Source: Sphingobacteriales bacterium
Lineage (GTDB): Bacteria; Bacteroidota; Bacteroidia; Chitinophagales; JADIYW01
Direction of reading: 5' to 3'
Assembly (NCBI GenBank): GCA_016721245.1
Contig: JADKIQ010000009.1
Location: 102,733-166,732 of the forward strand
DNA: 64,000 nucleotides
Both the position numbers and the translations under genes were made by a program. The notes under the pieces were generated by a model. It saw only the letters and a program-made list of their open reading frames with translations, was not told the origin of the DNA and searched no databases. This document shows, piece by piece, positions 1 to 64,000 of this stretch (its first letter is position 1; every line of letters begins with the position of its first letter).

Positions 1-39
1 AAAAAGAAATAAACGCGCTCACATTTATTAAATCAAGCT

Positions 40-453
40 ATGAAGAAACTTATTTTTTGCGCCTTGCTGTTTGCCGCCAATATGGGCTTTGCACAAAAAC
101 TGCATCTTTGTTTTACCTCCACAGATTCAGCCTTTATAGAAGATCCGATGCAGTTGTCGTTTAATGTAATCGACAAAGACTGGGCAAATGGTTTTGTTCA
201 GTACAAAGGCCAGCAGGATGCTTTCCTGCTTTCTTTCGCAGTAGAAAAAGTGTTGGAGAAAAATGACAGCCTCCCTCCAAAAGTAGAGTATTCTTTTAAT
301 GAATTTAAAAACGGAAAAACGACCGGAAAATATTTTATTGCTATCACCGGTTCTAAGGTAGATTATTTTTACTATTACGATAAGCAACGAAAAACGAAAA
401 TCAACTTTGCGCAGGATTTCAGCGCGGGAGAAAAATGCGGCTGTAGCTGGTAA
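40..453 (+). CDS. hypothetical secreted protein
   Basis: 137-aa ORF with an N-terminal signal-like segment MKKLIFCALLFAANMGFAQ. No family recognised. Confidence 0.5.
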   Translation: MKKLIFCALLFAANMGFAQKLHLCFTSTDSAFIEDPMQLSFNVIDKDWANGFVQYKGQQDAFLLSFAVEKVLEKNDSLPPKVEYSFNEFKNGKTTGKYFIAITGSKVDYFYYYDKQRKTKINFAQDFSAGEKCGCSW

Positions 454-456
454 TTT

Positions 457-2397
457 TTATTCCACAAACATATTGTTTTGTGTTACGGCGTTTATATTCT
501 GTTCGTACAACTTGAACTGAAAAAATTGTGCCCCGAAATCTTTTCCTCTCGGATAAAAGCTAAACTGAAAATCCAGATATGGCAAACCTAAATCCACACT
601 TCTGATGCGAATACCGGTGCCTATACCATATTGAAACTTGCTTTCTGTAAGCAGTTTTTTTCCATTTTCGCTCAGCCAGCCCATATCACAGAAGGCATAC
701 ACCATGCCTTTGCTGAGTGCTACTATTTTATCGAGAAACAAATCACTTTCCACGCTCAATGTTATACTTTTGGAGCCTTTTAAAGACGGTGAGTAAAATC
801 CGCGGATGCCATTCATGTCGTTGATGTTAAAGTAGCGTTCTTCCGGAATAAAGAAACCCAGATTAGTACCGCCTTTCAGTATCTGGCGGAAATACATGTG
901 TTTGGCGAAGGCTACTTTTTTCGAGACATAATCCAGTTTTATGGAGGTCTGCATCTGCTCTCCTTTTTTGTTTCGGATATAACCGCTGTAATTTACCTGC
1001 GGATATAAGAAGCCGAATTTTTTAAAATAGATGCCATAATTTACGGACAAATTTAAGGCTGCTCTTCTTCCGTAAATTTCGTCAAACTGAGGGCCAGCCC
1101 AGATTGATGCGCTGATGCCCCTCGGAAAATATTCAGCTATATCAATATAAAACGCATTACGTTCCAGGTAAAAATCCCAGCGCGCAATCCCAAACCCAAA
1201 ACGATAATTTTGCTGCCTAATAAAAATTTCATTATAATTTCGGTTGATTATAAATGGTCGTGTTTTATAGTCTCTGTAATTTATTTTGGTGGCAACAATA
1301 AATTTCAGTTTGTCGTCTTTACAAGGCATGAGTTTATTAACGGCAATAGCTCCTGCCAGCCACAAGGAATAATAATTGGATTTGGCATTTACAAAACTTG
1401 ACGGATCACGCAGATTTCCGTTCAAACTTAAGGTGCTGTTGTTGTAAACGTATTGTGCATTAAATGCCAGCGCTGTTTTTAAATTAAAAAATTTCCGGTT
1501 AACAGATACTGCAACATTCTGGTTCAGTTTTTCAATGACAAAGCTGGTGGTGAAATTAATTTGTGATGCTTGTATATTTTCGTATTTGTAGGTGCCGCCA
1601 ATTGCCCATAGGTTGTATTTATTAAAATTGATACCGCCAAACACATTCAACGTATTAGGAAGTCCGAAAAAATTAAAGGTGGATGCGCTGAAAACCACAC
1701 GGCCATTATAATATCCCGCAGACATTGACCAGGATAACCTGTCCTGCAGAAAAATCATAACCTCCACTTCGTCCGTGTTCAAACTATCCGGAAATACAAT
1801 GATTTTAACGTCTTTGAATTTCTTTCTTTCCCACAATAATTTTTCAGAATCAGCGAAAAGAGTAGGATTCACCACATCTCCTTCTTTGAAAAAAATATCT
1901 CCGCGGATATACCATTCTCTGCTTTTGAAATGAATGGCATTCCCGAATCGCTGGCCTTTGTTCATGGTTACAGGACAACCTTCGGGTGTACAACCAAAGG
2001 GCTTAAAAACAACCACATCTACACAGGTAATTTTTTTGCCGGCATACTTTTCATATTTCTCCACGCCGGAAAAATCTTTGCCATAACCTCTGTCGGAGTA
2101 ATTGAAATAGGAAATAAACTTAAATGCTTTCTTTGTTTTCTCTACGCGTGTTTCTTTTTTATTGATGACGAAAAACTCCGGTGAAATAGTTAGGGTATCA
2201 TCTGTATCCGGTAAATAAACAACAGTATCCTGCGTTATAGCAGGGACATTTATGGTTGCTGTGTCTTTTATTATTGGCAAGGGTATTGTATCCTGCGCGT
2301 ATATTGCGGAGAACGGTATTTGCATAACAAAAAAAAGCAACGTCGATAATAGTGTTGCTTTTAAAATTTTGTGGGTGTTGCAAATACGTTGCTGCAT
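457..2397 (-). CDS. Omp85/BamA-family outer-membrane beta-barrel protein, paralog 1
   Basis: 646 aa with a signal-like N-terminus. The C-terminal barrel carries the NGIRGFYSP (RGF/Y) motif and GIGTGIRIRS...FQFSFYPRGKDFG. Collinear with the neighbouring ORF. Confidence 0.7.
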   Translation of the reverse strand: MQQRICNTHKILKATLLSTLLFFVMQIPFSAIYAQDTIPLPIIKDTATINVPAITQDTVVYLPDTDDTLTISPEFFVINKKETRVEKTKKAFKFISYFNYSDRGYGKDFSGVEKYEKYAGKKITCVDVVVFKPFGCTPEGCPVTMNKGQRFGNAIHFKSREWYIRGDIFFKEGDVVNPTLFADSEKLLWERKKFKDVKIIVFPDSLNTDEVEVMIFLQDRLSWSMSAGYYNGRVVFSASTFNFFGLPNTLNVFGGINFNKYNLWAIGGTYKYENIQASQINFTTSFVIEKLNQNVAVSVNRKFFNLKTALAFNAQYVYNNSTLSLNGNLRDPSSFVNAKSNYYSLWLAGAIAVNKLMPCKDDKLKFIVATKINYRDYKTRPFIINRNYNEIFIRQQNYRFGFGIARWDFYLERNAFYIDIAEYFPRGISASIWAGPQFDEIYGRRAALNLSVNYGIYFKKFGFLYPQVNYSGYIRNKKGEQMQTSIKLDYVSKKVAFAKHMYFRQILKGGTNLGFFIPEERYFNINDMNGIRGFYSPSLKGSKSITLSVESDLFLDKIVALSKGMVYAFCDMGWLSENGKKLLTESKFQYGIGTGIRIRSVDLGLPYLDFQFSFYPRGKDFGAQFFQFKLYEQNINAVTQNNMFVE

Positions 2398-2414
2398 TTC
2401 TAAAAATACAAAAA

Positions 2415-4319
2415 TTATTTTTCCTGCTCTACAAACATGTTATTTTGTATAATGGCATTGGGGTTGCTGCCCATCGCATGAAACTGGAAAATTTTTTCTC
2501 CAAAATCCTTTCCTCTCGGATAAAAACTAAATTGTACGTCAACATAGGGTACACCTAATTCAGCACTTCTTAAGCGCAGTCCAAAACCAAGACCATACTG
2601 AAAAACACTTTCTGAAAATAATGTACGCTTGTTTTCACTCAGCCATGCCATATCACAAAACACATAAGTCATTGCTTTTGTCAGTGCTATTTTTTTATCA
2701 AAGAAAATATCGCATTCCATATTTAGAAAGGCACTTTTGGATCCTTTTAAAAATGGCGAATAAAAACCGCGAATTCCGTTTGTTTCATTGATATTGAAAT
2801 ATCTGTCGGCAGGAAGAGAAGCACCCAGGCTGGTACCGAGTTTTAGTATTTGCCGGAAGTAAACAATTTTTGCCAGCGCCACTTTATCGGACACAAAATC
2901 CAGACTGATTTTTGAAATCATTTCCTCACCTTTTTTGTGGCGTACATATCCGTTGTAATTATACTGTGGATACAGATATCCGAATTTATTTACATGTAAA
3001 CCATAGTTAACGGTAAAATCGAAAGAAACTCTTTGTCCGTAATATTCGTCAAACTGAGAACCAACCCAAAAGGAAGCACTGTAACCCCGCGGAAAAAATT
3101 CCGCAACATCTATGTAAAAAGAATTTTTAGCCAGATAATAATCCCATCTTGCCACACCAATTCCAACTCTGTAATTTTGCTGACTGACAAATATTTTATC
3201 ATACAATCTGCTGTCCATAAACGGGCGTTTTTTGTAATGAGTGTTATCTATTTTAGTGGCAAATATTAATTTCAGTTTATCGTCTTTAATGCTCATTATT
3301 TTGCTGAATGGCAAAGCATATGCGAGCCAGAGTGAATAATAATTTGATTTCGTTCTGATGTAGCTTGTCGTATCTTTTAAGTTATTGGTAAGACTATTGG
3401 TGCTGTAATCGTAACTGTATTTTACATCAAAAGCCCATTGTGTTTTTATGCTGAAAAAATTCCTGTACAGCGAAACAACTGCGTTTTGGTTTAGTTTTTC
3501 AATCAGGAAGTTAGTGGCAAAGTTGATTTGCGACGATTTTATATTTTCATATTTATATGCTCCGCCAGCCGCCCAGAGGTTATATTTATTCAGGTTAATT
3601 CCGGCAAACACGGAAAGCGTATTGGGTTGTCCGAAGAAGTTATAGGTGGATATGCCGGCTATCAAGCGGTCATTGTATCCCAAACCCACTTCCCACGACA
3701 GCTTGTCCTGTAGGTATACGATTACGTCCACATTTTTTTTTGTGCTGTCTTCCGTCAGCAAGATGCTGATGTCTTTGAACTTTTTTCGTCCCCACAATAA
3801 TTTTTCTGTGTCTGCAAACAAAGAAGGAACAACTTTATCGCCTTCGTGAAATAAAATATCGTTTTTTACAAACCATTCCTTGCTTTTAAAATGAATTTTA
3901 TTGGCAAATTTTTGTCCCTTTTTTAATGGCTGAAGTGAATCCTCGACAATACTGCCGAATGGATTTATAATGCTGATTTGAATACTTAGGATTTTTTTTC
4001 CTTTATACTGTTTGTATTTTTCTACTCCGGTAAAATCTTTGTTATTTCCTGAATCTTTATATTTTAAGTAAGAGAAAATTTTAAATGCCTTTTTCGCTTT
4101 TGCAGATCTGATGTCATTTTTCAAAATCTGCAGAGAATCCGGTGGTATCATCAAAGAAGAGTCGACCGGCCATATCTTTAAAGTATCAATTAATACCACT
4201 GCGGTATCAGGAGATACCAGTATAAAAGTCTGAGCATAAGAATATAAGAAAGAAGAAAAAAGGGAAACAAACAATATTATACTTCTGAAAGACTCTGCTA
4301 ATTTTTTGATTCTTAGCAT
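2415..4319 (-). CDS. Omp85/BamA-family outer-membrane beta-barrel protein, paralog 2
   Basis: 634 aa. Shares full-length blocks with 457-2397 (LFADxEKLLWxRKKFKD, NKYNLWAxGGxYKYENI, SNYYSLWLA, NGIRGFYSP, QFSFYPRGKDFG, QNNMFVE). The gap between the two ORFs is 17 bp. Confidence 0.7.
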   Translation of the reverse strand: MLRIKKLAESFRSIILFVSLFSSFLYSYAQTFILVSPDTAVVLIDTLKIWPVDSSLMIPPDSLQILKNDIRSAKAKKAFKIFSYLKYKDSGNNKDFTGVEKYKQYKGKKILSIQISIINPFGSIVEDSLQPLKKGQKFANKIHFKSKEWFVKNDILFHEGDKVVPSLFADTEKLLWGRKKFKDISILLTEDSTKKNVDVIVYLQDKLSWEVGLGYNDRLIAGISTYNFFGQPNTLSVFAGINLNKYNLWAAGGAYKYENIKSSQINFATNFLIEKLNQNAVVSLYRNFFSIKTQWAFDVKYSYDYSTNSLTNNLKDTTSYIRTKSNYYSLWLAYALPFSKIMSIKDDKLKLIFATKIDNTHYKKRPFMDSRLYDKIFVSQQNYRVGIGVARWDYYLAKNSFYIDVAEFFPRGYSASFWVGSQFDEYYGQRVSFDFTVNYGLHVNKFGYLYPQYNYNGYVRHKKGEEMISKISLDFVSDKVALAKIVYFRQILKLGTSLGASLPADRYFNINETNGIRGFYSPFLKGSKSAFLNMECDIFFDKKIALTKAMTYVFCDMAWLSENKRTLFSESVFQYGLGFGLRLRSAELGVPYVDVQFSFYPRGKDFGEKIFQFHAMGSNPNAIIQNNMFVEQEK

Positions 4320-4334
4320 TCATCTAAAGATACA

Positions 4335-4982
4335 CTATTTTTTGATTCTAATTTGTATTGCTTTGATGATCATTGGTAAAATAGAAATGAACACGATACC
4401 TAAAATGAATTTTTCAAGGTTTTTTTCTACAAAAGGAATATTTCCTAAAAAATAACCCACTATCGTAACGGAAGACACCCAGAGAATACCGCCTAAAATG
4501 TCATAGGGTAAAAAGGTCTTGTAATTCATTTTGCCTACGCCGGAAACAAAAGGCGTAACGGTACGTACAATCGGGATAAAACGGGCGATAATGATGGTTT
4601 TGGTGCCTTGTTTTTCAAAATAATTATGTACCTCATTTATCCATTCCGGATTTACCAGTGGTTTACCTTTGAATTTCCAACTGAGCACATGTTCGCTGAA
4701 ATATTTTCCTACAAAATAATTTAAGTTATCTCCGATAATGGCTGCCGCAATTAATAATGGTATCAGTACAAAAATATTCAGCCCTGATTGCTGTGCGCAC
4801 AATAAACCTGCGGTAAACAATAATGAATCGCCGGGTAAAAACGGCATAATCACTAGTCCTGTTTCTACAAAAATGATTAAAAACAAAATGGCATAAATTA
4901 AATTACCGTGTTCCTGAAACAGCTGTAATAAAACGTCTTTGGTGTGCGTTAAAAGTTCTAATAAAAAATGAATGTATTCCAT
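4335..4982 (-). CDS. DedA family membrane protein
   Basis: 215 aa, multi-TM, with typical DedA blocks (PFLPGDSLLFTAG, IIARFIPIVRTVTPFVSG). Confidence 0.8.
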   Translation of the reverse strand: MEYIHFLLELLTHTKDVLLQLFQEHGNLIYAILFLIIFVETGLVIMPFLPGDSLLFTAGLLCAQQSGLNIFVLIPLLIAAAIIGDNLNYFVGKYFSEHVLSWKFKGKPLVNPEWINEVHNYFEKQGTKTIIIARFIPIVRTVTPFVSGVGKMNYKTFLPYDILGGILWVSSVTIVGYFLGNIPFVEKNLEKFILGIVFISILPMIIKAIQIRIKK

Positions 4983-5111
4983 AAAAGTAATAAGTATTGA
5001 GTATTAAGTAATAAGTATCATAATTAAGATACTTTCACAAGATACGGGTTTTAATGAATTGTGGAATTACAGAATGGCAGAATGTGTATTTTTGAGTACA
5101 AAATTTACTGT

Positions 5112-5438
5112 ATGCAAACCATTCTCCTGCTCCTTATTTCCAATTCATTTATGACCTATGCCTGGTACGGGCATTTAAAGAATCCTAATTTAAAACTATG
5201 GCAGGCGGTGCTGATCAGCTGGGGTGTTGCCTTTTTTGAATATTGTTTTATGGTGCCGGCAAACAGAATAGGGTATAAAACATTTAATGCGTATCAGTTA
5301 AAAATTATTCAGGAAGTAATTACACTGAGTGTTTTTGTAGTGTTTGCTTATTTTTTTCTGGGAGAAAAACTGCGTTGGAATTATGCGGTAAGTTTTGTAT
5401 TTATTTTTCTTGCTGTTATTTTCATGTTCAAAAAGTAA
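5112..5438 (+). CDS. DMT-superfamily small membrane protein (DUF486-like)
   Basis: The track ORF is 5061-5438. The internal ATG at 5112 gives MQTILLLLISNSFMTYAWYGHLK, the characteristic N-terminus of this 4-TM family. Confidence 0.65.
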   Translation: MQTILLLLISNSFMTYAWYGHLKNPNLKLWQAVLISWGVAFFEYCFMVPANRIGYKTFNAYQLKIIQEVITLSVFVVFAYFFLGEKLRWNYAVSFVFIFLAVIFMFKK

Positions 5439-5440
5439 TA

Positions 5441-6877
5441 CTACTCTTTAATTATTTTAAACAACTTGTCGTCAATAATCACCATATACATTCCGCTGGG
5501 ATAAGTACTGATGCTGATGTTTTGTAAACTCTTCGTGAGTTTCATATTATACATATTTTGGCCAACATAATTGTATACCTGCACATCGGCATCTTTCTTT
5601 TTATTTTCAGTTTTTATCCAAATTTCCTCTTTAGTAGGATTGGGAAATACCGTGACATATCCATTGACTTCTATTTCAGTTGTATCATTTTTTACTGTTG
5701 CGAGCTCTGAAAATCTGAACCTGTCATCAAAGTCTACTTGTCTTAAACGGTAATAAGTAAATCCGGAAAATGGATTTGGATCAACAAAACTATAGGCAGA
5801 AATCCAGTGCGTGTTGCCGCTGCCTTTTACACTTCCAATGTTTTCCCATTCCAATGCGTCTTTTGAATGCTGCACTTCAAAAAAATCACAGTTATATTCT
5901 GAGGCTGTTTTCCATTTTAAAAGCGTTGTTTTATCGTTCTGAAGTTTTGTTGTGAAAGAAGCAAACTCTACAGGCAATACACTTCCTGCAATTATTATGG
6001 GGTAATCCTCCACTTCTCCCGTTGCAGCATATCCTGTGGCGTATTGTATTTCTGTATAAACAGATGAAATACGAAATCGTGCAAAGGTAGCACCTGATGT
6101 CAAATGTCCGCTCAGTCCTGTCCAGTTTACATTAACGGAAGTGGCACCATTGGGAACGGTAGTTAAATCAGACGTTTCACCCACATCATTAAAATCTCCG
6201 TCACCGTTGAAATCTATAAAACCATACAGATATGCAGCTTCTCCTGTTATATTAGTCACATTTGCACTTACGGTATAAGAACCATAAGATGCGTAAATCA
6301 AAGGAAAGTATGGTACGCCGTCCTCATCGTTTATTTCGCCGGTGTTTTGTTTGTCGTCTGCGGTTGCATATGAATTATTTACACTGCCGGTAGAATAATC
6401 AATGAATGTTCCTAATTTTAGTTTAGGTGTTTTTTTATATAAATGAAATGCCGTTCCATAGCTGCTTGGCGCATCTCCGTAATCGTATATATTTTTATCT
6501 TCTGCAACCTCTGTATTAATTGGTGTTTGAGTAAGTGGTGTATTATTTTTCTCGTTTTCTAATTCGTTGATACCTTGGTACAATGCATTATTGTCTGCGT
6601 TCATCAAATAATTATTTCCCTGAAAATCCGTTGTAGCCTGAGAGATATCGGAATAAGCTGATTGAGCCAGAATTTTTTGTGAACTAAAATCGATTTTGAT
6701 ATTAGTATTTAACACCGCATTGTTGAAGTTATAAATAAAGCCGTTTTGGAGACTAAAATCCGCTCGCTTAATACTTGCGTGCGTACTTCCTGAAGAGTAT
6801 TGCGAAAATGATCGTTTTGCCAAAAAAATAAGACAAAAAACAACCATTACTGTTATGGTTTTTGATAGAGTTTTCAT
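5441..6877 (-). CDS. secreted protein with GEVED domain and T9SS C-terminal sorting domain
   Basis: 478 aa with a signal peptide and a GEVEDYPI motif. The C-terminus (VFPNPTKEEIWIK...GMYMVIIDDKLFKIIKE) is typical of a Por/T9SS CTD. Confidence 0.75.
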   Translation of the reverse strand: MKTLSKTITVMVVFCLIFLAKRSFSQYSSGSTHASIKRADFSLQNGFIYNFNNAVLNTNIKIDFSSQKILAQSAYSDISQATTDFQGNNYLMNADNNALYQGINELENEKNNTPLTQTPINTEVAEDKNIYDYGDAPSSYGTAFHLYKKTPKLKLGTFIDYSTGSVNNSYATADDKQNTGEINDEDGVPYFPLIYASYGSYTVSANVTNITGEAAYLYGFIDFNGDGDFNDVGETSDLTTVPNGATSVNVNWTGLSGHLTSGATFARFRISSVYTEIQYATGYAATGEVEDYPIIIAGSVLPVEFASFTTKLQNDKTTLLKWKTASEYNCDFFEVQHSKDALEWENIGSVKGSGNTHWISAYSFVDPNPFSGFTYYRLRQVDFDDRFRFSELATVKNDTTEIEVNGYVTVFPNPTKEEIWIKTENKKKDADVQVYNYVGQNMYNMKLTKSLQNISISTYPSGMYMVIIDDKLFKIIKE

Positions 6878-6904
6878 AATGTTGGGAATTATAAAACGTC
6901 TTGA

Positions 6905-6945
6905 ATAAAAAATAAAATCAACTGCAAATGATTGCAGTTGATTTT
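6905..6945 (-). terminator. Rho-independent terminator downstream of 6959-7240
   Basis: Perfect 14-bp stem (6914-6927 / 6932-6945) with a 4-nt loop, followed on the minus strand by a T-rich run. Confidence 0.7.
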
Positions 6946-6958
6946 ATAATATGTTTTT

Positions 6959-7240
6959 TTATTGTTTTAGAATCTTGTAAGTTTTGGTACCTACTTTTAT
7001 AAGATAGATTCCTCTTTGGTATTCTGATAAGTCTAAGCGTTTTTCACTTTCGTCCATCATTGATGCAAACACTTTTTGTCCGGAAACATCAAAATAGCAA
7101 AAAATAAACGCTGCTCTATTCATAGGCAGACTTTCATTTCCACGGGAAATATAACTTTTGTGTGTTTGTGCATTTGCGTGTTGGCAAATAAATAAGATGC
7201 TCAGGAAAGCAAGATGGAGGGTTTGTACGCTTTTTTTCAT
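6959..7240 (-). CDS. small signal-peptide protein consisting almost only of a T9SS CTD-like tail
   Basis: 93 aa. Signal MKKSVQTLHLAFLSILFICQHANAQ, then YFDVSGQKVF...LDLSEYQRGIYLIKVGTKTYKILKQ, which resembles the distal strands of a T9SS CTD. Confidence 0.45.
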   Translation of the reverse strand: MKKSVQTLHLAFLSILFICQHANAQTHKSYISRGNESLPMNRAAFIFCYFDVSGQKVFASMMDESEKRLDLSEYQRGIYLIKVGTKTYKILKQ

Positions 7241-7667
7241 TTGAAGGGGGTTATTATGTTTCTAAAATCTATTCTATATTATTTGTTTATCTGTGAGATA
7301 ATGAAATAACAATCCAACATAAAAAACCCTGCTTTGCGTACCTGAAAAGGAAACGTAGTATTTCTATACAGAAATTACATACTGATACATATAGGTATAA
7401 CCTTAGTAATTAAAAATAAATATGGTAACATTGAAATTAGGGTTTTAATGTTATTACAAAATTAGTGATAAGCTGGCAATATCGCATCCCCATAAATGGT
7501 GATATTTTTGGATTTTTGTGAGTTATTTTATCTTTTTGGTGGATAAATCAAATTATTCAGCCATTTGCTTCTGAAATCAACTTTGCGAAAGTATTGATGA
7601 ATATTAAAAAATTATTTTATATTAAAAAAAATTAACTATTTTTTGAGTAATGAAACGTGGAACGTCG

Positions 7668-9446
7668 CTAATTTTTTTCGCTCTCGTTTTCCAGTGTTTG
7701 CTGCATAAATTTACCTGCCGGTTTATTGCCGGGGATTTCTTTTTTCAATTCCGGAGATTTTGGTGCAGCAGATGATTTTACAGAAAAATCCACTTTTATG
7801 ATTTCCTCTGCATCCCAGTTTTCTTTTATGATAATGGGCTTTAATTCCTTATATATTTTTTCTGGTAATGTTTTTGTGGCAAAACTTCCGGAATTCCAGA
7901 TTCCGTTTTTGTTTACATCATCGATCACTTCCACAGAATAAGTACCGGAAAACTGCAAACCATAGTCAATTTTAAGCGCCTGAGAATCGCGTAGAATTTG
8001 CTTTTCCAGTACTTTACCCGCATTATCTTTTAAAATTGCGATATAATTGTGGTTTTTTTGTGGTAATTCATACGTTATCAGTAAGTTACCTGCTTTTTTG
8101 ACGGAAGTCACCGAAAATGAAATTTTTTGATATTTATTGTAATTTCCGGTCAAATCCGACAAAGCTGAGTCTGAAAGTGTTAATTTATATTTCATGCCAG
8201 CTTGCCAGGTGGCAGCAAAGAAATAAGTTTGCAAATCTTCATCCCGTGAAACCGTGAAGGGAATTTTAGCATTGGAGGTATCCGTAATCTCTATTTTGGA
8301 AGTATCAATTTTTTCCAGGCTATAATAAGACGCGATTAGTTTTAGTGGTTTTGACTCAATCACATTTAAAGATTTGTATGCAGTTGTATCATTAAAGAAA
8401 GGAACCGGTATTTTGTAATTTTTGCTTTCAGAACGCACTCTCAGTGTATCAACAAATTTATTGTTGTTTTTAATAATCAGCGTAAAACTATTGGTATCTG
8501 CTTTTAGTTTTGGAAAATAAACGGCCATTTTCTTTGGTTCTTTTTCCTGAAATGCAATGGGAGAAATCTCCTTGTTTTCTAAAATATCTATCGTGATCTC
8601 ATCCTTATTAAAGGACAATTCCTTATTAAACGTCACATGTAAAATACCTCCTTTGATCGTTCTGTCAAAATCGAAAATACGCAAAGTAGAGTCTTCCGGT
8701 AAAAACAACTGGAAATTCAGTGTATCCAAACTTGATTTTATATGGAAAATACTGTCGGTAAAACCAATAGCTTCCGTAGGTAAATCATAGTAATAGTTGT
8801 TGTTTTTATCGCTCAATGCGTAAATTCTGTAATCCCCTTCTTTCACATTTTCCAGCGAAAAGCTGCCATCTGCTTCCACTTTTGTAATATAGAAAGGGCG
8901 TTTTTTAATGAAGGCTGAATCTTCTTTTTCTTTGTACAAGAGCAAATAAGTATTTTCAGGGATTTTGTCCAGGGAAGTATTTATGCTTCCTTTTACTTTC
9001 AAAGAATCAATAAAAGGTCCTGTAGAGAAGATGTATTTGAAGTTCGGAAACGTATTACCTTCATTATTGTCTTTGATATTATCGCCAAAAAAAACACTGT
9101 AGGTAGTATTTGGCTGCAGAGAATCTTTTAACTGAATAGTCAGTTCATTTCTGGCAATATCTATTTTCGGAAAAGGCTCTACATTGGGTGAAATAATGAC
9201 CTGAGTTTTAGGGTTTGTAAGCGGTTGAATCCACTCGTTAAACTCAATTTTTATCTGTTTTTGATGGAAATTAGTGGTGTAATTGGCCGGACTGGAGCTT
9301 GCTATTTCCGGTGGTGTGGTGTCTTTTTTCCCTCCGGTGGGAGCCGAAATCTGAGCACAGGAAAAAAAAATCAGGCAATGTATCAATAAAACGATGTAAT
9401 AATGAAATCTGTATTTCTTAATGCTATTATGTTGATACATTGACAA
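7668..9446 (-). CDS. lipoprotein, Ig-like-domain (SbsA-type) protein
   Basis: 592 aa. Lipobox-like FFSCAQ followed by APTGGKKDTTPPEI, a typical start for Bacteroidota Ig-like lipoproteins. No more specific assignment is possible. Confidence 0.45.
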   Translation of the reverse strand: MSMYQHNSIKKYRFHYYIVLLIHCLIFFSCAQISAPTGGKKDTTPPEIASSSPANYTTNFHQKQIKIEFNEWIQPLTNPKTQVIISPNVEPFPKIDIARNELTIQLKDSLQPNTTYSVFFGDNIKDNNEGNTFPNFKYIFSTGPFIDSLKVKGSINTSLDKIPENTYLLLYKEKEDSAFIKKRPFYITKVEADGSFSLENVKEGDYRIYALSDKNNNYYYDLPTEAIGFTDSIFHIKSSLDTLNFQLFLPEDSTLRIFDFDRTIKGGILHVTFNKELSFNKDEITIDILENKEISPIAFQEKEPKKMAVYFPKLKADTNSFTLIIKNNNKFVDTLRVRSESKNYKIPVPFFNDTTAYKSLNVIESKPLKLIASYYSLEKIDTSKIEITDTSNAKIPFTVSRDEDLQTYFFAATWQAGMKYKLTLSDSALSDLTGNYNKYQKISFSVTSVKKAGNLLITYELPQKNHNYIAILKDNAGKVLEKQILRDSQALKIDYGLQFSGTYSVEVIDDVNKNGIWNSGSFATKTLPEKIYKELKPIIIKENWDAEEIIKVDFSVKSSAAPKSPELKKEIPGNKPAGKFMQQTLENESEKN

Positions 9447-9468
9447 ATTATTTCATTATTGAATTTAA

Positions 9469-11331
9469 CTATCTTCCTAAATAAACCATTAATACGGAAA
9501 TATCTGATGGCGAAACACCGGATATTCTGCTAGCCTGTCCGAGTGTCTGTGGCTTCATTTTGGTAAGTTTCTGACGGGCTTCCATACTTAATGAAGGCAG
9601 GCTCATATAATCGAATTCAGGTTTCAGTTTTACATTCTCAATCTTGTCCATTTTCTGCACCTGCTCGTATTCCTTGTTGATGTAGCCATCATACTTAACA
9701 GAGATTTCCGCTTGTTCCAGAAACTCTTTTTCGTACTTAGATAAGTGTTCTCTTATTACAGGAACATGCTCCATAAGGTCTAAAATGCCTATTTGAGGAC
9801 GGGTAATGATCTTCTCCAGCTTCATTTTATGCATCATCGCTGTGGTACCTTTTGACTCAAGATAGGCGTCAATATCAGAAGGTTCAACGCTGTATTCTTT
9901 TATGAATTGTATAATTTCTTCTGTCTTTGCTTTCTTTTCTCTAACTCTTTCTACTCTTTCCTGTTCTGCAAAACCAATCTTATGAGACAACTCTGTCAGT
10001 CGTAAATCTGCATTATCCTGACGCAAAAGAATACGGTATTCTGCTCTGGAGGTAAACATTCTGTAAGGCTCTTCCGTGCCTTTATTCACCAGGTCATCTA
10101 TCAATACACCGATATAAGCTTCGCTTCTTTTCAGGATAAGCGGATCTAAATCGTTGATGGCTCGGTGTGCATTTATACCTGCCATCATACCCTGAGAAGC
10201 TGCCTCTTCATAGCCGGTGGTACCATTTATTTGTCCGGCAAAGAAGAGATTTTTAATCAGTTTTGTTTCTAAGGAAAGGCTTAATTGTGTGGGTGGAAAA
10301 TAGTCGTATTCTATCGCATAACCCGGACGGAACATTTTCACCTTCTCAAAACCCGGAATTTGGGTCAGCGCTTTGTACTGCACATCTTCCGGCAAAGAGG
10401 TAGAAAATCCGTTTACATAGATTTCCACGGTGTTCCAGCCTTCCGGTTCTACAAATATCTGATGCCTGTCTTTATCGGCAAAACGGTTTATTTTATCTTC
10501 AATGGAAGGACAATATCTTGGTCCTAAACCTTGAATTCTGCCCTGAAACATCGGTGATTTCTCAAACCCGGTTTTCAGTAATTCGTGTACTTTATCGTTG
10601 GTATAGGTAATCCAGCAGCAGCGTTGCTCTTTTGGTTTTTCAATATTTTTGTATGAGAAGCCCACTATATCCTCATCTCCATTTTGCACTTCCATTTTGG
10701 AATAATCCAAACTTCTGCCGTCTACTCTTGGCGGCGTTCCGGTCTTCATTCTGCCGCTTTCAAAACCCAAAGAAACCAATTGCTCGGTAATTCCCAGTGA
10801 AGCCTTTTCTCCTGCCCTGCCACCTCCGAATTGTTTTTCACCGATATGTATGATACCGTTTAAAAAGGTTCCGTTGGTAAGCACCACAGCCTTAGAACGG
10901 ATTTCCATTCCCATGCCGGTTTTAATACCGCACACCGCTCCGTTTTCTACCAATAGCTCACTTACCATATCCTGCCAGAAATCGATGTTTGGCGTATTTT
11001 CCAGCATCTCTCTCCAGACCAAATGGAATTGCATACGGTCGCTTTGCACTCTTGGGCTCCACATGGCGGGTCCTTTCGAAAGGTTCAGCATCCTGAACTG
11101 GATCATGGTCTTATCCGACACAATACCTGAATAACCACCCATGGCATCAATTTCGCGGACAATCTGTCCTTTGGCCACACCACCCATTGCCGGGTTGCAA
11201 GACATCTGTGCTATGGTTTGCATATTCATGGTTGCCAACAATACCTTGCTACCCATTTTAGCGGCAGCTACAGCAGCCTCACAACCGGCATGACCGGCAC
11301 CAACTACTATTACATCGTACGATTGAAACAT
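9469..11331 (-). CDS. mnmG: tRNA uridine-5-carboxymethylaminomethyl modification enzyme MnmG (GidA)
   Basis: N-terminus [16 protein letters not shown] (FAD fold) and full-length MnmG-type sequence. I prefer the start at the ATG at 11331 (MFQSYDV) over the track start at 11364. Confidence 0.95.
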
Positions 11332-11452
11332 GGTACAAAGATATACATAAGTCGTGAGTCGCAAGTAGTGCCATATGAGAAATTATTGCTAAGTTGAACT
11401 TCCACAAAATAATGCACATGTTTATAACAGGTATGTGAATTAGAGTTAACAA

Positions 11453-11650
11453 GTTTCACGTGAAACTATTTAGAGCTGATAACAACAGGGTATTTCCACA
11501 AAATTATTCACGTTGTGTATTTCTGTATGTGCATAGTTTCACGTGAAACAAAATACGGTAGTCTTGGTAAATAGAAAACCAGATTATAAAAACGTAGTTT
11601 ATATCTTGGAATAATGACATCATATAACTAAAATCTGTTTCACGTGAAAC
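11453..11650. promoter_or_regulatory. three perfect copies of the palindrome GTTTCACGTGAAAC upstream of mnmG
   Basis: Copies at 11453-11466, 11536-11549 and 11637-11650. The first two are each preceded by TTCCACAAAAT(A/T)AT (11400-11410, 11494-11504). Confidence 0.6.
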
Positions 11651-11678
11651 AAAAAAAGCCGGTGATTAAATCACCGGC
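11651..11678 (-). terminator. Rho-independent terminator downstream of the PorP/SprF gene
   Basis: Stem GCCGGTGA (11658-11665) / TCACCGGC (11671-11678) with a 5-nt loop, followed on the minus strand by T7 (11651-11657). Confidence 0.75.
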
Positions 11679-11703
11679 TATATATAAATTACTGAAATGA
11701 ATG

Positions 11704-12786
11704 TTAGAATTTAGGACATAATAAAGGAGAATAAGTTCTCTTTTTATCCAAAGGTTTGCTAGTATAAATGATGGATGCTTCTAATGCGCCGAATGATTTA
11801 TCTGCTTTGCTTAAGTCTTTCTTAATGGTAGCATCATAGCTAACACCAATTTGAAGCCCCATGAAGGATACACTTACTGAAGAAATAATTGAATTCAAAG
11901 ATTTGTCATTAGGTATTAAAGTATTTTTAGCACCACCGTCTACCCATATACCAGCAGAAATAGCTGTTTTATACGGCTCGCTTTTACCTGATAAATTAAA
12001 TGAGAAAGTAGATCCTGCAATCCATTGTTGAGCTTTTGCCTGAAACATATACATCCCATTAGGAGAAATTAAAACTACCTTTTTAACATCTATGAATAAA
12101 CCAGCATGAGCATTATATCTCATGGCACGTTCGTTATCTGATTTAAAGAAAGAGTCTTTGGGTTTTAATACGTTGAAAACAGACGCTCCTGCATAAGCTC
12201 CAATAGTCTTGGTGAAATTAGATGACCAGAATAAACCTAAATGAATGTTGGGTTTAATAAATTTATTAATGCCATTTGTATTGAAAAAATTTTCAAAATT
12301 TGGTTTGTTAATATCAAAGCCGGCTCCGGTAAATTGATTTTCAAACGCTAAATTATTAGTGTTCACAGAACGCTGAATGAAGCCAACCTGTACACCGGCA
12401 CTTAAGTAATGATTCTTATTCTTACCTAAACTCTTGTGATAAGCCAGAGATATCATAAGTGTATTAGACATTATTGCCGTTTGTCTGTCGTTTGTAAAAA
12501 CAATGCCTGCTCCAAAAATATCGCCTTTTAGCCTGTCTCTTAATAAACCAAAATCTGCTGAAGCAGATAATGTATTATATGGCGAAGGGCTTTGAACCGG
12601 CAAATACTGAACTCTATAGTTAGCCACAAGACGATACAAAGAATTGATCTTACCCGTGAAAGCCGGATTTAAATTTAACGGTGAATTGTAAAACTGAGAA
12701 AATTTGTAATCCTGGCCTTTTGATGATAGACCAAAAAATAATATTATTGAAAATAATATTATTCTGAAATGTAAATTATTTTTCAT
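11704..12786 (-). CDS. type IX secretion system membrane protein, PorP/SprF family
   Basis: After the signal peptide comes QDYKFSQFYNSPLNLNPAFTG, the hallmark N-terminus of PorP/SprF. A start at the ATG at 12786 (MKNNLHF) is preferred. Confidence 0.8.
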   Translation of the reverse strand: MKNNLHFRIILFSIILFFGLSSKGQDYKFSQFYNSPLNLNPAFTGKINSLYRLVANYRVQYLPVQSPSPYNTLSASADFGLLRDRLKGDIFGAGIVFTNDRQTAIMSNTLMISLAYHKSLGKNKNHYLSAGVQVGFIQRSVNTNNLAFENQFTGAGFDINKPNFENFFNTNGINKFIKPNIHLGLFWSSNFTKTIGAYAGASVFNVLKPKDSFFKSDNERAMRYNAHAGLFIDVKKVVLISPNGMYMFQAKAQQWIAGSTFSFNLSGKSEPYKTAISAGIWVDGGAKNTLIPNDKSLNSIISSVSVSFMGLQIGVSYDATIKKDLSKADKSFGALEASIIYTSKPLDKKRTYSPLLCPKF

Positions 12787-12790
12787 CCCC

Positions 12791-14044
12791 CTAAATTGAT
12801 TGTAAATTAAAAAACCCAAAAATACCCCAATATTTGTCCATAGCGAGTAAATCGTTATGAAATATTGGAACTAATATACCATTTATTTTTTTAATTTGGG
12901 TAAAAATGGTTGATAAATTTCGGCGTATTTCATCATTATTTAAAGCCTGATAATACTCGTAAGTGGCATCCATCCAGCAGGATGGCTGTATAATTAATGA
13001 GGAACTTTCATTCTTTTCTATATCAAAGAAATAAAAAGGTCTGCTACAACCTGCACGAAACCCTGTTACATCCGGATAGCTTAAAGAAAAATCTTTTTCA
13101 ATACCTGTTTCAGCCAGTGTTCTGTAATATTCCGGAAAGCTGATTTTTAAAAAATGTTGTCTGGAAACGGTGATTTTCTGTGATGTAATCTTTTCTAACA
13201 AAGACTTTTCTTGCTGAAGCGTATTTCTTGGTAAAGCCTTATATGATGGGTGAATGCCGATTTCTTTACTGCTCAATTTTCGAATGACTGAATGTAATTT
13301 TTCAGATTCGGGAGAGACATTGCTATCATTCTTATCTGCATCACTTAACAGAAAAAAGAAAATCGGATTTAAATTATACTTATTAATTTCTTCCAGCAGT
13401 TTGTCAAAAATATCAAAAGGATCTGATTTCTGTTTTAATAAAACAGGAAGGCAATTGGAATCAAAAATATTAGGTGGTTTCTGAAACCAGTTTCGCCCGA
13501 GATACCTGAATGCATTATCTATATCAAACGTTGGTAGATATTCAAACTCGTGTTTTTTGAAAGGAAGGGTTGAATTAATTTTCAGTAATTCTTCTTTAAA
13601 AAAATTCAGCCAGATTTCTACAATAGGAGAAAAAGTAAATTCCTTTTTTGACAAAATAGAATTCGATGATTTATATCTGCCGTGCACATCTTTGTCGTGT
13701 GGTAAATATTCTTCATATCGGGACAGTAAATAAAATACACAGGAAAAGATATCAAAGCGAATATCAAAATTTTCTGTAGTTTGAAAAAACACCGGCATAG
13801 CTGCTTCACGTGAAACAAAAATCTGTTGTTCTTGAATATCACTTTCCAGCAATAAATTGTCCTGAAAAATATTGAAGAAACCATTTTTTACAGTCGGTGA
13901 ATAATTGAGACAGACTTTATCCGGAACACTAATAAATTCAGGGTTTTCAGTAAACTCATACTGTATACCAAAATATTGGCTGAATACAAAATCTGCAGTG
14001 TATTTTATTCTGTTAGTAACTTTTGGTGTGTAGATAACTATCAA
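12791..14044 (-). CDS. conserved hypothetical protein (possibly polysaccharide-deacetylase-like)
   Basis: 417-aa ORF, 4 bp upstream of the PorP/SprF gene. The N-terminus IYTPKVTNRIKYTADFVFSQYFG resembles a Bacteroidota family often annotated as deacetylase-like. The assignment is weak. Confidence 0.35.
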   Translation of the reverse strand: MIVIYTPKVTNRIKYTADFVFSQYFGIQYEFTENPEFISVPDKVCLNYSPTVKNGFFNIFQDNLLLESDIQEQQIFVSREAAMPVFFQTTENFDIRFDIFSCVFYLLSRYEEYLPHDKDVHGRYKSSNSILSKKEFTFSPIVEIWLNFFKEELLKINSTLPFKKHEFEYLPTFDIDNAFRYLGRNWFQKPPNIFDSNCLPVLLKQKSDPFDIFDKLLEEINKYNLNPIFFFLLSDADKNDSNVSPESEKLHSVIRKLSSKEIGIHPSYKALPRNTLQQEKSLLEKITSQKITVSRQHFLKISFPEYYRTLAETGIEKDFSLSYPDVTGFRAGCSRPFYFFDIEKNESSSLIIQPSCWMDATYEYYQALNNDEIRRNLSTIFTQIKKINGILVPIFHNDLLAMDKYWGIFGFFNLQSI

Positions 14045-14082
14045 GCCTATTTGTTTAGCAGGTTGTGTATTTTTACATTAAC

Positions 14083-14832
14083 ATGTCAGCGCCATTCCTC
14101 ATACATTTGCCCCAGTTCGAAGGCCCCTTCGATTTACTCCTATTCTTCATTGAGCGGGATGAGCTGAGTATTAACGATATTCCAATTCATAAAATTACAA
14201 ATGATTTTCTGGATTATATCCAACACATGGAACGTTTAAATATCGAAGTGGCCAGTGAGTTCATTTTGGTAGCTGCGACCCTGATGCGTATTAAAGCAAA
14301 AATGCTGCTTCCCAGAAAAGAAGTGGATGAGCAGGGAAATGAAATTGACCCGAGAGAAGAACTGGTTCAGGCACTATTAGATTACAAACGTTTCAAAGAA
14401 ATTGTTGAAGTATTGAAGGAATTTGAAGGCAACCGTTCTTTGCGTTATTCGCGTGGAAATCAGAAAAAAGAAGTTGATACCTTAATAAAATTACTGGCTG
14501 AAGAAGCAGAACTGGAAACGATTACATTATTTAAGTTGTTGAAAGCTTACCAGCGCACGATGGATAAGTACAAGACAAAAAACGAAAAAGTCGTACATAC
14601 GGTTGATCCGTTCAAATTCTCCATTGAAACAGAGAAAGATAAATTAACTGCTTTTATAAGCAGCAAAACAAAAGCTTCCTTTGCTGAAATATTCACTACC
14701 TGCGAAAGTAAAATACATGCGGTTTTTATTTTCCTGGGAATGTTAGAACTTATTCAACAACAGATTGTTTCCATCATTATAGGTGAGGGAATAAACAATT
14801 TTTGGCTAACAACGGACGTTGTAGAAGAATAA
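14083..14832 (+). CDS. scpA: segregation and condensation protein A
   Basis: N-terminus FEGPFDLLLFFIERDELSINDIPI plus the LDYKRFKE block. The start at the ATG at 14083 is preferred. Confidence 0.85.
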   Translation: MSAPFLIHLPQFEGPFDLLLFFIERDELSINDIPIHKITNDFLDYIQHMERLNIEVASEFILVAATLMRIKAKMLLPRKEVDEQGNEIDPREELVQALLDYKRFKEIVEVLKEFEGNRSLRYSRGNQKKEVDTLIKLLAEEAELETITLFKLLKAYQRTMDKYKTKNEKVVHTVDPFKFSIETEKDKLTAFISSKTKASFAEIFTTCESKIHAVFIFLGMLELIQQQIVSIIIGEGINNFWLTTDVVEE

Positions 14833-14847
14833 TCCTTAATTTAGGCT

Positions 14848-15389
14848 ATGCTAAAAAAACAACACATTGTTGTCATTGTGCTATTTTTTGCAATGATGTT
14901 AAAATCACTTACCTCGGCTGCTCAGGAATACAAAGGCGCTGTTGGCGGAGGTTTGGCTATGGAATTGGGTTGACCGGTGTTTATTTTTTCGATAATCAAA
15001 ACGGACATGCGATAGAGATGCTTTTGCGATATGGTTATCACGGATTAATATTAAACAAACCCGGGATGCATATTCAGGGTTTGTATGAAAAACACTGGAT
15101 GTTGGGAAGAAGTAATTTTTCTGCTTATTTGGGTGCCGGCCCCGGAATTGGGTTTGGTAAAAAGAACTCTGCCAGCAAACAATTATATTTTGCATTAGGC
15201 ATATCTCCAATTATTGGATTTGATTACACATCGCAACGTTTAAGAATACCACTGATACTCTCATTAGATTATAAACCTACTTTTCATGCAGATTTTCCGG
15301 TAAGTAATAAAGGTGAAAAAGTAGGTACTGATTTTTCGTACTACGAAATCGCTTTCTCAGTAAGAATTGGGATTGGAAGAGGTCGCTAA
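14848..15389 (+). pseudogene. small outer-membrane-like protein interrupted by a 1-nt frameshift (or sequencing error)
   Basis: The ATG at 14848 encodes the signal peptide MLKKQHIVVIVLFFAMMLKSLTSAAQ and stops at the TGA at 14971. The Gly/aromatic-rich body (GYGIGLTGVYFF...) continues in the frame of track ORF 14802-15389. Confidence 0.55.
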
Positions 15390-15390
15390 T

Positions 15391-15636
15391 TTATAAACCT
15401 CTGATTTTAGATATAAGTGCTACTTTAAAATCTTCTCCGCAGCACATTCTGGTTACTTTTTGAGAAACGTTCTTTTTGTAAGCAGCATGACTGTTTAAAT
15501 ACTGTTTGCAGGTGGAGCATTTTTCAATTTCTTCACGCAATATGTTTTCCGAGTGTCTGTCTAATTCACCGTCTAACATTAAAGAAATATCCTTAATCAG
15601 CTCGTTGCAATTGTGTGGTGGTCGAATATGGCTCAT
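15391..15636 (-). CDS. anti-sigma factor (zf-HC2 type)
   Basis: H-x3-C-x2-C-like layout: CNELIKDISLMLDGELD...CSTCKQYL. The ATG at 15636 lies 4 nt after the sigma-factor stop. Confidence 0.65.
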   Translation of the reverse strand: MSHIRPPHNCNELIKDISLMLDGELDRHSENILREEIEKCSTCKQYLNSHAAYKKNVSQKVTRMCCGEDFKVALISKIRGL

Positions 15637-15640
15637 ACTA

Positions 15641-16216
15641 TTATTTTTTATAACCCATTTTTTCTGCATATTCTTTCAAACTTTCTTTGAGCATATTACG
15701 TGCCCTGTGCAGTCTGGAACGAACGGTTCCTATGGGAATATCAATTATTTTAGCAATTTCTTCATATGTAAATCCTTCAATATCACACAAAAGGATAACT
15801 GTTTTGAAATCAATCGGCAAGCTATTTAAAGCTATCGTGATTTCATCACCCATCATGCCATCAAAAATATCTTCTCTTAAATCAAACGCAACTCCGCCTT
15901 TGTCTTCATCTGCATCCTGATAGGCTATAATATCTTCGTAATCTACCTTACTGGGTTCTTTCTTCTTACGGCGATATTCATTGATGAATCCATTCTTCAG
16001 TATTTTAAACAACCAGGCCTTCGCATTAGTTCCCGAATCAAATGAATTGATGAAACGGAAGGCCTTCATAAAGGTATCCTGCACCAGATCATTGGCATCT
16101 TCTTCATTATAAGTAAGGTGGTAGGCAAAGTTATACAGCGCATCTGCGTGCGGTAAAAGCTCGTCTTCGAAGAGTTGTTCTTTATCTGTAATTGGTTCGG
16201 TTGACACTGTGGTCAT
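15641..16216 (-). CDS. RNA polymerase ECF-type sigma-70 factor
   Basis: 191 aa. Region 2 (DLVQDTFMKAF, WLFKILKNGFINEYRR) and region 4 (FTYEEIAKIIDIPIGTVRSRLHRAR). Confidence 0.85.
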   Translation of the reverse strand: MTTVSTEPITDKEQLFEDELLPHADALYNFAYHLTYNEEDANDLVQDTFMKAFRFINSFDSGTNAKAWLFKILKNGFINEYRRKKKEPSKVDYEDIIAYQDADEDKGGVAFDLREDIFDGMMGDEITIALNSLPIDFKTVILLCDIEGFTYEEIAKIIDIPIGTVRSRLHRARNMLKESLKEYAEKMGYKK

Positions 16217-16417
16217 AAAGTTAGCAATAATTTAGGTAGATAAACAGTAAATTTGTGTGATTAGTTCCTGAAAAGTATTAAGTAACAGCTAATAAGTAAT
16301 AAGATTTTAAATCAATCTCAGATAAAAAATACATTTACATTCATACTCGTAATATGGATTGCAGGCATATTTTTTTCCAGATTTTTACAAAGTGTTGCCA
16401 CCATAGCTGCCTGTTTC

Positions 16418-17518
16418 TTGTTTTTAGCGAATGAAAATTGGAAAAATAGTTTTACCTCATATTTTAAAACGCTGCTCGGAATTTCGTTTGCAGGAATATT
16501 TATAATTTACCTGCTATCCGGTTTTAACTCAACTAATCATGCTGAATATTTTAATATCCTGAAAAACAAAATTCCATTCTTGTTTATTCCTGTGAGTTTA
16601 ATTACGGTTAAAAGCCTTAAAAAAGAACAGCAAAAACTCGTACACTATTTCTTTATTCTTTGTTGTTTGATCAGTTCTGTTTGGAGTTATATACAATATT
16701 TACCAAATGCAGTATTGTATACAAATTTGTATGCAGAAGGAAAAGTAATACCCACACTTATTCACCATGTTTCATTATCTGTTCTGATTTGTATAGCTGT
16801 ACTATTTGTATTGTATAATTTAATAAAAGTAAGCTCGACAATAGAAAAAATCATCAACTTTATTTTACTAATTTGGTTTATTTATTTCATCCATATTTTG
16901 TCAGTGAGAACTGGTATTGTGTTGTTATACTTCAGTGTTTTTTTGTTTGGAATCATTACGTTGTTCACACAGAAAAAGCCTGTATTTACTATTGGTTTGA
17001 TACTATTATTAATTTTCAGTGCTGTAATTTCCTACCAAAAAATTCCTACTATTAAAAGTAAAATAGCCTATACCTTTTACGGAATTTCTCAGTACAAAAA
17101 CCAACAGGATACTGCTAATCAAGTATCTGATTCCAGACGGATTTTATCAGATAAAATTGGTATCGAACTGATTCAAAAAAATAAACTAAGCGGTGTGGGT
17201 TTAGGTGATATACAAGACGAAATGAATGTAATTTATCAGCAACGATTTCCACAGTTTAAAAAGGATGTATTCTCTCATATTCACAACCAATATTTATATA
17301 CTGTTTGCGGAGTTGGAATAATATTGGGTGTGTTGTTTTGTATCTGTTTATTATTACCCTTAATTCAGTTTGTCAAAGAAAAAAATTTGATCTATAGTCT
17401 GGCCTATTTAATGTTACTACTACTCATGTGCTGGGAGCCTTTTATAGAAAATCAATTAGGAACATCTATCTATTTAGTAGTAAGTTGCCTGGGATTTTTA
17501 AATAACAAAGAAGCTTGA
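16418..17518 (+). CDS. O-antigen ligase-like (Wzy_C) polytopic membrane protein
   Basis: 366 aa with about 10 TM segments and an HIHNQYLYTVCGVGIILG block typical of the family. TTG start; the true start is uncertain. Confidence 0.55.
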   Translation: MFLANENWKNSFTSYFKTLLGISFAGIFIIYLLSGFNSTNHAEYFNILKNKIPFLFIPVSLITVKSLKKEQQKLVHYFFILCCLISSVWSYIQYLPNAVLYTNLYAEGKVIPTLIHHVSLSVLICIAVLFVLYNLIKVSSTIEKIINFILLIWFIYFIHILSVRTGIVLLYFSVFLFGIITLFTQKKPVFTIGLILLLIFSAVISYQKIPTIKSKIAYTFYGISQYKNQQDTANQVSDSRRILSDKIGIELIQKNKLSGVGLGDIQDEMNVIYQQRFPQFKKDVFSHIHNQYLYTVCGVGIILGVLFCICLLLPLIQFVKEKNLIYSLAYLMLLLLMCWEPFIENQLGTSIYLVVSCLGFLNNKEA

Positions 17519-18582
17519 AAAAAAGGATTTTACATATCATATCATCCGTAAACTGGCGCGGCGGCGAGCAACAAGTAGATTATTTATTTAATCATACCAG
17601 TACTGAATTTGAGTATTATTTATTTTGTCCGGAAAAAGCCGAATTGGTAAAAAGAAATACAGCAAAAAAAGAAAACATCTTCACGTATAAGAAACGATTT
17701 GGTGTAGATGTTTTTGCTGCTTTGGAATTAAAAAAAGTTTGCAAAAAAAATCAGATTGATTTAATTCACCTGCACGACAGTCATGCTATAAACACGTATC
17801 TTCTGGCTGATTTACTGGGAATGAATATTCCTGCACTTATACACAGACATGTTAACTTTCGCGTTATTTCGAAATGGAAATATACGCATCAGAAAATAAA
17901 AAAAATTATTTGTGTGAGTGAAACCATAAAAAATAGTTTTAGCGATTTTATAGATTCAAATAAATTAAGTGTTATTCATCCTGGAATTGATCTTAAACGA
18001 TTAACGATGAACAATGAACAATTAAGGGTTAATAAACTAAAACAAGAATTAAGTTTATCAGATGAAACCAGCATAATTGGTATAGTTTCAGCATTGGAGA
18101 AAGAAAAAAATATCAGTGAATTTATTGAGATTTCTAAAAATTTTATTACACAGCATAAAAATTATCACTTTGTAATAATCGGTGACGGATCTCTTAAATC
18201 TCAATTCCAACATCTCAATTCTAACATTCATCTATTGGGTTTTAGAAATAACATACAGGAACTGCTTCTCTCTTTTGATATCTTTTTATTCACTTCTAAA
18301 AATGAAGGTTTTCCACTGGTATTGTTAGAATCGATGGCATCTAAAGTTCCTGTTCTCAGTTATAATTTTCCGGCTGCAAACGAGTTGCTGCAACATGAAA
18401 AAAATGGCCTCTCTTATAATAATGTGGAAGATGCTGTGCATAAACTACAGCTACTCAACACAGAAATTAAACTACGCACCACACTTGTTGAAAATGCCTT
18501 TGAATTCGTACAGCAATTTGATATAACTTTGATGAATCAACAAATAGAAGAAGTTTACAAATCCATTTTTGCTCATGACTAA
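17515..18582 (+). CDS. glycosyltransferase family 4 (GT-B, group 1)
   Basis: C-terminal motif FLFTSKNEGFPLVLLESMASKVPVL (EX7E type). Overlaps the upstream gene by 4 nt. Confidence 0.8.
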   Translation: MKKRILHIISSVNWRGGEQQVDYLFNHTSTEFEYYLFCPEKAELVKRNTAKKENIFTYKKRFGVDVFAALELKKVCKKNQIDLIHLHDSHAINTYLLADLLGMNIPALIHRHVNFRVISKWKYTHQKIKKIICVSETIKNSFSDFIDSNKLSVIHPGIDLKRLTMNNEQLRVNKLKQELSLSDETSIIGIVSALEKEKNISEFIEISKNFITQHKNYHFVIIGDGSLKSQFQHLNSNIHLLGFRNNIQELLLSFDIFLFTSKNEGFPLVLLESMASKVPVLSYNFPAANELLQHEKNGLSYNNVEDAVHKLQLLNTEIKLRTTLVENAFEFVQQFDITLMNQQIEEVYKSIFAHD

Positions 18583-19147
18583 AACCATCGGATTATATTT
18601 CGGCTCTTTCAATCCAATTCACATCGGGCATTTACTGGTAGCTACCCATATCAGAGAAGCAGCCCAACTGGATGAAGTCTGGTTTATCGTTTCGCCGCAA
18701 AATCCGTTTAAACAAAACAGCGAACTGGCTGATGAACATCATCGTTTACAGATGGTAAAGCTAGCCGTAGAAGATGTCGATTATTTCAAAGTATCCGATA
18801 TAGAATTTCAGTTAGAAAAACCTTCTTATACACACATTACCTTAAAAGCACTTACAAAACAATTTCCGGAGTATATTTTTCAGCTTATTATAGGAGAAGA
18901 TAATGTGGCTAAATTCCACGAATGGAAAGAAGCGAATTGGATCTTAGAAAACTTTAAAGTGCTGGTTTATAGAAGACAGGTAGATGTAGAAGAAACTCAC
19001 GACACACGACACACAACTTACGACTTACCTATGTTCGATATTTCATCCACCAGCATCCGGAACAGAATCCATAATAATCAAGCAATTAGCTATTTTGTAA
19101 CCAAAAACGTGGAACAATATATTGCGTTTCACAAATTATATCAGTGA
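18575..19147 (+). CDS. nadD: nicotinate-nucleotide adenylyltransferase
   Basis: GLYFGSFNPIHIGHL (HxGH nucleotidyltransferase motif) and an ISSTSIR motif near the C-terminus. Confidence 0.9.
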   Translation: MTKTIGLYFGSFNPIHIGHLLVATHIREAAQLDEVWFIVSPQNPFKQNSELADEHHRLQMVKLAVEDVDYFKVSDIEFQLEKPSYTHITLKALTKQFPEYIFQLIIGEDNVAKFHEWKEANWILENFKVLVYRRQVDVEETHDTRHTTYDLPMFDISSTSIRNRIHNNQAISYFVTKNVEQYIAFHKLYQ

Positions 19148-19423
19148 AAATCGACTTATACACACACCTGTTAACTTCGTTTCAAAACCCCTTATTTTAT
19201 TAAGCCGGTTTCCAACAAACCAATATGTTCAAAATTTCTGCTTTGTGTGAATCAATGTGGACAGAATATTCTATCCACAACTTTTAAAATCACTGTAAAA
19301 TTATCTCCACGGACAATAGCACTTATTAAAAATTTAGAAACAACAAAAGTGAACTAATACACGAAAACCAACGTTTGAAAATATACACATTGCAGTATGG
19401 ATAAAGTTGATGTAAGTTGTGAG

Positions 19424-19575
19424 TTATGAGTTATGAATTATGAGTTATATTAAATAGAATATCAATAAAATAAGACAATTCAGTAGAAAATAAAAATTAG
19501 AATGTATGTGTATATACTGTTGATAAACTTAAATACTAAGAAAACAATTCAAAATTCAAAATTCATAACTCATAA
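19424..19575. repeat. 16-bp perfect inverted repeat with heptamer tandem repeats in the arms
   Basis: TTATGAGTTATGAATT at 19424-19439 and its exact reverse complement at 19560-19575. The left arm holds GAGTTAT-type 7-mers (x4) and the right arm holds AATTCAA/AACTCAT 7-mers. Confidence 0.8.
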
Positions 19576-19676
19576 TTTCTCCACCAATTCACACCGGTAA
19601 TATATAGTAATAAATAAAAATTTTTAAATAGATATTTATATATTATTAGACAAAACGGTTCAGCTAAAAAATTTCG

Positions 19677-19732
19677 TTCCGAAGGTTCGGAATTTGAAAA
19701 ATCAAATTACCTTTGATTCCGAAGATTCGGAA
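19677..19732. promoter_or_regulatory. twin palindromes TTCCGAA-NN-TTCGGAA in the nadA leader
   Basis: Palindromes at 19677-19692 (TTCCGAAGGTTCGGAA) and 19717-19732 (TTCCGAAGATTCGGAA), with a third palindrome AATTTGaaaaaTCAAATT between them. They end 23 nt before the nadA ATG. Confidence 0.6.
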
Positions 19733-19755
19733 CTAACAAAGAAAAAATTTCCAAA

Positions 19756-20775
19756 ATGGCGGCAATACTCGATTTGAAAGAAAAAATTTCCCGGCTGGCG
19801 CAAGTGGGATTCCTCGATGTGGATATCGACCCTACGCTGGATTTATTTGCGGAAATTGAAAAATTGAAAAAAGAAAAAAATGCCATTTTACTGGCGCATT
19901 ACTACCAGGAAGCTGATATTCAGGATATTGCCGATTTTATTGGCGACAGTCTGCAGCTGGCCCAAAAAGCGCAAAGCACTACTGCCGATATTATTCTCTT
20001 TGCCGGTGTGCATTTCATGGCCGAAACCGCCAAAATCCTCAACCCCACGAAAAAAGTCATCCTTCCCGACCTGAATGCGGGCTGCTCACTGGCAGACAGC
20101 TGTCCTCCGGAAGAATTTGCCGCTTTCAAAAAAAATTTCCCCGGCTACGCCGTTATTTCGTATATCAACTGCACGGCCGAAATTAAGGCGCTGAGCGATT
20201 ATATCTGCACCAGCTCCAACGCGGAATTTATCGTGAACTCGATTCCCAAAGACCGCGGTATTATTTTTGCTCCCGACAAAAATCTGGGCGGCTATCTGGC
20301 GAAAAAACTGAACCGCGAAATGGTCTTGTGGGATGGCTCCTGTATGGTACACGAAATTTTTTCACTGGAGAAAATCCGTAAACTGAAAGAAAAACATCCG
20401 GCCGCCAAAATGATTGCGCACCCGGAATGCGAAGCCGCCGTACTGGAACTGGCCGATTACATTGGCTCCACCACCGGCTTGCTGAAATATACCCAAACCG
20501 ACGACGCACAGGAATACATCGTGGCCACGGAGACCGGCATCCTGCACAAGATGCAGCAGGCGTCTCCGCACAAAACCTTCATTCCTGCGCCGCCCAACAA
20601 TGGCTGTGCCTGCAACGACTGTCCGCACATGAAGCTCAACACCCTGGAAAAAATTTACCTGTGTCTGAAATACGAACTGCCGGAACTGCTGATGGACGAA
20701 GAGCTCCGCATCAAAGCCAAAGTTCCGATTGACCGAATGCTGGAAATTTCCGCTGCCGCAGGATTGAAGGGATAA
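19756..20775 (+). CDS. nadA: quinolinate synthase
   Basis: 339 aa with NadA-type blocks ([31 protein letters not shown]). Confidence 0.9.
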
Positions 20776-20806
20776 ATAGCTACACACAAGACGCTTGCTT
20801 ATATTT

Positions 20807-21556
20807 ATGAAAATTGATTTACTACGGAACTTGTTTCCACTATTATTTCTGCTGCTTCAGGGCTGTACGAATACCGCTGAGAAAAATACAAACACGAACA
20901 AGCAGGAAACAACTGCAACCGAAGTTCAAATTTCCGAGACAATCATTGCGCCCGAACATAAACAACACCAGGCTGACTTTGTACCACAAGGCTACAACAT
21001 TTTCGAGGAAATAAACGGCGACCTCAATAAAGACGGTATAGCCGACAAAATTCTTATCATCAAAGGCACCAGCAAAGATGAATTTTTTAAGGATGAGTAC
21101 CGCGGAGAACTCGACAGAAACCGCCGGGGTATTCTAATTCTGTTTAAGAAAAAGGAGGGCTATGATCTGGCCGCAAAAAACTACGATTGTTTCTCCTCGG
21201 AGAATGAAGACGGCGGCGTTTATTATGCACCCGAATTATCTGTAACTGCGGAAAAAGGAAAGCTCTGCATTCATTACGCCCACGGCAGATATGGTTACTG
21301 GACCTACACCTTCCGGTTCAAAAATTCCGATTTTGAACTGATAGGCTATGACTCCAGTAATAATAACGGCCCGGAAGTGAACAGCGAAACGAGCATTAAT
21401 TTCCTGACGAAAAAGAAATTAATAAGGCGGAATACACAGGAAGACGACAAAGACGGAGAAGCGGTATTTGAAGAAACCTGGGAAGATATAAAACTGGACA
21501 AGCCCTATAAATTATCAGAAATAAAAGACTTCGACGAATTAGAGGTAACGGAGTAA
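20807..21556 (+). CDS. hypothetical lipoprotein
   Basis: The ATG at 20807 gives MKIDLLRNLFPLLFLLLQGC (lipobox). A GDLNKDGIAD FG-GAP-like segment is present. No family recognised. Confidence 0.55.
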   Translation: MKIDLLRNLFPLLFLLLQGCTNTAEKNTNTNKQETTATEVQISETIIAPEHKQHQADFVPQGYNIFEEINGDLNKDGIADKILIIKGTSKDEFFKDEYRGELDRNRRGILILFKKKEGYDLAAKNYDCFSSENEDGGVYYAPELSVTAEKGKLCIHYAHGRYGYWTYTFRFKNSDFELIGYDSSNNNGPEVNSETSINFLTKKKLIRRNTQEDDKDGEAVFEETWEDIKLDKPYKLSEIKDFDELEVTE

Positions 21557-21797
21557 TTTGATAAAGTTATTTAAAAGACAAAAAAATCTTGTGGAAATGT
21601 CGTAGAAACAGTTTCAGAACATTTTGCCGACCTCAGCAAAATGGTAATTTTTAGATTTTAAACAGAATAAATTTATTTACGAATCAACAATGTTGCATAA
21701 ATCCATAGAATTTCCTTCGGATTGCAGCCTATTTTTATATAAGAGTTGCGTATATTTGATGAGTTAGCGGCAAGTTTAACGCATCACATAGACGACA

Positions 21798-22601
21798 ATG
21801 TTTACGACAAAGAGAATTAAAATAAAAAGCAACGATATTTACATCAGTAAGCATGGACTATTTGGACAAAAAACTGAAGAGTATTTGGGTGTATTAAGTT
21901 TCGACAATCCGACACCGACAATAAAAGTTTTTGAGAATAGCACATTGCTAAAGACTTTCAATATCGAAACGCTGACAACAAACTCTAATCTCACTGGACA
22001 ATACTTTCATATTTCGGTTAGGCTTTTAGAAAATGATGGTGTAATGATTGATGGCATCATTTCCAAGCATAATGACAAGCATCAATACTGGCAGGACAGC
22101 GACTATGAAGCAATAAGATTTCAACCTTTCTTTTTGACTACAGCCGACCTTGCGACAAGTCAGCGAATAATTGGTAAAGGAGTTTTTGAAAGAGGACTGC
22201 ATTATTCAGGGACAATAACACCGACAACAGTTCGTGTAATTTGTATTTGCGACAACTGCAATAAAAGTTTTACCGTTCAACATTTTCACGGTGGCTTTTC
22301 AGACAGTCAATATTTTTACTCGACCGACAGCAAACAGACATTGATTGTGCCTTACAACAAAATCAAAAACTTACCGACACATCTACAAAAAGAGGTTGAC
22401 GAAAAAATAATTGCACAAGTAGAAGCAGAACTTCCAAAGCCGACAAAGGGAAAAGGGAACTACCGTTATTACAATTCTTTTTGTTGTCCTCATTGTTTAA
22501 GTCCTTATATTGACTTTCAAAAAAATAAACAAATTAGACCGACAGAATATTATGGACTAAAATATATTAACGACAAATTCTACACACTTGATGAGCATTG
22601 A
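21798..22601 (+). CDS. hypothetical protein with a putative CxxC...CxxC zinc-ribbon
   Basis: 267-aa ORF with CDNC (ICICDNCNKSF) and CPHC (FCCPHCLSPY) pairs. No family recognised. Confidence 0.5.
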   Translation: MFTTKRIKIKSNDIYISKHGLFGQKTEEYLGVLSFDNPTPTIKVFENSTLLKTFNIETLTTNSNLTGQYFHISVRLLENDGVMIDGIISKHNDKHQYWQDSDYEAIRFQPFFLTTADLATSQRIIGKGVFERGLHYSGTITPTTVRVICICDNCNKSFTVQHFHGGFSDSQYFYSTDSKQTLIVPYNKIKNLPTHLQKEVDEKIIAQVEAELPKPTKGKGNYRYYNSFCCPHCLSPYIDFQKNKQIRPTEYYGLKYINDKFYTLDEH

Positions 22602-22757
22602 CATCATAGGACGAGAAAGAAAACCAGCCGCTAACAAAAAATTGGCAATAGTTGTGGTAGATTTGGTAAATTAAGATTTGTGCAATAAATTTAATTTGTA
22701 AATAAGTGATAGTTGGTGATAAACACGCACAACCATCGCCAATTTTCAACCGTTAAA

Positions 22758-22998
22758 AAATAAAAAAGAGCAGCTGACGCTGCTCTGTGGGTTTTTGTGT
22801 TTCTAGAAGGGGGGATTTTTTTGTTTCCAGAATTCAGGGTTGGGTTTTTTGTTTCGTTTCTTTGGGTTGTTTTTATGTTTCTAAACTTTGGGTCGGGTTT
22901 CAATGTTTCCAGCCTTTCGCTGTTTGATAATGTAAAGATGCAGCAAAACCAGCTCAAAATAAATTAAGCAGAAACGTAATATGTGACATGCTTATTTT
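22758..22998. repeat. ~235-bp direct repeat, copy 1 (terminator hairpin plus TGTTTC periodic array)
   Basis: Nearly identical to 23884-24115. Hairpin GAGCAGC-tgac-GCTGCTC at 22768-22785. TGTTTC starts at 22798, 22822, 22850, 22876 and 22904. Confidence 0.9.
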
Positions 22999-23061
22999 TC
23001 TATAAATTTTCCGCTGCGATTTCTCAATTATACGTAAGTTTGAATACATCAATTATCAGCA

Positions 23062-23856
23062 ATGCCTACCATAAAAATCAACAACTGCAATTATTATTAC
23101 GAAGTGCATGGCGAAGGCCCTGAAACCATTGTGTTTTCGCATGGTTTGCTGTGGAGCGGTTATTTGTTTCACAAACAGGTGGCGTATTTTAAAAACCGTT
23201 ACAGAGTCATCACCTACGATCACCGCGGACAGGGAAAATCGGAAGTAACAAAAACCGGTTATGATATGGATAGTCTCTACGAAGACGTGGCTTTGCTGAT
23301 AGAACATTTGCAGTTGGGTCCTGTACATTTTGCAGGGCTTTCCATGGGTGGTTTTGTAGCCATGCGTTTGGCAGCGCGCCGGCCGGATTTGCTGAAGTCG
23401 CTGATTTTAATGGAAACTTCCGCGCAACCGGAACCCAATACGCTGAAGTATACGTTTCTCACTTCTGTGGTGAAACTGCTGGGCGTGGGCGTGGTGGCAA
23501 AGCCGGTGATGAAAATAATGTTCGGCGATACTTTTTTGCAGGATGCCAGCAGAAAAATTGAAGAGATTGAATTTGAAACGGAACTTAAGAAAAATAAAAA
23601 AACGATTGTAAAAGCTGTGGAGGGCGTGATTCGCAGAAAAGGAATTGAAAACGAATTGGTAAATATAAAATGTCCTACGCTGATTATGGTGGGCGACCAG
23701 GATAAAGCCACCGTACCGGCAAAGGCAGAATTTATTCATCAGCATATTCCGCAATCCATACTCGTTTATATTATCAACGCCGGACATTCATCCAGTATTG
23801 AAGAGCCGGAACAGGTCAACAAAGCCATGGATGATTTTTTGAGAAATCCGTCCTGA
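23062..23856 (+). CDS. alpha/beta hydrolase (enol-lactonase / haloperoxidase-like)
   Basis: 264 aa. HGLLWSG oxyanion region, nucleophile elbow GLSMGG, and a C-terminal GHSSSIEEPE block. Confidence 0.8.
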   Translation: MPTIKINNCNYYYEVHGEGPETIVFSHGLLWSGYLFHKQVAYFKNRYRVITYDHRGQGKSEVTKTGYDMDSLYEDVALLIEHLQLGPVHFAGLSMGGFVAMRLAARRPDLLKSLILMETSAQPEPNTLKYTFLTSVVKLLGVGVVAKPVMKIMFGDTFLQDASRKIEEIEFETELKKNKKTIVKAVEGVIRRKGIENELVNIKCPTLIMVGDQDKATVPAKAEFIHQHIPQSILVYIINAGHSSSIEEPEQVNKAMDDFLRNPS

Positions 23857-23883
23857 TTTATTTTTAATAAGATAAATAAAAAA

Positions 23884-24115
23884 GAGCAGCTGACGCTGCT
23901 CTGTTGGTTTTTGTGTTTCTAGAAGGGGGGAGTTTTTTTGTTTCCAGAATTCAGGGTTGGGTTTTTTGTTTCGTTTCTTTGGGTTGTTTTTATGTTTCTA
24001 AACTTAGGGTCGGGTTTCAATGTTTCCAGCCTTTCGCTGTTTGATAATGTAAAGATGCAGCAAAACCCGTTCAATATAAATTAAGCAGAAACGCCATATG
24101 TGACATGCTTATTTT
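23884..24115. repeat. ~235-bp direct repeat, copy 2
   Basis: Aligns with 22758-22998 with about 9 differences by eye. It has the same hairpin and the same TGTTTC array. Confidence 0.9.
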
Positions 24116-24171
24116 CAATGATTAAAACAAGCCGAATTATCTTAATTCGAAAAAAAATAGTATGTTGAGAT

Positions 24172-24540
24172 ATGATAAAAGGCATCAGTATAACTGTGAT
24201 CATTGACGAAGTAAAAAATGAAGACAGTGTAACAGTGATAAAAGAGGCATTGTTAGAGGCATTGCCAAAAGAAACTCATTTTAAATCTGCAGAAAAATAT
24301 ACCAAGTTTGAAGATGCTTATAAACTGGAATTTGATATCGCAATTAAAGAGAGTATGCCTAAAGAAAAACTGACTTATCAGTTGCTGGTACTTACGGATT
24401 GCATTTCAAGACCATGGTCTGTTTACTTCGACAAGGAAGGTGATAATACAGAACTTATTTTTAACAGAGACAACAATACCAACTTCACTCAGCCTGTTTT
24501 TTCGCATATTCGCTGGGCACACATTCAATTGATTTATTAA
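24172..24540 (+). CDS. hypothetical protein
   Basis: 122-aa ORF. No signal peptide or family recognised. Confidence 0.4.
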   Translation: MIKGISITVIIDEVKNEDSVTVIKEALLEALPKETHFKSAEKYTKFEDAYKLEFDIAIKESMPKEKLTYQLLVLTDCISRPWSVYFDKEGDNTELIFNRDNNTNFTQPVFSHIRWAHIQLIY

Positions 24541-24633
24541 AACCATTTTACATCTCTTCTTGCTGCGTTTTTTATTTAAACACTACAACCATTTCCATCT
24601 TTTGTGTGTTACTCATTTTGTAACAGAAAAGAA

Positions 24634-25098
24634 ATGGAAAAAATAGCAGGTCTTATACAACAACTTGAAAAACACATTTCTAATGCAGCACTCATAAACC
24701 CTATTATTTCCGCCTCTTCTGTCGGATGGCAAATTGAACACAGTCTGCTAACGATTAACCGGATTATCGATCAGCTGAAAAAATCAGATCCCAATAAATA
24801 TAGCTGGAAATTCAGTATCGGCAGACTGATTATTCTGACCACCCAAAAAATTCCCAGAGGTAGAGCACAGGCACCAAAGATTGTTCAACCTAAAGATGAT
24901 ATCAGTTTCGAATGTCTGAATGCTTCTATTGAAACAGCTAAAGAAAGCATTCAATTGTTAACTACATTAAACAGAAATCATTATTTTGAACATCCGTATT
25001 TTGGTAAACTGAATGTAAAGCCTGCTATGCAGTTTTTGCAGATTCATACCCAACATCATCTCGCCATCATTGATGATATTGTTAGATCTACTAAATAA
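24634..25098 (+). CDS. DinB-superfamily protein (DUF1569-like)
   Basis: The ATG at 24634 (MEKIAGLIQQ). WQIEHSLL, HPYFGKL and HTQHHL blocks are typical of the four-helix DinB-like fold. Confidence 0.6.
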   Translation: MEKIAGLIQQLEKHISNAALINPIISASSVGWQIEHSLLTINRIIDQLKKSDPNKYSWKFSIGRLIILTTQKIPRGRAQAPKIVQPKDDISFECLNASIETAKESIQLLTTLNRNHYFEHPYFGKLNVKPAMQFLQIHTQHHLAIIDDIVRSTK

Positions 25099-25176
25099 AA
25101 AATAATCGTTTCAGTGGTTTCGGTTTAGCAACAATATCTTCACCTTTTAACTCTTTTCTTTTGCTTAAATTCGTGA

Positions 25177-25836
25177 GTGTCAACACCTGTAACTTATTTC
25201 ATAGGCGGTATTGCATCCGACGAGCGCATTTTCAAACATCAGATGGTGGCGGTAGAAAATGCCGTGTACCTGCCGTTTCCAAAACACGATAAACACGATA
25301 CAATGGAAACCTACGTGAAGAAATTCATTCCGTTCATCGATACAACAAAAGCGTTTAATCTCGTTGGAAACTCCATGGGCGGCATTATGGTGATGGAATT
25401 GATTAAACACGTGCAGCCGCAAAAAGTAGTGTTGATTTCATCTGTAAAAAGCCGGAATGAAATGCCCTTTATTTTAACGCATATGAAATATACCAATGCC
25501 CACAAACTGTTGCCGGGTAAGGGTTTTATCGGCTTCATACAGTTCGGAAGTTTATTTAAAAACGAAATATTGAAAGTGCCCGGTATGCGTCGGCTGGCCG
25601 TAAGTATGGCGAAAAGTAACGACCCGGATTTTTTATACTGGTGTGTGAATGCCATTATAAAATGGAACGGAAAAGAAGATTACCGCAAAGATATCATTCA
25701 TATACACGGCACGAAAGATGAAATGTTCCCGTACCGCAATATAAAAAATGCGATACCCGTGCAGGGCGGCACCCATTCTATGCTGCTGATTCATCATAAG
25801 GAAGTGAATCAGCTGCTGGCTGAAAGTTTGAAATAA
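25177..25836 (+). CDS. alpha/beta hydrolase
   Basis: 219 aa, GTG start, nucleophile elbow GNSMGG, and a late HGTKDEMFP / GGTHSML block. Confidence 0.7.
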   Translation: MSTPVTYFIGGIASDERIFKHQMVAVENAVYLPFPKHDKHDTMETYVKKFIPFIDTTKAFNLVGNSMGGIMVMELIKHVQPQKVVLISSVKSRNEMPFILTHMKYTNAHKLLPGKGFIGFIQFGSLFKNEILKVPGMRRLAVSMAKSNDPDFLYWCVNAIIKWNGKEDYRKDIIHIHGTKDEMFPYRNIKNAIPVQGGTHSMLLIHHKEVNQLLAESLK

Positions 25837-25837
25837 A

Positions 25838-26140
25838 TCAGTAAGTAGAGAACACGATAATCACACCGACCAGAATTAAAATACTCATGCCGGTAAAAAA
25901 TAATAAATCGGCAAATTTTTCCAGACGTTTGTTTTTGTCGCTTCTTAAAGTGAGATAGGAAAAGAAAGCCGCGAAAATAAAAAAGAACGTATCGATTCCT
26001 AAAATTTCATCGGCATATGTTTTAAGGCTGGTGTTCATCACTTTAAATAAAGCAATCACCGTAATACAAACACCAATCATAGTGGTGGAACCCGAAAACA
26101 CATAATGTGCAATTTCTTTATTTTCGTTTTGAGGACTCAT
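25838..26140 (-). CDS. small membrane protein
   Basis: About 100 aa with three hydrophobic segments. The ATG at 26140 is preferred. No family recognised. Confidence 0.4.
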   Translation of the reverse strand: MSPQNENKEIAHYVFSGSTTMIGVCITVIALFKVMNTSLKTYADEILGIDTFFFIFAAFFSYLTLRSDKNKRLEKFADLLFFTGMSILILVGVIIVFSTY

Positions 26141-26197
26141 TTTTATATAGAATAACAAAATCCATTCCCAATACCACTACGCAAAAAATAAAAAATG

Positions 26198-27220
26198 TTA
26201 ATCTTCATTCCGGGTTTCTGCAAATTCACTTACATAAATTCGAGCCATTAATAATAAATAAGACACCAGCAGTGGACCGAAAATCAATCCGATAAAACCG
26301 AATAGTTTTAATCCGGTGATAACGCCAAACAGTGTAATGAGCGGATGAATATCGGCAAAGGCCTTTAATAAAAATAAACGCAAAACATTGTCCACATTCA
26401 ATACGACAATGGCACAATAAGCGGCAAGCCCCATGGCACCACCCGGATTTCCACCGGCATATAAATACACCACTAAAGGTATCCAGATTAATCCGGAGCC
26501 GACAAAAGGAATCACCGAACACACGCAGGTAACAAAGCCCCACAACATCGGATCTTTGATTCCGAAAATTAAATAACCGATATAAGCGCAAAGACCCTGT
26601 GCAATTGCCAGCACGGGAATTCCGATTGCATAGGACGTAACAATATTTTTTGTTTCAGAAGAGACTTTTTGTTTATTTTCCGGTTTCAGCGGAATGTGCT
26701 TCAGCATAGAAGATTCTATTTTCTGTGCATTACTCAGCATAAAAAACAACACAAAAAACATAGTGCTTAAATTGATAAACAAATTTGCAGCAGTGCTTAA
26801 AAAATCGGGTAAATAGGAAGAGACAATACCCGGGATATTGCTGATGTTTTTTTCTGATAATAATTCAATACCTGTTGCTGTTGTAATCCGTTCGATAATT
26901 TCTTTTACACCCTGAAATAAATCCTGCGCGTTGTCGGTAAAATTCTGAAGTTTAGGCACCACAAAAATAGTGGCCAGTCCGAAAGGAATGGATAAAATAA
27001 TCGCATCTATTAAAATCAATGAAACAGTAGCCAGATAACGGTTCCATCTTTTTTGATAGATTAGATGAAATAAGAATCTACGATTTAGTACATACAGCGT
27101 AACCGCACCCAGCAAGCCCGGAATCAAAAAATTAATTTGTAAAAAAATTAAAACACCCAGCGCCAGCAGGATAAGGAAAAAGATAATCTGGCGGAACCGT
27201 TCGTTAAATGTGTTTTGCAT
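26198..27220 (-). CDS. AI-2E family transporter (PerM/UPF0118)
   Basis: 340 aa, polytopic. The C-terminal block SVIPFVGSGLIWIPL...LFGFIGLIFGPLL is typical of the family. Lies 2 bp downstream of the TetR gene. Confidence 0.75.
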   Translation of the reverse strand: MQNTFNERFRQIIFFLILLALGVLIFLQINFLIPGLLGAVTLYVLNRRFLFHLIYQKRWNRYLATVSLILIDAIILSIPFGLATIFVVPKLQNFTDNAQDLFQGVKEIIERITTATGIELLSEKNISNIPGIVSSYLPDFLSTAANLFINLSTMFFVLFFMLSNAQKIESSMLKHIPLKPENKQKVSSETKNIVTSYAIGIPVLAIAQGLCAYIGYLIFGIKDPMLWGFVTCVCSVIPFVGSGLIWIPLVVYLYAGGNPGGAMGLAAYCAIVVLNVDNVLRLFLLKAFADIHPLITLFGVITGLKLFGFIGLIFGPLLVSYLLLMARIYVSEFAETRNED

Positions 27221-27222
27221 AC

Positions 27223-27903
27223 TTATTTTTTGTCGAGTACAGAAAAAACAAAGTTATCTAAATATTGGGCAACATATTTATTATTATTCAGATTTCCCTT
27301 TTTATCGGTTAACCTCGGCAGGTTTTCCGCAAAAAAGTGCTGCAGGTGAGCCATTTCAATTAAAGTACTCGCCAGAGAGTGGTGATATTTGTATTTGGCA
27401 TTATAGCTTTTAAAAATTTCTGCTATGGTGTTGCACAAGTCCTTGTATGCTTTAAAAAACTGTTTATCGTTGTCTTCTTTAACAGACTTGGTCATATATA
27501 CTTTATTGCCTTCCGTAATAATAATCCGGTATAAAGCCGCGACATCGATACCTTCGTATTTTAGTTTTCCTTCCGCGCTTTCCATTAAAATCTGAATAAT
27601 TCTGTTGATTTTACTTTTGTCGTCTTTCAAATTCTGAGTGTAAAAAAAAATCTGAAACTCTATCAGTAGCCAGTATAAATTGATGACATACAGCAATAAA
27701 AGATGTTTGTTTTCGAAATACCGGTAAACGGTAGCTTCGGTGGTATTGATACGGTTGGCCAGCTTCTTAAAGGTAAAATGTTCGTTTCCCAGGTCAGCCA
27801 TCATAAGGATACTTTCTCTTATAATAGCCTTGCCTACTGTTGTTGATTGCGGATTTTTCAGGTATAAACCTTCATTGATTGTACTGTTAAACTGAAGCTC
27901 CAT
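27223..27903 (-). CDS. TetR/AcrR family transcriptional regulator
   Basis: N-terminal HTH FTFKKLANRINTTEATVYRYFENKHLLL. Confidence 0.8.
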   Translation of the reverse strand: MELQFNSTINEGLYLKNPQSTTVGKAIIRESILMMADLGNEHFTFKKLANRINTTEATVYRYFENKHLLLLYVINLYWLLIEFQIFFYTQNLKDDKSKINRIIQILMESAEGKLKYEGIDVAALYRIIITEGNKVYMTKSVKEDNDKQFFKAYKDLCNTIAEIFKSYNAKYKYHHSLASTLIEMAHLQHFFAENLPRLTDKKGNLNNNKYVAQYLDNFVFSVLDKK

Positions 27904-27963
27904 ACTACAATATTACAAAAAAAAGTAACACTCGGGAACTTTATTGTAAAACTATTGTTTATG

Positions 27964-27988
27964 ATAGTAATACTATTACAAATAGTAT
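27964..27988. promoter_or_regulatory. candidate TetR operator, site 1 (ATAGTAaTACTAT + TACAAATAGTAT)
   Basis: 13-bp palindrome at 27964-27976 in the divergent tetR / ABC intergenic region. The same block recurs at 32577-32602. Confidence 0.55.
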
Positions 27989-28064
27989 TGTTTGGATAAA
28001 TGGAAATTGGGAGAAGTTGTTTAAATTACTTAAATTTAACTTCTCCCGCTTTTAAATTTAAAAG

Positions 28065-29768
28065 ATGAGTACGAACACACTAAGCCTCAGAAAGATACTA
28101 TCGAGATTATTTGAGTTAATCCGGTTTGATAAAAAAGAAATCGGAAATATTTATGTGCTGGCTATTCTGGGCGGTATTATCCAGCTAAGCCTGCCGCTGG
28201 GTGTACAGTCCATTATCAGTTTTGTGCAGGCCGGCGAGATAAGCACCTCGCTGGTAATCCTGATATTGCTGGTGGTTGTTGGCGTATTAGTTGCCGGATA
28301 TATTATTATCATACAGAAGAAAATCATTGAGAAAATTCAGCAGAAAATATTTATCCGTTACGCTTACGAATTTACCGAACAGCTGCCCAAACTCGATTTA
28401 AAAAGCATTCAATCGTATTATTTACCCGAGCTAATCAACCGCTTTTTTGAAACGACCTCTTTGCAGAAAAGTATTTCAAAAATATTTCTGGATATACCAA
28501 GCGCTACGTTGCAAATCTTTTTCGGATTGATATTGCTGTCGTTTTACCATCCTTTTTTTATTTTTCTTTCATTACTGCTGATACTTCTCGTCATTGCCAT
28601 CATTTCATTAACTTTTAAGAAAGCAATAGAAACCAGTTTAGACGAGAGTGATTATAAATATAAGCTTGCAGCCTGGATTCAGGAACTTGCAAGAGTTTTG
28701 AAGTCGTTCAAATATTCGCGCAATACCAATTACCACCTGAAAAAATCCGATGAGCTCACTACGGGTTACTTACAGTCCAGAACGATGCATTTTAATGTGT
28801 TGTTGATACAATATTGGTCCCTCATAATTTTTAAGGTGCTGATTACATTTACGATGCTTAGTGTTGGAGCTTATTTATTAGTCAATCAACAGCTCACCGT
28901 TGGTCAGTTTATAGCATCGGAAATTATCATCATTACCACCTTATCCTCTATTGAAAAACTGATAGCAACACTGGAGAATGTATACGATGCATTCACCTCC
29001 ATCGAAAAATTACTAAAAATCACGGAACGCCCTAAAGAAAAACAGGGAGAAATATTATTTACGTCGAATGCGCAAAGTCATGTACTGTACAAAATTAACA
29101 ACATGAATTTCAGTTTTCAGGAAAACACAAATATTCTGAACAACATAAATCTGGAAATTCAGGCTAACGAAAAGGTTTGTATTATGGGGAATGACGGCGC
29201 AGGAAAATCTGTATTTTTAAAAATACTGAGCGGAATATATACTGCTACCAAGGGAACGGTTTTTGTCAATAATATTCCCATACAGAATTATTCTTTAGAT
29301 TCCATTCGTGATAAAATCGGTTTGCTAACCAACAAACAGGATGTTTTTGAAGGAACTGTATTGGATAACATTACACTCGGAAACGATATTTCATTTGATA
29401 CCATTTATGCTACTGCATCTCAAATCGGGCTTGTAAATTTTTTACAAGAGCTCCCGGACGGTTTGGATACAAAAGTACAGCCTTTCGGAAATCAGCTTTC
29501 TACCAGCGCCGTTGAAAAAATTATTTTGCTCCGATTGCTGGTGCATGAGTATGAAATAATGCTGATGGATGAACCCTGGATTCGTTCGGAGTCGAACATC
29601 AGAACAGCCGTCATTGAGTATTTATTACAGCAAAAAAATCAAACAATTATAGTAGTTTCCAACGATGAGGCATATGCTTCTAAAGCAGATAAAATAATTT
29701 ACCTCAACAAAAACGGGGAAGTTGATTTTACCGGGAAATGGGATGATTTTAAAAAACGTTACAAATAA
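28065..29768 (+). CDS. ABC exporter, fused TMD-NBD (type I secretion/efflux type)
   Basis: 567 aa with an N-terminal 6-TM domain. Walker A GNDGAGKS and Walker B IMLMDEP are present. The signature position reads LSTSAVEK rather than LSGGQ. Confidence 0.8.
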   Translation: MSTNTLSLRKILSRLFELIRFDKKEIGNIYVLAILGGIIQLSLPLGVQSIISFVQAGEISTSLVILILLVVVGVLVAGYIIIIQKKIIEKIQQKIFIRYAYEFTEQLPKLDLKSIQSYYLPELINRFFETTSLQKSISKIFLDIPSATLQIFFGLILLSFYHPFFIFLSLLLILLVIAIISLTFKKAIETSLDESDYKYKLAAWIQELARVLKSFKYSRNTNYHLKKSDELTTGYLQSRTMHFNVLLIQYWSLIIFKVLITFTMLSVGAYLLVNQQLTVGQFIASEIIIITTLSSIEKLIATLENVYDAFTSIEKLLKITERPKEKQGEILFTSNAQSHVLYKINNMNFSFQENTNILNNINLEIQANEKVCIMGNDGAGKSVFLKILSGIYTATKGTVFVNNIPIQNYSLDSIRDKIGLLTNKQDVFEGTVLDNITLGNDISFDTIYATASQIGLVNFLQELPDGLDTKVQPFGNQLSTSAVEKIILLRLLVHEYEIMLMDEPWIRSESNIRTAVIEYLLQQKNQTIIVVSNDEAYASKADKIIYLNKNGEVDFTGKWDDFKKRYK

Positions 29769-29773
29769 GAATT

Positions 29774-31114
29774 ATGTCGATAAATGAGAAAATAAAAAAC
29801 TGGAATTCTTATCAGTACATCTATTACAACAGGCATAACAACAGATTGAAGTATATGCTGATTTTTATCATGCTGGCATTTGTTGTTTTTTTGTTTTTAC
29901 CATGGACACAAAGCATTACTGCAAAAGGAAATGTCACTGCATTTAATATTAACGAACGTACACAGCAGTTGAATTCTGTAATCAGTGGTGCTATTGAAAA
30001 ATGGTATATCAAAGAGGGAGATTTTGTGAAAGCCGGTGATACGATTTTAAAATTAACGGAAGTAAAAACAGAATACCTGGATCCGGCATTACTGGAAAAC
30101 ACCAGACAACAACTGATCGCCAAGCAGGATGCTGCTACCAATTATTCCGGTAAAGCAGGAACAGCTGTACTTCAAAAAGAGGCATTGCTTCAGGCAAGAG
30201 ATTTTAAAATTGAGCAAATCAATAACAAGATTGAACAGGCACAGCGTTACATAGAAATAGACAATGCCAATCTTGCGGCTGCTAAGAATGATTATGAAAT
30301 TGCAAAACTACAGTACGAACGTCAGCAAACCTTATTTAATGAAGGACTGGTGTCAAAAACGCAGATGGAGCAGCGAAATCAGGCACTCCAGAATGCGCAG
30401 GCAAAATACGATGTGGCACAACGCAAATTAGCCAACTCAAAACAGGAACTCATTATTGCAAAACTCGAAAAAAGCGGCACCGAGCAGGATTATCAGGATA
30501 AACTGGCAAAAGTGGAGGGAGAAAAATTTCAATCCTTATCTAACGTTGCCACGGCAAAAGGAGATGCTGCCAAGCTCAGTAATCAGTATACGAATTATGA
30601 AAGCCGCGCTAAGTTTTATTACCTCATAGCACCACAGGACGGCCAGGTCATTAAAGTAAAAAATGCCGGTGTGGGTGAGATTATAAAAGAAAGCGAATTT
30701 ATAGCAGAAGTGGTACCAAATGTCAATAACAGAGCCGTTGAAATGTATATAAAAGCGGTTGACATTCCGCTGATCAGTTTAGGACAAAGAGTAAGCTTAA
30801 CATTTGATGGTTATCCTGCCATTGTTTTTTCCGGATGGCCGAATGCATCCTTTGGATTTTTCAGAGGAAAGGTAACGGTAATTGAAAGTGCCATCAATAA
30901 GCAGGGCTATTTCAGAATTTTAATTACGGAAGATGCATCGTATAAAATATGGCCGCAAAACTTGCGCTACGGAACAGGATCCAATGGCATTGCCTTACTC
31001 AAAGATGTTCCAATCTATTATGAAATCTGGCGAAAAATTAATGGCTTCCCACCGGATTACTATCAGGTGAAAACAGTAATTGACAACAAACAAAAGAAAG
31101 ACGAAAGTGAATAA
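29774..31114 (+). CDS. HlyD-family membrane-fusion (periplasmic adaptor) protein
   Basis: 446 aa with a single N-terminal TM, a long coiled-coil centre (Q/A/K-rich) and a barrel domain. Lies 5 bp after the ABC gene. Confidence 0.8.
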   Translation: MSINEKIKNWNSYQYIYYNRHNNRLKYMLIFIMLAFVVFLFLPWTQSITAKGNVTAFNINERTQQLNSVISGAIEKWYIKEGDFVKAGDTILKLTEVKTEYLDPALLENTRQQLIAKQDAATNYSGKAGTAVLQKEALLQARDFKIEQINNKIEQAQRYIEIDNANLAAAKNDYEIAKLQYERQQTLFNEGLVSKTQMEQRNQALQNAQAKYDVAQRKLANSKQELIIAKLEKSGTEQDYQDKLAKVEGEKFQSLSNVATAKGDAAKLSNQYTNYESRAKFYYLIAPQDGQVIKVKNAGVGEIIKESEFIAEVVPNVNNRAVEMYIKAVDIPLISLGQRVSLTFDGYPAIVFSGWPNASFGFFRGKVTVIESAINKQGYFRILITEDASYKIWPQNLRYGTGSNGIALLKDVPIYYEIWRKINGFPPDYYQVKTVIDNKQKKDESE

Positions 31115-32525
31115 AGGCAGTAAACAGATTCTTTTATTTTTCCTGCTGTTGTGGAATGGTTTTGTTGTATCTGCTAATGATACGACTACTGTTTTGTCTG
31201 CTCAACGATACCTGCAGCTCGTTATGCAGCACCATCCCTTAATAAAACAAACAGATTTAGTAGTCAAAGAAGCAACGGCAAAATTACTGAGTGCAAAAGG
31301 TGCTTTCGATCCTGTTGCCGATTTCAGTTTCGAAAATAAAACATTAGACGGCAATCGTTATTACCAATACTTGCAGCCGCAGCTGAAAGCACCCTTGTGG
31401 TATGGAATTGAATTAAAGGCTGAACTCAGCGATGTGCGCGGCAGCAACACTGCCAATGAACTCACGTATGGGAATTCAGTTGCAGTCGGTGTTTCACTTC
31501 CCTTGTTAAGTGGTCTGGTCATGAATAAGAAAATGGCTGTGCTGAAACAGGCAAAAAACAATATTCAACTGTCAAAGGCAGAACAGCAGAATACCATCAA
31601 TACATTGCTGTTAGATGCTATCGATGCTTACTGGGACTGGAATGTTTATTACCAGGAGTACTTTTATAACATAAAAGCTAAGGAAGTTAGTTATAACCGT
31701 TTGCAATTTACTAAAAGAATGTTTGAAGTTGGTGAACGACCGGCGATAGATACCGTTGAAGCATTTGCGCAATACAAGTTGCTGGAATACGAAACCCAAA
31801 AATCATATTACAACTGGGTGAAATCTGCCATCGAACTGAGTTTATTTTTATGGGACGAAAATGAACAGGCGGTATTTATAAAAGACAACATAACTCCGCT
31901 TATTTACAACACTCGTTATTTATTGGATTCGATAACACTACCATCGTTGAACGACCTTGAATTACTGGTCTTAAATCACCCGAAATTAAACGCTTTTGAT
32001 ATAAAACTTAAAAACCTGGAGATAGAACGAAAGCTAAAATTTCAGAACCTCTTACCCACCTTGAATGTCAACTATAATTTTATAAATAAAAGCTATAATC
32101 CTTTTTATAATGTTGGCGACAATTTATTGCTTAATAATTACAAAATTGGTGTTGATTTTAAAATGCCTTTGATGTTCAGAGAGGCCAGAGGAGAATATAA
32201 GCAGGCGAAAATTAAAATAGAATCAACACAGATAGACAAGGTTGTTGTGCAGAATGAACTTAATGTAAAAGTTAAAACATACTACAACGATTTGGTGGCA
32301 CTGAAAGAAAATCTGAGATTATACAATGAAACGTTTCTGGCTTACGAAACCTTACTGAAAGGCGAGAATACAAGATTTGAAAACGGGGAAAGCAGCCTGT
32401 TTCTTATTAACAGCCGCCAAAACAAAGTGCTGGAAACCCGTTTAAAAATGAATGAATTAGAGTCGAAACTCATGAAATACCAAATGTCTGTTTATTTACT
32501 TGCAGGACAGCAACCTAAAAATTAA
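31080..32525 (+). CDS. TolC-family outer-membrane efflux protein
   Basis: 481 aa with a signal-like LLFFLLLWNGFVVSA and two repeated helical/barrel halves typical of OEP/TolC. The start is uncertain (TTG at 31080 or GTG at 31107). Confidence 0.7.
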   Translation: MTTNKRKTKVNKGSKQILLFFLLLWNGFVVSANDTTTVLSAQRYLQLVMQHHPLIKQTDLVVKEATAKLLSAKGAFDPVADFSFENKTLDGNRYYQYLQPQLKAPLWYGIELKAELSDVRGSNTANELTYGNSVAVGVSLPLLSGLVMNKKMAVLKQAKNNIQLSKAEQQNTINTLLLDAIDAYWDWNVYYQEYFYNIKAKEVSYNRLQFTKRMFEVGERPAIDTVEAFAQYKLLEYETQKSYYNWVKSAIELSLFLWDENEQAVFIKDNITPLIYNTRYLLDSITLPSLNDLELLVLNHPKLNAFDIKLKNLEIERKLKFQNLLPTLNVNYNFINKSYNPFYNVGDNLLLNNYKIGVDFKMPLMFREARGEYKQAKIKIESTQIDKVVVQNELNVKVKTYYNDLVALKENLRLYNETFLAYETLLKGENTRFENGESSLFLINSRQNKVLETRLKMNELESKLMKYQMSVYLLAGQQPKN

Positions 32526-32576
32526 AAAAAAATATAAAACTGCGGAACTAAAAGAATAGTAACAGTGTTATAGATA

Positions 32577-32602
32577 ATAGTATTACTATTAACAAATAGA
32601 AT
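32577..32602. promoter_or_regulatory. candidate TetR operator, site 2 (ATAGTAtTACTAT + TAACAAATAGAAT)
   Basis: 13-bp palindrome at 32577-32589, about 105 bp upstream of the TerC-family ATG. Extra ATAGTA/ATAGAT half-sites at 32556-32575. Confidence 0.5.
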
Positions 32603-32695
32603 ACTTCAATTTTCTCATAATTAGTGTGTGTAAGAGAAGCCGGTGTTTCCCCAACTCGGCTTCTCGCTATTTATAGTGCTATAAAAAACTTAAAA

Positions 32696-33613
32696 ATGGA
32701 TGTAAATATTTGGTTCTGGATTGGATTCAATGCTTTTGTTTTACTGATGCTGGCTTTGGATTTAGGTGTGTTTCATAAGAATACACACACGGTAAAAATC
32801 AAAGAGTCTCTTATGTGGACAGGCATATGGATTATATTGGCTTTGTTGTTTGCGTGTGGTATTTTTTATTTTTTCGGAAAACAGCAGGGTGTTGAATTTT
32901 TAACGGGATATGTTATCGAGAAATCTTTGAGTGTCGATAATATTTTTGTGTTTATTATGGTGTTCTCTTATTTTAATATACCAACAAAATACCAGCATAA
33001 AGTATTGTTTTACGGAATATTGGGAGCTTTGCTGATGCGCGCGTTCTTTATTTTTGCAGGCGTTGCGCTCATAACTAAATTTCACTGGATCATTTATGTG
33101 TTTGGCGCATTCTTGATTTTTACCGGTATAAAAATGCTGGTGCAGGATGAAAAACCGCTGGAGCCTGATAAAAATCCATTGGTAAGATTATTTAAAAAAT
33201 TCATGCCGGTAACGACAGAATTACATGGAGAGAAATTTTTTGTCAAAGTTGGAGCAAGAAATTTCGCAACACCTTTGTTTATAGTATTATTACTGATTGA
33301 ATTTACCGATCTTATTTTTGCCGTAGATTCTATACCGGCAATTCTGGCGATATCGAATGATACATTTATAGTGTATACCTCAAATGTTTTTGCTATTCTG
33401 GGACTGCGTTCTTTGTATTTTGCGTTAGCGGATATCACCAAATATTTCAGATTTTTGAAATACGGATTATCGGCCATCTTAGTCTTTGTAGGAGTAAAGA
33501 TGTGTATTGTGGATATTTATAAAATACCGGTGTTGTATTCGCTTGGAACCATACTATTGATTTTAGCAAGCTCTGTAATTGCTTCCATCGCAATAACGCC
33601 GAAGCATAAATAA
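32696..33613 (+). CDS. TerC-family integral membrane protein
   Basis: The ATG at 32696 (MDVNIWFWIGFNAFVLLMLALDLGVFHK). EKSLSVDNIFV and DLIFAVDSIPA are the duplicated TerC motifs. Confidence 0.85.
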   Translation: MDVNIWFWIGFNAFVLLMLALDLGVFHKNTHTVKIKESLMWTGIWIILALLFACGIFYFFGKQQGVEFLTGYVIEKSLSVDNIFVFIMVFSYFNIPTKYQHKVLFYGILGALLMRAFFIFAGVALITKFHWIIYVFGAFLIFTGIKMLVQDEKPLEPDKNPLVRLFKKFMPVTTELHGEKFFVKVGARNFATPLFIVLLLIEFTDLIFAVDSIPAILAISNDTFIVYTSNVFAILGLRSLYFALADITKYFRFLKYGLSAILVFVGVKMCIVDIYKIPVLYSLGTILLILASSVIASIAITPKHK

Positions 33614-33616
33614 ATA

Positions 33617-34369
33617 TTATTCTTTCGGTTTTGTGAATGTTTTTGTGTACGGAAAAATATATTTTACTTTTTTGGGTTTTCCGGCATCTGTCGCTGGTAA
33701 AAACGGTGGTAATTTATGAATAGCTTCCAATACAATGCTTTCACATTCTTTACAGTTAGATTTCATTAAATTAATTTCTGAAATATCCCCTTTTGTATCT
33801 ACATAAAATGAATAATAAACCCGAATCATTTTATCAGAATCACTAGGCTTGGCATCTTTAGGTAAAACTACATTTTTATTTAAAAATTTCTGGAGAGCGC
33901 TTGGACCACCGGGAAATTCTACATTTCCATAACCTTTTCCCTGTTTATCATAAACCCGCAGAATGGAATCAGCTTTTCTGAAAAAATCGCACTTGAAAAT
34001 AGAATCTAATTTTGGCTGAAAAGCCTTATTGTAACATTTTTTGTATTCGTTACTGGTATCTAAAGGTTGTGTTTTGTCTGCTTTATCCTGGTAGTATTCA
34101 TTCAAAATCTTTTTAGCAGCTATTTTTGAAGTGTCTTTATTAATGGAAGACATTCTAACCATTGTTTTTTTATATACGTCTTTGTTGATTTTTATATAAT
34201 TATAAAGATTTGTATTAGTTTTTGACTGTAAATAACATCCAAATTCGCCTCTCTTAAACTGAGCATTCATACTGTCTGTTGCTGCTTTGCAAATAGCATC
34301 ATTTTGGGCTTTCGAAAAATTATTTAGCAAACATACAAAGGATAAAATAAAGGCAATTTTCTTTAACAT
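33617..34369 (-). CDS. secreted protein with a TonB-C-like domain
   Basis: Signal peptide, then a C-terminal FPGGPSALQKFLNKNVVLP...YYSFYVDTKGDI block resembling Bacteroidota TonB_C domains. Confidence 0.4.
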   Translation of the reverse strand: MLKKIAFILSFVCLLNNFSKAQNDAICKAATDSMNAQFKRGEFGCYLQSKTNTNLYNYIKINKDVYKKTMVRMSSINKDTSKIAAKKILNEYYQDKADKTQPLDTSNEYKKCYNKAFQPKLDSIFKCDFFRKADSILRVYDKQGKGYGNVEFPGGPSALQKFLNKNVVLPKDAKPSDSDKMIRVYYSFYVDTKGDISEINLMKSNCKECESIVLEAIHKLPPFLPATDAGKPKKVKYIFPYTKTFTKPKE

Positions 34370-34405
34370 AATATTGATTTTATAAATGATTAGCGTGATA
34401 TAATT

Positions 34406-34786
34406 TTAACGAACGGCAATACAGGATATTTCGACATTTGCATTTTTCGGCAACATGCTTACTTCCACTGTTTCTCTTGCCGGAGGATTGTTTTTAAAAT
34501 ATTTTCCATACACTTCATTCACTTTCGGGAAATCGTGCATGTCTGTTAAAAAAATGGAGCATTTCACCACATTGGAAAAATCCATTTCGGCAGCCAGCAA
34601 TATTGCGTTTAAATTTTCCATTACTTGTTGTGTTTCTTCCGCAATACCATCTTTAATCATAGTTCCGGAAAACGGATCCAAAGGGATTTGTCCGGAAATA
34701 AACAACATGCCATTAATGTATACCGCCTGAGAATAAGGACCAATGGGTTCCGGAGCATCGTCCGTATAAATTATTTTACGCGCCAT
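34406..34786 (-). CDS. ridA: RidA/YjgF family reactive-intermediate deaminase
   Basis: APEPIGPYSQAV...GQIP...ARETVEV motifs. The ATG at 34786 is preferred. Confidence 0.85.
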   Translation of the reverse strand: MARKIIYTDDAPEPIGPYSQAVYINGMLFISGQIPLDPFSGTMIKDGIAEETQQVMENLNAILLAAEMDFSNVVKCSIFLTDMHDFPKVNEVYGKYFKNNPPARETVEVSMLPKNANVEISCIAVR

Positions 34787-34858
34787 AATAACTATCAAAA
34801 GTACAAAAATACTGAAAAAGTAAGTGTGAAAGTTTCTTAATTAAAATGGTAGGAGATA

Positions 34859-35602
34859 TTACTTCTCTTCCTTCTTCTTGTACACATAATCAATATACCA
34901 CATCTCATTTTTGTAGATGAAATCAACAATGTGTTTTTTAGTCTCCTCATCATATTTTGAAAACAGGTCGTATCCTTTCTGTAATAATACTTTGCCCAGT
35001 TTTATACCATCTATTTCCTTTTGCGGAAATACATCCGGTTTCTTTTCCATGGTATGGATTACATGGTCTAAAATATCCAGCGTTTTTGCAAGTAAGGTGG
35101 TATTTACCATCGCACCAAACAAACTCTTCACGTCATGTATGAATTTTTCAATGTCTTCGCGCGGCAATTGATACATCGTATCTTCAAAATCCTCGTCGCT
35201 CATAGGCGGTAAAATGCCATTTTTATTGGCAATTTCGGCCATATGTGCTTCAAAATTCTTTGCCCCCATAAAGGAATCCAGAGAATCCATACCGGCTTTA
35301 AGAGCCACCATAAAATGCCTGCCAAACTTGAACAGCGCACGTGCCATATCACCGAAAAGGTTCCACATTTTTCGCGGCTGTTTTACGTAATCCGCTAAGT
35401 CTTTGAAGGCCTCTTCCAGTTCTTTGCGTTCCTGAGCTGGCGGGTAAATAGTGCTTAAGAAATAATTTTCTATTTCATCAATCACATCTTCACTAATAGA
35501 GGGCGGTAAATCAAAACGTTGTTTCAACTCATTGAAATCATAGCGCTTTTCCACCATTTCCCGGAACTTCTCTATGATATGATAATCTTTCGTTTCTGAC
35601 AT
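34859..35602 (-). CDS. conserved hypothetical protein
   Basis: 247-aa acidic, helical ORF. No family recognised. Confidence 0.45.
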   Translation of the reverse strand: MSETKDYHIIEKFREMVEKRYDFNELKQRFDLPPSISEDVIDEIENYFLSTIYPPAQERKELEEAFKDLADYVKQPRKMWNLFGDMARALFKFGRHFMVALKAGMDSLDSFMGAKNFEAHMAEIANKNGILPPMSDEDFEDTMYQLPREDIEKFIHDVKSLFGAMVNTTLLAKTLDILDHVIHTMEKKPDVFPQKEIDGIKLGKVLLQKGYDLFSKYDEETKKHIVDFIYKNEMWYIDYVYKKKEEK

Positions 35603-35667
35603 AAAAGAATTGTGCTACTAAAATAAGTATTTTCTTTTTATGAAACTGATAGATTGAGCAAATGTTT

Positions 35668-37623
35668 TTATATCAGATGTTCTTTTCTTACAAGGTCGAT
35701 ATTCTGAATAGGCTGATACAACAAGGGAACCTGCTCAGTTACCACATCACTTTTTTCCAGTCCGAACGCCTTTTCATCTTTTAAACCAAGCTGTTTGAGG
35801 TAAAAATATCCGTTCAGCAATAATCCGTTGCGCAGACTGAATTCATTTTCTACCGATAAAAACTTCTCAATTACGACAAATTTAAAATCCGGTTCATGAT
35901 TATATTTTGTAGAGCCATCCGGACGAATATGCAGATTTAATTCTTTTTTTGCCACCAAATCCTGAACAATTTTCTTGAAATAAATTTCCGTTTTAGGCTG
36001 CACCCGGAAGCCTATATTAATGGTCACTTTTATCACCTTATCATCCAGCAATTCGGATACTTCATAGTTTAAAGTATAGGGTGCATCTGTTCGGTTGATA
36101 TGCAGGAACCAGTATACATCGGCTCTTTTTGGTTTTTTGGAGAAAATGGATTTTATGATTTTCTCTTCAATCTGTGTTCTGTGATTTGCTTTTGTTAAAT
36201 AGATCAGATGTGTGGCGAATTTTGGTATGTCGTCATCTTCATTTAATTCTTTTAACATGGAGATATATTTTCCGAGGTCGACAAAGTGTACAAGTCCGTT
36301 ATTAATTTTTCTTGCATAATACCACACATACATCGTTAAGAAAATGAATAATTCAAAAAAGAGAAACATCCAGCGTTCCTTTATTTTGGCGGAGTTGGTG
36401 ATGAAAAATGAAAGCTCAATAATGCCGAAAATGATAAGGATTCCCGTTACCAAAAGCTTGTTCCATTTTTTTCTGTAGATTAAAAAGAAGGCAAGCAGGT
36501 AAGTGGTCATCATCATGGCAATGGTGATGGAGAATCCATATGCCGCCTCCATATGCGTGGAGGATTTGAAATACAATATCATTAATATGCATCCCACCCA
36601 TAAAATCGTATTCACACTTGGAATATAGATCTGACCTTTCATTTCCGTAGGTTGTCTTACCGCTACGCGCGGCCAGAAATTTAAACTCATGGCTTCGCTG
36701 ATAAGCGTGTAAGATCCACTGATTAGGGCCTGAGAAGCAATAATCGTTGCTAATGTCGCAATGATTATTCCGGGAATCAGAAACCACTGTGGCATCATTT
36801 CAAAAAACGGATTTCTTCCGTTCAGCGTTTGTTGTCCCTGATGCATAATCCATGCTGCCTGTCCGACATAGTTTATCACCAATGCTATTTTTACAAATAC
36901 CCAGGTAATACGGATGTTTTTGATGCCGCAATGGCCCAGATCGGAGTAGAGTGCTTCTGCTCCCGTTGTGCATAAGAACACGGCGCCTAATAACCAAAAG
37001 CCCTGAGGGTATTTTACCAGCAGTTCATATCCGTAGTACGGATTAATGGCTTTCAACACGGAAGGGAATTGTGATATTTCGTGTGCACCCATTATGAACA
37101 ATAAGGAAAACCAAACAACCATAATTGGTCCGAAAAGACTGCCCACTTTTTGGGTGCCAAAACGCTGAAAGAAAAACAGCAAGGATAGAATAACAATAAC
37201 GATGGGTACGGTCGGTAATGTCTCCAACCCTTTTACCATGGTTAATCCTTCAATGGCGGATGCTACCGAAATCGGAGGTGTAATGATGCCATCAGCCAGC
37301 AAGGTGGTGGCTCCTAGAATGGTGGGAATGACCAGATATTTTCCGTATCGTTTAACAAGCGCATATAAGGAAAAAACGCCGCCTTCACCATTGTTGTCCG
37401 CCATTAAGGTAAGTACAATGTATTTGAAAGTGGTTTGAAAAACTAGTGTCCAGAAGATAAGAGAAACGCCGCCGAAAACCAATATTTCAGAAATTTCCCG
37501 TTCGCCCACAATAGCTTTCAGCACGTAGAGCGGACTAGTGCCGATATCCCCGTAGATGATTCCGAGTGCGACTAATAAGGAGGCAATAGTTACCCTGTTC
37601 GATGTTGAATGGTTCGAATTCAT
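35668..37623 (-). CDS. kup: KUP/HAK/KT potassium uptake protein
   Basis: N-terminal GIIYGDIGTSPLYVLK signature, 12 TM segments and a cytosolic C-terminal domain. Confidence 0.9.
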   Translation of the reverse strand: MNSNHSTSNRVTIASLLVALGIIYGDIGTSPLYVLKAIVGEREISEILVFGGVSLIFWTLVFQTTFKYIVLTLMADNNGEGGVFSLYALVKRYGKYLVIPTILGATTLLADGIITPPISVASAIEGLTMVKGLETLPTVPIVIVILSLLFFFQRFGTQKVGSLFGPIMVVWFSLLFIMGAHEISQFPSVLKAINPYYGYELLVKYPQGFWLLGAVFLCTTGAEALYSDLGHCGIKNIRITWVFVKIALVINYVGQAAWIMHQGQQTLNGRNPFFEMMPQWFLIPGIIIATLATIIASQALISGSYTLISEAMSLNFWPRVAVRQPTEMKGQIYIPSVNTILWVGCILMILYFKSSTHMEAAYGFSITIAMMMTTYLLAFFLIYRKKWNKLLVTGILIIFGIIELSFFITNSAKIKERWMFLFFELFIFLTMYVWYYARKINNGLVHFVDLGKYISMLKELNEDDDIPKFATHLIYLTKANHRTQIEEKIIKSIFSKKPKRADVYWFLHINRTDAPYTLNYEVSELLDDKVIKVTINIGFRVQPKTEIYFKKIVQDLVAKKELNLHIRPDGSTKYNHEPDFKFVVIEKFLSVENEFSLRNGLLLNGYFYLKQLGLKDEKAFGLEKSDVVTEQVPLLYQPIQNIDLVRKEHLI

Positions 37624-37652
37624 GTTTTATAATTTATATGTCTGTTGATTAT

Positions 37653-38339
37653 TTAGTTTCCTATAAAGCGATAACCAATACCGCTTTCCGTAATGATATA
37701 TTTTGGTACATTAAAATCATCTTCTATTTTTTTGCGCAGTTGCCCGATAAATACCCTTAGATACTGTGATTCATTCACATACGTTGGTCCCCACACTTCT
37801 TTCAATAAATACTGGTGTGTCAATACCTTTCCTTCGTTGTTCACCAGTAAACTCAACAGATTGAATTCTGTGGAGGTGAGTTTTATCACGGTGTTGTTCT
37901 TCTTCACCACGCGGTTCATCAAATCCATCTGCAAATCATGATAAACAACAATGGGTTCGTTTTTTTCCAGAATAGCATTACGTAAAGCAGAACGAATGCG
38001 AGCCAGCAGTTCTCCGGTGCGGAAGGGTTTTGTCAGATAATCGGTTGCGCCATTATCCAACGCTGTCACTATATTCTCTTCGTCTTTCTGAACGGATAAA
38101 ATGATTACCGGACTTTTATACCAGTTGCGCAACTCCGCTAAAACCTCCTGTCCGTTTTTATCCGGCAAGCCAAGGTCTAACAAAATCAGATCCGGCGGAT
38201 GATTTGCTGCTTTTACAATTCCTTCCTGAGCGGTATTGGCAATATTGGTTTTATAATTATTAGATTCCAACGCGATTTGCAATAGTTTACAAATCTGCGA
38301 TTCGTCATCAATAATTAATATGTTATTTGCGGTTGACAT
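37653..38339 (-). CDS. kdpE: OmpR-family response regulator, KdpE-like
   Basis: Receiver domain (ILIIDDE...DLILLDLGLPD) plus a winged helix with the QYLRVFIGQLRKKIE block characteristic of KdpE. Confidence 0.75.
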   Translation of the reverse strand: MSTANNILIIDDESQICKLLQIALESNNYKTNIANTAQEGIVKAANHPPDLILLDLGLPDKNGQEVLAELRNWYKSPVIILSVQKDEENIVTALDNGATDYLTKPFRTGELLARIRSALRNAILEKNEPIVVYHDLQMDLMNRVVKKNNTVIKLTSTEFNLLSLLVNNEGKVLTHQYLLKEVWGPTYVNESQYLRVFIGQLRKKIEDDFNVPKYIITESGIGYRFIGN

Positions 38340-38350
38340 TTTTATTTTTA

Positions 38351-39472
38351 TTACTCATTTTTTAATGCATTCATATAGTTCGTTTCCGTTGGGATGACGA
38401 TGGTAAACTCTGCACCGCCGGCGCTTGAATTTTTCAGACGGATAGCTCCCCCGTGTGCTTCTATAAAGCCTTTTACAATAGATAAACCCAATCCTGTACC
38501 CCCGGTTTTATGGGTATAAATGCGGTAAAATTTATCAAATACTTTTGTTATTTCTTCTTCCGGAAAACCCTTTCCTTCATCGCGGATAACGATGACCAGT
38601 TTTGTTTTTGCGTTGTCGGGTTCCATTAAACTAATTTCATCCGAATCAAAGCGTGTTACTTTTATATGAATGGCAGTATCTGCCGGTGTATAGGCAACGG
38701 CATTGATTAAGAGATTATATAAAATCTGCTCCATGATGCCGAAATCCAGTTTAAAATATGGAAGCGATTCAATTATCTGAATGTCGAATTGACGATTCGT
38801 TGTGTTTGCCTGCACTTCATTCACAACTTTGTAAACAAGTTCATTTACATCACACCAGTCTTTGTGTAATTGCAGAAATCCTGATTCCAAACGAGACATA
38901 TTCAACAGGTTTTCCACTTGTTGATTTAGCCGTAAGGATGCGGTGGAAATTTCTGAAACTAATATTTTTTTGGATGCCATATCCAGTTTTTCTTCATTTT
39001 CCTGCAAGGTGTCTGTTGCGCCAATTATCGTTGCGATGGGCGTCCTCAGTTCATGCGACAATGAATTTAAAAGCGTATTGTACAGTTTAATGATTTTTTC
39101 TTTCTCCTCTTTTTCATTCGCTTCTTTTTCCGCTTTTCGGATCCTGTTCGTCAGAATTGCATTAACCAAAGCCACGACGAAATACATTCCAAGCATCAAA
39201 ATATCTTCTGCGCTTTCAACATGAAAGGTGAATTTTGGAGGAATAAAAAAATAATCCCAGATTAAAGCACTTAATATGGCAGCCATCAGCAATGGAAACA
39301 CATTCATAAAAGTGGCCAGAATGGAAACGACAAACAATAAAATAAGCGCTACGTTTCTGTAACCAAAATAATTTGAAAATAAATAACAAACACTTGCTGT
39401 CAATACCACCATTGCAACACTGATAAGTGATTGCTTTTGATTGGAGATTTTATAAAGAGAAAAATTAGTCAC
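38351..39472 (-). CDS. sensor histidine kinase, KdpD C-terminal-core type (no N-terminal Kdp/Usp sensor domain)
   Basis: 373 aa: about 4 TM segments, then HisKA (LSHELRTPIATIIGATDTL) and HATPase_c (GGTGLGLSIVKGFIEAHGG). Confidence 0.75.
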   Translation of the reverse strand: MTNFSLYKISNQKQSLISVAMVVLTASVCYLFSNYFGYRNVALILLFVVSILATFMNVFPLLMAAILSALIWDYFFIPPKFTFHVESAEDILMLGMYFVVALVNAILTNRIRKAEKEANEKEEKEKIIKLYNTLLNSLSHELRTPIATIIGATDTLQENEEKLDMASKKILVSEISTASLRLNQQVENLLNMSRLESGFLQLHKDWCDVNELVYKVVNEVQANTTNRQFDIQIIESLPYFKLDFGIMEQILYNLLINAVAYTPADTAIHIKVTRFDSDEISLMEPDNAKTKLVIVIRDEGKGFPEEEITKVFDKFYRIYTHKTGGTGLGLSIVKGFIEAHGGAIRLKNSSAGGAEFTIVIPTETNYMNALKNE

Positions 39473-39559
39473 TTTAAATAGTATGATGCAAAGTTATAGT
39501 ACAAGCTGTAAATATGGTGTAAAAGAACAGCTCAGAAGCATAAAGATTTTATAAAGAAA

Positions 39560-41158
39560 CTACAGCCTTAATACAATTCCGTCATAAGCGTCTAAAATAC
39601 CATTAAAGCAACTTTTCTGCGTAACGGAAAAAACCACTTCCTTAACGGGAAGATTAATATTATTAGTAATTTTTGATTTGCTGAAATTAATAAGTACTAA
39701 CAGTTGCTCGTCCTCAAAAGAACGGACATAAGCCAGTATATTCTTATTGCCGGTATTTATCATTTCAATCGTTCCACTGTGCATTGAGGGGCTGCTTTTT
39801 CTAAGAAGAATCAACTTTTTAAACACATTCAGCAAAGATTCTTTATCGGAAAGCTGTTCTTCTGCATTTCTCTTTTCAATATCTTTATTAAGCGGTAACC
39901 AAGTTTCGCTGCTTGATGAAAAACCTGCATTTTTTTGATTATTCCATTGCATGGGCGTTCTGCAATTATCGCGGTTGATGCCCACCGGTAGCAGGTCTGC
40001 AATGAATTGCGGTACCCAGCTATACACCTTCACCATCGGGTCCTTGCCTTCCTTTATTGGAATCTTTCCATCCGTCATGCCTATCTCTTCTCCATAATAA
40101 ACACAGGGCACAGCACGCATAGTGAATTGCAGCAAGGCCAGCAATTTTGCTTTTTCCAGATTATTTCCAATTCGGTGAATGCTTCTTAACTGATCGTGAT
40201 TGCTGAATACGGCGGTAGGAATATTGGGTGCAGGATAATGATGTTCGTATTCCAGTATTTTCTTCCTGAAAAAATCCGCTTTGAATTTATAATACAGAAT
40301 ATCGAACAGAAACACCAGGTGTAAACCGTCTTGTTTTTTGCCAAGATATTGTTTGATTTTATCATGTCCGCCGAACACTTCACCCAGCAACATGCGTGGA
40401 GGATGGTTGAACTCATTAATCACACTTCGTAATTCCTGCGCCAGTTCAAAATTTTCCTCCTGATTCAGAGAATGTTTCCGGATCTGGAAATTGCTGCCGG
40501 GGTGTTCTTCACTCGGAATGATATGGAATAAAGAAAAGGGATTGTCTTTAAAATCCTTATCCTTTATAATACAATTGAAAATATCGAGGCGGAAACCATC
40601 TACGCCTTTTTGCAGCCAGAAACGGCAGACATCAAACATGGCTTTTTTTACTTCATGATTGCGGTAATTCAAATCCGGCTGAAATGGTAAAAACGAAGCG
40701 TAATAATATTGATTGCGTTCCGCGGAATATTGCCAGCCGTTCGGACCGACAATGCTTTTCCAGTTGTTGGGTTGGTCGCGCCAGATATACCAGTCCGCTT
40801 TCGGATTGTCTTTGGAAGAACGGGATTCCAGAAACCACGGATGCTTATCGGAAGTATGGTTCATCACCATATCAAACACGACTTTCATATTGCGCTGATG
40901 AATTTCCGAAATCAGCTGTTCCACATCCTGCAGGGTGCCGTATTCCGGAGCAATGTTGTAATAATCGGAAATGTCGTAGCCGAAATCTTCCTGTGGAGAA
41001 CAATAAAACGGAGATATCCAGATGGTTTCAAAACCCAGGTCTTTGATGTAATCCAGTTTCTGAATTATTCCCTGTAAATCACCGATACCATCACCGTTGC
41101 TGTCGTAAAACGACCGCGGATAAATCTGATAAATGGTAGTGGTAGCGTGCCAGGACAT
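39560..41158 (-). CDS. GH13 alpha-glucosidase / oligo-1,6-glucosidase family
   Basis: YQIYPRSFYDSNGDGIGDLQGI, DMVMNHTSD, GVDGFRLDIFN, GEVF and FSNHDQ are the conserved alpha-amylase-family regions. Confidence 0.85.
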   Translation of the reverse strand: MSWHATTTIYQIYPRSFYDSNGDGIGDLQGIIQKLDYIKDLGFETIWISPFYCSPQEDFGYDISDYYNIAPEYGTLQDVEQLISEIHQRNMKVVFDMVMNHTSDKHPWFLESRSSKDNPKADWYIWRDQPNNWKSIVGPNGWQYSAERNQYYYASFLPFQPDLNYRNHEVKKAMFDVCRFWLQKGVDGFRLDIFNCIIKDKDFKDNPFSLFHIIPSEEHPGSNFQIRKHSLNQEENFELAQELRSVINEFNHPPRMLLGEVFGGHDKIKQYLGKKQDGLHLVFLFDILYYKFKADFFRKKILEYEHHYPAPNIPTAVFSNHDQLRSIHRIGNNLEKAKLLALLQFTMRAVPCVYYGEEIGMTDGKIPIKEGKDPMVKVYSWVPQFIADLLPVGINRDNCRTPMQWNNQKNAGFSSSSETWLPLNKDIEKRNAEEQLSDKESLLNVFKKLILLRKSSPSMHSGTIEMINTGNKNILAYVRSFEDEQLLVLINFSKSKITNNINLPVKEVVFSVTQKSCFNGILDAYDGIVLRL

Positions 41159-41179
41159 CTGACGTGAAAATACTAAAAA

Positions 41180-42547
41180 TTATACAGCCTGACTAAATTT
41201 CGGAGTATCTTGTTTAGGATTCAGTTTGTCGTCATTCATTTTTTTATCAAAAACGGCACAGATATTTCTCAGAAAACTCCAGCCCAGCTGCGTTACCAGC
41301 AGTTGCGAATTTTCCCATGCTATCAATCCGTCTTTTTGCAAATCATTTAACTGATTTTCCATCAAAGGTGTCAGTGCGATTTCACCGGTCCAATCTGTTT
41401 TACCTTTGCACGCAATATTCAGAATGTGTTTTCTGTAAAGAATATCTTCCTCGCTAACATTGATGCCGCGATGTACCGGCAACAGCCCGTTATTGACAGC
41501 TTCATAATATTCTTCCACCGTTTTATAGTTCTGACGAAAGCCGTAGAACACATCACTAATAGCGGAAACCCCCAAGCCGATTAATACCTCCGTGTTGGTG
41601 GTGGTGTAGCCCATAAAGTTTCTGTGCAACAATCCGTTTTGCTTACTGATGAGCAGGCCATCACCTGCCAGTGCGAAATGGTCCATACCCACATCGATAT
41701 ATCCGGCCGCGACAAACAACTCTTTGCCTAATTCATACAAGGCATATTTATCTTTCCCTTTCGGTAGATCATTTTCGTCGTAGGCTCGCTGTGATTTTTT
41801 AGTCCAGGGAACATGCGCATAACTGTAAAAGGCGATTCTATTGGGTTGTAAGGTAATCACTGTCTCAATGGTTTGGCGAATGGTATCAATAGTTTGAAAC
41901 GGCAATCCGTAAATCAAATCAAAGTTCACGGATTCGTAACCGATTTCGCGCGCCCATTCCGTTACCTGTTTGGTCTTTTCAAACGGCTGAACGCGGTTGA
42001 TGGCCACTTGTACTTTTTTATCCAGATCCTGTACGCCAAAGCTTACACGGCGGAAACCTATATTATATAAGGATTGCAGGTGTTCCTTTGTCGTATTATT
42101 TGGATGCCCTTCAAAACTGAATTCAGGTTCCGGATGTATGCTGACGTCTTTGAATAATTCTGTCATTAAGTACACCAGATTTTCAGGACTGAAAAAGGTA
42201 GGTGTTCCACCGCCTAAATGCAATTCGCGGATGAGCAGATTATTGCCGAAAATATTTTTATAGTGTGCCCATTCTTTCAGTAATGCATCTATATAGATGG
42301 TTTCTACCGAATGGTTTTTGGTGATGCGTTTGTTGCAACCACAATATGTACAAAGCTGTTCGCAAAAAGGAAGGTGTAGATATAAACTAATGCCTTCTTT
42401 GGTCTTATTGGCCTGAATGGCTTTTTGAATCTGTTGTGTCCAGTCTGCATTGTCCGTTAAGCCATCTTTCCAGTAAGGAACTGTGGGATAGCTGGTGTAT
42501 CTCGGAATGGGGACATTGTATTTATCGATTAAGGTAAAAGGTAACAT
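41180..42547 (-). CDS. hemN: oxygen-independent coproporphyrinogen III oxidase (radical SAM)
   Basis: 455 aa with YLHLPFCEQLCTYCGCN (CxxxCxxC) and a HemN_C-type C-terminus. Confidence 0.85.
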   Translation of the reverse strand: MLPFTLIDKYNVPIPRYTSYPTVPYWKDGLTDNADWTQQIQKAIQANKTKEGISLYLHLPFCEQLCTYCGCNKRITKNHSVETIYIDALLKEWAHYKNIFGNNLLIRELHLGGGTPTFFSPENLVYLMTELFKDVSIHPEPEFSFEGHPNNTTKEHLQSLYNIGFRRVSFGVQDLDKKVQVAINRVQPFEKTKQVTEWAREIGYESVNFDLIYGLPFQTIDTIRQTIETVITLQPNRIAFYSYAHVPWTKKSQRAYDENDLPKGKDKYALYELGKELFVAAGYIDVGMDHFALAGDGLLISKQNGLLHRNFMGYTTTNTEVLIGLGVSAISDVFYGFRQNYKTVEEYYEAVNNGLLPVHRGINVSEEDILYRKHILNIACKGKTDWTGEIALTPLMENQLNDLQKDGLIAWENSQLLVTQLGWSFLRNICAVFDKKMNDDKLNPKQDTPKFSQAV

Positions 42548-42723
42548 ACGCTGGCAAAGTTACAATCTTAATGAATTTTATTTTATGATACATGTCAGGT
42601 TTATACAAACACTTACAAGATACACGAAATGAAATATTATAAAGCAAAGTAAAGTAAGAAAAGCAGGATAATGACGGTTGCCGCTATCAGAAAGGATGTT
42701 AGAAGCAATTTTTTAAGTTTCAT

Positions 42724-43320
42724 TTACATCATTTTACCCAATGTTCGTTTCATTTCGTCCTCACTTTCTTCCAGGTGTTTTTTTACGTTCAGGCGATCTT
42801 TTTCGCTTTTGTTCTGGTTCAGTTTTTCTTTTGCCTGCAGATTACTTACGGTAATTTCAAACGCGATGATGCCTTGCAGCAGTCCGTCAATATATTTTTT
42901 ATCCAGTGTTCGGAACTGTTCTATAAAATCCGCTTCGTAGGATTGCATTTGTTTGTGGAGGACGGCTAATTTTTCTTCGTCGCTTTTCAAAATGTTTATT
43001 TTTCCATAAGCGTGTACGGCCACGTAATTCCAGGTGGGCACGTTTTGTTTTTGTTCATATAAAGAAGGTGAGATGTATGCATGCGGCTCAGAAAAAATAA
43101 CCAGCACATCTTTATCTGAAAATGTTTTCCATTGTTCGTTGGCCTTACTCATGTGAGAAATCAACACGATTTCATTTTCTCTTTCCTCAATAACAAAAGG
43201 CAAATGGGTAGCGAGCGGAAGTTCATCTTTAGCGGAAACGACAATGGCAAAATTATACGCATTCATAAAAGCAATGCTTTTCTTGCGGTCGTTCTGCTTA
43301 AAATATTTTGGTATGTACAT
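42724..43320 (-). CDS. FMN-binding negative transcriptional regulator, PaiB family
   Basis: The MYIPKYFKQND N-terminus and the HLPF, PTWNYVAVHAYG and QNK blocks are typical of PaiB. Confidence 0.75.
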   Translation of the reverse strand: MYIPKYFKQNDRKKSIAFMNAYNFAIVVSAKDELPLATHLPFVIEERENEIVLISHMSKANEQWKTFSDKDVLVIFSEPHAYISPSLYEQKQNVPTWNYVAVHAYGKINILKSDEEKLAVLHKQMQSYEADFIEQFRTLDKKYIDGLLQGIIAFEITVSNLQAKEKLNQNKSEKDRLNVKKHLEESEDEMKRTLGKMM

Positions 43321-43329
43321 TTATTTATT

Positions 43330-44313
43330 TTACCAGGTAGATATTGTTTTTATCACCAAAGAATCTCTGCTATCCGGTGTTTTTTCCAGCGTGCGGATTT
43401 TGATATTTCCGCTGCCGGCAAATTCAATCAGATTCTGCCGGGATGCAAACACTTCTTCTTCCGGAGCTTTAAATTTGGCCAATTCCTGCCACTTGCCTCT
43501 TTTAAAGCTATATAAAACAACATTACCAACTTCCCCATCCGGATTTTTTATGACGATGGAAAAATCATCGGAGCCGTCGCCGTCCACATCATTTTCATTC
43601 AGCACATTTACACCAACGCAATTTGGAATCACAATTTCTGGCAAGTCCATATTCGTAAAAGATATTTTTGTTTCGGTGGAGGAAAATCTTCCACTCGTAT
43701 CTTGTTCCGGTTTTAATACAATCAAATCTTCTTTTTCTCCGTCTCCGTTAAAATCGCCTGAAGACAAACTCTCACTTTCCTGAAATTTTTCAAACAATGA
43801 AACCATCTCCGGACGCAGGTCTGCCTCCTTATCACTTTCTACAATAATACGCCAGGTGCTGTCTGCCTGTTTTTTAAATATCAGATAAGAGTGATATACA
43901 TTTGGTTTGCTGTTGATGGTGACCAGTTTTAAAAATTCACATTTATAATCACCGGTATCAGAAGCATAAATTCCGATTCGTCCAATAATTCGTTCACGAT
44001 AAGTATCCGCATGACTTATTTTATATCTTTTAGAATCAATTACAGATTTAAGCGGGATTCTTTTTTTAAAAAACAAAACAGGATCATTGTAATAATTTTC
44101 CAGGCTGTCTAAGTGGATTGTATCGTGTGCAGCATTCCATTTATATACTATGTCAATTACAGTTTGCTGCTCGCCTGGTAGCATTTTATACGATTCTTTT
44201 ATATCGTTTGAATCAATTTTTTTAGTGTTGTCGTTTTCATTCTTGCAGGAAGAACAGGCACTCAAAAAAATGCTGATAACGATATAAACGGGAAGGATAA
44301 TTTTCTTATTCAC
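43330..44313 (-). CDS. hypothetical lipoprotein with FG-GAP/VCBS-like DxDGD segments
   Basis: Lipobox FLSACSSC. FNGDGEKEDLIVL and DVDGDGSDDFSIV segments. Confidence 0.5.
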   Translation of the reverse strand: MNKKIILPVYIVISIFLSACSSCKNENDNTKKIDSNDIKESYKMLPGEQQTVIDIVYKWNAAHDTIHLDSLENYYNDPVLFFKKRIPLKSVIDSKRYKISHADTYRERIIGRIGIYASDTGDYKCEFLKLVTINSKPNVYHSYLIFKKQADSTWRIIVESDKEADLRPEMVSLFEKFQESESLSSGDFNGDGEKEDLIVLKPEQDTSGRFSSTETKISFTNMDLPEIVIPNCVGVNVLNENDVDGDGSDDFSIVIKNPDGEVGNVVLYSFKRGKWQELAKFKAPEEEVFASRQNLIEFAGSGNIKIRTLEKTPDSRDSLVIKTISTW

Positions 44314-44983
44314 AGAATTAATTTCACACGAAAGATAAGAAATTGAATGATGTCATACGCATGAAAAGCAGTTATTTTTTATTCATCTCTATGGCATTTT
44401 GTTTATACAAAAGATACTTTTCAGAATTCAGTTTTCAAAAAAAATCTTTCAAAACAAAGAGAGAAAATATATTTTTCATTATCAGGAGCGTTCTATTTTA
44501 TCCACCGAAATAAACATTCAACATTTTTTAAGGCTGTTTTTTTCGGATGACGTTATTGATTTTGCAGAAAAAATAAATAAATAAATCAACAAGCAGCAAG
44601 CATAAATTATTTAAACAGAGAACAGTATAATTTTTATTTCTTAAAGAGCATTCTTCAGAAACATTAGTATTTACTGGTGTTTTCATGCGATATAATTTTT
44701 TTATAAAAATAGTTTTAAGACGATAACGCGATAAAAAAAATCAAAATATTTTTATTGATTTTTTTGAAGCAGCTTGATTTTACAGAATAAAAATATGCCT
44801 TTTACGTTATCCACAATTATCAACATTTATGAATAACTCAGGTATTGTATAAAATGAATATTGTATTACTTTTATATTGCAGAATAGTTAAAGGAGTATT
44901 TTAATCTGCATATAAAAAATAAAGTGTTCCAACAGAAAAGTTTCAACTGTTTAAAAATGAAACAAAAAACAAAATAAAAAACA

Positions 44984-45262
44984 ATGGCAAAGAAAACAGC
45001 AAGCGCAAAGCCAGCAGCAAAAAAAGCAGCAGCTCCAGCTAAGAAAGCGGTAGCGAAAAAAGCTCCAGCGAAAAAAGCAGCAGCTCCAGCTAAGAAAGCG
45101 GTAGCGAAAAAAGCTCCAGCAAAAAAAGCGGCAGCTCCAGCTAAGAAAGCAGTAGCGAAAAAAGCTCCAGCGAAAAAAGCGGCAGCTCCAGCTAAGAAAG
45201 CAGTAGCGAAAAAAGCTCCAGCTAAGAAAGCGGTAGCGAAAAAAGCTCCAGCAAAAAAGTAA
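44984..45262 (+). CDS. histone H1-like lysine/alanine-rich DNA-binding protein
   Basis: 92 aa built from AKKAAAPAKKAVAKKAP repeats, followed by a strong terminator. Confidence 0.7.
   Translation: MAKKTASAKPAAKKAAAPAKKAVAKKAPAKKAAAPAKKAVAKKAPAKKAAAPAKKAVAKKAPAKKAAAPAKKAVAKKAPAKKAVAKKAPAKK
45026..45262 (+). repeat. 51-bp coding tandem repeat (about 4.6 copies)
   Basis: Unit starts at 45026, 45077, 45128 and 45179. Each encodes the 17-aa KA-rich unit. Confidence 0.9.
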
Positions 45263-45288
45263 TCGCAAACTTGCGATGAAAACATAAA

Positions 45289-45325
45289 CCCGATGTCATT
45301 AAGACATCGGGTTTTGTTTTTTTTA
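45289..45325 (+). terminator. Rho-independent terminator (usable from both strands)
   Basis: Stem CCCGATGTC (45289-45297) / GACATCGGG (45303-45311), then TTTTGTTTTTTTT. Sits between convergent genes. Confidence 0.85.
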
Positions 45326-45338
45326 GTTTTATAGAATA

Positions 45339-46193
45339 TTACAAAAAAGTAAATCCACTTTTACACTCACTTTCCTTCCATAATATTTCCTGTATGTTTT
45401 TATCATAAGAAACAGCCGAAGATTTTTTAGCCTTGCAGTTGTGGAAATATTGACCGCTTGTATTTTTAACCTCATCGGAGCTTGCAAGATAGATATGTGA
45501 GCTGGCACCTTTCTCTACTGTCAATCCAAATAATTTAGAAGCCGTATTCCATACGAAGCCGAAAAACGCATTTCCGTTTTTGTTGCCGATTGGCGTATAC
45601 ACAAAACCGGGATGCAAGGCATTGACCGTAATATTAAACGGTTTTGCTTTTTCTGCCAGTGCGTAAGTGAATAATACATTAGCCAGTTTACTTTGCTCAT
45701 AAGCGCTCATCACGAAATATCTTCCCTTCTTTTTATAGAAAGATTCTATGTCGATGTTTTTTGCCTGATAGTGAGAGTCACTGGCGACGTTGATAATATG
45801 TGCGTCGGTTCCGGCTTTCAGCAAATCAAACAAATAGTAAGTCAGCCAGAAATAATTGAAGTGGTTGTTGGCCATCGTCATTTCAATGCCGTCTTCGGAT
45901 AACTGAAAATCGGAAAATACCCCACCAGCATTATTCAACAATACATCCAGTTTACCGAAGTCTTTTTTTATTTGTGCAGCAACAACCTCCACGGATTTTT
46001 GAACGGCTAAATTGGCTGTATAGAGATGTATGTTCTGATTTCCCGAAAAGGATTTGATATCGGCAACTGCCTGTTCGCCTTTTTCTTTATTGCGACACAG
46101 CAGAATTATTTCGTGACCTTGTTTTGCCAATTGTCTGGCGGCTTCGAAACCTAAGCCGGAATTAGCACCGGAAATGAGAATTGTTTTTTGCAT
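45339..46193 (-). CDS. SDR-family short-chain dehydrogenase/reductase
   Basis: TILISGANSGLGFEAA (TGxxxGxG), NNAG, and YxxxK (YEQSK). Confidence 0.85.
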   Translation of the reverse strand: MQKTILISGANSGLGFEAARQLAKQGHEIILLCRNKEKGEQAVADIKSFSGNQNIHLYTANLAVQKSVEVVAAQIKKDFGKLDVLLNNAGGVFSDFQLSEDGIEMTMANNHFNYFWLTYYLFDLLKAGTDAHIINVASDSHYQAKNIDIESFYKKKGRYFVMSAYEQSKLANVLFTYALAEKAKPFNITVNALHPGFVYTPIGNKNGNAFFGFVWNTASKLFGLTVEKGASSHIYLASSDEVKNTSGQYFHNCKAKKSSAVSYDKNIQEILWKESECKSGFTFL

Positions 46194-46202
46194 GGTAGCT
46201 GT

Positions 46203-46495
46203 TTAATCAAATGGATTTAATTCTTTACGATTATCAAAGATGTTTAAAATGGTGATTGTATTTTCATCAATTTTATAATAAAAAGAATTGTGTTAGTAAT
46301 GAGCAATTTGTGTATTGAAGTATCTTTGTAAGACGCTCTGCCTGAAAATGGAAAAGTTTCTATTAATTCTAAACGAGCCAATACTTTAACGAGGAATTTT
46401 TCTGCAACACGTTCAGACCATTTTCTAACCAAGTAATCATATATCAGCTCAAGGTCTTCTTTGGCATTTTCTGTCCAAACTATTTCGTAAGCCAC
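46203..46495 (-). pseudogene. RelE/ParE-family toxin with a 1-nt frame break near its C-terminus
   Basis: Track ORF 46244-46495 (MAYEIVWTENAKEDLELIYDYL...). In another frame the sequence continues HNSFYYKIDENTITILNIFDNRKELNPFD to the stop at 46203, the expected ParE-like C-terminus. Confidence 0.6.
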
Positions 46496-46719
46496 TCTTG
46501 AATCTGATTTTTTACTGCTTTATTAGAAACGACTTTTCCATCTTTTGTCTGTTGAATAGATGATTGCAATCTTGTTTGTTGAAATGAAGATAGTTCATCT
46601 AAAATATCGCTATCTTTTTTTATAGAATTAAAAGACTCATTTAACACCAAGAGTGTTTCTTCATCTTCTATGGTATCGATAAATTGGTGAAGTTGAGATT
46701 TTAGTGCTTGTTTTGTCAT
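46480..46719 (-). CDS. putative antitoxin of the ParE-like toxin
   Basis: 79 aa from the ATG at 46719 (MTKQALKSQLHQFIDTIEDEE). Overlaps the toxin start by 16 nt, a typical type II TA layout. Confidence 0.55.
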   Translation of the reverse strand: MTKQALKSQLHQFIDTIEDEETLLVLNESFNSIKKDSDILDELSSFQQTRLQSSIQQTKDGKVVSNKAVKNQIQEWLTK

Positions 46720-46901
46720 AATTAAAATTAAGAAGAAAAAAGATAAAAAACAACTAATCCAACAGGTCATCTATTAAGCTATCTCTTGATTCTTCATACT
46801 TCTTTATATCTTTTATAGTAAATAAATTCTTGAACCGAATTATCCATAAAAGAATAACAAGAAGAAATGCGATTATAAAGATAATTTCCATAATAAAGGA
46901 T

Positions 46902-48929
<2,028 letters not shown>

Positions 48930-49031
48930 CTTTCTACCTCAAAGATATACAAAAGATAAGAATGCACCATTAGTGGTAAATGAAAGTAAATGCTTAAAAA
49001 AAACAAGTATTTTTAAGTAAACTAAAAGAGT

Positions 49032-50345
49032 ATGCAAAGAGTTCTTTACACATTTTTACTTCTATCTTTTTTTATTGCACCCGGCAATGCTACGGATTGT
49101 TTTAACGGAAGATATAAGAATAAAGTTTTTTCCGAATATACGGTTCTCAATAATATTATATATGCCCGCAAACAAACCAGTGACGGCCGCTGGCAAAATT
49201 TAGGTTATGATGTATATCAGCCCAAAAACGATACGGTTTCCAACAGACCAGTAGTAGTACTGGCACATGGTGGCGGTTATATAGATTTGCTAGACCAGAA
49301 AAGTCCGGATATTGTAGAACTGGCGATAGATCTGGTAAAACGTGGCTATGTGGTCATGTCATTAGAGTACAGGGAGGAATCAAACCCTCTGTCCTTATTG
49401 TCAGAAGAAAATATGGTAAAGGCCGTTGGTCGTTCATTGATAGATATCCGTGATGCTACCTGCAGCATTATGGACACCACCATAAATCACGGGAACCCGT
49501 ATAAAGTGGATTACAATAAAGTTATTGTCGGCGGTGTTTCCGCAGGTTCAGTAAGTTTTTTACACGCCTTATTTTTGGATAGTTTATCCTGGATGCCACC
49601 ACAATATCAGCAATGGATTTTACAGGTGGAGCCGAATTCACAGGCATTGCTGGATAACCGTTACTGCGGAGCCAATGTCATTGGTATGATTAATATTTCA
49701 GGCGCCTTGCTGGATACCGCCTGGATAAAACCTAACAGAAATTATCCGCCCATGTTATCACAACACGGCACCGCAGATCCGATAGTTCCATATAATTATG
49801 ATCATCCCTTTCATTTGCCAATGCTGCCAAAACTGATGGGTAGTTATTTAATAGATAAGCGTTATAAAGAACTAGGATTGCGCAGTGAGTTTGAATCCTG
49901 GCTTGGATATTCGCATGTGCCGTTTATCGGTGGATTAAACATAGAAGCGCTTTTTAGTCCAAACCCATTGGCACTTATTTTTAATCCTTATGTTTTGGAT
50001 AGCACCAAACGACATATTGCTAATTTTTGTTATAGTTTGATAGATTGCGATGAGCGAATTACAGGAATAAAGCAAAACGTTATTTCATCTACTTTGCCTG
50101 TTTTTCCAAACCCGTCTACGGGAAATTTCAGCATTCAGCTTCCAATTGGGATTTCGGTGAATAAATATAATGTTGTAATATATGACATCTCCGGTAAAGA
50201 GTTATTGACCAGAGATTTTGGCGGAAACTCATCTTTTATAACCATTAATGAACAACTGTCGCCCGGTATGTATTTTATAAAGCTACAATATGAAAAGAAT
50301 AGTGAATTAAATGTTTATACCGGAAAAGTGACGATTAAAGAATAA
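49032..50345 (+). CDS. secreted alpha/beta-hydrolase (esterase/lipase) with a T9SS C-terminal sorting domain
   Basis: HGGGY oxyanion motif, GGVSAGS elbow, and a C-terminus VFPNPSTGNFSIQL...GMYFIKLQYE...KVTIKE. Confidence 0.75.
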   Translation: MQRVLYTFLLLSFFIAPGNATDCFNGRYKNKVFSEYTVLNNIIYARKQTSDGRWQNLGYDVYQPKNDTVSNRPVVVLAHGGGYIDLLDQKSPDIVELAIDLVKRGYVVMSLEYREESNPLSLLSEENMVKAVGRSLIDIRDATCSIMDTTINHGNPYKVDYNKVIVGGVSAGSVSFLHALFLDSLSWMPPQYQQWILQVEPNSQALLDNRYCGANVIGMINISGALLDTAWIKPNRNYPPMLSQHGTADPIVPYNYDHPFHLPMLPKLMGSYLIDKRYKELGLRSEFESWLGYSHVPFIGGLNIEALFSPNPLALIFNPYVLDSTKRHIANFCYSLIDCDERITGIKQNVISSTLPVFPNPSTGNFSIQLPIGISVNKYNVVIYDISGKELLTRDFGGNSSFITINEQLSPGMYFIKLQYEKNSELNVYTGKVTIKE

Positions 50346-50416
50346 CTTTTTCTATTAACATCTTTTTTCTCTTTCATTCATAACATTTTCCTACTTTTGT
50401 AAACTAAAATTAGTTT

Positions 50417-50941
50417 ATGGAATTCAGAGAAATTATTGCCGTAACCGGCATTGCAGGCTTGAAAAGAGTAGTGGCCAACAGAAATGACGGATTAATATTG
50501 AGCGAATTAGACGGCTCCAACAAAAAATTTTATTCCAATCGCCAGCATATGTTTTCTCCTTTAGAAAACATAGCAATTTACACGGATAACGATACTGTTC
50601 CATTGCTGGATGTACTTATTGAAATGAAAAATCAAAAAGCAACTAACGCACCTGTGGATGCCAACGCAACCAATGATGTTCTGAGAAATTATTTAGGAAC
50701 AATTTTACCAAATTTTGACAGAGAGCGTGTTAATATTTCTGACATCAAAAAACTGATTAAATGGTTTGCCATTCTGGAAGATTTGGATGTTATCAAAAAG
50801 TCGGAAACACCAACAACAGAAGAAGCTAAAGTAGCCGCAAAAAAAGATGTGGCACCTGCAAAAACAAAAGCACCTGCAAAGGATGTGGTGGTACAGAAAC
50901 AATCTGTAGCAAAACCACGTATGACTAAAAACAAAGTATAA
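50417..50941 (+). CDS. conserved hypothetical protein with a K/A-rich basic tail (DUF5606-like)
   Basis: N-terminus MEFREIIAVTGIAGLKRVV. The C-terminal 50 aa are AKVAAKKDVAPAKTKAPAK-like. Confidence 0.45.
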   Translation: MEFREIIAVTGIAGLKRVVANRNDGLILSELDGSNKKFYSNRQHMFSPLENIAIYTDNDTVPLLDVLIEMKNQKATNAPVDANATNDVLRNYLGTILPNFDRERVNISDIKKLIKWFAILEDLDVIKKSETPTTEEAKVAAKKDVAPAKTKAPAKDVVVQKQSVAKPRMTKNKV

Positions 50942-51008
50942 TTTTATCAGCTTGATTCCTTCAAGGTTGAAAAACCTTGAAGGAATTTTTATTTATAAAA
51001 AGGAATTT

Positions 51009-52712
51009 ATGAAAACTGTTACCAGAAATAAACGAAACTACCTTTCTGAAGATCTGATTGTGAATACATGGGAAGATGTGGCATCTTATTATGATGAACT
51101 GCAGACCCGGGCAATTGAAGACAAAGATGGTTTGCTGAAATGGATGGCTGACAGAAGTGAGACAGATGCCGTGGTGGATGAGGAATATCGTTGGCGTTAT
51201 ATTCGTCAAACCTGCGATACGGAAGACGAAGCACACGCCAAAGTTTACGAAAATTTCATCGAACACATCATGCCAAAATGGATGACGGTGACAAATGAGC
51301 TGAATAAAAAACTGGCAGCTTCTGCTTTTATTAATGAATTAGATCAGGAACGTTTTTTTGTCTATTTGAGAAATCTTCAGTCTCAATTAAAACTTTTCCG
51401 TGAAGAAAATATTTCTTTGTCACAACAAATACAATTATTGTCGCAGGAATATGGTTCTATCATCGGCGCTATGACCATAGAACACGAAGGCAATGAATAT
51501 ACATTGCCACAGGCTGGTGTTTTTCTGCAAAATCAAGACAGAGCATTGCGCAAAACGATTTACGAAAAAATCAGTAGCCGTCGTTTTCAGGACAGAGAAA
51601 AACTGAACAATTTGTTTTCAGAGTTGCTGAAAATCCGTCATCAAATGGCACTGAACGCGGGCTTTGAGAATTTCAGAGATTATATGTTTGCTGAGATGGG
51701 GCGATTCGACTACGATGTGAAATCCTGCGAGCAGTTTCATGAAGCGATCAAGTCGGAAGTGATTCCTCTGGTCAAAAAAATTCATCAGAAAAGAAAACAA
51801 CAATTGGGTGTAGAAAATCTGTTTCCATATGATTTGGAGGTAGACGCTGAAAATTTGCCTGCGCTGAAACCATTTAGCACACAGGAAGAACTGATTGAGA
51901 AATCGGTAAAATGTCTTGATGAAGTGGATTCGTTTTTTGCGGAATGCATTTCCATTATGAACAACATGAACTACCTGGATTTGAATTCGCGCAAAGGCAA
52001 AGCGCCTGGTGGTTATAACATGACCTTGCCGGAAATTGGCGTGCCGTTTATTTTTATGAATGCTGCAGGCACGCATCGCGATTTAGAAACCATGGTACAC
52101 GAAGCCGGCCATGCGGTGCATTCGTTTTTGATGCGCACGTTGCCGTATAATTTCGATCAGGATATTTCGTCAGAGATGGCAGAACTGGCCTCCATGAGTA
52201 TGGAACTGATGACCTTTGACGGACTGGATGCATTCTATAATCATGCAGATAAAAAACGCGCGATAGAAACACACCTCGAAGGTATTATCACGATGCTGCC
52301 CTGGATTGCCCTGATTGATAAATTCCAGCACTGGATTTATACAAATCCGAATCACACCAATGAAGAGCGAGAAAACAAATGGGAAGAGCTGCATAAAGAA
52401 TTAAGCAGTGATGTGATTGACTACAGTCCGTATGCTGATTTCAGAAAAACCATGTGGCATAAACAACTGCATATTTTTGAAGTGCCGTTTTATTATATCG
52501 AATATGGCATTGCGCAATTGGGCGCAATTGCAGTGTGGCGCAACTACAAGCAAAACAAGCATAAAGCGGTGGAGGATTATAAAAACGCCTTGAAATTGGG
52601 CTATACAAAATCCATTCCTGAAATGTATAAAGCAGCAGGCATTGAATTCAATTTTACAGCGGCTTATGTAAAAGAATTGATGGAATTTCTGAATAAGGAG
52701 ATAGGTCAATAA
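51009..52712 (+). CDS. M3-family oligoendopeptidase (PepF-like)
   Basis: HEAGHAVH zinc motif in M3 context. The ATG at 51009 is preferred. Confidence 0.8.
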   Translation: MKTVTRNKRNYLSEDLIVNTWEDVASYYDELQTRAIEDKDGLLKWMADRSETDAVVDEEYRWRYIRQTCDTEDEAHAKVYENFIEHIMPKWMTVTNELNKKLAASAFINELDQERFFVYLRNLQSQLKLFREENISLSQQIQLLSQEYGSIIGAMTIEHEGNEYTLPQAGVFLQNQDRALRKTIYEKISSRRFQDREKLNNLFSELLKIRHQMALNAGFENFRDYMFAEMGRFDYDVKSCEQFHEAIKSEVIPLVKKIHQKRKQQLGVENLFPYDLEVDAENLPALKPFSTQEELIEKSVKCLDEVDSFFAECISIMNNMNYLDLNSRKGKAPGGYNMTLPEIGVPFIFMNAAGTHRDLETMVHEAGHAVHSFLMRTLPYNFDQDISSEMAELASMSMELMTFDGLDAFYNHADKKRAIETHLEGIITMLPWIALIDKFQHWIYTNPNHTNEERENKWEELHKELSSDVIDYSPYADFRKTMWHKQLHIFEVPFYYIEYGIAQLGAIAVWRNYKQNKHKAVEDYKNALKLGYTKSIPEMYKAAGIEFNFTAAYVKELMEFLNKEIGQ

Positions 52713-54044
52713 TTAAACCGACAAATTTTTCAGCAACCATTCTTTACAGGATTTGTGTAAAGAGATTAATTCATTTTTTTCATTCTTATCCAGGGAAAAT
52801 AACGTAAAAAATCCTTTTACCGATTTGAATGATTGATACCAGTAATAAGCGAATAATCCGGAACCGTAAGCGAATACGACAGCACCTGCACCAATACTCA
52901 CTTTTTCTACATACGTTTCTGCTTCAAAAATCATTGGAAGAAAAAAGAAATAACAAACATAAAAAATCAGGAATAAAAACATACCAACAACCACACGAAC
53001 CGTACTTTCAAAAACAGGATTTTTTACTTTTTTCTCTACGATAATTTTTGGCAGGAAGAACGGAATTGCATTCAATATAAATCCTGCAGCAAAAACCGGA
53101 AAAGAAAACAACAAACCAATACTTAATAAAAACCAGCTTGCTTTGTTTTTATTAAAGATGTTTAATGGTATTTTATAAGCAGCTAATTTGTTTTCGAATT
53201 GCGCTAACTCATTTTTGAAAGCTAAAAAAATTTCTTTTTGTGTAGTATAATAATGCGCTAATTGTTTGGTGATATGAACGCGCATGTCAAACAAATTTTC
53301 AACGTCATTTTTGTTTTTAAATTGCTGTGCCAATTCTTTGCCGACCATTTCTTCAGCAGCTATTTCCATTCCGTACAAATCAGCTTCTGTTTGTATAATC
53401 ATACATTCAGCCAGTCTTTCATGGGTTTTCTGCGTAATAATTTCTATGCTTTCTTTACTGTTGATGTCTTGCAAATTCAAATCCTGCAAAGTAAAAGGGG
53501 TACCGAAATTGATAATCAGATCTGCTTGAAACTTATTGTAAATATGGTAGTTTAAGCCAATTGGCTGAATGCGAAGTTTATTCAAATCTTGTTTTTCATT
53601 GGCATAATCTACAGCAATATGTGCCGTTCCTTTTCTGAAATTGCGAATGGTTTTTTCCTGAATACATTTGCCTTCGCTAAAGATGAGCACCGGCCTGGCC
53701 TTGTCAAATAATTCAAACATTCTTCCGAAGGTTTCCTGATTCTTTTCGAGATTATCATCGCATTCTTCTTTTCTGTAAATAGGAATGATATGGTATTGCC
53801 ACAATAACCATTTCAGGAAATCATTGGCAAATGCATCACCGCGAGCCAGAAAAAACACCCCTCTTTTTACGTTTACTGCAATCGCAATCGGATCAATCAC
53901 GGCATTGGTATGGTTGGCAACAATTAAGGTAGGTTTCTTTAGGTCTATATTTTCTTTTCCTATAATTTTAATTGAATAAGCGGTTCGCCAGCTAAGTTTT
54001 AACAGCGGTTTAAAAATCCAGTATAAATAATTTATGGGAAGCAT
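52713..54044 (-). CDS. lysophospholipid/1-acyl-glycerol-3-phosphate acyltransferase family protein with a C-terminal TM extension
   Basis: The NHTNAVID (HX4D) motif and FSEGK block are in the N-terminal half. The C-terminal ~150 aa carry several TM segments. Confidence 0.7.
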   Translation of the reverse strand: MLPINYLYWIFKPLLKLSWRTAYSIKIIGKENIDLKKPTLIVANHTNAVIDPIAIAVNVKRGVFFLARGDAFANDFLKWLLWQYHIIPIYRKEECDDNLEKNQETFGRMFELFDKARPVLIFSEGKCIQEKTIRNFRKGTAHIAVDYANEKQDLNKLRIQPIGLNYHIYNKFQADLIINFGTPFTLQDLNLQDINSKESIEIITQKTHERLAECMIIQTEADLYGMEIAAEEMVGKELAQQFKNKNDVENLFDMRVHITKQLAHYYTTQKEIFLAFKNELAQFENKLAAYKIPLNIFNKNKASWFLLSIGLLFSFPVFAAGFILNAIPFFLPKIIVEKKVKNPVFESTVRVVVGMFLFLIFYVCYFFFLPMIFEAETYVEKVSIGAGAVVFAYGSGLFAYYWYQSFKSVKGFFTLFSLDKNEKNELISLHKSCKEWLLKNLSV

Positions 54045-54086
54045 AGATGTATAAATCGGGAAGCAAAACTACCATTAAATAACGGA

Positions 54087-54119
54087 CAAAAAAAGGTCTG
54101 CAGCAAATACTACAGACCT
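54087..54119 (-). terminator. Rho-independent terminator after the thioredoxin-like gene pair
   Basis: Stem AGGTCTG (54094-54100) / CAGACCT (54113-54119), followed on the minus strand by T7-8. Confidence 0.6.
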
Positions 54120-54141
54120 TTATCTTTTATAAGGATAAAAT

Positions 54142-54747
54142 TTATTTCTTCCATTTAATACCACATCCGATGGCTTTTGTGCTGGTAACAGTTACGGGTT
54201 TGCCGGCCAGTAAAGCATCCACCGCTGCTTCTACATATTTTTCTTTCACTGCAGCAGCATCTTCCCAGTTATCGTCAATAGCGCCGATATATTTTACAGT
54301 TAGTTTACTGCCGTCTTTTTGTAATACATACATATGAGGCGTTTTAATGGCACCAAATTTCTTAGCCTGCTCCTGAGATTCGTCGTATAAATACGGAAAA
54401 GTGAATCCTTTTTCTTTGGCACGAATCTCCATGTTGTCAAAATTGTCTTCAGGATATTGCACGGCATCATTCGGATTGATGGCAATGACCGGATATCCTT
54501 TCGCAGCATATTTTTTATCCAATGCAATAATTCTGTCTTCATATGCTTTTGCATACGGACAGTGATTGCAGGTAAACGTAATGATAAATCCTTTGGCTTC
54601 TTTATAATCGGCCAGTGAAACATTTTTTCCTTTGATGCTTTTCAGGCTGAAATCCGAAACAGACGAACCAACAGTATATCCATCTGATGCGACAGCATGA
54701 AAGGTAAGACCAACAACAGCGAGTATCGCTAAAAATAATTTTTGCAT
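54142..54747 (-). CDS. thioredoxin-fold redoxin (AhpC/TSA-like) lipoprotein or secreted protein
   Basis: Signal peptide plus a FTCNHCPY CxxC motif. Confidence 0.65.
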   Translation of the reverse strand: MQKLFLAILAVVGLTFHAVASDGYTVGSSVSDFSLKSIKGKNVSLADYKEAKGFIITFTCNHCPYAKAYEDRIIALDKKYAAKGYPVIAINPNDAVQYPEDNFDNMEIRAKEKGFTFPYLYDESQEQAKKFGAIKTPHMYVLQKDGSKLTVKYIGAIDDNWEDAAAVKEKYVEAAVDALLAGKPVTVTSTKAIGCGIKWKK

Positions 54748-54750
54748 AAC

Positions 54751-55248
54751 TTATAATTTAGAGTGAATAATTTTTTCCAGTTCATCGAATGATGCATAAT
54801 CACCTTCGTGAAAATATAGCTTCGTTCCGTTTTTGTAAAATAATGTCATAGGTATGGTACCCGACCACTTCGTATCAATTTTATCAATCCAGATATTGGG
54901 ATTGCCGGCAGATAAAATGAATGATTCCGAAGAATAGTTATTCTTTTTCAGAAATTCATTTACCTGCACTGCACGTGTTTTAGCATCCTGGCTGACGAAA
55001 ATAATTTTCACAGATTGTTGTGAAAATGTCTGCGCAGCTTTTTCAAAAAAAGGTAATTCTGTTACACAAGGCTTGCACCAGGTAGCCCAGAAGTTTACCA
55101 CATATAAAGTGTCGTTTTTTTGCTGAACTCGATTTTCATATGCTGCTAAATTCAAAATTACTGAACTTGATTGAGCATTTGCAAAAAGAGAAATACATCC
55201 CAAAGCAATTAGTAAAAAATATTTCCTAAATGAAACGACAGAATTCAT
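54751..55248 (-). CDS. TlpA-like thiol-disulfide oxidoreductase
   Basis: FWATWCKPC active site. Signal peptide from the ATG at 55248. Confidence 0.75.
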   Translation of the reverse strand: MNSVVSFRKYFLLIALGCISLFANAQSSSVILNLAAYENRVQQKNDTLYVVNFWATWCKPCVTELPFFEKAAQTFSQQSVKIIFVSQDAKTRAVQVNEFLKKNNYSSESFILSAGNPNIWIDKIDTKWSGTIPMTLFYKNGTKLYFHEGDYASFDELEKIIHSKL

Positions 55249-55314
55249 GTAGCAAGTTAACATACAAAACAAAAAGATGTTTAGATATGAATGTTAAATA
55301 GCGTGAAGAGGAAA

Positions 55315-56544
55315 TTAATAAGGAGTAATCTGTATTAGCGGATAAAACCAGTCGCGTACTTTTTCAATGGCAATAATGTTCCCTTCAAAATGAGAGTAAT
55401 TTCCAATATTGATTAACTCCACATTGCCGCCTTTCTGTTTGAAGGTGTTGTAAGCAATTTCACTGTTTTGATAAAAAGCAATTTCATCATTTATGCTGTG
55501 ATAAAAACGGGTGGGTGCTTTGGGTATCCAGTCATTAATGACATCATATTTTTTGACCGCCTGCAGAAAAATATTACTCGTATTATTTCTTATTTCATTT
55601 CTAAATGAAGGCTGCAGGGTGTTGTAAAAATAGTCAGGATATTTTGTGTCGATATATCCAATGGTTTTAGTGCCGTCAAAAACAACATTCGTAAGAGAAT
55701 CATAAGGCCTAACAAAAACGGAAGCATAAGAAGGGTAGATTTGCTGAGTGGTTTGCAGGCTGTTGATTAAAAAAGCATATGCACCTGAGAAAGAAAAACT
55801 AACAGAATCTTTCAGGATATTTAATTGACTTGATTTTTCCAATGCAAACCAGCTAGCCATAGGTGCACTGGCTTTTATATGAAACTGGTTTGGATATTTT
55901 GTTTCCAGTTTTCGCTGTGCAGCCAATGTTGCATGTCCGCCTTGAGAGTATCCCATTAAAAAAATATCCGAATTGAACCTTAAGGGGCGATAGGTCTTGT
56001 TCAGTAAAATCTGAACACTGCCCAACATATCTACCACCGCATTGGCTTCTTCCGTTGGTTCATAAAAATGATGCGAACTATCACTGAAGCCTAAGCCGAT
56101 ATAATCAGCGGCACACACCAGCGTTCCGGTTTCACTGGCCATGATAAACGGCACATAATAATTCATATCCGCACTGATGGATGGCACTTCCTGTTTTTGA
56201 ATGGCGGTGCCATGCTGATAACAAACAAGCGGCACGTAATAATCTTTAATTTCAGGAATATAGACTAAGCCACTCGCGGTGATTTCGTTGTTTTTATAAT
56301 CATGCGTTTTATAAAATATACGATAGACAATCACATCGTATTTTGGATGAATTAAACTATCCGAATTAGGAAGAATAGAATTGAGGCGTGCAGTTAGTTG
56401 TGTGGTTGTTAATCTGTCTTTATAACGATGGCTTATATACGTTTCTCCAAGCGTTTCATATACAACGGGTGGTACAGGAACTGATGTTTTTTTACACGAA
56501 AAAATAATTAGAGATACAACAAACAGTAAAAAAAGATTTTTCAT
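55315..56544 (-). CDS. secreted lipase / alpha/beta hydrolase
   Basis: Lipoprotein-like N-terminus (IIFSC) and nucleophile elbow GYSQGGH. Confidence 0.65.
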   Translation of the reverse strand: MKNLFLLFVVSLIIFSCKKTSVPVPPVVYETLGETYISHRYKDRLTTTQLTARLNSILPNSDSLIHPKYDVIVYRIFYKTHDYKNNEITASGLVYIPEIKDYYVPLVCYQHGTAIQKQEVPSISADMNYYVPFIMASETGTLVCAADYIGLGFSDSSHHFYEPTEEANAVVDMLGSVQILLNKTYRPLRFNSDIFLMGYSQGGHATLAAQRKLETKYPNQFHIKASAPMASWFALEKSSQLNILKDSVSFSFSGAYAFLINSLQTTQQIYPSYASVFVRPYDSLTNVVFDGTKTIGYIDTKYPDYFYNTLQPSFRNEIRNNTSNIFLQAVKKYDVINDWIPKAPTRFYHSINDEIAFYQNSEIAYNTFKQKGGNVELINIGNYSHFEGNIIAIEKVRDWFYPLIQITPY

Positions 56545-56545
56545 G

Positions 56546-57337
56546 TCAATCTGTTATTTCTTCACTAATATAATACTGAAACAGAAAAAAGGTTGACAAA
56601 CCACATAATAAATGCCAAACGCCATGCCACTGAAATAATGAATTTGGGTTACAAAAACAATGACCATCCCATCCGAAATGCCATACAAAAAAAGCAATTA
56701 AAAAACTAAGCGAACAGAAAACCGCATATTTAAATTGTATAACAGGACGGTGTTTTTTAAAATTTAAGAATTCAAACAACATACCCAAACAACACACCAA
56801 CCCGAAAGCGGCACTTCCCGGGTAAAAATCAAGCCCCCAAATAGTTCTGTAAGAACCGGCAATATTACAAAGTATTAAACTGGAAAAGTAGATGGAAATA
56901 AAAACGAAAGAACTCAGATTGTAGTAACGGGCCAGCGCAAATGACAGCATAAATGAACCAAACAGATACATACTGTTCATATCAAACAAACCACCGGTGT
57001 GTGCTTCTGTAGCATGCATAGCCATGGAGCAAGGACCGAGCAAAACAGTAATGAGACAATAAAATAGAGGAATAAACGGATGCTTAAAAAAGAAACCTGT
57101 TTTATTAATGCTACGATGATGACTTAATATCCAGGAGCAGTAAATACCGGAAACAATAAAACCAATATTAGAAAAGGAATTTGCGGGTTGTTTAATAAGA
57201 CCATTTCCGGCAGCTTCACAAAAATTGCCACCTGATCCATCCGGAATACCAAACCAGCCTAAAGTTAATGCTGTAAAGAACAGTAATAAAACAACAAGCG
57301 TAAATACTAATGTAATTTGAAATGTATTTTTTAGCAT
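56546..57337 (-). CDS. 7-TM membrane hydrolase, ceramidase-like (tentative)
   Basis: QPANSFSNIGF, HATEAH...D and WHLLCG blocks resemble the alkaline-ceramidase/CREST-type His/Asp pattern. The assignment comes from motif memory only. Confidence 0.35.
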   Translation of the reverse strand: MLKNTFQITLVFTLVVLLLFFTALTLGWFGIPDGSGGNFCEAAGNGLIKQPANSFSNIGFIVSGIYCSWILSHHRSINKTGFFFKHPFIPLFYCLITVLLGPCSMAMHATEAHTGGLFDMNSMYLFGSFMLSFALARYYNLSSFVFISIYFSSLILCNIAGSYRTIWGLDFYPGSAAFGLVCCLGMLFEFLNFKKHRPVIQFKYAVFCSLSFLIAFFVWHFGWDGHCFCNPNSLFQWHGVWHLLCGLSTFFLFQYYISEEITD

Positions 57338-57358
57338 TGATGTTTATTGAAGAAATTT

Positions 57359-58435
57359 TTATAAAAAAGGAAGCTTCACCACTTTTGCTTTCAGCAATTT
57401 TCCGCGGATATCAATGTAGATTTCCGAATCAACCGCACTGAAAACGGTATCAACATAACCCAATCCGACACCATACCCCAAGGTAGGTGATTGTGTACCG
57501 GAGGTGACATGTCCTATTTCATTGCCATTCGCATCTTTAATGATATAATGTCCGCGAGGAATACCTCTGTCTATCATGGTAAAGCCAACAAGTTTGTGTT
57601 TAAAACCGTCTGCTTTTTGTTGCAATAAAATTTCTTTAGCAATAAAATCTTTGTTGAATTTGGTGACCCAACCTAAACCTGCTTCGAGAGGAGAAGTGGT
57701 GTCGTCGATATCGTTTCCGTACAAACAAAAACCTTTTTCCAGACGCAAGGTATCGCGCGCACCAAGGCCGATAGGTTGTAAGCCAAACGGTTTTCCGGTT
57801 TCTAAAATTTTATTCCAGATTTCAATGGCGTGTGCTTTATTGAAATACAATTCGAAACCACCTGCACCGGTATAACCAGTTGCCGAAATAATCACATTAT
57901 CAATGCCGGCAAAACTGCCGCGCACAAAGCGATAATATGGAATTGAGGACAAATCTACATCAGTAAGTGATTGTAATGCTTCAGCAGCTTTTGGTCCTTG
58001 TATGGCCAGTAAGGCGGTGTTCTCAGAAATATTGTGCAGTTCTGCACCTTCTGTATTGTGTTGATTAAACCAAGCCCAGTCTTTATCAATATTTCCGGCA
58101 TTCACCACACACATGTAATGTCCGTCATCCAAATGGTAAACGAGCAAATCATCCACAATGCCGCCGGTTTCATTCGGCAGATATCCATATAAAGCCTGAC
58201 CTCTTTCTAATTTAGAAACATCGTTGGAAACAATCTTTTGCAAGAGCGGCAACGCTTTATCGCCTTTCAGAATAAATTCACCCATATGAGAAACATCAAA
58301 CATTCCCACGGCATTGCGCACACAATGATGTTCATCCAGATCAGAAGAATAACGAACCGGCATATAAAATCCGGCGAAGTCTACCATTTTTGCACCTAAG
58401 GCAATGTGTGTATCGGTAAGAGGAGTTGTTTTCAT
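57359..58435 (-). CDS. gcvT: glycine cleavage system aminomethyltransferase T
   Basis: Full-length GcvT-type sequence ([35 protein letters not shown]). Confidence 0.9.
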
Positions 58436-58609
58436 AAAAAGCAAGAAGGAATGATTAATAATCCAAAAGTAGGAATTTGTTAAAACATTTTTTAGTTTAT
58501 TCCTGTATCCTTTTTAATAAAGAAAGGAACTTTTAACGAAAAAAAGCAGTTATTAAGTTCTGTACAAAATTATTTTTGATAACTTTATAAAAAGAAAACC
58601 AAAAAAATC

Positions 58610-59686
58610 ATGGGAATATTAGACACTTTCAGAAATGAGTTCATTGACATTATCGAATGGACCGACAATACACAGGACACCATCGTATGGAAATTTCCAC
58701 GCTTTCAGAATGAAATCAAGACCGGTGCGCAACTAACCGTTCGCGAATCGCAGGTGGCGGTTTTCCTGAATGAAGGAAAGCTGGCAGATGTGTATCAACC
58801 GGGCAGATATGAATTATCTACTCAAAACATGCCGATTTTAAGCACCTTAAAAGGCTGGAAATACGGATTCAACTCTCCGTTCAAAGTAGATATATTTTAT
58901 GTAAACACAAAACAGTTTACAGATCAGAAATGGGGTACCAAAAACCCAATTACCTTAAACGACCCGCGTTTCGGAATGATTGAAATCCGTGCGTTCGGAA
59001 ACTTCTCTTTCCGTGTAACGGATGCCGGAAAGTTCATGAAAGAAATTGTAGGTACAGATGGTCAGTTTACAACAGAAGAAATCTCCAGTCAGTTGCGTAC
59101 GCTAGTGGTGACCAAATTAACGGATGCCATTGCAGAAAGTAAATTAAAAATTGAAGAGTTTGCTTCTAACTTAGATGAGTTTTCTAAATTTGGCGCAGAA
59201 AAATTATCAGATGATTTTGATGCTTACGGATTAAAAGTGACTTCTCTTTTAGTAGAAAATATTTCTATGCCGGATGAAGTGAAGAAAGAAATCTTCGAAT
59301 TATCTCGTCTGGATAAGATTGATATGCAGAAACTGACGCAATGGAAAACTGCGCAAGGCATTGAAAAAGCAGCTGAAAACGGCGGACTGGCAGGAGCATT
59401 TGTAGGTGTTGGTTTAGGCGGTATTATGCAGGGCGGCATAGCTAACTCACAAGGCGGCGGAGCAGTTCCGCCACCGGTCATGCAAATATTTGTAGCGGTA
59501 AATGGCGCACAAACCGGACCTTTTGATGTGCCGGCTTTAACACAAATGGCGCAAAGCGGTCAGCTGAAAGGCGATACGCTGGTATGGAAAGCAGGCATGG
59601 CAGCCTGGGCTGCTGCGTCTACGGTTCCAGAATTAGCGGGTATTTTAGGCGCAGTTCCGCCACCGATTGCACCACCACCCTTATAA
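58610..59686 (+). CDS. SPFH-domain protein (YdjI / virion-core-like) with a C-terminal GYF_2-like domain
   Basis: N-terminus MGILDTFRNEFIDIIEWTD...FPRFQNEIKTGAQLTVRESQ is typical of the family. The C-terminus has a Gly-rich linker and a GPFD...LxxDTLVWKxGMxxW block. Confidence 0.7.
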   Translation: MGILDTFRNEFIDIIEWTDNTQDTIVWKFPRFQNEIKTGAQLTVRESQVAVFLNEGKLADVYQPGRYELSTQNMPILSTLKGWKYGFNSPFKVDIFYVNTKQFTDQKWGTKNPITLNDPRFGMIEIRAFGNFSFRVTDAGKFMKEIVGTDGQFTTEEISSQLRTLVVTKLTDAIAESKLKIEEFASNLDEFSKFGAEKLSDDFDAYGLKVTSLLVENISMPDEVKKEIFELSRLDKIDMQKLTQWKTAQGIEKAAENGGLAGAFVGVGLGGIMQGGIANSQGGGAVPPPVMQIFVAVNGAQTGPFDVPALTQMAQSGQLKGDTLVWKAGMAAWAAASTVPELAGILGAVPPPIAPPPL

Positions 59687-59709
59687 TCTTAGTTGAACGA
59701 TTACATACA

Positions 59710-59745
59710 GACTTTGAAGGTTTTAAATCTTCAAAGTCTTTTTAC
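59710..59745 (+). terminator. Rho-independent terminator between the SPFH gene and the zinc-ribbon gene
   Basis: 10-bp stem GACTTTGAAG (59710-59719) / CTTCAAAGTC (59729-59738), then TTTTTAC. Confidence 0.75.
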
Positions 59746-59766
59746 TTTTACACCAAACCAAAAACC

Positions 59767-60843
59767 ATGGATTACAACGTAGAGGAAAAATCGCAAAATA
59801 TTAATAAGGAACTGAATTGCAAGGACTGCGGTGCTTTGTTATTGTATGCGCCCGGCACTCAAAAACTCGCCTGTAAATATTGCGGCGCACAAAATGACAT
59901 TACACCAGTAGAAAAGGAATCTATAGAAGAGATAGAATATCAGGATTTTATTTCGAATAAAATTAATCAGGAAGAGAAGCAAACCATCAGCACGGTGACC
60001 TGCAACAACTGCGGAGCTACCACGACTTTAAAACCTAATCTTACATCAGACAATTGCGCGTTTTGTGCTTCTCCTTTAGTGATACAGGGCGGCACCACCT
60101 CTACCATTATAAAACCAAAATATTTATTGCCGTTTAAAATTGATGATAAAAACGCACATGATATTTTTATAAAATGGTTGAATGGTTTGTGGTTTGCACC
60201 GAATGATTTGAAAAAATATGCGGCGTTGAATGAAAAGTTAAAAGGCATTTATATGCCTTACTGGACCTATGACAGCAAAGCCAAAACAAACTATGAAGGA
60301 GAACGCGGAGAACACTATTACGAAGGTTCTGGAAAAAACCGAGTGCGCAAAACAAGATGGTATGATGCCAATGGCGCGGTACAAAATTCATTTGATGATG
60401 TATGTGTGCTGGCAAGTCAGTCATTGCCTGACTCCGTGACGCGACCGCTGGAACCCTGGGATTTGAACAATCTGACACCTTACAACGAAGGCTATATCAG
60501 TGGATTTCAGACGGAGTGCTATCAGACGGATGTGCAGAAAGGATTTGATATGGCCAAAGAAGTGATGGAAGATGCCATCAAAGTGACGATACGTCAGCAA
60601 ATTGGCGGCGATGAACAACGCATCAACCGTATGCATGTGGTGTACAGCAATGTTACCTTCAAGCATATTTTATTGCCGGTTTGGATAAGTGCCTACGGAT
60701 ATCGTTCCAAAATATTTCGCTTTATTATAAACGGCAGAACGGGTGAAGTACAGGGACAACGACCTTACAGTGTAATAAAAATTGCGCTGGCGGTGATAGC
60801 TGTGATAACCTTAATTGTACTAATAAAGACGATGTCGAGTTAA
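59767..60843 (+). CDS. double zinc-ribbon protein with a C-terminal TM anchor
   Basis: The ATG at 59767 (MDYNVEEK). CKDCG...CKYCG and CNNCG...CAFC pairs. The C-terminal IKIALAVIAVITLIVLI is a TM segment. Confidence 0.6.
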   Translation: MDYNVEEKSQNINKELNCKDCGALLLYAPGTQKLACKYCGAQNDITPVEKESIEEIEYQDFISNKINQEEKQTISTVTCNNCGATTTLKPNLTSDNCAFCASPLVIQGGTTSTIIKPKYLLPFKIDDKNAHDIFIKWLNGLWFAPNDLKKYAALNEKLKGIYMPYWTYDSKAKTNYEGERGEHYYEGSGKNRVRKTRWYDANGAVQNSFDDVCVLASQSLPDSVTRPLEPWDLNNLTPYNEGYISGFQTECYQTDVQKGFDMAKEVMEDAIKVTIRQQIGGDEQRINRMHVVYSNVTFKHILLPVWISAYGYRSKIFRFIINGRTGEVQGQRPYSVIKIALAVIAVITLIVLIKTMSS

Positions 60844-60845
60844 TG

Positions 60846-61206
<361 letters not shown>

Positions 61207-61608
61207 TTACCTGCGCACAATTTTCAACGCATATTTTCCGGGGCCGGCAATAAACAAACCCAGAAAAACAAGGCCGCTTTCCAATGCATGATTATAGCCA
61301 TTAAAGCCGTCACCGCTTGTATAATGCATCAGGCCTGCTATAAACATGGTGAAGATGAGCATGGCTAGTGCCGGGCGAAATAAGAAACCAAGTACCAGAC
61401 AGGCGCCGCCGACAAATTCTGCAAAAGCGGCCATAAAACCCCAGAAGGTAGGAGCGAAATGAACACCGATATTTCCCATGGAGCCGCCAATCTGTGACCA
61501 CATCTCCGGTCCTCCCGTTATTTTCGGATAACCATGTAGCATGAAAAGAATGCCTATTCCAAGACGTATGATTAACAAGCCGTAATCTGTAGAGTATTTG
61601 TTGAGCAT
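61207..61608 (-). CDS. DoxX-family membrane protein
   Basis: 133 aa, 4 TM. LLIIRLGIGILFMLHGYPK is a typical DoxX start. Confidence 0.75.
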   Translation of the reverse strand: MLNKYSTDYGLLIIRLGIGILFMLHGYPKITGGPEMWSQIGGSMGNIGVHFAPTFWGFMAAFAEFVGGACLVLGFLFRPALAMLIFTMFIAGLMHYTSGDGFNGYNHALESGLVFLGLFIAGPGKYALKIVRR

Positions 61609-61644
61609 AGTATTTATTTTAATTCAAGATAAACAAAAATTGTA

Positions 61645-64000
61645 TTACAAACCAAAAACCTTTTCGTCAATCTCCTTAAAGATAACTTCGGTTTGGTTCA
61701 TGGTTTTGATGTTATCGTACACCAAAATTAAGCTGTTGCCGCTTTGTTTCAGGTTACATTTCTTTTTAGAATTCTGTATTTGTTCCATTACTTTCGGGAA
61801 ATACGGACTTTCATAATACGGTGATTTCGGATTGTCTAAAAAGTAACAACGCAGCTTACCGTTCTTTAAAATGATGCGCTCAAACCCTATTTTCTTAGCA
61901 ATCCAGCGGATACGCAATCCATCAAATAATTCATTGATTTGTTTCGGCAGTTTGCCGAACCTGTCTTCTATTTTTTTCGCAAATTTTTGCAGCGATTCTT
62001 CATTCTGAATTTCATCCAGTTCCGTATACAAACGTAAACGTTCATCCGTATTCAGCACATATTCCACCGGAATCAGCATCTCTACATCCGTATCAATCGT
62101 GCAGTCATACACAAATTGTTTTTGCTCTTCAATTTGTTCTTTAAAAACATCTTTGAAATCCGTGTATTTCAATTCCTGTATCGCTTCATCCAAAATTTTA
62201 TGATACATTTCAAAACCGATATCCGCAATAAAACCACTTTGCTCACCACCCAATAAATTACCAGCACCACGAATATCCATATCGCGCAAGGCAATCTGAA
62301 ATCCACTGCCTAAATCTGAAAATTCTTCCAGGGTTTGCAGGCGTTTTCGAGCTTCATCGGTTAAAGTAGATTTTGGCGGCGCCAGTAAATAACAAAATGC
62401 TTTTTTATTGGAACGGCCCACGCGACCGCGTAACTGGTGCAGATCACTCAACCCAAAATGATGCGCGTTGTTGATGATAATCGTATTGGCATTCGGAATA
62501 TCCAGACCGCTTTCCACGATATTGGTACTCAGCAACACATCAAATTCGCCATTGATAAATTGCAGCATAATATCTTCCAGCTGATCGCCTTCCAGTTGTC
62601 CGTGAGCAGATTTTATCGTTACATCCGGTACCAATCTACGCAGCATCACTTCCATGTCTATCAAATCTTTTACACGATTATGCACGAAATACACCTGACC
62701 GCCACGATACACTTCAAACTCGATAATTTCTTTAATCGTTTTCATATCAAACACCTGTACTTCCGTGGTAATCGGAATACGATTGGTGGGTGGCGTCATG
62801 ATGTTCGATAAATCACGCGCACCCATTAATGAAAATTTTAACGTACGAGGAATCGGAGTGGCGGTTAAGGTGAGTGTATCCACATTTGCAGAAAGATGGC
62901 GTAATTTTTCTTTGGCGGAAACACCGAATTTTTGTTCTTCATCGATAACGAGTAATCCTAAATCTTTAAACAATAATTCTTTGTTTAAAAGCGCATGTGT
63001 TCCGATTAAAATATCAATTTTTCCTTCTTTGGTTTTTTCCAGCGTTTCTTTTTTTTCTTTGGCAGATTTAAAACGATTTAAGAAAATCTACCACTACGCC
63101 TTGTTCTTTTAAACGGGCTGAAAACGTTTTAAAATGCTGCCAGGCCAAAATGGTGGTTGGCACTAAAATCGCTACTTGCTTTCGGTCGGTAACTGCTTTG
63201 TATGCCGCACGAATGGCAATTTCCGTTTTACCAAAACCCACATCGCCGCAAATCAGTCGGTCCATCGGATGTGGTTTTTCCATATCCGCTTTTACATCTG
63301 CCGTGGCTTTAATCTGGTCCGGCGTATCTTCATACATAAAACTCGCTTCGAGCTCATCCTGCAAGTAAGTGTCTTTGTGAAACGCGAAACCCGGAGCCAC
63401 TTTTCGCTGCGCATATAATTTTATCAGTTCGGCAGCAATATCTTTTACTTTGCTTTTCGTTTTGTTTTTCAGATTTGTCCATGCGTCGCTGCCCAGTTTA
63501 TTTATTTTCGGTACATGCCCTTCCTTGCCGGTATATTTGGAAATCTTATGCAGCGAGTTGATGTTGACATACAACAAATCCTGGTCTTTATAAATCAGAC
63601 GCACCATTTCCTGCGTTTGTCCATTCACGGTAATTTTTTCAAGACCGGAAAACGTACCGACACCATGATCGATGTGTGTCACATAATCTCCGGGGTTTAA
63701 GTCTTTCAGTTGACGAATGGAAATAGCTTTAGTTCTGTTGAAGCCTGCTTTCGTTTTGTATTTATGATATCGGTCGAAAATCTGATGGTCGGTATAACAA
63801 ACGATTTGTAAATCCTTATCAATAAACCCTTGTGCTAAATCGATATAACAAGGATGGAATTTGATTTCCGCTTTCTTATCTGCAAAAATATGTTGGAAGC
63901 GTTCTATTTGTCTGGGATTTTCGGCAAATAAAAAATTCTGAAAATGATTTTTTTGATGCTGCTGTAAATCCTGAATCAGCAAATCAAAGTTTCGTCCGAA
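61645..64000 (-). pseudogene. mfd: transcription-repair coupling factor Mfd, 5' end outside the window, split by a 1-nt frameshift at ~63077
   Basis: Track ORFs 63068-63982 (GDVGFGKTEIAIRAAYKAV, helicase motif I) and 61645-62973 (VIDEEQKFGV, TATPIPRT, QLRGRVGRS, TRG/C-terminal domain). The frame stays open to the window edge. Confidence 0.85.

Follow-up and report, generated by a model that had tools for sequence, protein, structure and literature searches.

The window analyzed here is a 64-kb stretch (64,000 nt) of DNA from an uncultured Chitinophagales bacterium. Two direct repeats of ~ 243 bp each were delimited by a covariance model (R1) at 22757–23000 (unit A, 309 bits) and 23873–24117 (unit B, 308.8 bits). 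The copies aligned over their full length at 96.7% identity, differing by eight substitutions and a single 1-nt indel, in agreement with the roughly nine end-to-end differences that a previous, sequence-only reading had counted. The distance between them, given there as 1126 bp, was corrected to 1116–1117 bp from start to start, because the earlier second segment (23884–24115) began ~ 10 nt too far in. As described before, the only ORF between the copies is that of an alpha/beta-hydrolase (23062–23856, plus strand; Pfam Abhydrolase_1, 1.3e-31), a plus-strand ATG (23062 and 24172) lies 56–63 nt beyond the end of each copy, and the hairpin AGAGCAGC-TGAC-GCTGCTCT is present at 22767–22786 and 23883–23902. 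BLAST of one copy against the other within the 64 kb gave an E-value of 1e-113, which excludes a chance origin of the repeat. Both copies, with their copy-specific differences, were also seen in about ten independent assemblies from ENA, JGI, NCBI and Logan. The repeat is therefore not an assembly artefact, which rules out the duplication in assembly that had been named as a refuting outcome. Weak BLAST matches at 60.85–61.2 kb, considered as a third copy, belonged to an unrelated A/C-rich low-complexity stretch.

To the left of unit A, on the plus strand, lies an integron-type cassette slot. Its left junction, a promoter island with attI-like character (21719–21763), contains the -7 box TATATTTG at 21751–21758 and ends with the crossover G at 21763. 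This junction is conserved in the window and in L001, L010, L021 and L012/L017, beside unrelated downstream genes. The cassette itself (21764–22752) begins with TTAGCGG, carries an ORF at 21798–22601 (267 aa, no Pfam match) and an attC-like site, and ends with AACCG. Elsewhere, the ORF was found in just two short contigs, in the same context as in the window. The attC-like imperfect hairpin (22629–22758) consists of R'' CGCTAAC (22629–22635), arms at 22638–22656 and 22728–22746, and R' G↓TTAAAA (22752–22758; the arrow marks the crossover). As criteria for attC, we used the RYYYAAC/GTTRRRY motifs and an imperfect hairpin of 57–141 nt with conserved architecture and a preferred bottom strand. 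As in integron attC sites, the bottom strand folded better as ssDNA (z = -2.7) than the top strand (z = -1.1). The slot also resembles integron cassettes in that one ORF, which varies among strains, precedes an imperfect hairpin of 95–130 nt, the crossover is G↓TT at both junctions, and a promoter lies upstream of the first cassette. Moreover, R'' (nnnnAAC) complements R' formed by the terminal G and the first 6 nt of its own cassette, as in integron attC. This complementarity was exact (7/7) in three unrelated cassettes, from the window (CGCTAAC/GTTAGCG), L001 (CACTAAC/GTTAGTG) and L021 (GCCTAAC/GTTAGGC), and imperfect in the L010 cassette. In each of the three, the R' 7-mer is unique at the left junction; in the window, GTTAGCG occurs once upstream. 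The exact pairs are sequence-level evidence of cassette exchange at a Chitinophagales chromosomal site with no neighbouring integrase.

The same architecture, TAAC-helix-AACC-GTTAA, spanning 95–133 nt with differing sequence and visible bulges, was observed in the window, L001, L009, L010, L016 and L021. The slot cargo differs among strains and the junctions remain unchanged. Arrays comprise one or two cassettes, and some slot variants are free of any attC. Part of the exchanged cargo is defence-like, namely a BfiI-type restriction enzyme, DUF3644 and a Schlafen-type helicase. The interval between nadA and the conserved gene of a 219-aa hydrolase is an accessory-gene hotspot, and unit A begins exactly at the distal crossover point (G↓TTAAAA) of the integron-type cassette site. 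The slot nevertheless differs from integrons, as no integrase was found in the 64-kb window and the ~ 243-bp repeat is no attC itself. No recombinase or integrase was found among the 29 window ORFs of about 120 aa or more that were scanned, nor within ± 10 kb of the L001 hydrolase gene; of ten further ORFs (230 aa or longer), seven were covered indirectly, through matching L001 genes that carry no recombinase domain. A complete integron, with intI adjacent to attI, was not found within the window. Clusters of attC sites lacking an integrase are known as CALIN (IntegronFinder 2.0, PMC9024848), and integrons are rare in Bacteroidota genomes (PMC9024848). The slot is at best a CALIN-like or solo cassette site.

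The enclosed hydrolase gene has its own -7 box, TAAGTTTG at 23035–23042, which lies outside the unit and is conserved in three clades. Between clades, the protein is 85% identical and the gene is ~ 50% identical at 4-fold sites, values that match the rest of the genome. The earlier observation that the gene is richer in GC than its flanks was borne out for the immediate flanks (0.40–0.48 vs 0.31–0.36) and not for nadA (0.48–0.53). Because its GC content is lower than that of this housekeeping gene, GC does not mark the hydrolase as foreign, and we rejected a foreign GC-rich insert on this ground and on that of a divergence that tracks the genome. The proposal of a repeat-delimited cassette was not supported either, since the promoter box is outside the unit and the gene has diverged along with the genome. 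What survives of the proposed cassette junction is the start of unit A at the crossover of a strain-variable slot. Tandem duplication of a module composed of the unit and a hydrolase was discarded as well, as the 264-aa and 219-aa hydrolases gave a BLASTP E-value of 0.98.

The sequence-only reading had placed a terminator at one end of the repeat and a plus-strand promoter at the other. The elements fit better on the reverse strand, where an RNA gene would have its 3' end at the hairpin and T-run and its upstream control box at the opposite end of the repeat. In the 5'-to-3' direction of the minus strand, the unit comprises an upstream box (AAGCnTGTCACA), a fast-evolving spacer of fixed length, a body, the hairpin and the T-run. 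The upstream box, box 1, was located at 22979–22997 in unit A and at 24096–24113 in unit B. Its core, AAGCATGTCACA with the palindrome ATGTSACAT, is invariant in 12 of 12 representative units, and its distance to the 5' block of the putative transcript is fixed despite the poorly conserved spacer. Box 1 is a candidate regulator-binding or promoter element that may be common to the divergent hydrolase promoter. We looked by eye for a minus-strand promoter of the canonical Bacteroidota type (taken as TTG ... TAnnTTTG), the sigma-70 type or the sigma-54 type and found no convincing match; a sigma-70-type scan of the minus strand upstream of the conserved block also gave no match.

The 5' block (22903–22944; GCTGCATCTTTACATTATCAAACAGCGAAAGGCTGGAAACAT) is the most conserved part of the putative transcript and is near-identical across clades, with the exception of L025. 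It includes a small CAGC-loop-GCUG hairpin with a preserved stem and a varying loop. The A/C-rich body of unit A (22787–22902) is built of five reiterated modules with the consensus YURGAAACA-nAAAAA-CCC. Among lineages, the number of modules ranges from three to six and changes by indels of whole modules. GAAAC occurs at seven positions of the unit, with spacings of 8, 20, 21, 5, 28 and 24 nt. The composition of the wider body stretch (alignment columns 53–216) is 46% A, 26% C, 17% U and 11% G, i.e. 72% A+C. RNAalifold on the unit alignment predicted only the terminator and two tiny hairpins, leaving the body unstructured; the same analysis gave no compensatory pairs, owing to the high similarity of the sequences and the lack of structure in the body.

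A terminator scan placed the intrinsic terminator of unit A at 22757–22786, with the AGAGCAGC/GCTGCTCT stem followed on the minus strand by TTTTTTATTTT (22757–22766), and that of unit B at 23873–23902, with the stem at 23883–23902 and a T-run. On the minus strand, the 8-bp GC-rich stem is directly followed by T6-7, and both are near-invariant in all lineages. The plus-strand T-run is displaced as well as interrupted; the hairpin also scores as a terminator on that strand. The fold z-score was -3.5 for the minus strand and -1.4 for the plus strand, the latter being no better than shuffled sequences. The sole variable stem position is a C-to-T change in L009, L018A, L010A and L013A, which pairs as G.U on the minus strand and gives an A.C mismatch on the plus strand. 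These four sequences may derive from one mutation that was spread by conversion.

The unit is conserved in every lineage that bears it. When the window clade is compared with the L014/L018 clade, identity is 100% for the terminator, 86–100% for box 1, 83–84% for the body and 57–67% for the spacer, compared to 47–51% at the 4-fold degenerate sites of the hydrolase gene. Conservation also extends over the C-tracts and A-runs, beyond the motif cores. Its edges are sharp in every lineage, just beyond the T-run and at box 1, even where the flanking genes are unrelated. Of eight distinct indels, seven have a length not divisible by three, and no reading frame is open across lineages; the non-triplet indels rule out a coding unit. 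The genes downstream of the unit vary by lineage (hydrolase, orf122, DinB, orf219), with the unit itself constant. A scan of 185,579 species genomes with 20-mers returned two loci, one of the JGI metagenome collection with 22-mers returned nine, and covariance-model searches covered 39 loci and the window with filters off. Five lineages, in which the neighbouring protein was as little as 79% identical, carried one or two copies, and the locus was always the same. The window has two copies and related Chitinophagales one or two, always between nadA and the 219-aa hydrolase gene. The suggestion of a dispersed non-coding family was therefore not upheld, as both collection scans and the covariance models mapped every copy to this one locus. 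Rfam 15 (including FopS) had no match on either strand of the whole window at the gathering threshold. At E ≤ 10, searched over the locus only, hits amounted to hairpin-level noise, the best of which reached 20.5 bits, where the gathering score is 40, and covered only the hairpin.

On the basis of these sequence features, we propose that each ~ 243-bp repeat represents one copy of a non-coding gene that is conserved, is transcribed from the minus strand and most likely encodes a small regulatory RNA (probability about 0.6). Unit A would comprise the candidate sRNA gene plus the control region upstream of it, and unit B a paralogous copy. Three features expected of an sRNA gene were found, namely a 3' hairpin with a U-run, above-neutral conservation with sharp edges, and no conserved ORF. 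The predicted transcript of ~ 170–190 nt would be an unstructured A/C-rich RNA with three to six GAAACA-A5-CCC modules, followed by the invariant GC-rich hairpin and U-tail. The terminal hairpin would work in both directions and also terminate the convergent plus-strand gene. Acting in trans, the RNA would titrate a single-strand RNA-binding protein through its reiterated single-stranded modules, or pair with G/U-rich targets. In design, such a trans-acting regulator would be analogous to sponges of the CrcZ or CsrB type.

CrcZ/CrcY of Pseudomonas (A-rich “CA” motifs) and CsrB/RsmY/RsmZ (GGA) are, like the unit, RNAs of a few hundred nucleotides or less with a repeated short motif and an intrinsic terminator, and CrcZ/CsrB-type RNAs are often paralogous within one genome, as are units A and B. 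CrcZ is the closest in its A/C-rich unstructured character. However, the YURGAAACA-A5-CCC motif is neither the GGA-in-a-loop of Csr/Rsm nor the AAnAAnAA of CrcZ, and the likeness is in design only. Membership in the CsrB/RsmZ or CrcZ families was rejected, given the lack of an Rfam match at the gathering threshold or at E ≤ 10, the different modules and the unstructured RNA. Bacteroides sRNAs of the FopS/GibS type are RbpB-associated, and the FopS consensus structure has been deposited in Rfam (PMC11697453). FopS has one seed region, in contrast to the three to six reiterated modules of the unit, which is moreover limited to one locus in one or two copies and has no Rfam match. The literature on Bacteroides RbpB and RRM proteins held no usable binding motif that matches the modules. 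Little is known about post-transcriptional regulators in Bacteroidota outside gut Bacteroides. Since Hfq and CsrA have been reported absent from the phylum (PMC13370968), a conserved modular RNA candidate offers a handle for a partner search in environmental Chitinophagales. A bolder version of the sRNA-gene reading, which we regard as rather improbable, would make the unit a new class of Bacteroidota regulatory RNA, an unstructured A/C-rich multi-module decoy for a factor that binds single-stranded RNA, such as an RRM-type Rbp or Rho, coupled physically and functionally to an integrase-less integron-type platform. The U-tail and terminator would then supply the attI-like site with its right half and the cassette array with a fixed distal end, linking the capture of cassettes, the termination of their transcripts and the expression of the sRNA.

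The same conserved tract could instead act as DNA. The TGTTTC/GAAACA direct repeats and the TGTCACA palindrome would form an array of protein sites that controls the downstream plus-strand gene, with the hairpin merely ending the upstream gene. The plus-strand ATG at 56–63 nt downstream of each copy is in line with such an arrangement, as are the position of box 1, ~ 40–60 nt upstream of the hydrolase TAAGTTTG box, and the repeat spacings of 20–21 bp, although the spacings as a whole are irregular. We also counted in its favor TTTACAttatCAAACA, which presumably resembles OmpR-type tandem half-sites. DNA-level binding sites could account for the conservation of the 165-nt A/C-rich tract, but the C-tracts and A-runs beyond the motif cores are conserved too. 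Furthermore, the downstream genes change among lineages while the unit stays constant, and the model explains neither the asymmetry between G.U and A.C at the variable stem position nor the placement of the U-tail on the minus strand. We consider it unlikely.

Still less probable, in our view, is a portable recombination module, in which the unit is primarily a recombination site where circular gene-plus-unit molecules integrate and excise. The unit-gene-unit order has the geometry of a Campbell-type insertion, a glyoxalase gene and the hydrolase gene each directly precede a unit with no attC, and the unit adjoins a genuine cassette site. A related MAG (L009) with a single unit also resembles the excised state. 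Nevertheless, the arrangement was seen with two genes only, and across clades the hydrolase has diverged at the pace of the genome instead of being exchanged. The unit has no attC-like dyad symmetry and no copies elsewhere, and no recombinase was found among the scanned ORFs of the window or within 10 kb on either side of the L001 hydrolase gene. This model would also leave the invariant terminator and U-tail unexplained.

The position of the unit between plus-strand genes and the scoring of its hairpin as a plus-strand terminator would suit a cis RNA element on that strand, acting either as a G/U-rich leader at the 5' end or as the upstream gene's 3' UTR. Against it, the plus strand folds no better than shuffles, the stem variant creates an A.C mismatch there, and neither strand has an Rfam match. 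In addition, the hydrolase promoter box is downstream of the unit, meaning that the unit is not in the hydrolase leader. A plus-strand element is thus very improbable. The reading of the repeats as a mobile-element remnant (MITE or IS end), a neutral segmental duplication or an assembly artefact, all three of which commonly yield near-identical direct repeats, is effectively refuted: terminal inverted repeats, a target-site duplication, a transposase and dispersed copies were not found, blastn gave no plasmid or phage match (consistent with the earlier reading, which had not recognised the unit as a known IS, MITE or attC), conservation of the unit between clades far exceeds the neutral rate, and about ten independent assemblies carry it.

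As copies of a candidate sRNA gene, units A and B resemble PrrF1/PrrF2 and OmrA/OmrB, which are likewise pairs of near-identical sRNA genes that lie close together, share their orientation and are homogenized by recombination. Unlike those pairs, the units flank a protein gene on the opposite strand, and one-copy variants without that gene exist. Units A and B are paralogs kept alike by gene conversion. Within one genome, they have common clade-specific substitutions, and conversion tracts are visible between strains, so that the repeats do serve as substrates of homologous recombination; in L032, the promoter-proximal half is homogenized and common to A and B. As direct repeats, the copies can probably undergo homologous recombination with each other and thereby delete the enclosed hydrolase gene, as one natural variant suggests. 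In L009, a single unit has an A-type left flank and a B-type right flank, with no hydrolase. This genome nests inside the hydrolase-bearing clade, being 92% identical to L014 compared to 76–83% to the window. The loop-out predicted from the repeat geometry is thus supported by the conversion tracts and by the comparison of the locus in relatives, in which the L009 arrangement equals the predicted product. The locus provides a natural example of direct repeats homogenized by gene conversion and mediating the loss of the gene between them. The terminator end of the L009 unit carries derived A-type characters, and the unit as a whole is mosaic, not a clean chimera from a single crossover.

The two direct repeats, each of ~243 bp, lie at 22757-23000 (unit A) and 23873-24117 (unit B). 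They differ by eight substitutions and one 1-nt indel, which bears out the near-identity noticed in the sequence-only reading. That reading located copy A correctly but began copy B ~10 nt too late, so the proposed spacing of 1126 bp is corrected to 1116-1117 bp. As had been described, the alpha/beta-hydrolase ORF at 23062-23856 (Pfam Abhydrolase_1, 1.3e-31) is the sole ORF between the copies, and a hairpin, AGAGCAGC-TGAC-GCTGCTCT, is present in each (22767-22786 and 23883-23902). The ORF is indeed more GC-rich than its flanks, although less so than nadA. We interpret the repeats as two gene-converted paralogs of a hitherto undescribed candidate small RNA (sRNA), a reading drawn from sequence comparison to which we assign a probability of about 0.6.

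Each unit would be a minus-strand small-RNA gene of roughly 170-190 nt, the anatomy of which was read from alignments of five lineages. On the minus strand, the 5′-most element (box 1) is an invariant AAGCnTGTCACAnAT containing the palindrome ATGTSACAT. It is followed by a spacer of constant length and poor conservation, with CTTAATnTA retained in most clades, and by a conserved block, GCTGCATCTTTACATTATCAAACAGCGAAAGGCTGGAAACAT, near-identical in all lineages but the most distant. The body comprises three to six modules with the consensus YURGAAACA-nAAAAA-CCC, and the 3′ terminator reads AACCCAnAGAGCAGCG-loop-YTGCTC, directly followed by T5-7. The conserved block and body (alignment columns 53-216) contain 46% A, 26% C, 17% U and 11% G and are predicted to be unstructured. 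Conservation stops sharply past both ends of the unit, beside unrelated genes.

Between the window clade and that of L014 and L018 (related loci from public assemblies), identity within the unit was 100% for the terminator, 86-100% for box 1, 83-84% for the body and 57-67% for the spacer. The four-fold degenerate sites of the enclosed hydrolase were only 47-51% identical. The pattern is that of a small gene preceded by a control element rather than that of neutral DNA. The minus strand carries a canonical intrinsic terminator, with the U-run immediately after the stem, whereas on the plus strand the T-run is displaced. At the single variable stem position, C to T in L009, L018A (copy A of L018), L010A and L013A, a G.U pair is preserved on the minus strand and an A.C mismatch arises on the plus strand. 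The minus strand also folded better than its shuffles (z = -3.5), whereas the plus strand did not (z = -1.4). No consensus promoter could be placed for the minus-strand unit, and no covariation was found in it, which is explained by the lack of structure in the RNA and by the too close similarity of the copies.

A rival reading would treat the unit as DNA-binding sites. It is touched by the sequence at 22926-22941 (minus-strand TTTACATTATCAAACA, in the conserved 5′ block), which may resemble tandem OmpR-type half-sites, TTTACAttttGAAACA in ompC C1. The sequence-only reading had suggested a terminator at one end and a possible promoter or regulatory array at the other; a terminator and promoter on the plus strand are not supported, the intrinsic terminator being canonical on the minus strand. 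The enclosed hydrolase is preceded by a TAAGTTTG -7 box of its own, which is kept in three clades. As this box lies outside the unit, we rejected the unit as the leader of the hydrolase. Peptide coding is excluded, because seven of the eight distinct indels in the unit are not multiples of three and no reading frame is open across lineages.

A dispersed family, also contemplated earlier, is contradicted by the distribution of the candidate sRNA unit. Copies were sought by exact-pattern scans of species-genome and metagenome collections and with a covariance model from 15 units, run on the window (filters off) and 39 related loci. All those found sit in one interval, from nadA to a conserved gene for a 219-aa alpha/beta-hydrolase (orf219, 25177-25836); the next-best covariance-model matches reached ≤17 bits. 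Among named records, those nearest to the window are MAGs labelled Chitinophagales bacterium: L008 (93.7% identity) and L009 (75-87%). The unit matched no plasmid or phage, and the Rfam scan proposed earlier returned no family. The unit is thus locus-specific, in one or two copies, and neither a dispersed repeat nor a mobile element. An assembly duplication was ruled out: the unit-hydrolase-unit arrangement, with its copy-specific differences, recurs in independent ENA, JGI, NCBI and Logan assemblies, and short de Bruijn contigs end within the repeats, as expected for a true repeat.

Clade-specific substitutions are common to copies A and B of one genome, indicating that the two evolve in concert. 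Tracts of gene conversion can also be seen directly: at 22913-22932 the window's copy A has the B-type bases, unlike copy A of other strains; copy B of L004 has A-type bases; and the two copies of L032 are homogenised in their promoter-proximal halves and differ in their distal ones. The predicted loop-out of the hydrolase is supported by L009, in which comparison of relatives revealed a single remaining unit and no hydrolase. L009 is 92% identical to L014, a unit-hydrolase-unit carrier, whereas the window is only 76-83% identical to the L014 clade. Its unit has a left flank of copy-A type (attC-like site and AACCG|TTAAAA, the bar marking the crossover point) and a right flank of copy-B type. 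The terminator end shows the derived A-type characters of its clade (GTTGCTC, CCCA-AGAGC deletion, T7), and the remainder is B-like or mosaic. Because divergence of the enclosed hydrolase (85% aa identity) keeps pace with that of the genome, loss by unit-by-unit recombination is the most parsimonious explanation. More distant lineages (L025) also have a single unit, so a lone copy beside the 219-aa gene was probably ancestral. Paralogy of the enclosed and 219-aa hydrolases was not detectable. In L032, where homogenisation is limited to the promoter-proximal halves, unit B has extra modules, and the units (2529-2745 and 4664-4924) bracket a larger segment comprising the hydrolase, a 670-nt gap and a 132-aa ORF.

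In the proposed sRNA gene, the terminator hairpin would work in both directions and so also end transcription of the convergent plus-strand gene, and box 1 would be a candidate regulator site common to the sRNA gene and the plus-strand promoter that diverges from it. With its repeated, single-stranded A/C-rich modules, the RNA may serve as a decoy that binds a single-strand RNA-binding protein, or may pair at several sites with G/U-rich targets; its design would then be comparable to that of CrcZ or CsrB-type sponges. Hfq and CsrA are reportedly absent from Bacteroidota and replaced there by RRM-type proteins (PMC13370968, PMC11697453). No published RNA-binding motif matching the unit modules was found in the literature.

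The earlier idea of a cassette junction proved apt. Between strains, synteny is interrupted at two exact points: the left edge of unit A, beside an integron-type site, and a conserved 49-bp promoter island (21719-21767) with a perfect TAnnTTTG box. Finding such a site in a Chitinophagales genome is a notable side result of the repeat analysis. Within 21719-22758, the cassette of the window lies between the island and unit A and comprises a 267-aa ORF and an attC-like hairpin. The same slot holds a dioxygenase in L001 and L002, ORFs of 219, 224 and 142 aa in L021, L010 and L016, respectively, and a glyoxalase preceded by DUF3644 or a BfiI-like restriction enzyme in L012, L015 and L017. It holds a Crp-like gene and a fatty-acid hydroxylase in L018 and L023, an MBOAT gene and a 316-aa ORF in L013 and L022, and a Schlafen-type helicase with an S24 peptidase domain in L009. 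Defence-like cargo (BfiI-like PLD restriction enzyme, DUF3644, Bro-N protein, and the Schlafen-type helicase fused to the S24 peptidase domain) was located at L015 144-1211, L012 97-1077, L017 26-871 and L009 76-1461.

An imperfect hairpin of 95-133 nt lies 3′ of the slot gene in the window, L001, L009, L010, L016 and L021; its sequence varies by lineage, with a constant architecture of nnnnAAC, helix, AACC, then G|TTAAAA. The decisive test for an integron cassette was whether the core site R″ is the reverse complement of the terminal G plus the first six bases (R′) of the same cassette. Three unrelated cassettes passed it exactly: CGCTAAC / G|TTAGCG in the window, CACTAAC / G|TTAGTG in L001 and GCCTAAC / G|TTAGGC in L021. 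The R′ 7-mer occurs once in each, at the left junction immediately past the promoter island. When the window attC-like site was folded as single-stranded DNA, its bottom strand (z = -2.7) gave a better fold than its top strand (z = -1.1). Glyoxalase variants begin ...AAAACG|TTAYCAAG, in L003 preceded by another attC-like 3′ end, so two-cassette arrays exist. The glyoxalase segment (L003 1-62, L015 ~1380-1400 and L012 ~1180-1200, oriented like the window) has a cassette-like start, lacks an attC hairpin 3′ of the gene, and meets unit A at the point used by attC-bearing cassettes. An integrase gene was absent from the window ORFs scanned and from the 10 kb on each side of the hydrolase gene in a related contig (L001), which would make the site CALIN-like at best. 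Genome surveys found very few integrons in Bacteroidetes (PMC9024848), and we found no published report of integrons in Chitinophagales.

Unit A always follows the last cassette and begins G|TTAAAA(A)T. By integron logic, this would be the displaced right half of the original insertion site, so that in an empty site the promoter island would abut the sRNA terminator. The coupling of cassette site and unit A may be functional, or may merely reflect selection purging rearrangements that damage the RNA gene. In L038 (1035-1057; orf219 protein 70% identical), nadA directly abuts the 219-aa hydrolase gene, which argues that the whole nadA-to-orf219 interval (20776-25176) is an accessory-gene hotspot. 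Relative to L001 and L002, the window has an insertion between nadA and the promoter island: a 253-aa, lipoprotein-like ORF (20795-21556) that carries a terminator hairpin of its own and has no attC-like site.

Elsewhere in the window, an intergenic A/C-rich low-complexity stretch (60850-61200), which includes a poly-A run of ~45 nt and tracts such as CCCCCAAAAATTTTTCCCCCCCAAAACCCCCAGGGG, was rejected as a relative of the unit; it may have arisen as an artefact of assembly or sequencing, or may be a truly unusual spacer. Beside it, the Mfd/TRCF gene (61645-63982, minus strand) is apparently split into two ORFs, 63068-63982 (CarD_TRCF_RID and DEAD) and 61645-62973 (Helicase_C and TRCF), which suggests a frameshift, a pseudogene or a sequence error.
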